From the NCBI GenBank assembly GCA_000320545.1, contig ADNK01000266.1:62001-126000 (forward strand): a DNA stretch of 64,000 nucleotides, given 5' to 3'. The stretch is from Bigelowiella natans CCMP2755 (Eukaryota > Protista > Cercozoa). The notes beneath the pieces are model-generated. The model saw only the letters and a list, made by a program, of their open reading frames with translations. It ran no database searches and was not told the DNA's origin. Below, piece by piece: positions 1 to 64,000 of this stretch; position 1 is the stretch's first letter; each line of letters opens with the position of its first letter. Both the position numbers and the translations under genes were made by a program.

Positions 1-13
1 ATCTGCCTGAATA

Positions 14-162
14 CGGCCCATGTTTTTGTAATGAAAGAGCGGAGAAAGTGGCACCCCGATTCTGCTTGTGCATGGTTTTGGAGCTCACGCATATCACTGG
101 CGGTACTATCAATTAGTCGCAGTAGTAGGAATAGGAGCAGTAGTAGTGATGATGATGATAAT

Positions 163-200
<38 letters not shown>

Positions 201-697
201 TGTGTACCTGGGTGTGTTTTGGCAATTGTTATGAGTTTTATGTGGTTGTGATTGTACTTCGTGTCTACGATTCTGAAGATACCAAATCCCAGAGCTCAGC
301 AAGAAGCACAGGTCTCTCCGCTACTCATCGACGATGTGTATATATCCTACGAATCATCCATATTTGTTGCAAGATCGTTCCTTTTGTCATCTCCTACCCA
401 TCTGATTGTTCTTTTCAGTCATTCTTCGTCGTCCCCTTAAATCTTACTGTACGTGATATTGGTATAGAGTGTATTCGCTGTGCCTGCTTGGATATGGCTG
501 GTCGGATAAGTCGCCACATGCTCCATACTCTGCTGAATTCTGGGCATCTCAGGTTATGTGAATATTGATCGTTTGTAGTAGCTTGTGGTGGGGTCCGAAC
601 TGGGTTATCAGTCATCAGCATTATGATCGTTAACATCATTATCAGCAGCATTATCATCACCACCATCATCATCATCTCACCATCATCATCATCTCAC

Positions 698-734
<37 letters not shown>

Positions 735-2487
735 GCAATCTCATCAAAATGACTACTGGCCTTCTTCAAACTGTATGCACGTAGTCCCCCTGTAATATAA
801 TATACTGTTTCCTTCTCTAATAGGTGGCAGATTTCGTAAAAGATGTGATCCAAGAGAAGACTGTTTTAGTAGGGAATTCGATCGGTGAGAAGGAGTGGGG
901 TTAGGGTTGGTTGGAAGAAAAGAGACAGAACAGGGTCGTACTAACGTGATTGGTACCAAATGAATACATAGTTGTCAGGATGGTTGATGACTGATAGAAA
1001 TTACGTATGCAACTCACCATCATCATTATCATTATCGTTGTGATTATTGCCAGGTGCTGTTACGAGTCTAGCCACCGCATCAATTTACCCCGGTCTTGTA
1101 AATACTAAGCAAGATTATCATCATCATCATCATCATCATCATCATTGTTATCGTCATCGTTGTTAGCATCTCATTATTCTCTGATTTTATCGTTTGACAG
1201 ATTTGGTTCAAGGTCTGGTCATGGTAAACGCAGCGGGAAGATTCGGTGATATGGGTGAGAAAAGCAATATTTGATGATTATGATATTCATGATGCAATAC
1301 TGCCAATTCTTGTTTGTTGTGACATTTTATATATGTACATATGTATACGACGTATAAATATGTATGTACTTTTTCCCTAACGAAGAATAAACAATATCAA
1401 AATATTTGGAACACGAATCGTCGCTTAAAGATGAATACTTCTTCCTCTTCTTCTTTCTTCTTCTTCTCTCGTTGTTGTGTTGTTGGGCCGTCATTTTTGT
1501 TGTCATATCCCTGGTAAGATGCTGATGTGACAGGAGAGCAAAAGCCTGCATCACCATCTTCTTCTTCCTCCCCTTCCATGACTACTACCGAGGAGAAAGA
1601 AGGTACTGTTTATCGCCAGGAATGGTTGTGGGGGTAGACAGGGAGGGGTGGGGGGTGTGAGAGAGAGAGATATATATTTATAGATGAGAGAGGTGGAAAT
1701 TGTTGTTGTTGCATATTAGACCAGGAGATTATTAGAGGGTTTGTATTGAGTTTCTGATCACCATATCTTTGTTTTGTGGGTGCTTCTCTTCTTCCTCCAT
1801 CAGGCAGTGGGGGGGTACTCGAATCAATCCAGGAGACATTCAAAGATATAATCGCAGCTGGAATCTTCTATTCAACAAGGTGTCGTATAGGCTCGCTCAG
1901 CAAAACAAGCAGTAAAAGAGATGTATTTACACTGCATGAGATAGCCCCCCCCCCGAACTCCTCCGTATCCTCTTCGTTATTATGTCTTTCCTCCTTTATT
2001 TTTTTAGATAATAGATGCAGTATTACTACTATCACCATTGTCGTTGGTTGGCATGACTGTCGTCGTGTAAACAACATAATGATAATAATATATAATAGGT
2101 TTCGTATTCCGCTTATCCTGAAGAATGGTAATATAGTTCCTTTTGACCATCATGGAGACCATCATGACCTTCTTCCTATTGTTATCATTGTGCGGACGGA
2201 GGATGATGATGACGATGATGTGTTGATATTGATGTTTGGCGCTGGCAGTCTATCTTGATCCAGAGCAGGTGGACGATGATCTCGTGAAATCGGTAAGAAC
2301 AGCGCAAATAATGATGCAACAACAACAACAGCAATAAGAACAAAATAACGAAGAACGTGTATAAATAGAGGAGGGGTGATTTCACCACACCGTAAGATGT
2401 CTTTGAGGAGGCGCAGAGATGATAACACAACATGGTTACACAAATGCCACTCCTCCTAATACTTATGTGTCATGCATTCATTTTACG

Positions 2488-2526
<39 letters not shown>

Positions 2527-3261
2527 AGATAACAACGCCGGCGTTAGACCCAAATGCCCTCGGTACTTTTCAGAGTCTTTACCGGTAATAAAAGTACTTC
2601 TGCTTTACCAGCAGCTGCTTGATCGTCAGCATGATGATCCGAGGATGTGTGCAAGGCTCCTCCTTTCGTCTTGTTTTCCTTTCCCTCTCCACAGATTCTC
2701 ATCAGCGGAGAGAAATTATGACCTTCGTCGCTTTGCTACTCTCCCTGCTGAGGATCTGAGTAGTACTTCAGAGGATGATGTTCTCATGCCTTTATCCTGG
2801 CCAAAATGCTACGCTAGCAGCCCTGATTATGCTGTATAGCATTTCGAGCATCGTTGCCGTTGTATCTTGGATGTTTTCTCGCTTGCAGCAATCTCTTATC
2901 GATTGATGTAGCGTGGCATCATCAAACAAATATAATACTCAGGGCACCTTTTCGAGGAAAGCTCACAGTGAACGATATGATGGCATCTCTACCACAGGTA
3001 GTACTGCTGCTGCTGCTGCTGCTACTTCCATATCGCACCTATAAATAGTTGATTAATGGATCAGTAAGAATCGTCCAGAATTTATGATGATTGTGATGAT
3101 GATGATGATGATGATGATGAGGAGGAGGAGGAGGAGGAGCAGGGGGGTGGAGAATGGTCCTCCTTTGAGCGTTATATAGCAATAGGGATCTGGCTTTTTT
3201 GAGAGTTGCATCTTCAACCCGACATTGCGAAAAGAATAAGAAGAAGACGATGATGAATTAC

Positions 3262-3294
<33 letters not shown>

Positions 3295-3400
3295 AATGAT
3301 GTACACGTAGGATATGAAGGTGCTTCTATTGTGGGGTCAGCAAGACCCATGGATGCAACCGGAGAAGGTGAAAAAGTCTATTTTACAACGTTTTCATTTT
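14..3400 (-). CDS. Multi-exon gene of unknown function (boundaries approximate; may run off the left edge)
   Basis: Complex, exon-like blocks alternate with (CAT)n/(GT)n/(CA)n intron-like tracts, with minus-strand GT..AG borders. One block reads KKPDPYCYITLKGG (about 3167-3193), weakly like the C2-domain 'DPY' strand. No full model could be built by eye. Confidence 0.35.
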
Positions 3401-4519
3401 ATTGTTTTTCATTGCATAAGAAGGGACATATAACAACTATTCAAAACACTCTAAATCCTAAGAGTCTCCAAAATGCAACTTACACCTAATAGCTATTTTG
3501 CTGTTCTCGTAGGCCCACCAAATAATGCGTATTTGCGATAAGCGTGGGCTGGAGTGCGACTACGTCCCGCTAGCAGCTGGCCACTGCCCTCAGGTACCAT
3601 ATATGAGAAGAATGATACACTAAAACAAATACCGCATTTACCGCATTTGAAGTTCCATGTGATGATGCATTGGTGACCTTTTTAACAGCCGAACTCCGGA
3701 TTTGTGCGTCTATTTTGTGTGTCGCCATCATCTTTAATTATTTTCTCTCAATGCATACAGGATGACAATCCCGAGGATCTAAACGAGAGTTTGATGCGCT
3801 GGGTTGATGTTAATTTCTCTGAGGTTGCGATTTAGCTGAGGTGACCTGCATTTATCCATGCCGATCGGCAACACTAGCTACCTAGCTCCTTCGACGATCT
3901 GAGGCCACTGATGGTTCTAGTGGTGCTTCTCGATGTACAGACAATATACAAACTTTCCTTTCATGTAAACAAGCATGTAAATTTGTCACGCACAATGAAA
4001 CACAAAATGCAATTGCACCAATGCTCGTAAGTAAGCGATGCCAAGATGCAATGATGTGTGCATAGCCGTTGCGGCACGATGCTACGGCACATGCATGTAC
4101 GCCTTGTGCCATGTGTTTGACGCTGATCGCTAGTCGCACGTGGGTGGGGTATCAACGTCAGCAAATGTATTGCATCTATGTGTGCAGCTACATTGTCTCG
4201 GCAGATCGAACGCAACATGATGGATCCTTGCACGTCAAATCATCAACGTTCCGCGTATTTTTGAGCTGACAAACGTGTTCCAAATTGCTATTATTTTAGT
4301 GCATTTTTAAGCAAGCGTGTGCATATCGCTTCGCATTGTACGCTCCATTGATGCGCTTGCGTGGTGCCTTGATCGCTTACGTTTGTAATTCATGCGTGCA
4401 TCATCAAATCAGTACCAAAAAGGTTTTCATGTGATAAAGTTAAATTCAATGGTCGTAGGTTGACCTTGCATCATTTCAATTTCAATTCATAATCCAAGCC
4501 GTTTCATTTAGTGATCATT

Positions 4520-5890
4520 TTAAGACATGTATTCAGCGATATTGGCAGGCATTTCCTCGATTTTGGTGTTATAGAAACGTTCCAGCTCTCTTAGGGTGCT
4601 CGCATCGCGATTGGTGACTAAGTTTATCGTAACACCGTTGCGACCGAATCTTCCTGCTCGACCAATTCGATGGATGTAGTTCTCTTTGTTTCCAGGAAGA
4701 TCAAAATTGACCACTAGACTTAGATTCTGAAAGTCAATCCCTCGGGCTAGAATATCCGTAGAAATCAACACTCGAGATTTTCCATTTCGAAAGGCTGTTA
4801 CAACATCCCTCCTCTCTTGGTCTTTGAGGTCAGAATGGATTGCGCTCACGACGTGATCTCGCCGGGTCAGCTCGTCCTCTAGCCACTGTACCGTTCGCCT
4901 GGTGTTGGCAAAGATGATGCTTTGATTGATACTGAGCGTGTCGAACAAGTCGACCAATGTCGGAAGCTTCCAGTCACTCTGATCCAAAGCTATGTAGAAT
5001 TGCTTTAAGCCATCCAAAGTGAGGCTTGTCTCCTTGACCAAGATCTCGACGGAGTCACTCATAAACTTCTGGGTGAGCTCGAGAACTTCCTCAGGCATCG
5101 TCGCCGACACAAGGACAACTTGAACGTCCTTCCTGAGAGACTCGAATATATCGTAAATCTGTTCCCTAAAGCCATGTGAAAGCATCTCGTCTGCCTCATC
5201 GATGACGATCATCTTCACGTCGTCTGTTCGTAGGACTCCTTCGCGTATCAAGTGGAAGATTCTCCCTGGGGTACCAATCGCTATTTGGACGCCCTTGCGG
5301 AATGCATCCTTATCGTCGAAGAACCTGTTCCCTCCAACACAAAGATGAGTCGTAATCTTCGTGTAATCTCCAAGGCACGTCGCCACCGTATGGCTCTGAC
5401 GTGCTAGCTCTCTCACAGGCGAGACGATGATAGTTTGCGTCTCGCGGATCTTTGTATCTATCTTCTCCAAGGCGGCGATGACAAACGCCCCTGTTTTACC
5501 TGTACCAGCCTGTGCCTGTGCTATGACATTGCGCCCAGCGATAATAGGCATTATGGCTCGCTGCTGAATCGGCGACGGCTCCTCGAAACCATAGGAATAT
5601 ATCCCTCTCAGGACGTTCGTCTTAAGCCCCATCTTGTCAAAGGACTCTACCGGTCCAAATTTGTTACTTTTTTTACCATCTTCAGTATTGCCATCGTTGC
5701 TATCTTTGGATTCTGTTTTAGCATTTTCCCGTCCCTTGCGAGTTGCATCATCGTCGTCGTGCCACCGGTCATGGTTCTCACTGGAAGTGTTGCTTCTGCT
5801 GCTCTTTCCACTGAGCGAAGGCTCCCTCGTCTGGTCGCCATTCTGCTCAGTTTTCGTCATAGTGGTTGTTGTATTGGTAATTGTCGACAT
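4520..5890 (-). CDS. eIF4A: DEAD-box RNA helicase, eIF4A family, intronless and divergent, with an acidic/Ser-rich N-terminal extension of about 75 aa
   Basis: 456-aa ORF with Q motif [60 protein letters not shown] and an eIF4A-like end [10 protein letters not shown]. Confidence 0.9.
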
Positions 5891-6476
5891 TGTTGTTCTT
5901 CTTGAGTTCTGAGGCCCAGATCAAATAAGTAATATGACTCTCGTATCCTTGACATATTATTCTTCTGTGCCTTCTGGGACCCGCGCCCGCCGTTGCGGAA
6001 CCCGCAGAATGAAGAAAGTAGATGCGAATTTTGATGTGCGACAAAAACATAAGCTCAAAACTATCTAAAACTACCGTCGCCCAATTTGCGTCTAGCCATT
6101 CAGCACCGACTGCCTTTCTCGAGCACTGCCGAGCCGAAGTTTGGAAATTTCGGGTGAACTTCAGTTGGAAACGGAATCGAATTCAAGTGTGCGGCAGCGC
6201 TTGATTGCAAAAATTTCCTAGTCATCATTAAAATGCACATGAAAGAACCTTTTTTTTACCGAGAAAAAATAACAAATTGTAAACCTCCTCCACATCCTGT
6301 ATGATTTTAAACCCAACACCTAAAATGACCAAAAATATTTTTTAAAAAACGAATTGGCAGTGGCGGTCATGTCGCAGGATCCAAATTGACATGTTGTTCT
6401 AAACGTGGAGTATCGTAGTGAGATAACAGTAACGACTGGCACAACAATAACAATTGAAACAGGATGGAAAGAAAGA

Positions 6477-7004
6477 ATGAATGAATATGGTGATGGAAAA
6501 GGAAAAACAATGTCCATGAAGATTTATGTCCAGACTCTGAACAGTGGGAAGATCACTTTGGACCTCGATTCTTCGGATACCCACATCACCAGCGTGAAAC
6601 AGAAGATCCAGGACAAGGAAGGAATTCATCCTGATCAGCAGCGCCTCACCTATGCCGGAAAGCAGCTTGAAAATGGTCGCACGCTAGAAGACTACAACAT
6701 TCAGAAGGAGTCGACCCTTCACCTGGTTCTCCCCCCCCTCAAAGGCAGCCATCATGAGATTTATGTGAAGACTCTGACTGGTAAGATGCTCACTTTGGGC
6801 GTCGAATCTACGGACACCATCACCACTGTGAAGCAGAAGATCCGTGACAAGGAAGGAATTCCTCCTGACTTGCAGCGCCTCATTTTTTCCGGAAAGGAGC
6901 TTGAAGATCATCACACATTAGCAAAGTGCAAAGTTGTGCACAATTCTCACACTTCAACCTTGCACCTCGTCTTGAAACTATCTGCTACTACTGGCAGCAA
7001 ATGA
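6477..7004 (+). CDS. Divergent tandem ubiquitin-like protein (2 Ub domains, no C-terminal LRGG); start at ATG 6477 or 6510
   Basis: Two repeats align by eye to ubiquitin: [56 protein letters not shown] and [41 protein letters not shown]. The ends are PPLKGS and KLSATTGSK. Confidence 0.9.
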
Positions 7005-7725
7005 TTTTAATGCCTAATGCTTTGTGTGCACTGCCTTGACGTCACAATTGCACCCATCACTAGATCATGAAACTAATGAATCTTGACTGATGACTGCAAT
7101 ACTGTTTCTGTTGTGCATGTGTGATTGCGCGTGATCGACCACCAGATAAGCAAGCGCTGCATCGTGGAACGTGGTCAGCTTATTAAGCGTGTGCTAGAAT
7201 TCACTGCGCACGTATACACGCCCAACCATCTGTGTCTAGTTATGATAGACATATTGTATGTCCTATTACTGTGTCTAGCTATCATGGTTGCATGTGCGGC
7301 TGCGCTATGTTGCATGCACATGTCCCGGCGGCATGTTACCGTTCGCGCAGCTACATGCGAGACGGATGTCATGAATCGCATGTGAATTCTAATTGTTGCT
7401 ATCACATTAAACATCACAACATTTTTAAGACTGTCATCCTAATTTAGTTATGCAAAGTCATGCATGCCACACACGCACGACAGCAGCACCACAACAAACA
7501 TTTTCACACGTTACTTCCGCTCTTATTAGCATCTTTCAATTGTGTTGATGCATCTGTGCGCGCGCACGTTGTGAGCATGCAGGTTTAAGTGAGAGCGTGA
7601 GTGCAAGTAAGCGCGAGTTGTAGCACGTCGAATCCCCGAGCTTTGTTTGATGTGTCCAATTAAGCACAATGGTCCACGTACAATGTGTTTAATACTGTTT
7701 CAAATACATTTTGCACTCTGATGTC

Positions 7726-8837
7726 CTAATAGTTTTCAGTGTCGGTCGCATCCATGTATTCCTTCACATTTCTTGCAAATTCGGCATAATCTATTATTTG
7801 TTCGCCGTTGTAGTCACTCGGTCTCTCGAACAGTTTCTGTATCGTCTGCGCATGTTTGTCATTCGCCTTCTGAAAAAATACAAAAGCAGCAATTTCAATT
7901 GAGGTACTATGTTGACATGACTTTGAGAATCATTTCGAAATTGTGCCCCAAAGTGCTTCTGGTTACTACCACAGGGTCAAAGAGAACTTCTTTAACTGCC
8001 ATCAGCTGTTCTTTCGTCTCTGGAATTCTCTTCACAGTTGCTGATCGCTCGGAATAGATTTCCCCCGCTCTCTGAAACGAAGTCTCTGTTTGTAAGAAGG
8101 AGAAAGTAAACGGTTGCTCGCAGTAGGCTACACTCGTGAAAGAAAAGCCTTCTTCTCTAGCTTTCCAGAGATACTATGCGCGTTAACTCACATTACCTGT
8201 GTCTAATCCACAGTACTGCCCTAAGAACGTTGTCGTAAGAGCACCCGTTCTCCCAATGCCAGATCCGCAATGAACGTACACCCTTCGACCACTGTCGAGA
8301 TGTCTTTTGATGCACTAATTAATGATGGTGATAAAGATAGGAAAAATGAGTTTTATTGTTTGGTCATGTGAGCGATTTTTACTGCTCATCATTTATTATT
8401 ATTGAAGTTTTATTTGAGATGGACAATACATTATCATACCAGACCTTGGCCCCTTCCACTATCTATCTAATTAGTTTCTATCTCTGCTGTTATTGCAACA
8501 ATTTGTACTATTCGAATCCTTGTGGTAGTAGTAGTAGTGGTGGTGGTGGTGGTGGTAGCAGTAGTATTAGTAGTAGTGACTGTAGAAACAACATCACCTT
8601 AGCAGCATTTTCCAACGTCTTTGCATCTGCATGGAAGTCATTCATCGCAAAGGAATGGTCGAAGGTAAGCTCGACCTTGGTCACGTTCTGAGCCTCTGTT
8701 TCATAGTCTAAATCCTGCGGTAGTCGTAGTAGTGGTAGTTTAGGAGGAGGAGTGCGCACATGCATTTCTTAGATCATTCACGAGGCGGCCCATACAATTC
8801 TTTGGCCAGAAAACTGAGCTCTTTCGTCATACTGCTA

Positions 8838-8889
<52 letters not shown>

Positions 8890-9250
8890 TAATTGTTATT
8901 ACCATCTGTTGGTACGACTTCCATTCGTCTTCGGCCATGAGATTTATGAAGACCCTGAGGAAGAGCCAAATGAGACGAAGGTGCGTTCTTAACGGGAAAA
9001 CTACTAAATTCCTGTGTACATTCTTGCGCACATCCTCAAGGAAATACAGGACAATCGTATAGTCTTGTTCATCAACATGATCGATTTTGGGTGTTACCGC
9101 ACTGCTAGCCTGGATGCGAGCTGTTGAGCAGCTTCTTTAGAGGGTAAACTGCCTGCGATCAGCCTACCTTCTACCACCCATGAGCAACCCTGATTTAAGT
9201 CATCGCGAGGAGATCATTGGTCTCGATTGATTTTAATAGTTACATAAAAT
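7726..9250 (-). CDS. Multi-exon protein tyrosine/dual-specificity phosphatase (CX5R) with a C-terminal EF-hand-like loop; 5' limit uncertain
   Basis: An exon at about 8200-8315 reads CIKRHLDSGRRVYVHCGSGIGRTGALTTTFLG. A downstream exon has RIPETKEQ (Q-loop-like). The last exon (7726-7869) reads ..SDYNGEQIIDYAEFARNVKEYMDATDTENY* with TAG at 7726-7728. Confidence 0.75.
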
Positions 9251-9559
9251 ATATATCTGGGAAATGAAAAGCGTAGCTGTTTTGGTATTGATAGACCTTC
9301 GGCAGATCTTGAGGCGCACAGCCTGCAGAGGTCTATTCATATGCACGAAAACATTCATGTAAGATTTTTCTTCATTACACAGGAAGATATGTATATCATT
9401 CGTATTTTTATAACGATTGGATACATAATTACATGTATTATTGTGTATGTATATGTGTGTGTGTGTGTGTGTGTTTACAACAAAAACTTCAGTGTTTTAA
9501 CTCATGGGTGCCCCTCATTGCTGCTGCTTACAATCTTGCACGAATATTAGACAGCAACA

Positions 9560-11570
9560 TTACACACCAGATAGTCTGCTGCTTCTCTCGAGTCTTCATA
9601 TTTCCTTGACGCTTCAACCGCATGCTGCTTTTCGTATCCGAGGCCTGCTCAATCCGACGAACGAAGAATAAATCTAGTTAGCAGCTCTCGATTTAAAATT
9701 AAAATATTAGATTTGTCTGTTGAATAGCTTATCATTTCTTTGTGATCTAATTTACCTGTGAGGGTTACCACACACATCCGCTGATTCACGTTGGGGGCAT
9801 TGCTGTACTTCCATTTTCCATCATAGAATTCCTTTGGATGAGGGGACCCAGGTTCCTCCTTTTCCGGTTCTTTCTTTCCTGAAGAATTAAAACTAATAAG
9901 GTTTACAGCTTCCCATTTTTGTGAAATGCGACCTTTCTTCTGTGCTATTTTTGCCTGCTTAACATCGAGCTTTATTGTTTGTGAAGAAGCCATCTCCAAA
10001 CTCGGCCACGCCTAATTCCTAACGAAGATAGACTTTTACGCTGCAATTGTTTACTTACATTGAAGCAAATTTTGAAAAGGTATCAGACAATAATCGACCC
10101 TTCGAGTCCCTCCCTCTCATGTGTTTGTGTGATGAACATTTTCAAGTTTCTTTCAGTTACTTTCCAGACTCCATTCGATTGGGCCAAGTGATTTGTTACT
10201 CAGCCCTATTTTTCATGTCGCCTACTATAATTTGACTGCATTTTCAATTAAAATTTCCATCTAGATCTACCAGTATTATTATATTTATTGGTTTAATTTC
10301 GATCGAATATTATCCAAAAATGGGATTCATCGCATCGTATCCTCCTCCTTCAGTACCTTTCCTGAGTAGTTAGTACACTTGATAGATTCGTGAATAGAGT
10401 AGTAGTTTATCCGATAAAATATATTCTAAAAATGCCTTCGCAGTCAATTTATCTCGCTGCATTACCGAACGTCGTCAACCCTTGCCTCCTCCTTGCCAAC
10501 CGAGCGAAGACGCTCATACAAACCGTGTATGGGCGTCCCTATCTTTTTTCTCTTACTATGTACAACGACACAGTTGGGATCATCCTTCGAATGCGGGAGT
10601 GCACGATCAAATCCGCAACAGCGTGTATGGCCTTTCTCAAATATACGCAGGGGTCTTCTTAGGTCGATTAAAACGCAATTTTGATGGTGTTTGGGACCCT
10701 GAACTGCCTTTCTGACAACTTTTTCGAAGGCTGAGAGCTGGTAACTTCGAAGAGTACGCAAAATGGGACAATATTGAGGACAGCGACGAGAAGGTATATC
10801 TCTCTGTATCACCGCAACATTTTCGAAATACTACCCTTCCCAGATACTTTCTCGAAGCAAAATTTCCACAGCGAAAGCTACTAAATCAGTCAGGCCAAAA
10901 GATAATGATATTATAATTCTGTTTCATCGCTGACGTTTTAGGAGGTTCAAAATACGCAAAAGGACATTGAATCTGCGCGAGCAAGAATCGACCTAGTGGA
11001 GCCATCAAGTCAGATTCGACATGTATTAATTCAGAAGAGTCTTCAACATAGATAACACTTTCAGAAACAGAGCTCCAGTCGCTGCAGGGGAACTGGACCA
11101 CAGAATTTCAGTAAAGATTTTGAATTAGGATAATTTTATCTGCTTTTGACTTTAAAAATAAATAAAGAGGGGATATTGAGCGACCCTACGTCATTGGCCG
11201 GCAGGTAAAGACACGCAATTTGACATACAAGCCTAATGCTATGATCTCATCGATATCCTGAAGATATTATGGTTAGGTCCTGTGGCAAAATACCCCAGGC
11301 AAGGAGGTGTCTGGAATTTACAAAGATCAACACTTTAACACTCTCTTTCTGAATGGGTGGATACTTGACCCAAAAAGATCGAATGACACGCACAAAGTGT
11401 GGCTTATAAAGGTACAAATTATATTTCGCGGTCTTTCACTCTTGATATATAAAACATTCGCCCCACAGGATACTGAGAATGAAGTTGATGAAACACTTAT
11501 ATGGACGAGGCCAAGATGAAAATCTTCGCGTTGATGACGAAATGGTCTTCGATTCATTTTGATGCGCATG
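9560..11570 (-). CDS. Further minus-strand exons, either the 5' part of the phosphatase gene or a separate unknown gene
   Basis: Open, non-repetitive blocks (ORFs 9649-9999, 10462-10812, 10886-11101) with plausible GT/AG borders. No family recognised. Confidence 0.35.
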
Positions 11571-12031
11571 GCGTGAAGAAGGTCAAGATCAGTATTAATT
11601 CAGTAAATGTACTTATCGTTGCGTGCAATGTGGTCGTGCGCGAAGCCTGATGCACCTTTATAGCTTGTATATGTACCTAGCTACATTTACTCATGGCGGC
11701 TGGCATAGCATTTATAGCTACAGGCTAAACTCGTAGTTCGATCATCGCATGTCCAAGTGCGCAACATCATGACTACGTATGCATAATAGAAGTTACGAAG
11801 CGCATTGTACTTAGCTATGTAGCTTACACATGCGATGCACACTACACTGCCACGCAGAGACGCACTAGCGCGCACACAACAGGCTGTAGTCACCGGAGAG
11901 TACGAACAACGATATCTATGCAGTATTACTAATTAATACTGTGTAGCAACAGCTGGTGGCCCTCGATATGGCGTGCACAGTTGCATTTTGGTCTAAGTTA
12001 TCTTGTTAGAATTAAATAAAACACAATAGTA

Positions 12032-13519
12032 TTAAAGAGTCGATGAGCTTGCCAGAATCCTACTTACCGAGTTTCCTAGTTCAAATTTCGGATTGACACT
12101 TGCCATAACTATAATTGTTTCATTGCTAGCATCTGTAACTTCCTTTCCCTGCTCCTTTGGTATACACGAACTAATATCCACACATTGTAGTGAGCCAGGA
12201 TAGCTCGGGAGGTCCAATTTATACTTTGTAGCGATGCCTGGTGGTATGAAGCGGCCTCCTAACATGTGGTACCTACCATTGAACTGCTTAGCGCACACCT
12301 TTGGAGCTGTGAGCGATACTAGCATATCAGGATTCCTTATGCCTTTACCAGATATGTTTCCCTCTTCTACGTGCCAGCCACTTGGAACGTCAACACACAC
12401 CACAATCGACTTACTTTGATTAATTTTTTCGATAATTCCTCCATAAGGCTCGCGTGGAGTTCCCTTAAAACTAAATCCAAACATTGAATCTATAACCAGG
12501 GGGTATGCATTGAGATCCTGCATTTGAGTATCGATCTTAACACCTAGTCCAGCAAGTTGCTTCTGTAGGGCCTTAAGAAAGTCGGTTTTCGCCTCCTTTC
12601 TAGGATACACGACGTAAGGGCGGTACCCAAAATGCCAGAGATGCCTCGCCGCTACTAGCCCGTCACCACCATTATTTCCTGGACCACAGATTATTAAAAC
12701 GTTCCCAAATTTTTGCAAGTTGCTGTACTTCTCATATACTGCGCAAGCAACCGAGAGACCGGCCAGTTCCATCATCTGCTCGAGTGTGTAACCGTACGGA
12801 CCCATGAGATCTACATCCAGCTCAATGGACGATTTCTGGTCAAGAAAGGAAATCGGAAGTCCTGTACTTGCTAATTTGGTATCGAAAGAAGACCCGCTCA
12901 AACCTGTCATTGTTGTCGTAATAGTAGTTGCAGCAACCAGAGGTTTCACCACTTCCGGGATGAATATTGCAGAAAATATCTCCTGACGGCGCATGTCCAG
13001 CAACGTTTTCTCCAACTTCGAGCGATTTGACCTGGGTGTTATGGAGAATTCTTCAAGGATGTAGTGGTCAGAGTAGCCAAGTGCAACAAGAACAGCCGCC
13101 ACAGCGACGCCTGTTCGGTCTTTTCCAGACTTACAGTGCATTAGTACAGGGAATTCGAGCGTGGGAGAGGCCAAAACTTGAAGCAACTTCCTCAGCCAAA
13201 CTTGAACCTCAGAGCTGGTTACATCGTATACGTTATCGGTGTTGGGAAGAGGTAGATACACCGAATGCGCACCGAAAACGTTACGATCCTTTTTCATGCG
13301 AAAATTGATGACAGTTTTCGGATTTCCAATCTTCTTCGCATCTGCCACTAAGCCTTCAAAAGCTGCAGAACGTAGCAATCTACCGACTGCCAGTGGCTTT
13401 ACCGGTCGTTTCGGGAACTGAAGCTTATCGAACCCTGATAGTGTAGCCCCTATATCTCGAAAATTCAATGTGCGTCTCTTATCCTGAAGGTAATGTAAAT
13501 GATAATGATAATCCATCAA
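12032..13519 (-). CDS. Fusion of a tyrosine phosphatase (Y_phosphatase3/MptpB-IphP-like) domain and a YjeF_N NAD(P)H-hydrate epimerase (NAXE-like) domain; an extra 5' exon near 13540-13650 is likely
   Basis: One 495-codon ORF. N-half: LNFRDIG, GRLLRSA, TVINFR, PVLMHCKSGKDRTG. C-half: LDQKSSIELDVDLM..YTLEQMMELAGLSVACA, ICGPGNNGGDGLVAARHL, IDSMFGFSF, VDVPSGW, LVSLTAPK. A candidate acceptor ttcag|GATAAG lies near 13485. Confidence 0.88.
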   Translation of the reverse strand: MMDYHYHLHYLQDKRRTLNFRDIGATLSGFDKLQFPKRPVKPLAVGRLLRSAAFEGLVADAKKIGNPKTVINFRMKKDRNVFGAHSVYLPLPNTDNVYDVTSSEVQVWLRKLLQVLASPTLEFPVLMHCKSGKDRTGVAVAAVLVALGYSDHYILEEFSITPRSNRSKLEKTLLDMRRQEIFSAIFIPEVVKPLVAATTITTTMTGLSGSSFDTKLASTGLPISFLDQKSSIELDVDLMGPYGYTLEQMMELAGLSVACAVYEKYSNLQKFGNVLIICGPGNNGGDGLVAARHLWHFGYRPYVVYPRKEAKTDFLKALQKQLAGLGVKIDTQMQDLNAYPLVIDSMFGFSFKGTPREPYGGIIEKINQSKSIVVCVDVPSGWHVEEGNISGKGIRNPDMLVSLTAPKVCAKQFNGRYHMLGGRFIPPGIATKYKLDLPSYPGSLQCVDISSCIPKEQGKEVTDASNETIIVMASVNPKFELGNSVSRILASSSTL

Positions 13520-14407
13520 GAGTAATAATCTCGGAGGTAGGTATTATCGTACGTGGTGGTTGCGATGGCCTCCTCCGTGCCTTCGATCGTTCCGATTACC
13601 TTGATTCCTAACAATTAACTCATTATGTCGATTTGGGTATGAAGATACACTGCAAAATTTGAAAGAAAAGACTCTACTACAAGATCTCGGGGGGGGGGAA
13701 TACATCGTTCAGATAGGAGAATAAGTTTAAGTAGTCGGAAAGTTCCTTTATTCTATGATGTCGTAACTGGTAAATCCATGGCATTTTTCTTCGTGCTAAC
13801 AATCATACGAGCACTTATCTTCTGTCGGAAGGACAGATGCCAAGATGGTGACACGTCCAAACAAACTCCAGAGAGTCTCTCGAGTTATAACAACATCCCC
13901 AATCTGCTGCATGCACACGCCTGACATCAGAGACCGTTTTTGGAACAGGGTTCGTCACCTAGTGTCTCGTCATCAACCTGATGCCAATGATGATGTTGTC
14001 ACTTTGCGTGCTTTCTCAGCCATGTCTTCTCATGACAAGTTCTGCCTTGCTTGTTTGGGGGCCAGATCTGGTGTCCCTTCGACTGACAAAGAAATTGACA
14101 GGGCTTTCCGTCGAACCATTGTCCTGCTTGACAATTTTGCTGCTGTTCGCCACTCCAATTGCTGGTTTCAGTTGCAATCCACTCACATTTCAACGGCACC
14201 AACAAACAGCATCCATGGCAACTTCATCCCTTGTTCCGGCTCCGGCGCTTCAGATGGACAGCCATGGCAACTTCATCCCTTCACGCGGCTTTTTTGGAGC
14301 CTCTGATGGGTTGTTAGCTGGTTTTTGTGTCTCATCACCAACAGGGTGCTGACACAAGTCCTTGCAACGAGTGTTGTTGAGGCTCTGCTGCGTGCAAACG
14401 CCTGTCT

Positions 14408-14452
14408 CCCATGTGGTTCTGACGCACGTGGATTTGATCAACGCTTTGTTCA
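14408..14452 (+). repeat. 45-bp direct repeat flanking the LTR element (second copy at 18828-18872)
   Basis: cccatgtggttctgacgcacgtggatttgatcaacgctttgttca versus cccatgtggttctggcgcatgtggatttgatcaatgctttgttca: 42/45 identical, and all three differences are transitions. Confidence 0.85.
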
Positions 14453-14778
14453 TGTTGCGCGTAAGGTGTTCACAGGCCGAGGCGCTACGTGCACAAGTAG
14501 GCAGGGGGGGGGAAAGGCACGTTTGCTTCCTTTTGAAGAGTTGTGTTTATTTTTATTAAAGATTATATTTTTATTAAATCGTGCACTGCGTAATCATTCG
14601 CGAAGCTTTCGCGAATGCCGCCGCACGTGGGGCAGCACACTTCCGGTGTGCTGCCATGAGTCCCGCCGGAACCCACGTGCCTATGCTGTATTAATATCTA
14701 CGTTATCTATATTCTATATCCGCGACAACCCCTTTGTTGTCGCACGTGACTTGTGCCCGCGTAGTGGTACGCGCTACA
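14453..14778 (-). repeat. 3' LTR (326 bp)
   Basis: Plus strand TGTTGCGCG...CGCGCTACA. Appears identical by eye to 18479-18804, including the 9-G run. The termini form an 8/9 inverted repeat. Confidence 0.95.
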
Positions 14779-14786
14779 CCTCCCCC
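14779..14786 (-). promoter_or_regulatory. Polypurine tract
   Basis: Minus strand GGGGGAGG directly abuts the TG of the 3' LTR. Confidence 0.8.
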
Positions 14787-14829
14787 AAGTCACGTTGCTC
14801 CTTCCTTCCTTCCTTATTCCCTTAGACCT

Positions 14830-16392
14830 TCATCGCTTTCGGAACTTCACCAACCACCAGGTAATAGATTCCTCTCTAACCTTATCTCCTTTGTCGCTTA
14901 CCCAGAACTCACCTTCGTCCTTAGGTTCGTGTCCATACCAGCCCTCTGCATCAAGGTCCCCCAGGACCTTATACCAGTGCTCAAAGGGTAAGTCGGGAAC
15001 AGCTAGGTAGAGTAGCTGATATTTTCCGTCCTTTATTTTCATAGCTACCCTCTCCATATTTCGTAATCCAGGGTAGCCTAGATAGACAATCTTCATGCGC
15101 CAATCGTCGTTCACCCTGACCTTATTGTTTCCATATTCCACATCGAACTTAGGTCGGGGTCCTAAACAAGGCATTGCTCGCTCCCACACAGTAGGGTTTA
15201 CTTTAACATCCTCTAGGAGCTTCTCACCGATATCATAATTCTTTAGGTGACTGATGTGGCGCAAGGTGACCCTGTTCCCATCATAGATGTAGTACTGCTT
15301 CCTCCCCTTCCTCTCGGTAACCTTTGCAACGCCACCCCAGAAGGGGTCTTGTTTATTTCTCGATCTCAGATTTACCTTGGCCCTAACATACTGTCCTTCC
15401 TTTAGAACTCGGCCATCGTACGGGACCTTCTCGTCTTCGCTCTCGGTATCGTCGTCGTTGTCGTCGCCTTCTTCCCTCTCCTTATCCTTGATACCTCCCC
15501 CAGACGTGAAGGTGTCGTTTACTAACCCTTGTATCTTGTCTGGTGTGGTGCTATTTATCCTGCTTAGGTTGGCCAAGGTGCGGTGGAGTCGCTCTACCTT
15601 GGAGTTGGACTGGGCATAGTATACAGGTGAGGCATCAATATTAGGGTGTGGTAGCTGTAGAAGAGAGGTCTCATTATCCACATGTAACTTCTTTGGTATC
15701 TTGTTTATGCTAACTTCATCAGGGATAGCCTGGAGCTCAGACTCCCAGGTACGGTAGCAGTTAGTAAGCCTCTGCTTATATAAGCCTTTGTTCTTCTTAG
15801 CAACGTTGACCTTGATAATCTTTTTAACCCAGCACTTTCCAGTGGCCACATCAACGAAGGTAAGGTAGTGATAGCCATCGTACTTATAAACATCAATTTG
15901 CACGATATCTAAGAAGTTCCTTGCTTTGATTTTCTTAGATGCACGGCTCTTGCTGGACTCCTTGGTGGCGACGCCTGCCGCCTTCAAGCTGGAGCACCTG
16001 CAGCCACGCAGGTATGTCCTTATCTCTTTTAGCTTGTAGGGCCAGTAGTAATGGTAGAGTAGAGCAGTGATATGGTTTTCTCCTACGTGTGCAGGTCCAT
16101 GGGCGGTAAAGAGAAGGGCTCCCCTGGTCCGCCGTGGCACGTAGGTACGCCTAACATTATTAGTGTATACATATATCCTATCACTAAGTACCTCATGCTT
16201 GTGTTTGTATTTATCCAGGTGTTCTTGAAGGTGCTGGAGCTCCTCTGGCTCAGGCAGGAAGTCGCCGTCCTCGAAGGTAATCGCGTTAACCATAGGGGTG
16301 ACCTGGGTAGGGACTTTCTTTTCGAACAGCCTGCTGAAATAGTCAGCATATTTTATTAATGTACTTTTTGCCTTTGTCGATATCCCAATCAT
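14830..16392 (-). CDS. int: Integrase with a C-terminal methyltransferase-like extension
   Basis: 520 aa. ADYFSR (RNase H-end-like motif), HHCC zinc region (AHGPAHVG..YYWP..GCRC), DDE core (QIDV, HVDNE, SNSKVERLHRTL), PFWGG (GPY/F-like), then about 130 further aa. Confidence 0.88.
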   Translation of the reverse strand: MIGISTKAKSTLIKYADYFSRLFEKKVPTQVTPMVNAITFEDGDFLPEPEELQHLQEHLDKYKHKHEVLSDRIYVYTNNVRRTYVPRRTRGALLFTAHGPAHVGENHITALLYHYYWPYKLKEIRTYLRGCRCSSLKAAGVATKESSKSRASKKIKARNFLDIVQIDVYKYDGYHYLTFVDVATGKCWVKKIIKVNVAKKNKGLYKQRLTNCYRTWESELQAIPDEVSINKIPKKLHVDNETSLLQLPHPNIDASPVYYAQSNSKVERLHRTLANLSRINSTTPDKIQGLVNDTFTSGGGIKDKEREEGDDNDDDTESEDEKVPYDGRVLKEGQYVRAKVNLRSRNKQDPFWGGVAKVTERKGRKQYYIYDGNRVTLRHISHLKNYDIGEKLLEDVKVNPTVWERAMPCLGPRPKFDVEYGNNKVRVNDDWRMKIVYLGYPGLRNMERVAMKIKDGKYQLLYLAVPDLPFEHWYKVLGDLDAEGWYGHEPKDEGEFWVSDKGDKVREESITWWLVKFRKR

Positions 16393-18439
16393 CAGCTGGG
16401 GGGGTCTTGTCCAGTAGCTCCGTTATCTGTCGGATGGTCTTGCCGGGGTTCTTCTTCCGTAGCTCGGTAGGTGTAGGTAGCTTGTTGTCCGCTAGGTCCA
16501 TAAACTCTAACGCATTAACGCTTGACTCAGAGGTCCACTCGTCAAGCCGTATCATGTTCTGGCTGATGGTCCTGCCTGACTTCTTTGGCAACTTAGCAAA
16601 GTATATCTTGTGATTGTAGAATGATATGATCCCCCCTAATTTTTCTAGGGCATCCTGTCCGAGGAGTAGTTCCATGGATAAAGTCATGGCTACTCGGGTC
16701 TTGATTTGGGTCTCCGCGTCGCTGCCAGGTATCTGTAGCTTTAGCATTAGCTCACCGACGGTCTTCATGGAAGAGCTTCCGTCTGCTTGAGCATATTTAC
16801 GTTCTTTCTTAGTCACTTGATCCAATAGTCCTAACCTTCTTACTGTGCTTAGGCTTATGAAGGACTTCGGCATGCTGCCACTATCCCAAAGGGCAGGTAG
16901 TTTCTTGTAGTCTCCGTAGCTGTCTTTAACTTTAACCTTGGTCATAGCAACTTTGATAGTCCTGTTAGCGTCTTCGTCATTAATGTTGCATACTCCTAAG
17001 TTCTTTATGTCGTCTAGGGTCATGGGCTTGTCTTGGTCCTGCGTTGCTGGTACTGCTGTCTTCGTCGGCGCCTGCTTAAGGTGATCTAATATTCCGTTTA
17101 TCTGCTGCTGTATAGCATTGATACTGTTCTGCTTTTTGTTCTTATATTTATTGTTCTTCCCGTTGTTGCTGCCTTGCCATTTGCTGTTGTTATATCCTTG
17201 TCCTCTGCCTTTCTTTCTCTTTAACTTCTCGTAGTGTTCGTTGAGCTGCCTGATCGTCATCCTGGGTCGTCCTTCTTTCCTGTCTCTGCAGTCTTTAGCG
17301 GTGTGTTTCCCTTTACGTGAGCAGTATCCGCAACGTCGGTTACCTTCCCTGTCCTTGTACCAGTCTCGCTGCGGCTTAATAGCGTTAATGTTTCCTATGC
17401 CAGGTACCTTAGGGCTGGTAAACTTGCGGTCCTGCTCCTGCTCGCGTAGGGATATAGCCTGCACTGCTGCCTCCATCGTGGTGTAGCCTTTCTCCGTAAC
17501 GTAAGTGGATTCCTTTATCTTTAACTTGAACTCTTCAAACCTTGCCTGATCATCACCTGTGTTGTAATTAAAATCATGTAGTTCGTCGATCATATCCTGG
17601 AAGCGCGTGGCAAAGTCTCTAACAGGTTCTCTCTCATGCTGCATCATTGCTCTGTATTTTCTAATAGCCTGGGGTAGGGAGTTAGCATCCTGTTCATTTA
17701 CAAAAGCCTTCATTATCGCCTCAACGTCTCGTAGCCCACTAACTGTAGTGTGTATTTTCTCTAGCTGCCTGATCCGGGTCCTGCCTGTCTCGTAAAGGTC
17801 CATGGCTTGCTTTATTATAGCTAGCCATTTGAGCTTGTCGTTTTCGGTGGGGTTAGGGGTAAAGTCGCAGAGTATACTCCTAGCGTTCTTCCACCACCTC
17901 CTTGCCTCACCTCTTTTCCCGTTGTATTTCGTTATCATAACCGGTGCTGTTTTAACAGACATGAACTGGGTGTTCCGCTGTACCGGCTGCTGCTGCTTGA
18001 CGGTGCTCTGGGTCGTCCCCCGCGAGGCGCCCAGACCCCCGTCGTTCCTAAACAAAGCTGCCCACTCTGGAGGTAAGTCTGCTTCGTAATCCATGATGTC
18101 CTGCATGATAGCTGCCCAAACATCATGTGTCTGATACTTGTATTCTATCGATACTTTCAGTTTGGCGTAGTTGCTCGCCCTGGGTCGCAAGGCTCGTAAT
18201 GCCATTACGACCTTCTTGCTTTCGGCGGCCACGTCCTCGTCGTCCGCCTCGTAGAAGTTCTCCAGTGCCTCTGCTGCTGCATCTGCTTTCTTAATCCCGG
18301 GTGCTGGTCCCGGCGGTGCCTGTGGAGGTGTTCCTCCTCCTTCCTTAGCGTCCGTATCGCCCTTCCTTTCCTGTTTCTGCTCGTGCCCTTGCACGGCCTG
18401 CGAGCCAAAGTCCTGCTGTTCTTCTAGCTGCTGTGACAT
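16343..18439 (-). CDS. gag-pro: Gag-aspartic protease polyprotein of the LTR element
   Basis: 698 aa. Retrotransposon gag-like core (QHEREPVRDFATRF), zinc knuckle CGYCSRKGKHTAKDC (CX2CX5HX4C), protease ALWDSGS and LLLGQDAL. Confidence 0.88.
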   Translation of the reverse strand: MSQQLEEQQDFGSQAVQGHEQKQERKGDTDAKEGGGTPPQAPPGPAPGIKKADAAAEALENFYEADDEDVAAESKKVVMALRALRPRASNYAKLKVSIEYKYQTHDVWAAIMQDIMDYEADLPPEWAALFRNDGGLGASRGTTQSTVKQQQPVQRNTQFMSVKTAPVMITKYNGKRGEARRWWKNARSILCDFTPNPTENDKLKWLAIIKQAMDLYETGRTRIRQLEKIHTTVSGLRDVEAIMKAFVNEQDANSLPQAIRKYRAMMQHEREPVRDFATRFQDMIDELHDFNYNTGDDQARFEEFKLKIKESTYVTEKGYTTMEAAVQAISLREQEQDRKFTSPKVPGIGNINAIKPQRDWYKDREGNRRCGYCSRKGKHTAKDCRDRKEGRPRMTIRQLNEHYEKLKRKKGRGQGYNNSKWQGSNNGKNNKYKNKKQNSINAIQQQINGILDHLKQAPTKTAVPATQDQDKPMTLDDIKNLGVCNINDEDANRTIKVAMTKVKVKDSYGDYKKLPALWDSGSMPKSFISLSTVRRLGLLDQVTKKERKYAQADGSSSMKTVGELMLKLQIPGSDAETQIKTRVAMTLSMELLLGQDALEKLGGIISFYNHKIYFAKLPKKSGRTISQNMIRLDEWTSESSVNALEFMDLADNKLPTPTELRKKNPGKTIRQITELLDKTPPADDWDIDKGKKYINKIC

Positions 18440-18455
18440 TGTTAGTCAAATCGTT

Positions 18456-18473
18456 TCCCGTGTGTGGAAGCCA
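18456..18473 (-). promoter_or_regulatory. Candidate primer-binding site
   Basis: Minus strand TGGCTTCCACACACGGGA, 5 nt inside the 5' LTR. The plus strand reads like a tRNA 3' end (..tcccgtgtgtggaagCCA, discriminator G). The tRNA identity is not established. Confidence 0.6.
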
Positions 18474-18478
18474 AAGGT

Positions 18479-18804
18479 TGTTGCGCGTAAGGTGTTCACA
18501 GGCCGAGGCGCTACGTGCACAAGTAGGCAGGGGGGGGGAAAGGCACGTTTGCTTCCTTTTGAAGAGTTGTGTTTATTTTTATTAAAGATTATATTTTTAT
18601 TAAATCGTGCACTGCGTAATCATTCGCGAAGCTTTCGCGAATGCCGCCGCACGTGGGGCAGCACACTTCCGGTGTGCTGCCATGAGTCCCGCCGGAACCC
18701 ACGTGCCTATGCTGTATTAATATCTACGTTATCTATATTCTATATCCGCGACAACCCCTTTGTTGTCGCACGTGACTTGTGCCCGCGTAGTGGTACGCGC
18801 TACA
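18479..18804 (-). repeat. 5' LTR (326 bp)
   Basis: Direct repeat of 14453-14778. The gag ATG (18439) lies 40 nt downstream on the minus strand. Confidence 0.95.
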
Positions 18805-19624
18805 TTCATTGTTCATTGTTCATTGTTCCCATGTGGTTCTGGCGCATGTGGATTTGATCAATGCTTTGTTCAATGTTCAACGTTCAATGTGCACAAGCAA
18901 GGGGACATGGAGGACGATGGGACACAGGCGGAGACGCCAAAGCCACGGAAGATTGACGGTGGTCAGGAACGAACAACATCCCAAGCTGGTGAGACGCACA
19001 AATTGCGCAGTGTTGAGACTCGATCATCACTCACAGTGCTGGCAAGCTGGAGCATCACATGCGATCGAGGACGCTCGATGTGCTGGTGGCTCAGAATCGC
19101 CAATGATGAACTTGCATGATGATCATGATGGCTGATGTCTGGCGAGCAATGCTGGAATGACTGGGTGACACAATGAGCTGTCGAACACGAGCCGTCGTGA
19201 AGAATCAAACAATGGACTCGTTCAAATGCTGACATCAGCACGTGCGCACACATTGCATGCAAGCAGCTGGCGAACACACGCACATGACTAGATGATTCAC
19301 GCCGCGCACTTGCCTCATGCTAGCATGCAGAGTGCTGTGTCTAGGTGTGCCCATGCTAGCTTGTCACGTGCTAGCGTGGCGTGCAGAGAGCACATGCAAT
19401 CGTGACATCGCATTCCAAGATGCGCTGCTGGGACGCATCGCTGGCGCTGATTGTGGTTTGGATGGGGTGGCGCCTGCGCTTCGATTCTGACGTGTTCATC
19501 GTCGTGCAAATAGCACGTTTGTACATGCGAGCTGTTAGACATCCCTTGCATGTGAAAAACAATGCCATGCCGCTTTGACCGTGTTTCAGTGATGGAATAC
19601 GGCTATGCGGTGAGAAAATTTTAT

Positions 19625-19880
19625 TTAGCTCGTGTTCTTATTGAGGACTTCATGAAATTTCGAGAACGCTTTTCCCATGTGATGTTCTGCAAGCTTCTGC
19701 CAGACTAGAAGTTTATCTGCACTGTAAGCAGAGCTCAATTGGCTAGAATCACTCCCTTTCCGCGACGGAAATCCATCTCCTTCCTGGCACAATTAAGTGC
19801 ATTCCAACGAAAGAATCCCGTAATCAGGAGAAAATTTGTGACAAATTGTAGACATAGATGTATAATTTACATAAATTTTG

Positions 19881-19924
<44 letters not shown>

Positions 19925-21170
19925 TTGTGCAAACAAAAATTTGTATTCATACTATCAGTGGGGCAAGCCTTTGTCCAGGGTTAGCATCTATTCTTCCTGG
20001 ATGAATATCCGAAGTACTCCCCGACCATTTTCTGCTTCTACCAGTAGATACGGTGCGAGCTTTGCGAGTTGATGGGTTCATAAACCGATTTTCCATTACC
20101 AGAAATCTTGCCTAAAATTAGCAGCAATAATTATGTTTTTCAACATAATCATGTATGTTATCATCTCAATAATGAATCTAGTTTGATAGGCTTACTAAGA
20201 TTTCGCAGGCTCGATTTCGAAGATCTTGCGTCAGCGCTCCAATACTCTTTTCTTTCGACATCGGCTGCTTCTTTGATGATGGAAGTTGGTACGGAATACG
20301 TATTCTTGTTCTTGCAATAAAGGGAGACTTAAAGAGCGACGCTAGTCTTTTAATTGTTGTTGCGCTACTAGTCGAGAAGAATAATGTAAAAGCTCCTCCA
20401 GGCATTCCGGGTCCTTTGATCATGATGGAAAATAGAAAATAATGTTCAAACCCCAATTCTATGAGTCAATATGTAATGCGTCATGTCGGGAGACATTGTG
20501 TCGCCTTATGTGGGAGAAGGGTTAGGGGAGGGGAGGTTCCATTTAACCTTTGTATGCCTGTCGGGTATGATGACGCGATTTTGTCATCCTATGCGATCTG
20601 CGAGAAATGATAAAGCCGTTTGAGCCGCCACTAGTGGATCTCCTTTTCTGTGACGCCCGTCTTGATTGCAAACCACCAACGTAATCCTCTTCTTGTTCCA
20701 ACTTTTTTTTTGGTGGTAAGAGGGCCTTTTCGCGGAGTTCCTGTGCAATCTGTGCCGGATTCTTAGTGGGGGAAGTAGACCCTAATGTCGGCGAGCGCGC
20801 TCCAAAAGGTTCGCCTGGCATGAGATCCATCTAGAAGAAGAGGATATACAAGGGAAGAAATAGCTTCATCATCCTGTTCTTCATCCATTTGAATGATCCT
20901 TCTTGCATGCACGGCGGCTTATGGTTAGTATTGTTGAAGTCAGAATAGCATCGTCGTCGTATTTCTTCTATTTTAGCCTTATTTTCACAAACCTGCAGCC
21001 GAGAGGCCGCTGCCAAAAGCTTGGAACATGAAGTAGACACCATTTGCATTTGGTCAGGAAGTACACAAAGAAACACTATCCTGCTTTCTGCGATCAAACT
21101 AATTAATTATTGGGAGATAGTAAAAGCAATATGCAGTTAGAAACAGAATCGCAGCTGTGCAGAGCAAACA

Positions 21171-21214
<44 letters not shown>

Positions 21215-22480
21215 TGCAAAGAGAGAGAGAGAGGGGGAGAGAGGAATAGTCTATCGTCTTGTTCGTACCGAGGATTGTCGAAGAAGCAACGGACGCCCAG
21301 TTTCTTCAACTCGTATAGTTCTTCAGGGCGCCGAGTTGATACTAGGAGATTTTTGGGACTCACAACCTATGTGTACGTCGAGTAGTTCCAAATGAGAGTA
21401 ATAACACCAAAGGAAACAATAGGACGGCAGCGACAAAGCTGAAAGAACGTTTCAGCAATCATTCATTCAAGCATAACATCTACTCCAGATTTCATAATTA
21501 CATTAGCCCCTTCTCAATTAATACACTAAATACTACCTTATACTTTAGGAGGCTGTTGACCAACTTCTTCCCAACTCTTCCGCAACCAATAACACCAACC
21601 TATATATGACCACTTCGATGTCATCGCCAGATATACAGATGTCTTTCTGATAGGCACAGCAGCTGGTTTGCCATATTTTTTGTTTGTGATTTACCGTAGG
21701 TTGAATGCAGTCCATTCTCTTCTCAGCGAATTTGCGGTCCTCATTGTCAAATGTTTCGATTTTTTCCCGAAATGTTTTTTTCTCATCCAGGAAACAATTT
21801 ATAGAACTTTGCGCAAAGACCAAGCATTGGGCTATAATTTGACGACGTATCTGTGTCGCATAGTTTGCATAGCGTCGCATATCTTCTATTCCGTTCAGAT
21901 CACCTCCTACATTGTGTAAAAAAGACATCTTTTTGTACGCATTGCTAAGTGGTGATGAAAAAAGTTGCGAGGAGGAGTCGTGCGCAACCTTTTGCTGATG
22001 AAGCGAGTAATCTAGATGTTTGCTGGACGAGAGATTTCTGCATCCTCCTAACCTCGGGACTACCCTTTTTGTGGATAATACATAAGTTCATATCCATTTC
22101 TAGTTTTTCTTTGTAGTGGAGAGGATGCTAAAATATTGGCAATGGTAGGGGAGAGGGGGGGGGGGGGGGGGACAGGCTGATGCTGTTGTAAAGCATACCG
22201 GTACAATGGGCAGAGAAGCGAGTTGGAGTTGTGGTGTCTCTTCTGTGCGCCTTTCATCAGTGTTCCTATTACTACTTTTTGGGGTATTTTTATTCGTTTT
22301 CGTTTTGTTGACGTTGAGATCCATTTGTTTCAAATCAGCAACAATGTTCGGCGGACGCTTGGATTCTTTCTCCGGCCCCCCCTTCCGTTGCTCTTCCGAC
22401 TTCTCAATTTTATTTTCTTCATCGTTTACTGCGGTGACATCTAAAGCAGCCAAGGCAGAAATTTTAAGCTGCTCTGCCAT
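19625..22480 (-). CDS. NOXRED1: NADP-dependent oxidoreductase domain-containing protein 1-like (P5C-reductase-related), multi-exon
   Basis: Exons read VGVIGCGRVGKKLVNSLL (Rossmann GxGxxG), LLVSTRRPEELYELKKLGVRCFFDN and IVFLCVLPDQ, which match my recollection of NOXRED1. ATG at 22480, TAA at 19625. Confidence 0.75.
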
Positions 22481-22604
22481 ATGGTCCTCGTGGTGTGGGC
22501 GTGCATCGCAATCGGCTCTAGAACCCCTATGATGATAAAGGGTAAGACTAAAGCGAAGCTTTTCGATTACTCTGCTTTTTACAAGTTAGTTGGTTAGTCA
22601 GTTA

Positions 22605-22763
22605 GTTATAGAGTCGCATCCTTGACTGTCTAACTACAAATCATCATATAACAGTAATGTGTAGTGGATGTTGTTCGAAACGGATGTCCTATTAGCCAAA
22701 ATTTTGGCGCTGCATACACGTCGGGCTCCATTCTGCGTTTCGATTTTCGTTACCTTGCAGAGG

Positions 22764-22831
<68 letters not shown>

Positions 22832-23052
22832 CCTACATCTACACACAAAGTTAGATAGAATAGCTCATGTGTTCAAAAGTTCTGATTCTTAATTTTCTAG
22901 TTGACATCTCACAACAACAAAAACAACAACAACATTAACGCTAGATCTACACCAACAATATCTATGGATTTTAGGATTTCCGTTATTAGGATTTCTTCGT
23001 GAAGTATTAATTACAGCTGTGCAGTCAAGGATGCGATTTACGAACTCCTATA
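22605..23052. mobile_element. MITE-like inverted-repeat element with a central (GTT)n tract
   Basis: Perfect 15-bp inverted repeat TCGCATCCTTGACTG (22614-22628) / CAGTCAAGGATGCGA (23022-23036). It extends imperfectly to TTATAGAG/CTCTATAA. About 23 GTT units lie at 22763-22831. No clear TSD. Confidence 0.45.
22763..22831. repeat. (GTT)n microsatellite, representative of many simple repeats ((CAT)n, (GTA)n, (GT)n, (TA)n, (CT)n), mostly intronic
   Basis: Directly visible. Other examples at 650-735, 8841-8884, 23527-23573 and 51808-51890. Confidence 0.95.
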
Positions 23053-23236
23053 AAATGCCCTCTATTTTGTTGCGAGGCAGTCGTTACCAATCCGTTTAGA
23101 GAAGTATCCCGAGGTATCTCTCTCCGGCTGCATGACTACTCGCTTGCGTGTACCATCATCATCCCAAACAACCCAGCCCCCAAACATTCCAATCGATACG
23201 AAACATCAACCAAGCAAAAGGCCTAAGTCCCGAACC

Positions 23237-23500
23237 ATGGCGGATAAATTAATGGGATTCGTTTACAATTCCATCTACGGATTAATATCAGAGAGCGGGT
23301 GGATGTTCGTAGGGGGCATGGTGGGTTTTTTCGCCCCCTTCTTGACCGTATGGTTTTTCGGACCATGGATCCGAACTCTTCTCGACAAGCCGAAGTTTAC
23401 CGGTCTCCGTGGTCCTAAAGTTATTATAACTACACTTCCATTGTTCACGGTAGTCTTTGAAATGTATTTTCAATTTTACGCCCTTCATGAAAGGATGTGA
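23237..23500 (+). CDS. Small intronless membrane protein (about 87 aa) of unknown function
   Basis: MADKLMGFVYNSIYGLISESGWMFVGGMVGFFAPFLTVWFFGPW.. has two hydrophobic stretches and normal coding-like composition. An upstream in-frame ATG lies at 23132. Confidence 0.5.
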   Translation: MADKLMGFVYNSIYGLISESGWMFVGGMVGFFAPFLTVWFFGPWIRTLLDKPKFTGLRGPKVIITTLPLFTVVFEMYFQFYALHERM

Positions 23501-23524
23501 AAGTTTACAAGGCTTTGAATATAA

Positions 23525-23577
<53 letters not shown>

Positions 23578-24463
23578 TTTTGATATTACTCGGTCTTCGA
23601 TTAAAATATTATTTCTATGCCAATTTTGATCCCTATGATAATTGTTTTAGGTGCCAGTTTGCGCCGGAATCTCGCTGATGGCTGCCTTATCCACCCAAGG
23701 CTGGAAGAACAGGGTGACGACTCTTCTCCTAACAAACGGTTGTATGTTGTTAGGCATTACTGGGTGGACAACACGGCTTTATTACATTGTACAATGAACA
23801 AGTAGCCAGTGCATGTCTTGAGATGTGCAGCTGTGAATGCACTCTTCTCACATATGTCTACATTTGTGTTAAAAAATTACTAGTCAAAACGATGGCATGT
23901 GAACAGTGATTCTATTTACAGCTAAAGAATATCATATCATCTTATCGTGTCACTCGGTAATTTATTAAATCAGAGTTGGATGTAGTTTAGTAGATGATCC
24001 AAATTCATCCAATGATTCTAGAAAAGCAGCAGCATACTGTCACCAACGACAGCTAGGACATGGATGCTTTCAAATGTTTGATTCACATCATTGCTGAGAC
24101 GAATAGACGCAACATGAGCGTTGTGACCGCTGCCTTGCATAGCTACATTAGGATGAACATTGAAAATCTACTTCATCACATCCCTCTCATGCTGTAGTGT
24201 CCATTGTGAAATCTGTCGTCCACAAACGATCGCATCGCATCGTTGCTGCATGACATGTCATCATCGTAGCAATGACGCAGCGATCGAGCCATTGTTATTA
24301 TCATCATTATCATCAAGTTGTGTTGATTGATTGTTGCGACATTTTGTTGCATGATCTACTAGATCAAACTATGTGTATGCTCGCATGTTACTATGTTACA
24401 CTTGTTGCACTACCAGACGAAGTCGTCGCACATCGTAGACTACTATGTATGCACGATGCTAGG

Positions 24464-27400
24464 CTAGTGGGCTCGTTCGATGCCTTTTCTTTTCTTCGTA
24501 GCATTTGTCGCCATGGACAGTCTCCGAAAAACTGATGGCATGTTAGAGTTGCTAGTGGGAGACTTAACTTTCTTTTTTTTCTTAATTCTTGTCTTTGGCT
24601 TGCCTCTAAATTTCTCAGTTTTTTTACGAATCTCTCTTGAGAGTTTCATGCTTGAGGCCTGCAACCTGGCTCCACGCTCATAGATTGACTTTGTAGCAAG
24701 CGAAATGCCCTTTAGGGTAGTACCATTACCTCGGGTTGTGGGTAACTTTTCCTCCTTCAGAGTAGACTTTTGGTTATAATTGATTTCATCATCTGAAGGA
24801 AACGTATCGAAAGAGGTATCTGTATTTGGAATGACAAAAACTATTGTCACTGCAATGTTAAGCCTATCACAGGTACGAAGCGAAATTCTCATCTGCATTG
24901 GATCTTCTGAAACTTCTGTGCCATTTATTGACTTGATAGCCATAGCCCTCTTGATTCCATGCAGATCAGCGCCTCCCCCGGGACGGACACTCAAAACCGA
25001 ATTTCTTTTAGGATGCATTTGAAATGCTGCTTCGCTTAGAGAATTGAACTTAGCCGTGATGATGAGAGGCTCGTCACTCACATCAGGTTCACGCTCTAGT
25101 TGCGAGAAAGTGGTAGAATCACTATCTTCTCCACTTTTAACCTTAACATCTTCACGTTCTAATTGAGAAAATGTCGATGGCTCACGACTTGCACTCTGTA
25201 GTAGCCTATCGGACAATCTTTTGTCCAGTTCTAGGCTGCAGCAGCCTGAATCGTGGTTGAAGATCCTCTCCCCTTCATAAAATATAGGCGTATGTGCACT
25301 TTTTTCACTGTGATTGCTGCTGTCGAGAAGAGCTAGAGGCTTATCAGAATTGACTGTTCCAGGCATATCGGTGATAAATTCTATCTTTTCGTCCTTGTCC
25401 TTGTTGATAAGGGAAATTTGAGCATTTTCTGAATCCAAGCGACAAGAGATTGTGTCCGCCCCCAGACCACTTTTAGAGGCTGTGGAGCTCAAGGAAACGT
25501 TTGAAAGTTCTATCTGAAACTCGCTTTTGAGTGCAACTATTCTTCGAAGAACACGGCGAAAACGGCCATAGCTGTGGACTTGCCTGCCCTCAATCGATTT
25601 TATATACCATCCAACCTTTAGCCCTATGCCAGACTGGATGACCTCAGTAACACGCAAGCTGCGATCAATTTTGCAAGTTTCTACGTCACTAGGCAATGTG
25701 AGAACGCACACGGACTCCACAGACGTCATCATCTTTTTAGCATCGCTATTGTCATCATTTTCTCTAGATATGTACGTAGAATAACCTAGGGCACATGGAC
25801 CTATAATGATAAATTCGATGAAGGCTGTTGTGAGAATCCTCATCGCAAAATCTTGCCCGAACGTCACAAGTGTATATCTGACCGTCGCAAAAGCAGTTTT
25901 TTTCTGCATCCTCCAGGATAGTACGGAGATAAAAAAAATCGCGCCAATCGCGAACACAAACACAACTGTAAAGGCGAATGCATCCCACATAGACCACGTT
26001 TGATTTTCGATGAATTTGAATCTAGTTGAAAAGTTTAGAATCATGCTAGGCTTGTTGATATCTCTTTTGTGGGTCTCAACGAGAATGCTGTATGTTCGTT
26101 TACTTGCCCATTTCCCCTCATTTTTTGTGTTTTTCGAATCTATTGAATGACCCAAGAGATTCATACAGCTCTCGTAATTTTGTGGTGAAGAGCTACGAAC
26201 AGCTGAATTTTTCTGCATATCGTTTCTGCTCATTGCTACCTGAGAGCCGACTGTCGTAGCGGCTGTATTAACGATGAGACCTTTGGCGTCTACAGCATTT
26301 TTTTTTTCATCCTCCTCCTCATTCTCATCCAAATCTCTATTATTGTCTTCATCCTGATCGGTTTTACCGTTGTCGTCATTCTCGCCGTTGGTGTCCTCAT
26401 CCTCTACATTTAGCCCGTCATAATATTCGTTTGCCAACAGGGAAAAGATGAGGAGTAGACAGGGAATTTGATTAAGACATGACGACCTAGGCTTTAAATT
26501 TATCTTAAACCATCCGGAGTGGGTCGATAGAACAGCGAGGATTATCACGTAGGGAAGAGGGTAGCTAAAGACTACAGCCAAAAGTGCAACAGCTGCCTTT
26601 CCGACCAGAAGGCCAAACTCTGCTCGTGTCCATCAGAAGCGCCACAACTACCATGGAATTCAGTGTCAACGCAAGGAGGATCGTCAATCGTTTCCGAGCA
26701 TTCATATAGTCTCCTGGGTGGTGACTAACTACTGACAGCCACGTATGCCTTTGCATCAACCCCCATCTGAATGATGTGCCAAAATTCTTCTACGAGCGCT
26801 GGCCCTCTGCGTGAAGCTTCCGAACCTGATTTCCGCGACGCCAAAAGTCTCTTTCACCTTGGTGGGTGAGAGCAGTGACCTGCGCGTCCTTATTATCAGT
26901 AGCCCATAAAGAAATATAGAGAACCATGTATATGGCAAAAATTGAATATAAAAGAGCTGCCACAACGTTTTTCCTTGGGTCTATAGAGCAAATATCCGCG
27001 ATATCGGATGCCGAGATCGTATTGACCTCTACATTGAGTCTCATCTGGCTGGAAAAAGATGTGAGGTGAGTAGTTTCGCAAATGACCGAGCTTCTATTTT
27101 CGGCAAGTCTCACGAACCGAACTCCATCTGTCGACCATTCATTACCAGTCCAAAAAACAGCCGAGAAATTCCAACCCTCCCGAAGCAGCATTTCGGTGTG
27201 ACTTTGATTCTGGCTCACAGGTAGCGTATACCGAATAGGGTCTTCCAACCCTCGAACAGGTATCTTGTTATTTGTATTCGGATCCCTGATCTCAACGACA
27301 GCCACCCCGGCGGAAGATGCGTTCAGGGGAGTCGGGTAGATCGCTCCGTTCATGAGTGACACGAAACTCAGCGCAGCTTGCGCAAAGCCTGACACGTTTG

Positions 27401-28780
27401 GGATTTCGGGAAACGAAACAGTAGCTCCTGTGAAGCTGTGCGTTAATGCGGTGTTCCCCACCCTCTCGCCTTTCAGTACTCTGCCGCTCACTTGAAGGAT
27501 TGAGTCATTTTTCACTCCAGGAAAGGAAAGCTTTCTCTCGTCTTCTCCAATCACAGCATCTTTTAGCATCATGCGAGATAAGCTATGGATCACTGCATCC
27601 GCCTTCATTGCAAGATTGGGGTTGAATCCTTGTGAGAAATCTGCGCCAGTGGATACCTCTTTGGAATGTAATGAAATCAAGTTTCTCAGCCCAGACCCTG
27701 AAGCAATCAGAGTGTTCCGAGGGTTTTCCCCATAAGAATCGCGGTCGGCGGCTATCTTCGTGACGTCCGTGAGAATATCAAGGGCTTGGTTCGAGAGATG
27801 GTCTTTTAATTCAGGCGATAGTATAGCTGTTACTGCCTGAACCAACGTCGCTGAATTTTCCACGTTAATAGACTTCGCACGAGTTTCGAATTGGGAGGTC
27901 GAGTCAAGGGTAACCGAGGCGATCATTTGTAGGAGGTTTTGCTGCTGGTCGGAACTGATCCTACCATCGGCAGATAGCGCAACACGTGAGTCGTGAAGCT
28001 TTGTAGATCTCCGTCTGCAACTGTGTCCCGAAATTTTGATAGCTCAATCTCCACATTGAGATTATCTGGTCTAGATACATTGACGAAGAACTGGCTGTAA
28101 GTTTCCGCTCCCAGGTCGTCCATGATAATTGCTCGCATCTCCAACCTGGCCGAGGCATCGTTTCCGCTCCCAGCAGGTGCTGGAAGGACGGTGTCATAGG
28201 TTGGCAAGAACCTATTCGCACACACATCGCTATATATTCTATCCGATGGGAGGCTCCCATAATACCGAACAGTTTGAAATTTGTATTGTAGCGGATGGTC
28301 ATCATCAGTCCACCCAGAACAAGCTAGCCGGAAGTTTGTTTCTAATCCCGTTCCGACTGCAGGGGAGGAGCCGCAAGTCCCGAGACGTGGGGCTTCGTTG
28401 GTCTGGATCTTCACGAGAAAGGGTATTGTAGATGCACTTGACGTAGTAACGAGAGCAGAGAATACATATTCCGTCGCGGGTTTTAGGGAATTTGGCGCAA
28501 GGACAAGATTGACTTCGTGAACCCCTGACAACAGCGACGAGCGGTCGCTGAGATTAAAATTTCTAGATTGGCAAATCCAGGTGGTATTGGCATCTCTCCA
28601 TGGCATCGCAGGTCATTTGTTTCATTTTCACAAACCGATAGTTGTTTCCTAGTATGAAATCTATGTCTTACCTTGTATCGAGGTTTCGCCGGAACCCCGC
28701 GTGGGATCCCCTTTGATCGTGATGGTCGAAACGTTCGGAGAAAGTTCTTCACGAAATGTGCTGAGTCAGCGAAGCATGAA
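24464..28780 (-). pseudogene. PKD1-like REJ-GAIN/GPS-multi-TM-PDZ gene, disrupted and apparently 5'-truncated
   Basis: REJ-like segment (PATEYVF, NEAPRLGTC, ACSGWTDDDHPLQYKF), GPS motif WSTDGV..VICETTHLTSFS, several TM segments and two PDZ-like segments. Lesions: frame change near 27990, in-frame TAG at 26790-26792, frame change near 26620; no usable GT-AG introns found at these points. Confidence 0.72.
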
Positions 28781-29072
28781 AATCGGTAATTCCAGACATC
28801 TTGAATGAAACGTTGTGGTTTTGCATGAAATGATCACCAATTTGGCATTTTTGGTGAAAAACGTAGAATCACAAACTTTTAAGACATTGAGCTTTACAAA
28901 AGTAATAAATGAGTTGTTAGATTTGGTGAAATTTGATGAATAATCTTTGTCGCCACTTAAAATCCTCCAACCGCTGCGACCTACGCTTGGTGGAAACGCA
29001 GCTCGTTGATAATTTCATAAGAATGTTCAGAAAGGCCAGTCAGAATCCAAAGAGTTAACCTTGTCCGTAGTG

Positions 29073-30263
29073 ATGGATAAAGATCGCCTCTTCCAGCACT
29101 TCCTGAGCCTGGACAAACCTGCGCTGGACACGCTGATGAAGAAGTGCCGAAACGACGATGGGGACGACGACAGTAGTGATCGAATAAAGAGAAGTCATCA
29201 ACCGAGGAAAAAGAACCGGAAATGTGGCGTTGAGTGCGACGGCGACAGCGACGATGGAGAAAAGAAGAAAGCAAAAGGACGGAAAAGGAAAACCGTAGAA
29301 TTCGAGAACGGTTCATGTACCCAAGAAGAAAAAGCTGCTGCTTTGACAGATCCTAAAATCCGTCGTCGACTGCAGAATAGACGAGCTGCAAAAACTTCAC
29401 GAGCAAGGAAGAAGGCATACATCAACCTTCTGGAGGAAAAAACAAAGCTTTTGGAGGATAAGGTTTTTGAATTGGTAGAGAGAAATAAAAAATTGGAGGA
29501 TCGATTGAAAGCTCTAGAAACAGGTCGAGGCGAGCGCCTGAAGAAGAAACAACGAACCCTTCCCACTCAAAGAGACGGCTCGATAAAAAATGGCTGCACT
29601 TTGGGAAACCTGGAAACATTTCCTTCGATTTCTTCCGTTCCTTTGCAATTGATTGACGACGACACATCTACCATTTCCATGAATGAAGATATAGATGAAA
29701 GGAAAAGGGGGAAATCTTCCGAAAGGGGCCCTTTTCAACTCTTTGGCCAAAATTTGAGAAGCAAGCAAGATGCAGTATCTATCGGGGATACTCCAACTTG
29801 CTTCAGACTAGATACACTGGATCAGTATGCCTTAGAATCTTCCAATTTGGATCGGGAGAAGGAAGCGCGAAACGAGTTCGGTTTGAACGTACAGGGATTC
29901 ACCTCGTCAGCAGAACGTAGGATGGAAAAACCACAGCAGATGGCATCCCTTCCGTTGAAATCAACTCACCAGCTTTTCCATCACTCAGAGATCTCGAAAT
30001 TGAATTCGAACATCAAAAATCATTCACTGGATCAAGTGACATTTGTCCTCCTATATTTGGTCGGCATCGTTCTTTCCCAAGCGAACTTCTGTTCGATGAA
30101 CCGATGCTCGTGGGGGATGATGCCAAAACAAACGACATTATTTAATCTCAACCAAGACAGGAACAAAGGGACGGCAAGAATGTTTTCGAATATACCAAGG
30201 ACTATGTTTTCATTGCCTCAGCCCTGTAGCATGTCATTTAATGTATGTGACACATGTACATAG
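29073..30263 (+). CDS. bZIP transcription factor, XBP1/HAC1/bZIP60-like (unspliced form about 396 aa; predicted spliced form stops at 30145)
   Basis: Basic region KIRRRLQNRRAAKTSRARKKAY plus a leucine zipper (LEEKTKLLEDKVFELVERNKKLEDRLKAL). Hydrophobic segment VTFVLLYLVGIVL in the unspliced tail. No spliceosomal intron is needed. Confidence 0.88.
   Translation: MDKDRLFQHFLSLDKPALDTLMKKCRNDDGDDDSSDRIKRSHQPRKKNRKCGVECDGDSDDGEKKKAKGRKRKTVEFENGSCTQEEKAAALTDPKIRRRLQNRRAAKTSRARKKAYINLLEEKTKLLEDKVFELVERNKKLEDRLKALETGRGERLKKKQRTLPTQRDGSIKNGCTLGNLETFPSISSVPLQLIDDDTSTISMNEDIDERKRGKSSERGPFQLFGQNLRSKQDAVSIGDTPTCFRLDTLDQYALESSNLDREKEARNEFGLNVQGFTSSAERRMEKPQQMASLPLKSTHQLFHHSEISKLNSNIKNHSLDQVTFVLLYLVGIVLSQANFCSMNRCSWGMMPKQTTLFNLNQDRNKGTARMFSNIPRTMFSLPQPCSMSFNVCDTCT
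29911..29936 (+). other. Predicted IRE1-type unconventional intron (26 nt)
   Basis: Two 7-nt CAGCAGA loops (29908-29914, 29934-29940), each on a stem, closed by AGGGAT/ATCCCT. Cutting at CAG|CAG removes exactly 26 nt and opens a new frame to TAA at 30143-30145. Confidence 0.75.
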
Positions 30264-30713
30264 AGTCGGCACATAGCAGAGTCATATGTGTGCATCGGGT
30301 GTGATGATTAAATTAAATCTTATCAATGCTCATTATATCATCCTAATGTAGCCATGCAAAGCAGCGGCCATGCTCAAATTGTGCACATTGTTCGTTTCTG
30401 TTGTGATGTCTTTCATGCTTGAAGAAGTAGAGCGGCGTGCGCGTTTGTTTGATGCACTAGCAAGTGTAGCTAAGCAGCTAAGCACACATGTTGTTAATTG
30501 CATCCTTAAGCATGCGGGCATCGCAATTAGGCAATGTAATGCAATGCATTTGCATCACCGCACACCTGGATAATGACACGATAGATGTGTGTTCCATGCA
30601 TTCACATGCATGACTAGAGACTGCTTGCTTCTGCACTCTCTAGCTCTACACATGTCGGATGCCATCCAGTCGATCATGGTGATGATGTGAAACGCAATAT
30701 AATGCAGCAGTAG

Positions 30714-30941
30714 CCAAGATCAACAACGCGCCTCAATGGCAATGGCGAATCCCGCTATGGGCCTTTCATTGTTTTTGGGCCTCCTGACACAGGCAAAACG
30801 GTCATCACCGAGGCCATGCTCGCTGCTGTTCTGCGAGATGGGTGGGGGGAGAAGGAGGACGCATGCACATTGACTTGCACCCCATCGGACTACTCCGCTG
30901 ATGTACTAGTGGCGAGGATGGCAAAGGAAATGGGAGCAAAG
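30714..30941 (+). pseudogene. Degenerate fragment of a MOV10/SDE3/UPF1-like SF1 helicase
   Basis: Reads RYGPFIVFGPPDTGKTVITEAM..TLTCTPSDYSADVLVARM, matching SF1 motif I (GPPGTGKT) and Ia (CAPSNxAAD) with substitutions. An in-frame TAG lies at 30711 and no further helicase exons were found. Confidence 0.6.
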
Positions 30942-31261
30942 TATTATTGTTATGACCACTACCACAACTACCTCTACAACTACTACTAATAGTAGTAGTG
31001 CTGCTGCTGCTGCTACTGCTATACTGCTACGATACTATAATAATTGATGTCGATTACCTTCTAACACCATCGTCATCTCCTTCGTATCATGTCTTGAACT
31101 CATTTACAGCTGCTAATTCAATACTCATGAAACTTAGTACGATTTACGATGATGATGAGGATGATGATGGTGTTGATGATTCTACGTACTACCTCTTATT
31201 ACGTGGTTGGGTTTTCTTTTCATCTACTCATTGCAGGCTTTCTAAAGTGCTGCTGTCTCTT

Positions 31262-31315
<54 letters not shown>

Positions 31316-31981
31316 TTCCTTTCTCTATCTCCCCCCCCCTCACCCTCCTTCTCAATCTATTCATCAATCTAATACTCTCATGCCTAGCTAGCTGTAGTGT
31401 AGATCTACCATGCAGCGGCACAAGTGATGCACAATGAACACTAGAACACTGGCTGCAGCACGTATACACGACGCAGCTGTTTGTTGTTTGTCACGTTGTG
31501 CGTGCTTGAGTGATGTCAATGCTGAAATGCGTACCAACAATGTCAGAGTGGGCAACTTGCAATCACAGGTCCGCCCTGCCCGCGATTTGTTGCATGTTTG
31601 GTCAGATTCAGCACACTTGTGTGGACGCTGCAGCGTGGCGCTCGCATGCAAAACAAAGTCATTGGAACTGCGTGCGCGTGTGCATGCGTGCATGCACTTG
31701 GCGTGCACGTTGTCGGTTGTCAACATTGTCGGCTGTCGACAATGCGTTCAACAGATTGAGTGACGACGATGCACATGTCGCTTTAGATGAATCGCCATTT
31801 CATTGTGTAGTTTCTTCCTCGTGTGCCCTAGCCGTTGTCTTCAAATCCTCTGATTTCTCCATTTGCATGCACCAAGTAGCTCATTCCCACAACGGGGTCG
31901 TTGTTTTGCATTGTTACACTTTCTGATATTTTTAGTTTTATTTTGAGCTAATGATTGCACCATGTTTTTCATTTGTTTGCA

Positions 31982-33507
31982 TCATGCAAATTTCCTTTCT
32001 CTTTCGTATTCCACCAGTGCTTTCCGCATCCCAGTGTTCAGTCGACACATGCTTCGACTAGCCTGAAGTCCAAAATTCACGGTATTATACTTTACGAGTC
32101 CCTCAATCTACTACCATCGCCACTACTGCTACTACTACAACTAGCACTACTACTAGTAGTGGTTTTACCTTTACTGCAGCAAAAGCCTCAAGAACTCCGG
32201 GACGTTTTTGCATGCCATAAATGCATGCTGAGGCAACAGTTGCACTACGACCAACGCCATATGCGCAATGAATCAGAACGGCGCCTTTCAGGATGTTCTC
32301 CTGTAATATAGATTCCTGTCAGTTCATTTCACCCCTATCATCCTAACTCCAGGTAACCTTTACAAAATCTACAGCATGATCGAATTGCTCCAACGTTGGT
32401 GGATTGCCATCATGTACAGGCAGATTGAGGTATCGTTTGCAGTCACATAGTTCCTTTAATATTGTACAACTGCGTTACAAGGAGAAACTTATTAATTCTG
32501 TCATGAATCATTACAGAGAATTCTGCAGTCAGGTCGACAACAGCCTCCCAACGAAAATTGCCACCGTCGGCGATCTCCTGGATTTAGATAATTTTCGTTA
32601 TACCTCAAATGATGTAGGCTATGATTTGATTGTTGTAAACTTAACCTGTGAGAAAAGTGATCCGACGTACAGATTATCAAGAATCTTATTTGCGGGAGGA
32701 TTCCCTTGAAGTATTATAGACAAATTTTAGATTTTCCAAAAAGTTCCATATTAAACTACCTTTAATATTTTTCTCGATTCCATATTTCATCCGAACTAGA
32801 ATATGATTCAGCTAAACATAACACAGTTTTAGATTTGGCAACCTAAATGAAGCTGGTAAATTTGTTACAGTGTGGAAGGGGAAGAAAAGGATGAGAGACC
32901 ACAAGGGAAGCTGGCCAGTCTTCGAATTCTTCCCCAAAATTTCGTTTCCAACGTGAAGCATTCCCAGCACCCCAATAGTAATGTATAACACGCTGAACGA
33001 AGTGCATACCAAATGTATTCGAACGTCAAAACAATGGGGTATGACTAAACCTTGAGTACAAGCAAGTAATGAAGATTGCAGCCTGCCAGGAAGCGGGGTC
33101 AAGTTCAACGAAGCTAGTCCTTCTCATAACCCTGGAATGACATCGTTGATGCTTCAGGGTCAAAACTATAACTTATGCAATGTATGTGGGTACCATATTC
33201 CAAGTCCTATGCCAAGGAGAAGGTGACGTGGCCACACAGCCATGATCGAGGGAGCAGTTCCGAATGGAAGCCTGTCTTGCAGGAGTGTTACCCGAGTTTG
33301 CTCATGTCGACTACTGTTACTGCTACTACTTACTACTACTACTTTAGAATTTATACGAAGTTTCCGGTTCAAAAACTTGCCAACATTAGCGTTGACCTGA
33401 AACAAAAGCAAATATGAAAACGGAAGCACTTTGGCCCTGACGACAAAGAACACCACAGTGTCACCTAAAGCTGAGTCTGTAGAAGGTCTTCTTCTGTTTT
33501 CAACCAT
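31982..33507 (-). CDS. Dual-specificity phosphatase with an N-terminal membrane region (YnbD C-terminal-domain/plant DSP-like), multi-exon
   Basis: Exons read LGKNSKTGQLPLWSLILFFPF, NKILDNLYVGSLFS, AVVDLTAEF, YLNLPVHDGNPPT, VLIHCAYGVGRSAT (32244-32270) and RLNTGMRKALVEY. TGA at 31982. Confidence 0.85.
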
Positions 33508-33734
33508 AGATCCTTGTCGCACATGGAAAATCACATGTATTTGTGGTTTACGTTACTGGATTCTGACTTGCCAGACAGAGCATGATGGGACGAAGCGGAC
33601 GACGAACTTGAGAGTAGCAAAGATATTCGCTCAAGCCTGCCGCCCCTGCTGCTGCGGTTTTCCAAGGGGCTTTAATTGAAAAACCTGTGAGTGCCTGTGT
33701 AAGTATCCAGGGAGATGGGGGGAGTAGTTCCAAA

Positions 33735-34835
33735 ATGCCCTACAATTCTCCACAAGAGTGCTCGTCCGATGGTAATCAGACTAAAGATGGCGGCGGTGGT
33801 GGTGGTAGTGGTGTGGTCATGGAGGTATGGAAGGCAAGAATAACATTAACTTCTTTCAGGCAACTTACACTACTGCGGAAATTGAGGCGGCAATTCGTCG
33901 ATTCTCAAAGCTTTCAGATTCTGATGCCACGTAATGAGTTCCCACCCCGACGATTTGATGATAACAATTGATAACAAGGCCATTGACCTACAGATTTGGG
34001 GGCGGCGTAAATAAGAAAACTTTCTCCAAGATCCTTTCTCACTTGGTATGGCTATCTTTATCAATACTTCTATTTTACATTTTTCTGTAGATTGACATAA
34101 GCTTTTAAGGCCTGAGTATCTTATCGTATCTAATTGTCACTATTTTCGGTTATTCGTCTATTGTTCCCTAATGTAGCATCCAGACGAGGTGGGGCCTCTT
34201 TGGACGCAATGCGTCAGTTGGAGATACACACCCGAAGGTATTTACTATTTTTGTTTTAAATTTTAGGAGTATTACTGAATCTTGATCTTAATTAGGACGG
34301 TTACGAAGGCAGTTCAAAAAGGGGGGCGGTGAGTTACTATTTCCTTCTTACTTCCTCATTCAGCTCATAGATCGTGGAAAAGAGATTGTATTGTATGTTA
34401 TCTTATTCTAATAGATGCCTCCCCGGCTACAAGCCCTAAAACGGCTCAACCCTCTACGAAAAGTCCAAAAAACACAAAATCCCCGACGACGAGAGCCGGT
34501 ATGATCTATGTATCTTATACATATTCTGTAAAAGCAATAACAACAATTGACCTTCAATAAATTGTCGTTACCCAATCAGCGGAATCCTTCAAAAAATTTG
34601 GGAAAATGACTAGACCAGAGAGGCGGGCCAGTCGCAAACTAAGGAGGTAATGAACTGTTGATTGGTATAGCCATCAGATCATAAATCCTCATATTACGTC
34701 TCTTTTCATTCAGTGGGGAAGAGAAGAAAATAAAAAGCACCGCTTCTGAAAAGGCAAATATGATAGGTACACGTTTTAGCCAGATGAGATGCACTGCGTA
34801 AGGAGTAGTAGTTTGGAAGAAGGAATTGATTGTCA

Positions 34836-34870
<35 letters not shown>

Positions 34871-35329
34871 TACCGTTCATCAGAGATATTGTGCGGTCTT
34901 GCCATACTCTCCAATGGAATGTTTGACGACAAACTCAAGTAATAATCACAACTACTCAGCTAATCATTGATGGTTACGATGATGACGATGATGATGATGA
35001 CAACGATGATGATAGTGTTGATACTCGTAGAAAATATTGCCAGATAAATGCCATCCGCTCTCTGACATGACGAGCGAGCATGTTTGCATATAGTTATAGT
35101 TGTACTACTACTACTACTAGTAGTAGTAGTAGTAATAGCAGCAGCAAAATTTATTGTAGTAGAAGAAGGAGCTCCTCAAAATCACTAGTACCCAGCATTT
35201 ATGTATTCACGATATGTTCCAAACACGCACGTAAATTTGTGCATACGCACAACACGCACACGAAGAGAGAGAAGGAGAGAGGGGGGGAAGGGGGGGGGAG
35301 AGCGAAGGAGAAAACACACACACACACAC

Positions 35330-35374
<45 letters not shown>

Positions 35375-36086
35375 GTACATACCAAAGGTGTATCTACAAT
35401 CTATTCGACTTTAACGAAGATGACCAACTTCAGAAGGATGAGTTCGCAATGCTCTTGAGGTAATAACATAGTTGTTGTATTTGTAGTAGTAGTAGTTGTA
35501 GTTGTTGTTGTAGCAGTATCACATTGTACGCTACAACATAATAACATAAGTTGGTAGTGATGATGATGAAACCCGTTATTAGCTGAGATGAAGTCCATAT
35601 CTGATTTCAACCACCAGATTGATGCACTGCAGCTTAGCTTACCCCTGTCCTCCTCTTTCTATGTTTCCTGCTCTGTTGTTTCATTATCATCAATCATCAT
35701 CGTCACGAATCATCATCAATATCATCATCGTTAGGTCCTGTCTTGTTATACTCTCAAAATTCACCATGGAGGTGTTTGTTCAGCGAAGAGGGAGGAGGAG
35801 GGGAAAGGAGAGGGGGGGGGAAAGGGGAGGAAGAGGAGCAAGCTATGAAGATGCTCATATTTTTGTCGTTAGTAGTGGTGGTTGCGGTGGCAACAACAGG
35901 CAAATGCGAAGATGATCGGTCCTTTGTTCAATGTTCTCTTCCTCCTTCTTCATGATTCTACAACGCTCTCTCGTATCAACAATCTCAAATTATGTGCATT
36001 TTTTTTTTATGCAACAAAACAATGATAAGGACCTTCTCCCAACCAGGGATTCTATACAAAAATTTACAAAGGTAGTAGAAGTAGTT

Positions 36087-36119
<33 letters not shown>

Positions 36120-36567
36120 ATGTTAGTTAAAGATGAATAAAGAGAAACAAAGAGGAAGGGAGAGCGAAATGTTAATGAGAAAGGATGATTCTCATGGCAA
36201 TGATCATTGGCACAACACATTTTAAATATTAGAACATGTCCTCTCTCACATTTTGAAACAAGTTCCCGTACGTCTCCTTAACTTACTTATTTGACCACAC
36301 AAAGGAGCAATTTGAAATTGCTGATGCATCGGATGTAAAGGATTCAACTGTAAGCTTTAAAGAATTGCGAAGATTCGTTCTCAGAAGTCCCATTGCAACT
36401 GGGTGGGTCATGATGCATTATAGCAGCAGCAGCAGCAGCCAAAAATAAATAAACAGAATATCTTTTCTCTTATTCCTTTGAAGGCTGCTGTTTTCTCAAG
36501 AAGCAGTGCATGCATTTATGTCGTATAGAGGATGATGATAACCATTTTAAATATATGAACAAATGAG

Positions 36568-36647
<80 letters not shown>

Positions 36648-37231
36648 ACGCATACACATACACTTGTATTTTTCATTCATTCATCCATTGATTTTTTCCC
36701 TTCGTAGTCCCCATCATTATTAATTATGATGATGATCATCTTCATCATCATCTTCATCATCATCATCATCATCACCACCATCTCAGATACATGATTCAAT
36801 ATGGAACATCCGACACACACAAAGTAAATATGAAGGCCAAGGTAGTAACCAACCAATCCCCCACTGATTCATTCCCTGAGACATACCAATATATCCGTGC
36901 ACCGATGTTGTTTGCAAGCCCACACGACGAGCTTCCTTCTTCTTCTTCTTCTTCTTCTTCTTCTTCTTCTTCTTGTGGTGCTGCTATGTGTCTCGTAGAT
37001 ACAGCAGGATAGAAAATATGACCACACTGCATCTCGAAGAGGTTCAAGGCTGCCGTCGGTCGTTAGCAAGAACATTAGGAGCCCCAAGGGAGCAGGAGGA
37101 TTGGGGGGGGGGAAGTTACGAGGTTTGTCAAGCGAGAGAAAGAGAGATTGAATGGATGGATGCTTGCATCGTCATGTAATCAGCCTCACATTGTCATATA
37201 ATCCTATCATTAGTTATTATCATTAGTTTAA

Positions 37232-37264
<33 letters not shown>

Positions 37265-37447
37265 CATCGCTAATATTACATGAGCAAGCAAAGACACAGC
37301 ACTTGTAGTATGTGCCTACGTGGAGACGTAATAGACATTTTCTTATCATCTCGCATTCAAACTGTCACTTTAATGATAGGATCTCGGAGAAGTTTGCCAA
37401 AGATTAATAATATGGCTATGGGAAAGCGGTAGTAGTAGTATTAGTAT

Positions 37448-37481
<34 letters not shown>

Positions 37482-37981
37482 CATCGGCCTCGTAGTGGAA
37501 GAAGAAGAAGTATTAGTAAGAAACAACTACACTGATTCGTTACCATGTGAAAGGCAGCTCATTGTATCTCCTTACTACTTTGCATTTGACATCATTCGCT
37601 CAGTGAGAGTTCCGCACCATATTATAGCAGTAGTAGCAATAATAGTAATATCGATTCATCTCTTCACATTTATCATCGTTCCTATGATTGGTCTCGTTGG
37701 AAGGACGATAGCATGTTGTTTATTATTGCCCTCCCTTCCCCTCCTCCTCTGTAAATAAATGAATATGAGCAGTTCTTCGATAAAACGCGGTGGTGGCGTC
37801 GTTCAGGTAATGGCTATCCTCTTCCAATCGTTATCATCATCAACATCATCATCAAATCTTCTACACAGAATATCAAGCAGCACACGGAGAACATGGAGAA
37901 ATCTGTATCTGCCTTGTCATCATCAGGAATCCCTCAGGCCAAGGTCCTGCACTCTCTCTCTCTCTCACACCACACACACAC

Positions 37982-38045
<64 letters not shown>

Positions 38046-38162
38046 GAGAACTCAGATAGGCAGTAAGCATACAAGATTCCTTTCATTCTACAATTTAGTC
38101 GTTGAACGTAGCAACGGTTTTTGGTACGATCGATGATGGACGTTGCTTTTTCAATATATTAA

Positions 38163-38205
<43 letters not shown>

Positions 38206-38209
38206 TTAA

Positions 38210-38253
<44 letters not shown>

Positions 38254-39515
38254 GTGATATATCATCAGCTTATGGAGCTTCGAAACTTCTTCATTGGGCT
38301 TGATAAAAACGGTATAATATTGATTATAATACAAATATAAGTTCATAATCGCACTCGAGAATGAGGGGTGGGGGAGCAGGATTCATCGATTCCTCTTCTA
38401 AATTCAAGATACTAGTCAAATGATCGCTGCATTTGATAATGCTTGTGAGGATTATATGTTTGTTGTCAAAAGGTGACGGCTCTATATCCTGCGAAGAGCT
38501 CGAAAAAGCGATGCAGGAAAATTCTCTCTCGGTACATTCCCTCCCCAGATGTTCTCACAGATGAGCCTTCTCCACGCTGACAATCTCCCCTCCCCCCTCC
38601 TTGATGTTATTATTCATCATGCAGAACCACCATGTAGATGCCCACAGCGCAGATGGAAAAGAACAGTCAGTAGCACGGAGAACACTCAATACAAATAATC
38701 ATATCAAATCTTTCACCTCATTGATTATATGTGCTGCTACAAATGAAAGACAAGAAGTAAAATGGGAACAGATGGCGTCTCTCCATCTACCCCCCCTCCC
38801 CCGCTTTGCCTGCGAGAGATCAATGAATTGAATTTTCTAAGAGTTGGACTTATGATAGTATTTGTTCACTGTGTAACTTAACAGAGCACGCAGCACATTT
38901 TACTAAACAACCGAACAACTCGTAGGAATAGTAGTAACAGCAACATTAATCAACATAGGGTTACGTTTATCGAATTTCTCCAAATATGCTTCCCCGACAA
39001 GGTAGTAATGATGATCATCATGGTAGAGAAAAGGGGACAGTGAAAAGAGTTACGCGATCATCATTATCGTCGTATCGTAGTTATTGTTACTTTATCACCA
39101 TCATCATCATCATCAACAACAACATCACGATGATCTAACCGCACCCATCAGTCCACGCACACCCTCAAGCAAGTTGCATTAGCATTTGAATCGAGGAAAC
39201 CAGAGGTGCACAAACGTTGTTGTTGTTGTTGTTGCTGCTGCTGCTGCTATGGTGGTGGTTGTGGTGGTGACGCGATCATATAGCCAGCAATAGTAAGCAC
39301 GCAAGGAAGATATAGATGCTCAAGTGTTTCCTCCTCCTCTTCTTCTTCCCGACACTAGATTTGGCTAGCGACCTAATATGTGAGTTGTTCTTGTTGTTAT
39401 ATGTTGTTGTTTGATATTCACTTAGCATCAGGACGTGAGAAGGGCATGCGCGATCTTCGATATGGTTGACGCCAAGAGAGGGTACTACTACTACCACTAC
39501 TACTACAGCAGACAC

Positions 39516-39546
<31 letters not shown>

Positions 39547-40961
39547 GTGATGATGATTATTGCAGATAGAGCAATAGCAAAAGCAATGTCCGATCATGGC
39601 TGTACGCCGTTATGATCCTGATGCATCATGTGGAATCATTGCTTGATAGGAGGGGGGGGCTAAATTTGTTCATTCCTTTAACTGTGACCTAGCTTATCTT
39701 AACTGTGATGTACCTTATCCGCAACCCCCCCCCCCCCCCCCCTCCCCCCTTACCCCTTCGTTTCTCCTACCACCTCATGAACAACCAATTGTGATGACTG
39801 AATGAGTGCTGATTGTTGCACAGGTTTAAGGGGTTGGTCAAAGTGAAGGAGTTCCTTAAGGAAATAAACGAGTGCAAAGCTCTAAGTCGGTTCCTGCAGA
39901 TCAAGGCTGTGAAGCAGTACATAGCTCGAAAGGCGAAAAAGTTCAAGAATAATAAAATTGATCTGTATCAGGTGCCTTTAATTCTTAGTGTGTCGCTAGA
40001 TTAGCCAGCATGATATCAGTAGCAGCAGCACAGCAGCATCACCACTATCATCATCATCATCATTATCATCACCATCATCATCACCATCATCATCACCATC
40101 ATCATCATCATGTAACAGAACACATTCATAAATGGACATACGCAATTGCGCATGATTTATATCTATTTCTCTGTACGTCTTCTTCGCTCTCACCTTCCCC
40201 ATCCCCTCCCCCCCCTCTCTCTTTCATTTTCTTTCTTTCTATCCAGGCGATGTCTCTAATATTCTGTAAGACAATCTCCCAACCTATATTAGAAAGGCTC
40301 GTCAAAAAGGTCAATGAGTGAGTAAGAAGAAGAAGCAGGAAAAATTGAAACAAAACAACAGAATTGCTATCCCCCTCCTCCTCCTCCACCTCCTCCTCCT
40401 ACACTTCACAGTAGCAATGATTCCGACTATTATACGAGTAGCATATCTCTAATTAAGTATGCATATGGTGTGAGGAAGAAATCTATCACCACTTCAGCAA
40501 TACGAGGATGTGACAGAACGATGATCTTTATGTATGTGAAATGATAATAGGTAAAGCAGAGTATCAGTGCTTTTGGTGAGGAAGAAATGTCGCATCTGAA
40601 GGAGGGGTACATGGCTATAGACGTGGTCAGTGCTCATCGTGTAATTTCATGTGCCAAATATCATCCATTGATGAGGAAAATAACACAACAAGTACTCTGC
40701 TGCACACACCTTTGATGAATAATCTCTCATGAAGCCTGTCTTCGTTTCGTCACCCAGAATGGTGATGGGATCTTGTCGAGGGAGGAGTTCAAGGCTTTTT
40801 TGACGAAGAGAGGTGGTGAATACTCCGTTGTGCGTTGTCCTTTCTTGTGTGTCTCAGCGATGATAACTCTAAAGTGAGAAGAAGAAGGAGAAAAAGAAGA
40901 AGAAGAAGAAGATATTTTTTGCAGTATGCGGACACACACACACACACACACACCACGCGAA

Positions 40962-40993
<32 letters not shown>

Positions 40994-41494
40994 ACGCGCT
41001 AACTTGTTTACAACTAAATGAATTTAACCTCCACACATTTAGTATCACCCAAAGGCACAGAACACCAAGCAAACAAGCTGAATGATGTGACAACTTATAG
41101 GTGTATTCCCAGAGGACTGCGACAAAATGTATGATATTGCTGATGTGAGCAGGGTAAGAACATATCAGCCGTGGCTTTTTCTGAGTATATATTCAAGCAT
41201 TCTCTCACATCATATATGTTACTCCCATTTCTATAAATGCAAGTCAAGTGAATGAACCACGTTTTGATTTTTCGGATTCAGGACGGTGAACTTCATTTCC
41301 AGGAGTTTTGTCTTCTCTATGCGACAAAGATGAAGGTGCTTTCCCCCAACACATTTTCGAAATTTACAATCGTCATGGTGACAATTGGCATCCTTCATTC
41401 TTACATATAATGCTTGAACTGTGTTCAGCACATCTACAAAACCGAATACGGATATGGCACGAACGATGGCTTGTCCGACACAAGGTATCTTGTT

Positions 41495-41546
<52 letters not shown>

Positions 41547-41635
41547 TGTGTGCTTTCACTTGAGGAGGAAAATGCTTCCTAGGAATATGTAGATTGCAAC
41601 GCTCAAAGCGTGGTGCGTACGAATTTGAAACTTGA
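33735..41635 (+). CDS. Multi-EF-hand calcium-binding protein, highly intron-rich (possibly two genes)
   Basis: Exons include LFDFNEDDQLQKDEF (about 35400), GDGSISCEEL (about 38475), NGDGILSREEF (about 40760) and MYDIADVSR|DGELHFQEF (41125-41310). The last exon ends at TGA 41633-41635. The start and middle exons are uncertain. Confidence 0.65.
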
Positions 41636-41782
41636 GATATTGAAATTTCGTCGATAATTCAGGACTCTCTCGGATGAGTTTGTACCTCCACGACATCAAT
41701 CAGTTTAAAGATGGCAACAATCGAATACTGTTCTGACTGTATGGCGATGGGTGTAATGAAATAATTACATAATTTCAATAGT

Positions 41783-41880
41783 GATCCTAATGTAGCTATG
41801 TAAAGCGGCGGCAACAGCGCTAAGATTGTGTTTATTTGTTTCGGCAATTATTATGTGCTTCATGCTTGCAAGTTCTGCAT
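41783..41880 (+). repeat. Copy of a dispersed degenerate intergenic repeat (core TCATCCTAATGTAGCTATGCAAAGCAGCGG)
   Basis: Related copies at 30338-30420 (+), 24061-24157 (-), 7433-7457 (+) and 52763-52785 (-). Confidence 0.7.
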
Positions 41881-42840
41881 TGTCGTTGCGCCCGCGACGT
41901 GCCGCGCGCGCGCGGGCGAACGTGTTTGTAAGTGTTCCTTGGTTGTTTACCTTCTTGGTGTCAACATTCCTGTAGAAGTCGACGATCACAGTGAAGTATT
42001 TTGTCAGTGTCTTTTTACTGGTTGGCGCAGTACCTAGGCATGTTGACTTACTGCCTTTATTGCTCATGGTGCTTGATTCATCTCTACATCTCTGCCTATA
42101 GCTATACCTGTGTAATTGCCATGCGTGCGATGCCTAGCATGATTGCTACATCGATGTATCAGCCAGGTCAGCAGCCGTGCATGCGCAACACATGTAACAT
42201 TCCATTAGGCCACCAAGCTTGGGAATGACACAGTCACATCGCGCACACTACAGCGTAGCGTGCGCGTGCCACGCACGGCGACGATGTCATGTACACATCG
42301 ATCTATCTAGCTAGATGCATGTGCGACACTGCGCCACTACTAGCCTGCTAATAACAACTATACGTAAAGCTGCACGTAACGTGTACGTGCTGGCGTGGAC
42401 AAGCCTTGACCCCCTGTATGTCTACTAGCTGTCCCGCGATCTGATATGGCGTGCACTGTCGATGATCAGGCTAGCAGGCTCTACTAGTCTAGTCTAGTAG
42501 CCACGACTGGCATCGCAACTCGTGGTGTGGTGACATGCCGCGACGCACACATGCTGCGCCAGAAGCCTAGATTTTATCATACTAGCATACTAGCATAGTC
42601 TCGTAGTGTCGCTGTATATGGAGCTGCCGCGCATGACAAAATTCAGCAATGGCGACGACATCGATAGCTAATTTTTGGATTGATATGTGGCAAATAAGCG
42701 AAGGATGTCTAGATGTGTGGTATTATGCTGATCGATATGATGATGATGATGATCTTCACATTGATTGTCTATCTATTTCTCCTGATATATTATGATGCAT
42801 GCATACAAGCAGGGTCCACCACCACCACCACTAAACTGAA

Positions 42841-44030
42841 TCAGTTCCAGTCGTCTTCCTCACTGTGGTTTGAGACTTGCCACTCAGGAGGAGTGGGCTC
42901 TGGTTCCAATGGCGCTGCCTGTTCAGCAATGGTGTTCTTCAGCATTTCCACAGCAAGCTTTACCTTCTCCGAATCGCCAACAATAGTGCACACACCGCTT
43001 CCGTTCTTGGGAGTAGTAATGCGTGTTTGCGTTGCCTTGGTAATTCTTCGGATATTTGAACCACCCTTTCCGATGATAGCAGGGACCATATCTGCTTCGA
43101 CTGGAAACTCGCATGTCACATAAGATGGGTGAGTCAGGGCACTGAACCCTTGTTTTGCAAGATCAAGCAGTGCTCCCTTTGCCTTTGCAACGCCTTCTGC
43201 TGGACCAATGATAGTAATGATCTTGGCATCATCGTCCTTTTCCAAAGAGGATACGCCGGTATCAGCTATGATTTGTCGGAAGTAATTTCCCTTAGAGCCC
43301 ATCATTTGACCGATCTTCTTGTCTGGGACTTCAACAACAGCGCTAGAGAATCCTGGATTTGTGTACTGAGAGAAACCCTGACCAAAATTAACAACGTTGT
43401 GGTGATGACAAGAAATGATGAGAAAAGAGTGAGCAAGTTCATCGATGATACTAGTTGTTGGGGTAGTGCGTGCTTTCGTATCATGCATTGTTTCTGAGAC
43501 TAACCTTTTCCATAAGTTCTCGTAGCGCATCTGCAGCTTTTTCACATTGTTCTTTCTGTCCATTAATTGTTACGACGTCGTGAATGCCACCCAACTTTGG
43601 GAGGATAATCTTCACCCCGAGTCTATCTTGAAGAGCGTTAATATTTGCGATTTTCTTGCCAAATACTCTCTTGCGCTGTGCAGAGGGTACTTTTACATAT
43701 ACCTGTGTCTGGTCTGCAGAAACAGACTGTCCAAACAATACCGAGTAGTAGTACAACAAATAATTAAGCGTCAAATTTCGGGCTTGGAAACCATCCATAG
43801 CATCACATCTAAAGAAGATTCTGTTTGCATTTGTATTATTATCAGGAAATTGACAGTAGTGGTTCAACCCACCTTTTTCCCTTCGTTGAGTGCCGCCTTT
43901 TTGTCAATCTGTGCTTGACGTCTAATATGTTCCTTTGGTTGCTGCCATCCTACCGATGAAGAAGAAGGAGCGATGAGAGGAGGAGAGAGCAGGAACGAGA
44001 ATTGGGAGTTGGAGGAGAGGGAAAAGTGGG

Positions 44031-44083
<53 letters not shown>

Positions 44084-45009
44084 CATGTAAAATTATATTA
44101 TTATAATTAAACCGTTAAAATATTTGTATTACTAAACCTTCTTCCTCCTCCTTCCTTCTTTTCTCATCCTCTAGAGCAGCAATACGTGACGCTTCATCAA
44201 CCTCAGCCTGAGCTCCACTCTCTTTCTTTTTCCTTTTTCTCAACTCCTGTCGTTTCTTCTTTTTTGCGAGTTTTTTAGCTTCAGCTGCAGCCTTTGCTTC
44301 AGCCGCTTTCTTTTCTTGCTCACGTTTTTTCCTGCGAGCCTTTTTTGCTTGGCTTTTACTCATGCCCCTAAATTCATCTTCTTCCTTCTCAGCTGCCGCG
44401 GGTTTGGCAGCTGCTGCCGCAGATACTTCGGGTGCCTTTTTCGCAGGCGCGGGCTTGGCATCGTCATAACTGCTACGCTTGTACTGCTTCTGATTTTTCC
44501 CAGCCTAAATAGTGATGGCGCATGAGTATTGATTGAAAACTCCAGATTTTATCATCACAGATTTTCGAATGGAATGAATTTCAAATCGAACTCAATTTAC
44601 ACATTAGTTGAATACGTTTTTCTTTTTCTTCTTTTTCTTTTTGCTGGTGGTTTGAACAACAGCCTCCTCTTCGTTGTCATCAAAGTCTTCTTCATCGTCC
44701 ACGTGGTCGCTGAAATCAACAAAATGACACACGCAGATGTTTATCGACTGATGGCTAATGGCCATTTATAGCACTAGCTCCTCTAGTGCTCGTAGAAATA
44801 ATTTAAATGATGCTATACACGTACTTTTGAGGAGTTTTCTGTCTTTTCCCTGAGCAGCTTTGCTTCGAGGCTATGTATCCAGCAATAGCAGACACCCCTC
44901 CAATCGCAAGGGAAACCGAGAGCTCCATCTTAGTAACGTGTCCAGTTACAAATCCAAGGGCCCCTGCAACTACAGGGGCCAAGTATGCGTCTGAATTGTC
45001 CTTGTCCAT
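42841..45009 (-). CDS. KH-domain RNA-binding protein (3 KH domains) with an N-terminal hydrophobic anchor and a Lys/Glu-rich helical region, multi-exon
   Basis: KH GxxG-type loops VFGKKIANI, MMGSKGNYF and IIGKGGSNIRRI. N-terminus YLAPVVAGALGFV..SLAIGGVSAIAGY. Charged region KKARRKKREQEKK. Confidence 0.75.
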
Positions 45010-46972
45010 TTCTTACCGAACGTAGTGGTGAGATAGCGTGGTTTAGAAGATACTAGGGGGTAGGCACTACAAGGGGTTCTCAACTCGCGTTGATTCAATG
45101 AAGAAAACTATCTTACGTCAATGAATAACTCATGTCGCAGTCTAAAACGAAACACTAGTTATCGCAATGAAGGACGGCACCGATTTTACTCCTGATTCAG
45201 CTCGTACGCTGCCTGCCACTTTCGAACAGAGAATCACCAGATTCACGAAATTGCGACATGATTATCAACAAGAAAATGACATAAATGGATTGAACTTTTG
45301 ACGGAAAAAACAACGATGAACACAATTAGATAAAATTTGGCAAAATTTGCAGCATACGGTATTTTAGATATCTGTTATAGTTCTATTGTAATACTTATAA
45401 ATGAGTAATTTTGTACCGATACATAAGATAAAATTTCAAAAATTTCATTCCTATTTCTCTCTCCTTTTAATTATGTTCGATTACGCCAGCATGCGCACCG
45501 TCAGGAAAGGCGTCCGTCCCCCGATAAAATAATTCGACGATTCTGAGACTCATATTTCTTCGGCTCTAGACGAAGGATTATGATGACGGAAGTAGACGAG
45601 CAGGATGAGAAGATCCATCTCTTGGCACAGATCCACAGAAATGAAGAGCATGACCGGTCAAGCATAGGATATTGCCCATGGATTCGTCTTGTTCTTCCGA
45701 TCAACACATTAGGAAGGGGCAGCGACCTTGGAAGGGGGTCGTTTCCTGCTACATCGTTACATGTCTTCTGAAGTAACCAAAATCGTCTCTTTTTCAAATT
45801 AGCTCTCGTTGTGACTGCTGCAATATGCCATGTATCGGCCAAGATGCATGCTGCTTCCTCGGTAAAAATTTGAAAAGTTAACTTGCAAATCGTTTTTCAT
45901 AAGTACGACAGCAACCTAATTCTTGGTGCTATGACAGTGATTTTCCACCTCTGCTTCAACGTCTGTCTCAGCTGCGATTGTGAGACTTGTGTAGATCCTC
46001 CAAGGTGGTGGATGAATTGGTCTGGTTGCAATTGCTGGTGCATTGTGATAAACACATACAGAGTAGCAAATGACTCCCCAGTGCGACCAACATCAATATC
46101 AAGTAGTGCTGTCACCAGCTACAGGGCATGCGTCCGAGCAACATCAGCAACAGTCGTCGAATGAGTTATTTGCCCACGCCTGCTGCAATGTACTAAGCCA
46201 ACGTGCCGTTGCAATTTATGGGCTGCGCTACGACATTGTACAGCAGAATCGAATTTGTAATGAAAATGATCATTGAAAAATTGAATTTTACGCGACAACA
46301 CAACACAACAACTACAATTCTTTCTGTAAAACCTGTTGTCTCATCATGGCATGCGTGGATATACGCGTGTACCTTTTAGACACATACTTCAGCATATTCG
46401 ACCATGCGAACGATGGTCAGCGCCTCACTTTGCTATCGTATAGTGCTCAGTAGTCGTCTGCCCTACACCCTACACTACTAGACTAGTACGATGTACACGT
46501 ACCTGCGGCGAGATATCGCGACTACAACTCCTTGAGCGCGCGTACGTACACGAAGTTAAGCCATAACGAGCAAACATATGCGCGCGTGTTTACAGTAGTT
46601 GCAAACCTGTGTGCTATACGTAACCCCGCAAGTGTGTCGCTTCACTGCTGCTGTGCGCCGGCGGCGGCTATGTAAGGCTACACATCTATGTAAGACATAT
46701 GCGCTTGTGCTGTTGTACGTACGTAAACACGTTGCTAGATGTGTGCTACACCTATTTGACAACACGTTGGCACATTGATCGATCGGCTGAATAATGCAGT
46801 CAGTGAGGTTATAGGGCGTGTTTATGTCTAGATGTGCTATGATATGCTCGCAATGATGCATTTCAATCTCATAGCACTAGTACTTACATGGAGAGCTGCT
46901 ATGTAACCATAACACAGGCGCAAGCACGTGTAACACATGTGGAGGTGGCTGTGGTTGCTAGTATATTTTTTC

Positions 46973-48424
46973 TCATATTATTGGCCACTGGATCATGGGG
47001 AAGACGCTCAATACTTTTGCCATTAGGCATCCCAAGATAGTTCCTATCGAGTATCCTAAGGTGCCAGTCAGGATTGCTGGCTGGACAGCTGATTTCCATC
47101 CTTTTGCTGCAGCCATTGCGCTAGCAGTTGCAGGGCCCCCAACGTTCGCGTTTGCAGCCACTAAAATTGCCCATGTTGGATAACCTAGCAAACCTTTCCC
47201 CAACGCCAACGAAAATCCAAGCTGGATTAGGAGGAGAATCAAAATGAATAGAAATACTGGCCCGCCCATGCTTATGGCAACCTTGATATCTGCACATGCG
47301 CCAAGAGTAGCAAAAAACACGAGCATTAATGCAGCACTTAGTGCTGAAGAACCAGAGAAGATATTTGAGGCAGCAGAGCGTTCCCTAGAGTTCTTGGATT
47401 GGATATATTTTGAACTAGCTGTGGAGGTTATGAGGACTAAAAGTGGTGCTATGATACTTGCTAACCCTAGACTCAAGCTCGGTTGCCCGAATGCCGATGC
47501 TACACGTCTCGATATGTCCAGTACTATGAGTGAGGTTGCCAGAGAGCTAATTATCGACATTTTTGTCGACATCTCTCCTTGGTTGCTATCAGCAGCATCA
47601 CAGTTTCCCTTGTCACAATGATAATTTTTGGGTAGTATATCAGGATTACTCTCTGCAGCACCTGGTCTAGTTGCAGGGATTATCATAAGGACAGTTAGAT
47701 ATAGTGCCATTGCTACATTATCAGCTGCCATTCCAGCTGCAAGAAGTGCTTGTTCACTTCCCTGCCCAAGGGTCGCAGCAGCAGCAGCAGCATCAACACC
47801 GCCAGAACCGCCCATTCCAATTGCCTGGGCTGTGCTGGCGAAATTTAAAGATCCTCCAATATAGCTAGCACACAAGCAGGCAGCTATTCGCCAGCCTTCT
47901 ACTCCGAGCAGTCCTCCAACAAAGTAATATGCAACTAAAGTTCCAATAATAGACCCTACCGCACCAATTACGAAAGCCTTTAGTACAACTCTGAATTGCT
48001 TCTCTAACAATTGTCGTAAGTTCGATCCTAGCAATGCAAGTGCTACAGCCAAGGGCATTAGATGCGACCACACCAACTCGTATGCTGCAGATATGGCAGG
48101 AAGTATTCCGATGGATGCAAGCAACATCGTAGATCCAAGTGCGACAATAGGTGCAGACAGAGTTGCTCCTATTTTTGTCCTGTCCTCCATTACTTGTCCT
48201 ACCATTGCCGAAAACATCAACACTGCCATGACGGTTAGATCGGAGTTGACAACCCATGAGCTTGGTGGAGCAATCGCTGTCCTCACTTCTGTGGGAAAAC
48301 GGTGAACCCCACGAGAATTTGTCGCCGATTCTGGTTTTTGATACCGATGACGTTGATGATTATGACTACGCCGAGGATTGTTACAATATCGAGTATAAGC
48401 GCTGGATAACCGAAGCCTTGGGTC
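46973..48424 (-). CDS. DUF819 (YjcL-like) multi-pass membrane protein; the frame stays open to an acceptor near 48424, so a 5' exon or targeting peptide is likely
   Basis: About 10 TM segments with family-like motifs AFVIGAVGSIIG, WRIAACLCASYIGGSLNF, AADNV and VAANANVGGPATA..AKGW..GTLGYSIGT. Confidence 0.8.
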   Translation of the reverse strand, partial: DPRLRLSSAYTRYCNNPRRSHNHQRHRYQKPESATNSRGVHRFPTEVRTAIAPPSSWVVNSDLTVMAVLMFSAMVGQVMEDRTKIGATLSAPIVALGSTMLLASIGILPAISAAYELVWSHLMPLAVALALLGSNLRQLLEKQFRVVLKAFVIGAVGSIIGTLVAYYFVGGLLGVEGWRIAACLCASYIGGSLNFASTAQAIGMGGSGGVDAAAAAATLGQGSEQALLAAGMAADNVAMALYLTVLMIIPATRPGAAESNPDILPKNYHCDKGNCDAADSNQGEMSTKMSIISSLATSLIVLDISRRVASAFGQPSLSLGLASIIAPLLVLITSTASSKYIQSKNSRERSAASNIFSGSSALSAALMLVFFATLGACADIKVAISMGGPVFLFILILLLIQLGFSLALGKGLLGYPTWAILVAANANVGGPATASAMAAAKGWKSAVQPAILTGTLGYSIGTILGCLMAKVLSVFPMIQWPII

Positions 48425-49057
48425 CTACGTATTAAGGTCGAGAAGCGAACAATCAGGCATCGTATTAGAACTTGATCTTAAACTTCTGCTTAAAGCTATT
48501 TACTCGGATCTTCATTGTCGTCGCAGAAGTTTCGGCAATTCTTTTCCGACTGAGGTCTTGTGCATTGAGAAGATGTGGAGAGGCATACCATTGCGAGGAG
48601 AAAGCAGATTGGGCAGCTACTACGGAGAGCATCTGTCTGTTCAAGAGCTGGCGTTGTGGTGGGAAGTATAGTTGTAGTAGTTTTTCCTTGTTTTAGTAAT
48701 TATTCAATTATTGTGGTCGCTCCTAGGACGGAGAGGATAAAGAAGTAGTAGTAGTAGTAGTAGTAGTGGGGGTCTTAGCAGGCACCATGTCCTCTATCCG
48801 AACACTCCCGACTCCCGACAATAATAACGACAAATCAATACCGGTAATAATATTAAAAATGCATGAATTCCATGCGGTTTTCATCAATAAACTATAGTAT
48901 TTGTACGTCGCTCAATACACGTACATGTCCTACTCATTCTTCTTCCTTGTCCTTCATTCCTCGTTCATTCATTCTTCCTAAAAAGCGTGAGCCTTCTCCA
49001 CACGCCTCCTTCCTTCCCAACCACAGCACCTGGAAGACATCCTGGCAGCACACAAGC

Positions 49058-51804
49058 ATGGAATCTAAGTTAGATCTCACCGTTGTTTTCAACAAGGTGT
49101 TTCATCATAACCATTGAGCAGGCCTCCGACACGCTTTGATGATTGGTTTCTTTTGTGCAAATAGGGCGAGAAAGTACTTCCATTACAACTGAGTGGTGAT
49201 ACTTTGGTTTCAACTTTAAAACGATTGGTAGCAGCAGAAGTTCATGTTCCGGTGTCTGATCAGAAAGTCTTCTACAAAGGTGGTGGATCGATCACAGCAA
49301 TGTGTGAGTATGTTCAAGGCTCAGATTAGTCGATTGAATTCAATTATGAAAAAGGTTCTGCCTTGACGGATACCAAGACAATAAAGCAAAGCGGTATTCA
49401 AGATAAGGATGTGATAGGTATCCTGGTGATATATCATCAATTTAGTGACCATGCACACACACATGCATTCGGCCCAATGTCGATCGATACACTGACAAAC
49501 GCCCTCACACTTATAACTCCGAAACACACACACACACTCACACGCTAAAACACACATGCAGAGGTCCAAGGAGTTTCACTATCGCAATCCCTAACGAGTT
49601 TGAGCCAGATCCCTCAACATATATGGCAGGTGACTGTTACTATGCAGCAGCATAAACTTGGCATGTATCAGAAATTCCTTGCCTTACACACGTCTGCCCC
49701 CCCCCCCCCCCCCCCCCCCCCTCCTCCTCCTCCTCCTCACCTTCATTGCCATCATCATTATCATCATCATCATTCTTTCTGATAGAATCCTGCCCAGCTT
49801 CAAGAGACTATCAAAGGAAATCCAAAGTTGTTGAATCAGCTTCTCCATCAGGTATGCTGTACCTAGTACCTAGTAGGAACTCGCGAATTATGATTGCGAC
49901 AGACTGGAAAGGAACTACTACTCCCATAATTGGCATCACGCAATGACTTATGATATTAATGTTGGTGGTAGAACCCAACATTGGCAACGGCAGTTATGAG
50001 CAATAACACATTTATGTTGGAGCAATATTTCATTGAACAAAGGTAACAGTTTGCACATTATTTTGCAGCTGTGTACGACCCTCAGTTAGTCGTCGTTGAT
50101 TGCCATGATATCGTGTAAATCGCGATGTGTTTGGAAAACAACCACGACTATGTAGCACTAAATCACACGGATCTATACACTAGGAGAGCTCGAGAGGCTG
50201 CAAAAAGAAAAGAAGATATGGAAATTTCCCGTCTCCAGGTACAAGATATTACAACATGCAATGCAATTTTCAGAAGTTCTCCTTTTCCTTTTTTATTTTC
50301 TCATGTATGACCATGATTACCAACCATCATCATTATGATAATATCTTAAAGGATGAAAGGTATCATACGAATTCAAACACGATGTGATGTTGCGGTGAGT
50401 TGGTGATCCAAAAACAAGGAATATTCTGCCATTTATAATACTTCTCCGTATAGGCTAACCCTTTGGATCCGGACTCTCAGAAAAGAATCCAAGAAATAAT
50501 TCGAGAAAAGAATATTCGTGAAAATATGGAGAGGGCTATAGAACACAACCCAGAATCGTTTGGCAGTGTCATAATGCTTTACATTCCATGGTACAGTAGG
50601 AAAGCTTTAGGCATCGTTAAATTCTACGAATATTTTACCTATTATTGTATTGCATCCTTTCTTTTTATTTTCATTTTCTTCATTGTCATTCTTCCTCATT
50701 CAGCGCCGTGAATAAAGTTCCCCTTAAAGCATTTGTGGATAGCGGTGCCCAGATGACAATTATGTCTCAAAAGTGCGCAGAGAAAGTCGGATTAGCGCAC
50801 CTAATCGACAAGCGGTGGCAAGGCATGGCAAAGGGAGTGGGTACATCAAAAATCACAGGAAGAATTCATGCTGCACAGATTCAGATCGGCAGTGCATTTC
50901 TTACCATGAGCATTACTATTCTAGAGAATCAGGTGAGCTGTTGTATTCGTAAATATCATGTGGCAGTAGTGTTGTAGAACAGAGAGGAGACGAGAAGAAG
51001 AGAAGGAGCTGAACCACCCACTAGACCACCACTTGCTGTTTCCCATAACACTACGACTTTATTTATGATTCATACCTCCCCACCTCCTCTTCAAGGACAT
51101 GGATTTTTTGCTTGGCCTGGATCAACTCCGTCGTCACCAGGCTTGTATTGATCTAAAGGACAATTGCCTGCGTATCCAAGGCCAGAACGTGAAATTTCTA
51201 TCTGAGAAAGTACTAGTACGGAGGAGGAGGGGGAGGAGGAATGAGATTTTTTTTTTTCACCCCAATGTAGATATATGATCCTAATAGTAGTTATTGAGTG
51301 ATATACTACTTAACAACAGGACATTCCTAAGAATGGAATATTTCAAGATGCCAAAGGAGGAAGAGGCGTTGGTAGCACTACTAGTAGTAGAAGTAGTAGT
51401 AGTGGTACAAGGAGTGTTGCTGCTGATAGCAAGCAGTCAGGCCCCAGAGGCAAAAAGCAGGTACTTTGTTACTATAGTTCCAGCAACCGTCTTTATTGAG
51501 AATGAATTTGATAATGATCAACAGAAGGAGGATAGGGAGACAATATTACTCGATTTGCAATATTAATCGATATTTCATAGATGGTCGTTTGTTCACTTAC
51601 TTACAGAAGGTTGGGGGTTCTTCTTCTTCTTCTTCTTCTTCTTCTTCTGGCATGGAAACAGAGGCTTCGTCTCCTCCAACAGCCTCAAATTCTAGACCAG
51701 GTGTGATGTCTGTGGATGTAAGTATGAAATATCTGAAAGATGATATACGTCGATGGTGCTCGTAATGCTGTCTTGCGTGTACTCTTTTTTAAAAGTTAGA
51801 ACTT

Positions 51805-51893
<89 letters not shown>

Positions 51894-52442
51894 GGGAAGG
51901 AGGTTACGTTTGGTGTGATACACAACCAGCAGGAGCAACAATGGTATCGGCGACTACTAGTACGATGAGCACTAACAGCAACAGAAGCGCACCATCGACT
52001 ATTAACCCGGTGCGTGTGTGTGTGTGCGTGCGCGCGCGCGTAGTGATAAGAGGAGGGAGAAAAGCGTGGGGTGTTTTTCTCTTATCTGTTTTTCATCATT
52101 ATGATGATATCATTTTGCAATGAAGATGATTCCGAATATGGTGCTAGTGGTCTCATGCCAACTTTTATGAAACAGCAACATCTTGCAACTCTGATAAGCA
52201 TGGGATTCTCACCTGCAATGGTCGGTTAAATTTTGTCGCTGTATATTCCTTTCTTTCATGTGATATGTGTGTGAGGGGTGAGCATGTTACTCTATGTTCA
52301 GGCTCTGGAGGCTCTCACAGTGAGCGGTGGAAACGTAGAACTTGCTGCAGCATATCTCTTTACAAGGGTGATTTTTTTTGCATACATATTTGAATGTATT
52401 GGTCATCACTTAATTTTTTCCTTTATTTTTATTTAGCAATAG
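49058..52442 (+). CDS. DDI1: DNA damage-inducible protein 1 (UBL - retroviral-type protease - UBA), multi-exon
   Basis: [106 protein letters not shown]-terminal UBL exons start at ATG 49058. Confidence 0.92.
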
Positions 52443-53696
52443 ACGCAGCAATGATGGGACAGAGCTTCAGCTCGAAAGCGAATATCTTTTCAGAATTAGT
52501 CTTGAATGGAATTGTGTTTGCCAGAAGCCAGTTCATGCCCGCGCATGTATACGCAGAGTAGGCGAACTAGAGCACGCACGTGATGTACGTTACAAATGTG
52601 TTAACACAAATACGTATACGTTTCATTCAAGCATAATAAATGCGTGCAGAGCGGTGCCAGCTAGCGTGATATGCATTTGGTGGTTGCTACTTGTACAGTG
52701 TTAAATTATGCCACGCATGCGTGCCAAAAATGGATGCTGTGCCAAATAATGTGACATCATTAGAGCTACATGCATTAGGATGACCACTGAAAAAAATAAT
52801 AGAAATGTGATTATATATGATCAATTTATTAGTCATCCATATCATTACACATCATAAGCTCTTGCATAAAAAGACGTGTCTAGGTGTGCGTATCTGCTAG
52901 ACTAGCTAGCTAGCATGTGTGCCACCAATCATGCTAGCATGGCGGCCTGCTGCTGCATGTAGGACACTACACGTACTAGCTAGCGCACTTATACAAAAGT
53001 AAAAAATGCTGCGCCATTCTAGCATTCGCTACAATCTAGCAATCTAGCTGCTAGTACAGGTGCGCGCACAATCTAGCAATGATCCATTTTTTTTTAGTAC
53101 TGCTCGCGCGTACGTACTAGCCTATTAGTGGCTACGGGCTAGCCCCGCCCTAGCTAGCTAGCTATCTCGACTTTTTGAGTGCGTCATCTCAACTAGTCAA
53201 TGTTGCGATGACGCATAGCGAGTGTTGCGGGCTTTCGATGCAAGTTCACATTCATTGTGTCTATATACATGTAAGCAACACAACTCCAATCACAATGCAC
53301 AGCATGGCTTCTGGGAAAAATCCTGACTTTTTTTGGTTTCCCCCCCAAAAATTGTCATTATCTACATGCTGATCTTGGCAACTAGCCTAGTGTAGCCTGT
53401 CAGCTGTGGCATTGTCTAGATGTCTGATGTAGCAGCCGCATTTATTGCTGAACTATACGAATGCGCTATGTACTGCTAGTTCAGCTGAGCGCGCTGGATA
53501 TTCTAATCTTAGTTCTTATTGCTTTTTACCAATAAAAATTTAGATCATAAAATGTGCGTTTAGGCGTAAATTTGAATTTTTTTTATCGTATGCACCACAC
53601 TAGCACAGTTGGCATAGATCCAAACCGTTGTCCAACCATCGAACTATAGGGAAATAAAGATGCTTTGTACTACTACGTGCGCTCCTCTTGACACTA

Positions 53697-54089
53697 CTAC
53701 TCGTGTTCGATCTGAGCGCCATCCAGTGAAGATTCCATCTTTTTGAATTCATCCAGGGCAGATGTAAGCCAGGCTGAGAAAGCCTCCCGTTCAATATTGC
53801 CGTCCGGGTTGAAAGAAACCTTTCCATCTTTGCTAGCTTTAACCAAATCAAGCAAGTCGAGGGATTCCCAAGTGACACCCTGTTATGATTTATAAAGTAA
53901 ATAAATGATACAGTCATTAAATCTTGATTTTTCTAATTTTTTATCACCTTTCCACCAAGATTGTTCTTCTCGATTAGGCGAGTGAGCTCAGCACCAGCAC
54001 CTTTGAACTTATATGCCTGATTAGCGGAAAAATATCAAAAGTGTTCAACCGTGCAAACCAGTAGTATTAGCTCGACATCACCCCATACA

Positions 54090-54162
<73 letters not shown>

Positions 54163-54637
54163 CAACCTCTTCGATCTCATAAGGTTCGATCACATCGTCA
54201 CCGTTCAAATCTGATAATGTCGAGGAGACTTAGTTGGATCGAAACTAGTACAAAGATGACGGGTTCACAATAAATACTCCGAAAAAATCTTACCAAAAAG
54301 CATGAAAGCATCCTCGCAGAACTTTTTGTATTCCTGAAAATTCCAGCAGTTTGTATACGTCATCATATTCATATTTTATATGTTAAAGGCAATCACTTTT
54401 CTATGCAAAACTTTATCTAGGATGACGATGTGAGTCTCACAAGTCAGGAAATTAAATTACGTTTGATTCTGTGGAAATGCTTCTCAACTGTGTTCCAGAA
54501 ATAGAGATTGGCCGGCAGAGCAGCGATTTATGAAGCATTGGAGGTGTCCAAAGCGAACCCTGCATCTTACTTATGAGGCGAACACCGCCCAGCCGGCGAA
54601 AGAAGGGACGCGAGAGGAAGCGTGTGACACGAGACAT
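53697..54637 (-). CDS. Small EF-hand protein with a mitochondrial-type presequence, multi-exon
   Basis: Arg-rich, acid-free N-terminus MSRVTRFLSRPFFRRLGGVRLISK. Exons read AFMLF|DLNGDDVIEPYEI. The last exon ends IEHE* (TAG 53697). Confidence 0.55.
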
Positions 54638-55941
54638 TGAATCCACCTGAGTTTCAGATCTAACTACACAAGGGCCTTCCAATATTACATCGAATAGCCT
54701 ATAATATACTATTACGACATACATTCTTTGTTGTAGAGGGCAGCCCAACTGACAACAAGCTTCCGGTCTGTGCACAGGTCTCTGAAGCTGTGCAAATTCA
54801 GATCATCTTTACCGTCTTCGTGAAAGAGCATCTTCTTTTTGGCCACTAAAAATGAAATTCAAGAGAAACTGCTGCGCTAGAACAATGGAGTACAGATTAA
54901 AATCTGTACTTTCATTGGGAGCAAATCCAACCAAATTCATTTGCATAAACTCTTACAGTTTTCAACACCAACTTTTTTAGAACGGCATTCAAACGAGACA
55001 AAGAAGAAATTCTAAGGTAGGGTTATATTTGTGTACATGAGACAACATGTAAAACTAAAAATTGAACACAATTCTAGTTTCTCTCATTTGGACTCTGCAA
55101 TTAAAAATCTTATGCATGTAATCCCAAAAGCTTCTCTTACTTTCCGGTCATGTGTGAGATATTCAAAAGCCATTCAAAAGCTCTTTTTATCGGTTTCGCA
55201 ACATATCTTGTCTCAGGTAATAAATTCACTTGTATTTAGAAGGCGAACTCATCCCAATTGATAATAAATAATATGTGTGGTCATCGTGCATAATATCTGG
55301 CTTTCAGATTGAATATTTGGATGAAAAGGACTGTATCTTTATAAAATATCATGTAAGAAGAAATCATAAGAATAAACTAATCTGAATAATGTTTGTAAAT
55401 TATTAAATTATGGATAAAATAAAGATGCGACATACAAAATACATTTTTTTTATAATCTTTGTTGGACAATTTCTACTTTTCAAGACATTCTAGATGAGTG
55501 GTCGGAAGACATAGTCTGATATTCACTAGAGGACTGTTTCTGGTTGTAACGCCCGCTCCCCCGTTGGGCTTAGATTTTAGCCCGAATCCACGTCGATTGA
55601 CCCCTGCATCCTCCTGGTATCATTGCCAACGGGGAAGAGGTAAATGATCAATCTAATTTATCCAATAATATTGCAGGATTTGTTAGCATATTCATTCTTC
55701 CCACGTTTTCTCGTCACATAAATGAATTTAGTAGTTGTCTCCTCTGCACGTATGCTCTTCTCATCTTTAGAACAATCATCGAATATCGAATAATGAATTA
55801 TTTCTAAAATTAAAAGCAAGTAGCTCTTATTCTGGTGTTCGTTTGCGATATATAGGGGCAAGTTGTGGAGGTGAGAGGAGGTTCGCAAAAAAAATAGAGT
55901 AACGAGACACAGGCAAAGCTGGTTGATAGTTGTTACATAAG

Positions 55942-58900
55942 ATGTCCAAATCGAAGCAAAGAGGTCTTTATTCAGAGGGCTTAGGGCCGTCGAATCAGAA
56001 GGTGCGTTCCTTCGTATCCAGTGGCCCGAATCCTGCTTTTACACAGTCAAGGGCCAGGGCTCTACGCGCACGAAAGTACCGGTTGAATGTTCCTGGGGGT
56101 CGAAAATGGGAGACACAGGAAAGGAGTGTAGCTACTAAGATTGGTGTAATAGAGCCGAAGGTGATGGTACCACACATCACTCTGCCAGGAAAACCACCAA
56201 GGAGAGTAGAAGTAGAAAGAAAAAAGAGATTATACGCTGCCCAAGATATCAACGCTTTGCTTAAAGAATCTGGAGTAGACTATTCAAAATTTGCAGTGGA
56301 TATTGACCACAAAACTGGAATGAGGGCATATCTTCCTCTGCAGCTGTTTGAAAACACAAGTTATCAAGTTCGGAGCAACTCAGAGTGGATTCGACTTGGA
56401 ACCAATGCTGAAGGAAAAGTATCTATTCCAGCAAAAGGTCTCTGGTTTGATCCAGGGAAAAACTATGAAGGCTCCTTTAAACCATGCATAGTAACGGGTT
56501 ATGACGAATCTAAAGACAAGTTTGTTGTCCAATGGAAAGAGTCGCTCTCATCAGAAGGAAAATCAGCGGAGGCTACTGCGAAGGGAATCGCAGACGGCAG
56601 TTTGTCTTTGCTTTACCGCATACATCTTTGCTTTGATGCTGAGAACCCTTTCAATTTCGTAAAGTGCGTGGCATATGCCCATGAGGCAAGACGGTGTTTC
56701 GAATCTCAAATTAAATACTCTCTCTATGTGGACTCGATGCCGACAGATAACATTGCTCCGCTTGAGAAGGACCAAGTGGATAGAGTCCTTGAGAACAGCT
56801 TCAACACCAAGAAGCTTAAGAAGTCTGGCCTGGACACAGAAGAACTTCTAGATGAGATCGAAATTGACTACGCCCGCACAATGAACAAAATTATCTTTGA
56901 TGGCAGCTCGCATTCTCCAGAACAGAAAATGCTCGCTGAGACATTAGGTAAGTATTTTTACTGCGGACAACAATTATGTCACCAATATTCCCTTTCTGAG
57001 AAATATTTCATTATTGTCATTACTATACTCTTGGAAACCATGGCTAACCTTGATCATTCCTCCCACCTCTTTTTAGGAGACATGCTCGACTCAAAGAAGA
57101 CCACGAAGCAAGCTGCTCTTAAAAAGGGGACTGTGGATGTTCCAGTTTACTCCTTTCACCAGCGATCTAGTAATTACCAATACAGTCATATTTAAGAATC
57201 AGGAATGTATTGCTGTTATATGCTTCTGGAGCCAAACAAATCACATTTACGATTAATAAATTTGAGCCTCACGTGTCTTCTACCTTTCTTCTAGGTGACT
57301 TCAAGTTCTGCACTTTCTATACCGCTGTTGAAGCCATCACTGCAATGACTTCAGTCAACGGACAATGCGGCCAGATTCTCGAATCTTACCTTTTCAACAC
57401 AAACGTGCATAAGAGTATGCATCTTGATGAATTTCTTCAGCTACAAATCTCGACGCTTCAACAGCGTTCCACAGAACTCAAGGAAAATTGGACAGCTCGT
57501 TTGATCGATGATATCAGGCGAATTCTTAGGAAGGCAGGAAAAGGATCCCTGAACATTGGCATTGCATCGCAGGACATGTATAAGTTCTCGAAAGTTCGGC
57601 GTTTTCTCAAACTTACCAACTTTGTCATGGAGGATTCGATCCGATTCTTAGCGAAAGACTCTTTGCAAAAGTTTCATGACTTCATTTTATCGAGTTGCGA
57701 CTACAAAGTAGAGGTCAAAGGTATCAGTGAGGTGAAAGTTGCAAAAGGGGAGAAAGCTAAGGAGAGAGGCAACTGCCCTCCTCTCTTTGCAATCGATCTC
57801 CACATTAGCGATGGCAAGCTCGGGTATGCGACTGACATAGCCAAGTTTCAAGAAGAGACCCAAAATATATATGACGATGCTTGCCAGAATCTGCAACAAA
57901 TTCCACAACTTGAGCCATACATTATGGATAAAGTTTTTAAGTCGACTGTTCGAGGCGTAGCGAAAGTAAAGAGTATATTCCGCAATCCAAAACCAGATCC
58001 TCTCAACTTCGAGCACAAGGAGATGATGTGGGTGCAGGATTTATATGATAAAATTGGAAAGACCATTTCCCAGGCTTCTGAGCCGCTTACATCTTACATC
58101 GAGCAATATAACATCTACGCTGATTTCATCAAGCTTGATGTAGAGGCTTACGTAACCGATTTCTACAAGAACCAACGTTCTAGAGGGGAGATTGAAGCGG
58201 AAATGAAAAAGCACATCGAAGCTATAGAACAACTTCAGGATGTCTCGAAGGGGGGCATACCCGACGAAATCAACCTTGGTTTGTTCATGGTTCAATCCGT
58301 CAGTTGTCGCAATTCACTTGTGAAGAAGAGAAAGCAAGTGATGACGCTCATACAGGAAAACTTCTGCAAGCAAACCAAAGCGCAATGCGATGCGCTCACT
58401 AAAGAGTTTATGAAGCTCTCTGGAGATCTCAGAGTGGACGTTGAAAGCGTCAAGCAGATGACGGAATTGAAAAAGTACATGAACATGGTGCCGATTAAAG
58501 TATCTGCCAAGCAAGATGAATTGGACTCTTGCATGAAGGCTTTTGATCTACTCTTTGAGTACGGTTATCGCATGCCCAAAGAGCTTTTTGCAGTGAAGTG
58601 GAAGACCTACGCATGGCCCCTCAATCTGCATAGGCAAATTAAGCAGATAGAAAGGAAAATGATTGCTGACAAGGCGGCCTTCGTTAAGGAGCTTCAACAG
58701 AAACAGCAAATGTTTCAGAACGAGTACGAAACAGTGGAGAAGCAGGTAAATTCGTTTGCATCCCTGACTGATTTGGAGCAGTTCAAGTCTGTCGCTGCCA
58801 AATCAAAAGACGTATCTGAAAAGCTCAGTGAGTTCATGGAACGCACAAGAGATTTTAATTCGAAGGAACGTATGATGAAACTCAAAGTAACAGATTATCT

Positions 58901-61900
58901 TAAGGTGAAACAACTCTCAAAGCGCTTCCAGCCTTACGACGATCTATGGTCAACGACTCACTCTTGGAAAGTGTGCAAGAGCGCCTGGTACTGCGGACCA
59001 TTTATGAAACTTGACCCAGATGTTGTTGCCGAAAAACATCAGAAATTCGAGAAGACGATGAAGAAGTGCACAAAGGTGAAGATCATCAAGGAGAATGATG
59101 GCCTATCAGAGATTGCAAGCACAATCCAAGCCGAAATAAAACAATTCAAACCTCTTTTGCCACTCGTAACCAATCTCCGGCACCAAGGTATGCGTGAGCG
59201 CCACTGGCAAAAGCTTTCTAAGGATCTCGACATAAAGCTCAACCCAGATGAAAACATACGCTTGACCGACCTTACTGAGACTTTCAAACTCAATGAGCAC
59301 ACTGAAAGGGTTACTGAGTTAGGCGAGACTTGCATGCGTGAATATTCTATCGAAATCTCCCTCAAGCAGATGAAGGATTCCTGGGAACCTATCAAGTTTA
59401 CTCTAGGGCCTCATGAGGCATCGAAATCATATATTCTAAAAGATACAGAGGACATAACGAATCAACTCGACGAACACATTGTGCAAACGCAGGCAATGAC
59501 GTTCTCGTCCTTCAAAAAAGTATTTGAGGAAGAAATTAATGCCTGGAATGATCGTCTTCGCATGGCCACGGATGTGATCGAACAGTGGCTTATCTTGCAG
59601 AGGAATTGGATGTCCCTCCAGCCTATCTTTGCATCCCCCGACATTCGTAAGCAACTTCCCAAGGAAGACAAAAAGTTTAGATCCGTGGATAAGCTGTGGC
59701 GAGTGACAATGGGACAGGTGAAGATCAAGTCGGCTGTTCTCGAATTTTGTGATAATGCGACTCTGAGAGACAAGATGACGAACGCCAATATGGTCCTTGA
59801 TCAAGTGCAGAAGGCGCTCGCACAGTATCTTAATACCAAGAGGGCTGCTTTTGCACGATTTTATTTCCTCTCTGATGACGAGCTTCTTGGCATTTTGTCG
59901 AAGGTGGGAAGAGATCCAACACGAATACAGCCTTTCATCAGTAAGGTGTTTGAGAACATTGCCAAGCTTGACTTTGGCAAGCACTACTCCATTACTGGGA
60001 TGAAATCGGCAAAGGGGGAGTGTGTTAAATTTGTAGAGCCAGTAGATCCCCGCGACCGTGAGGTTGAGGACTGGCTCTCGGAAATCCGAGACCAAATGCG
60101 GGAAACAATGCGCTTCAGATTTAAGACTGCTATTGCTGATTACAAAGAACGAAAAAGGAATGACTGGATTGCTCGTGTTGGTCATCCTGGGCAATGTGTG
60201 CTGCAAGGATCTCAAGTGAGGTGGACCATAGAGGTTGAAGAGGCCTTTGACAATGGAGGCTTCAAAGGCATCACAGAATACTTCAAATCTCTCGAAAAGC
60301 AGCTCATGGGCACCGTCGCTCTTGCTCGTGAAAAGCTGAAGAAACTCGTACGTAAGATCCTAGGACCACTCATTGTCCTCGACGTCCACGCCAAAGACGT
60401 TGTTGAAGGCTTGGTCGAGGAGAAGTGCGGCAGTAAGATCGATTTCCCTTGGATTAGGCAGATGCGGTACTACATACAGGATACCAATCCCATGAATGAT
60501 GACCAGGAAGAGCAGTACGGACAGATCATGGTGGAGATGACAAAGTCTCGTTTTCCGATGTGCTACGAGTACATCGGCAACTCTGGTCGCCTGGTCATCA
60601 CTCCGCTTACAGATCGTTGCTACATGACTCTGATGACAGCATTGCAGCTGCATCTTGGCGGAGCACCTGCTGGACCTGCCGGTACAGGGAAGACCGAAAC
60701 AGTCAAAGATTTAGCAAAAGCTTGTGCAAAATTCTGTGTGGTCTTCAATTGTTCAGATGGTATGGACTGCAAAATGACCGGAAAGTTCTTTCGTGGTCTA
60801 GCAATGGCGGGTGCTTGGGCGTGTTTTGATGAGTTCAACCGAATTAACCTTGAGGTGCTTTCCGTCGTCGCCCAACAAGTCTCATCCATTTGGGGAGCTA
60901 TTCGTGGAGGCCTAAAGACTTTCAATTTTGAGGACACGATGATCTCTCTCGACCCAACATGTTGTGCATTCATCACTATGAACCCCGGATATGCAGGTCG
61001 TTCCGAACTCCCCGACAACTTAGCAGCCTTGTTCAGGCCAGTAGCTATGATGGTTCCCGATTACGCTATGATCGCAGAAATTATGCTGTATTCGTTTGGT
61101 TTTAATGGGGCTAAGTCCCTGGCAAAAAAGATGGTTTCAACATTTACTTTGTGTTCCGAGCAGCTCTCCTCCCAATGTCACTATGACTACGGTATGCGTG
61201 CAGTCTTCTCCGTTATTATTCGAGCTGGTTTGCTCAAAGGAATGAAGCCAAATGAAGATGAGGGAATCCTCGTACTTTCAGCTCTCATTGATGTCAATGC
61301 TCCCAAATTCTTACCTCAAGATCTACCACTGTTTGAGGGTATTATTGGGGATCTGTTCCCTGGCCTCAAGAAACCAGCTCAGGACTACGGAGCGTTGATG
61401 GAAAAGATGATAGAAACTTCAGACGAGATGAACTTACAGCCCGTCGAAGCTTTCACCAAGAAATGCATTGAGTTATACGAAACCACCGTAGTCCGCCATG
61501 GTTTAATGCTTGTTGGTCCTACTGGAGGAGGTAAGACCAGCGTCGCGCGCGTATTATCAAAATCGATGACGAAGTTGGAAGAAATGGAGGAGTTCTCTAC
61601 CGTAGATGTTAAAGTTCTCAACCCCAAGGCAATCACAATGGGACAGCTTTATGGAGAGAACGATCCCATCACTACCGAATGGACTGATGGAGTTCTTGCC
61701 AAGATCATCAGGCAATGCGTGGCTGATGTCGAGGACGAACATACGAAATGGGTCATGTTTGACGGACCTGTAGATGCAATTTGGATCGAGAACATGAATA
61801 CAGTTTTGGACGATAACAAAAAATTATGTCTCGTGTCTGGGGAAATTCTTGCGCTAACCCCGTACATGCGTATGATCTTTGAAGTAGAGGATCTCGAGGT

Positions 61901-64000
61901 TGCCTCCCCTGCTACAGTGTCGCGTTGTGGTATGGTGTACTTAGAACCTTCTGCACTTGGAATGACACCTCTTGTTGACTCATATGTTAAAGGATTGGGG
62001 AAAAAGAACGAATTGCTTGCGGTCCTTGCGCAACCACTGAAGACTCTCTTTGATCAATTTCTCGACGAATCTGTTGATTTCATGCGACGGAATCTTAAAG
62101 AACCAGTGCCATCCACCAACTCGGCAATGGCAAAGAGTTGTTTTGCACTAATCGATGCCCTTCTCCTTCCATATGTGCCTCTCGTGGATGGAAAGTATCT
62201 AGTGAAAGCAGACGATATGCCTCATTTAGTTGAACACATCGCTTCCTGCTTCATACAAGGCCTTGTGTGGGCAGTTGGCGGTACGACCGATCAAGCTGGT
62301 CGCGAGAAGTTCAATGAGTTTTTGAGAGGAAAGTTTGCAGAGAAGAAATGTGAAGGCGTCCCACCAGAGGATCACAGCTTGTATGACTACAACTTCAATC
62401 TTAGGAAGGGCGAGTGGGAGACTTGGATGCAAAACGAACAAAAATTTGAGGTTAAACAAGACCTCGAGTTTTCACAGATTATCGTTCCTACCATCGATTC
62501 AGTTCGCTACTCCCGTATTCTTGCTATGCTTGTGGACAACAACACACATGTCTTATTCACTGGAGATACTGGTACTGGAAAAACGGTCAACGTGAATCAG
62601 TACCTCGCAGGCCCTTTGAAGAGGGAAGAGTACAGTCCAGTCAATATCATTTTTTCGGCCGCAACATCTGCCAACCAGGTGGATGATTTCTTGACTGAAA
62701 AGCTAGAGAAACGTCGTTCGACTGTGTACGGTGCCCCGCTCGGAAAGCGATTCCTTGTGTTTGTTGATGACTTCAACATGCCGATGCGCGAAGAATATTT
62801 CGCCCAACCTCCAATCGAGTTCCTGAGGCAATGGATGGACCATTCTGGTTGGTATCTTCGAGCTGATCAAAGAGCCCTTCCGTTTATCAACGTACTTGAT
62901 ATCCAATTCATCGGTGCAATGGGTCCTCCAGGTGGTGGAAGGCAGCCAGTCACAGCTAGGATGCTAAGACATTTCACCCAAATAGCACACACTCTGCTGG
63001 TGGACAGCAGTAAGAAAATGATATTTGGAACCATATGCCATGCAAGATTCGAAGGTTTCAATAAGGAGGTGACAAGTATGGTGGATAAGATCGTTGACTC
63101 TACCATAGAGATATACAACACCATTGCCAGGGACTTGTTGCCTACTCCTGAGAAATCCCACTATACTTTCAACCTGCGAGATCTTTCAAAGGTGTTCCAA
63201 GGTGTATTGCAGTGCCAATCTTCCAAGTTATCCAAAGCAGACCAACTTGTGCGCTTGTGGGTTCACGAGTGCCGGAGAGTGTTTGGAGATCGCCTGATTA
63301 ACACCCAAGACCGAAAATGGCTGGATGATACGCTTGGTGATATTGCGAAACGACAGATGGACAAGGAGTGGGATAGCTTCATGATATATGAGCGATTGAT
63401 TTGCGGTGACTTCCTTGGTGGACCTGATGGCGGGGAAAGGATTTATCACGAAGCCGAAGACCTGAAGCAAACTCGCAAAATTGTTGAAGAATTTTTGGAG
63501 CTCTATAACGATGACAGCAAGAACCCCATGAAGCTTGTCCTTTTCCTCGATGCTATAGAGCATGTAGCACGAATCACCCGTATCATCAGACAGCCTGGTG
63601 GCAATGCTTTGCTTCTGGGTGTGGGTGGTTCGGGAAGGAGTAGTTTGACAAAGCTTGCCACTTATATGGCTGAGTATGATGTGTACCAGATTGAAATTTC
63701 TAAAGGATACGATCGTAACAAATGGCATGAAAATCTCAAGGAGATGTTTATGACGAAAGCGTTAAAAAACATCCCGACTGTATTCTTGTACTCTGACACG
63801 CAGATACTGATGGAAAGCATGCTTGAGGATGTGAATAATATTCTAAACTCCGGAGAAGTGCCAAACCTAATCGATAAGGAGGACTTTGAGGACATATACA
63901 AGGAGTGCAAAAATGATTGCCTCGATAAGGATATTGAACCGACCCCCCTCAACGTCTACTCGCAGTTCATACTTCGCGTGAAAAAGAACATCCACGTTGT
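55942..64000 (+). CDS. DNAH1: Axonemal inner-arm dynein heavy chain, DNAH1-like, 3'-partial. Exons 55942-56947, 57077-57169, 57295 to the window end
   Basis: N-terminal PGKPPRRVEVERKKRLY..LPLQLFEN resembles DNAH1. P-loops: AAA1 GPAGTGKTETVKDL (about 60673), AAA2 GPTGGGKT (about 61515), AAA3 GDTGTGKT (about 62561), AAA4 GVGGSGRSSL (about 63618). The subtype call is by recollection. Confidence 0.9.

Follow-up and report, generated by a model that had tools for sequence, protein, structure and literature searches.

We find that a bZIP transcription-factor gene of a marine alga, probably a chlorarachniophyte, carries the small two-hairpin RNA signal that the stress enzyme IRE1 cuts in animals, fungi and plants. 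Thus, this stress switch seems to exist in a fourth, distant branch of eukaryotes. The gene lies at positions 29073-30263 (+ strand) of the 64-kb stretch of DNA that was analysed, referred to below as the window. Removal of a predicted 26-nt unconventional intron (29911-29936) would exchange a basic tail containing a hydrophobic stretch for an acidic tail of 69 residues that stops at 30145. A preliminary description of the sequence had proposed this arrangement; its observation is confirmed, with every coordinate correct, and its interpretation as an XBP1/HAC1-like substrate is supported by the comparisons described below, as is its placement of the gene in a lineage outside animals, fungi and plants.

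The gene and its twin hairpins

The gene is an uninterrupted open reading frame (ORF) of 396 aa with no conventional intron, running from the ATG at 29073 to the TAG at 30261-30263. An N-terminal motif, LFQHFLSLDKPALDTL (29088-29135), is shared by the whole protist family described below. The bZIP domain (29355-29519; residues 95-149) consists of the basic region KIRRRLQNRRAAKTSRARKKAY and a leucine zipper, and it matches Pfam bZIP_1 (E = 5e-7, 30.1 bits against a curated cut-off of 27.6) and bZIP_2 (26.1 bits against a cut-off of 22.3). A PDB sequence search with the bZIP region returned only generic bZIPs (TGA, CREB and GCN4) and no XBP1-specific link.

Two identical 7-nt loops, CAGCAGA, are found at 29908-29914 and 29934-29940. 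In hairpin 1 (29902-29921), CCUCGU (29902-29907) pairs with ACG-U-AGG (29915-29921), with one bulged U, giving a stem of 3+3 bp; the predicted 5' cut falls after G29910. In hairpin 2 (29931-29943), the stem has only 3 bp, with CCA (29931-29933) pairing with UGG (29941-29943), and the predicted 3' cut falls after G29936. The two adjacent hairpins are enclosed by a basal stem in which AGGGAU (29893-29898) pairs with AUCCCU (29945-29950), forming a three-way junction. Cutting CAG|CAG in both loops removes the 26 nt.

In the unspliced frame, the tail contains the hydrophobic stretch VTFVLLYLVGIVL (30036-30074), 75 codons before its stop. In the spliced frame, the ORF is 348 aa and ends in ...TNDII at the TAA at 30143-30145; its junction peptide would read ...FTSSADGIPS... 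The spliced-frame tail (29937-30145; 69 aa counting the junction codon) has 13 acidic and 5 basic residues, lacks the hydrophobic stretch, and contains a conserved motif, PIFGRHRSFPSELLFDEPMLVG, at 30050-30115.

To ask how often such an arrangement would arise by chance, we scanned both strands of the window for two CNGCNGN heptamers, each closed by a stem of at least 3 bp, with a spacing of 15-40 nt that is not a multiple of 3. This site is the only one found, whereas first-order Markov simulations of the window give 0.03 such pairs per window. Folding of the region, which had been suggested in advance as a check, is uninformative when the window sequence is used alone: the minimum free energy is no better than that of shuffled sequence (z = 0.04 and -0.38), and the enforced twin-hairpin fold lies 0.7 kcal/mol above the minimum, with hairpin 2 competing with other pairings. 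A relative with evidence of splicing (see below) is just as weak, its twin-hairpin fold lying 3.6 kcal/mol above the minimum-energy fold.

Relatives of the gene

A search with the ORF found three proteins: a 99%-identical MMETSP transcript ORF of the same length, marked 'complete'; a 70%-identical ortholog, P0002, encoded by transcript contig L001; and P0003 (contig L002), with 46% identity over the bZIP region. A profile search of 1.84 billion representative sequences added P0128 (L005), P0129/P0276 (L006 and L007), P0130/P0278 (the genomic metagenome scaffolds L008-L010) and P0131. It also found more distant bZIPs sharing the N-terminal motif, which has the form LF.HFL.L..P.LD: P0132 (L012), P0134 (L011), P0140 (L013) and P0146/P0195 (L003 and L004). 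No contig is on record for protein P0001. Two scans of a collection of metagenome contigs, which apparently lacks samples of the MMETSP type, gave nothing further: a protein pattern matched 404 stretches, none of which was confirmed, and a twin-loop DNA pattern gave 0 matches.

The closest named relatives are chlorarachniophytes. P0131 is assigned by EukProt to Amorphochlora amoebiformis, and the closest named relatives of an eIF4A-like gene in the window are from Partenskyella glossopodia; several near-identical MMETSP strains also exist, and a guess of Bigelowiella as the genus rests only on these and is an inference. The window is 40-50% G+C and carries retroelements, and is most likely nuclear, rather than nucleomorph, DNA of a chlorarachniophyte (Rhizaria).

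Conservation of the signal

Conservation of the loops and of the overlapping frames in orthologs had been named beforehand as a check on the interpretation, and both are conserved. All nine relatives for which DNA was obtained, five close and four distant, have two 7-nt CNGCNGN loops at the homologous place. The first loop starts at codon position 2 and the second at codon position 1 of the annotated frame (phases 1 and 0). The spacings are 26 nt in L001 and L008, 29 nt in L002, 23 nt in L005 and L006, 20 nt in L004, L011 and L013, and 17 nt in L012; all are 2 mod 3. With the loops held unpaired, each sequence folds as two hairpins enclosed by a basal stem, and the basal stems have unrelated sequences, for example CCAGCGAC/GUCGCUGG in L002, GGUGACA/UGUCACC in L006 and GGCAAGC/GCUUGUC in L013. 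L002 adopts essentially this fold as its free minimum-energy structure, with z = -3.5.

Both hairpin stems show compensatory changes. MAFFT could not align the second hairpin or the basal stems of all relatives; covariation was therefore counted on ungapped, fixed-length hairpin segments, and the basal stems were described from constrained folds. Hairpin 1 is 86.7% paired, with a compensatory change at 5 of 5 pairs. Hairpin 2 is 77.8% paired, and its closing pair occurs as AU, CG, GC and UA. Sliding the 3' partners drops pairing to 28-56%, and none of 500 shuffles reached the observed covariation score for either hairpin.

A covariance model built from five relatives, excluding the window and L001, scores 29900-29948 at 30.2 bits (E about 4e-5), while the next best hit in the window scores 14.6 bits. 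The model also finds the held-out sites in L001, L006, L012 and L016 (one of the transcripts discussed below). The metazoan Hac1/Xbp1 intron model in Rfam (RF04247) does not hit the window at E up to 10. Among the relatives, its only hits are exactly at the predicted sites of L013 (31.7 bits), L012, L011 and L006, and these scores of 21.9 to 31.7 bits are all below its gathering threshold of 41 bits.

The second reading frame

In all ten sequences, the window gene and its nine relatives, both frames are open past the site. The unspliced tail is always net basic with a hydrophobic stretch (maximum Kyte-Doolittle score 1.55-2.57 over 15 residues). The spliced tail has no comparable stretch and is net acidic in nine of ten, the exception being L006, with 6 D/E against 8 K/R.

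Nucleotide identity between the window and L001 varies sharply along the gene: 77% in the N-terminal region, 96% in the bZIP domain, 76% in the linker upstream of the hairpins, 97.5% in the twin-hairpin segment, 88.6% in the overlap of the two frames, 72% in the tail read only in the unspliced frame and 50% in the 3' UTR. Of 21 substitutions in the overlap, 11 are silent in the spliced frame and only 4 in the annotated frame, and the spliced-frame stop is retained as TAA>TGA. The spliced frame is thus the more constrained of the two. The spliced tails share the motif PIFGRxRS..SELL..P.L: BLASTP of the window tail against the L005 tail gives E = 1e-8, and the motif is also recognizable in L002 and L008. 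Selection therefore acts on a frame that can only be read after a shift of 2 mod 3 at the hairpins.

Transcripts with and without the segment

In one distant relative, transcripts from a single sequencing project occur both with and without the segment between the loops. L003 (run SRR13370276, protein P0146) is identical, apart from one mismatch in about 1000 nt, to L014-L018, which come from five other runs of the same SRR133702xx/3xx series and encode P0281. It differs only in lacking 20 nt, CAGTTTTCAGCTTTCCGCAG, between the two CAG|CAG sites. None of the eight equivalent placements of the deletion begins with GT and ends with AG. We read this as a natural unconventional splice at the position the twin loops predict, although the organism is unidentified and its relation to the window gene is limited to the bZIP domain and the N-terminal motif.

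For the gene itself and its five close relatives, no spliced transcript is present in the databases searched. All ORFs found, including one from an NCBI record, are the unspliced form, and cluster members of the close relatives, examined for spliced isoforms, are all unspliced and differ only in their start codons. This is expected for unstressed cultures, but it means that the spliced mRNA has been seen only in the distant relative, and the existing transcripts do not settle whether it is made from the window gene. In XBP1, too, the unspliced form predominates in unstressed transcriptomes.

Interpretation

The explanation we favor, with high confidence, is that this is the mRNA of an XBP1/bZIP60-type stress transcription factor that is switched on by spliceosome-independent splicing. 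All sequence-level predictions of the XBP1/bZIP60-type model hold. In this view, unstressed cells would translate the full ORF into the 396-aa bZIP protein, and by analogy with HR2 of unspliced XBP1 and the transmembrane domain of unspliced bZIP60, the hydrophobic stretch would hold the protein, and probably the translating mRNA, at the ER membrane. The RNA around 29893-29950 would fold into a three-way junction presenting the two loops; activated IRE1 would cut after the third base of each, and an RNA ligase (RtcB-type or Trl1-type, not known which) would join the ends. The frame shift would then yield a soluble nuclear activator with the acidic tail. The analysis itself demonstrates the structure, its conservation and covariation, the two conserved overlapping frames with the spliced one more constrained, and exact loop-to-loop removal in transcripts of a distant relative. 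By contrast, the identity of IRE1 as the nuclease, the ligase, dependence on ER stress, the roles of the two tails, splicing in this organism and the standing of the protein as the 'master regulator', as the preliminary description called it, are inferences; IRE1 and ligase genes were not searched for, as the analysis covered only this one window of the genome, and cleavage and stress induction were not assayed. The hairpins are weak yet clearly under selection, and the same is true of the relative with spliced transcripts, which shows that thermodynamic screens and the current Rfam model miss such substrates.

Other explanations appear very unlikely. A very short conventional intron (29917-29936, 20 nt), with GT at 29917 and AG at 29935-29936, would produce the same tail because 20 is also 2 mod 3, and chlorarachniophyte nucleomorph genes do have introns of 18-21 nt. 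The preliminary description had itself listed splicing at this GT..AG as an outcome that would count against its proposal. However, the alternative is not conserved: GT is absent from the homologous segments of L005 and L011, and in L004, L006, L012 and L013 the GT..AG length is 0 mod 3. In addition, all poly(A)-derived transcript assemblies keep the segment, no GT..AG placement fits the deletion in the one case with a spliced transcript, and the window is most likely not nucleomorph DNA. Coincidence is equally improbable. CAGCAG is a common coding hexamer, the window fold is unremarkable and no spliced transcript of this gene was found, but chance does not sit well with the rarity of such pairs in simulated sequence, the covarying stems in nine relatives, the more constrained second frame, or a held-out covariance model that picks this site alone.

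Nearly as unlikely are ribosomal frameshifting, suggested by the conservation of the overlapping frame as in programmed frameshift genes, and cleavage by IRE1 only to destroy the mRNA (RIDD-like decay), without ligation; IRE1 also degrades mRNAs at CNGCNG-type loops. By eye, we found no conserved slippery heptamer between the in-frame TAG at 29918-29920 and the loops, and the A-run at 29926-29930 is broken in L001. Decay alone does not explain purifying selection on the spliced frame or its conserved stop, and a ligated product exists in a relative.

Comparison with known systems

On IRE1-dependent splicing, a hydrophobic region is lost: HR2 in XBP1 (26 nt) and the transmembrane domain in bZIP60 (23 nt). 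Confirmed cases are in animals, yeasts, land plants and green algae (PMC11077094). Rfam lists RF04247 as metazoan (PMC11701678), and a cross-eukaryote comparison covers only the three kingdoms (PMC4891664). Literature searches on diatoms, stramenopiles, Rhizaria, Bigelowiella and other protists found no report of such a substrate in the SAR groups, nor any outside animals, fungi, plants and green algae, although coverage was incomplete and prior description elsewhere is not excluded.

Metazoan XBP1 mRNA likewise encodes a bZIP protein and has two 7-nt CNGCNGN loops on adjacent hairpins inside a flanking stem, a 26-nt intron, and a frame shift from a tail with a hydrophobic region to an acidic one. 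The loops lie in the same codon phases as in human unspliced XBP1 (..SA.. and ..QQ..). There is no sequence similarity beyond the generic bZIP domain, however; XBP1 lacks the N-terminal motif, and the stems of the window gene are much weaker, so that RF04247 does not detect it. In plants, bZIP60, OsbZIP50 and MpbZIP7 (23-nt intron) have twin stem-loops with CxGxxG loops flanked by a stem, and a C-terminal hydrophobic or transmembrane segment is lost on splicing (PMC11077094); two close relatives here, L005 and L006, also have predicted introns of 23 nt. In bZIP60, the activation domain is N-terminal and splicing mainly removes the membrane anchor, whereas here the spliced tail is itself acidic and conserved. 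Sequence orthology cannot be shown.

Fungal HAC1 has IRE1-type loops at both splice sites and also exchanges the C-terminal tail. Its intron is 252 nt in Saccharomyces cerevisiae and of a 20-nt class in many other fungi, a length also present among the distant relatives here (L004, L011 and L013). In S. cerevisiae the long intron blocks translation by pairing with the 5' UTR and there is no hydrophobic tail, while here the unspliced ORF is open and carries a hydrophobic stretch, as in the XBP1/bZIP60 logic. Chlamydomonas CrbZIP1 is an IRE1-spliced bZIP mRNA of a unicellular alga, but its twin stem-loops lack the CxGxxG motif (PMC11077094); the gene described here keeps a strict CNGCNGN motif in both loops and belongs to an unrelated eukaryotic supergroup.

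HAC1, XBP1 and bZIP60 share no clear sequence homology, so it is unresolved whether IRE1-driven mRNA splicing arose once or several times. A strict CNGCNGN twin-hairpin bZIP gene in Rhizaria, with the same 26-nt length and the same unspliced-hydrophobic and spliced-acidic logic as XBP1, together with relatives in further marine protists, favors an ancient origin. It also gives protist biologists a direct, cheap read-out of ER stress, a 26-nt size shift, and exposes a systematic annotation error in that every database ORF for this family is the unspliced isoform, which in this model would be inactive; the preliminary description had anticipated that automated annotation would miss the spliced form. 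A broader reading, which we consider somewhat more likely than not, is that the twin-hairpin bZIP switch is ancestral to eukaryotes and not confined to animals, fungi and plants. A previously unrecognized family of XBP1-like genes, marked by the N-terminal motif, would then run through chlorarachniophytes and several unidentified marine protist lineages, all annotated in the wrong (unspliced) frame. The series of intron lengths (17, 20, 23, 26 and 29 nt) would suggest that IRE1 measures only the geometry of the two loops.

Other features of the locus

The promoter region (28607-29072) has no TGACGT or CACGTG element; it has one CCAAT and one CGTGG, which is nothing distinctive. At the other end of the gene, the unspliced frame terminates in NVCDTCT (30240-30260), the function of which was not tested. 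The NVCDTC part is identical in the 70% ortholog although its surroundings have diverged.

At the other end of the protein from the bZIP tails, an N-terminal motif, LF.HFL.L..P.LD, is encoded at 29088-29135 of the window and is shared by all family members, including distant environmental transcripts (proteins P0132, P0134, P0136, P0146 and P0195). Its function is unknown, but it is a convenient marker of this protist bZIP family. In the ortholog carried by the metagenome scaffold L008 (2604-3725; also L009 and L010), gene callers place the start at three different upstream ATGs, giving proteins of 373, 329 and 315 aa. Only the 315-aa NCBI model begins with the N-terminal motif of the family, and so the longer models are probably over-extended.

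The last residues of the unspliced frame, NVCDTC (30240-30257), are identical at the end of the ORF in L001, the transcript contig of the 70% ortholog, although the preceding ~40 codons have diverged (72% nucleotide identity). This conservation could reflect a pausing or arrest peptide like the one at the end of XBP1u, or an RNA element.

A natural pair of spliced and unspliced transcripts, differing by exactly 20 nt at CAG|CAG sites, is provided by the eukaryotic transcript contigs L003 (run SRR13370276) and L014-L018 (runs SRR13370223/281/282/284/300). Only one of the six runs assembled the spliced form, which hints at a condition-dependent switch in that data set.

Directly upstream of the bZIP gene, on the minus strand at 26790-28606, are two adjacent ORFs with a GPS motif and a REJ domain (polycystin- or adhesion-receptor-like). 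An intronless ORF for an eIF4A-like DEAD-box helicase is found at 4520-5890, also on the minus strand; its closest named relatives are two Partenskyella glossopodia proteins (60% identity), which were used here to place the organism. About 1 kb downstream of the bZIP gene, at about 31250-31330, lies a simple repeat of the (CT)n type, which is read as SLSLSLSL in ORF listings.
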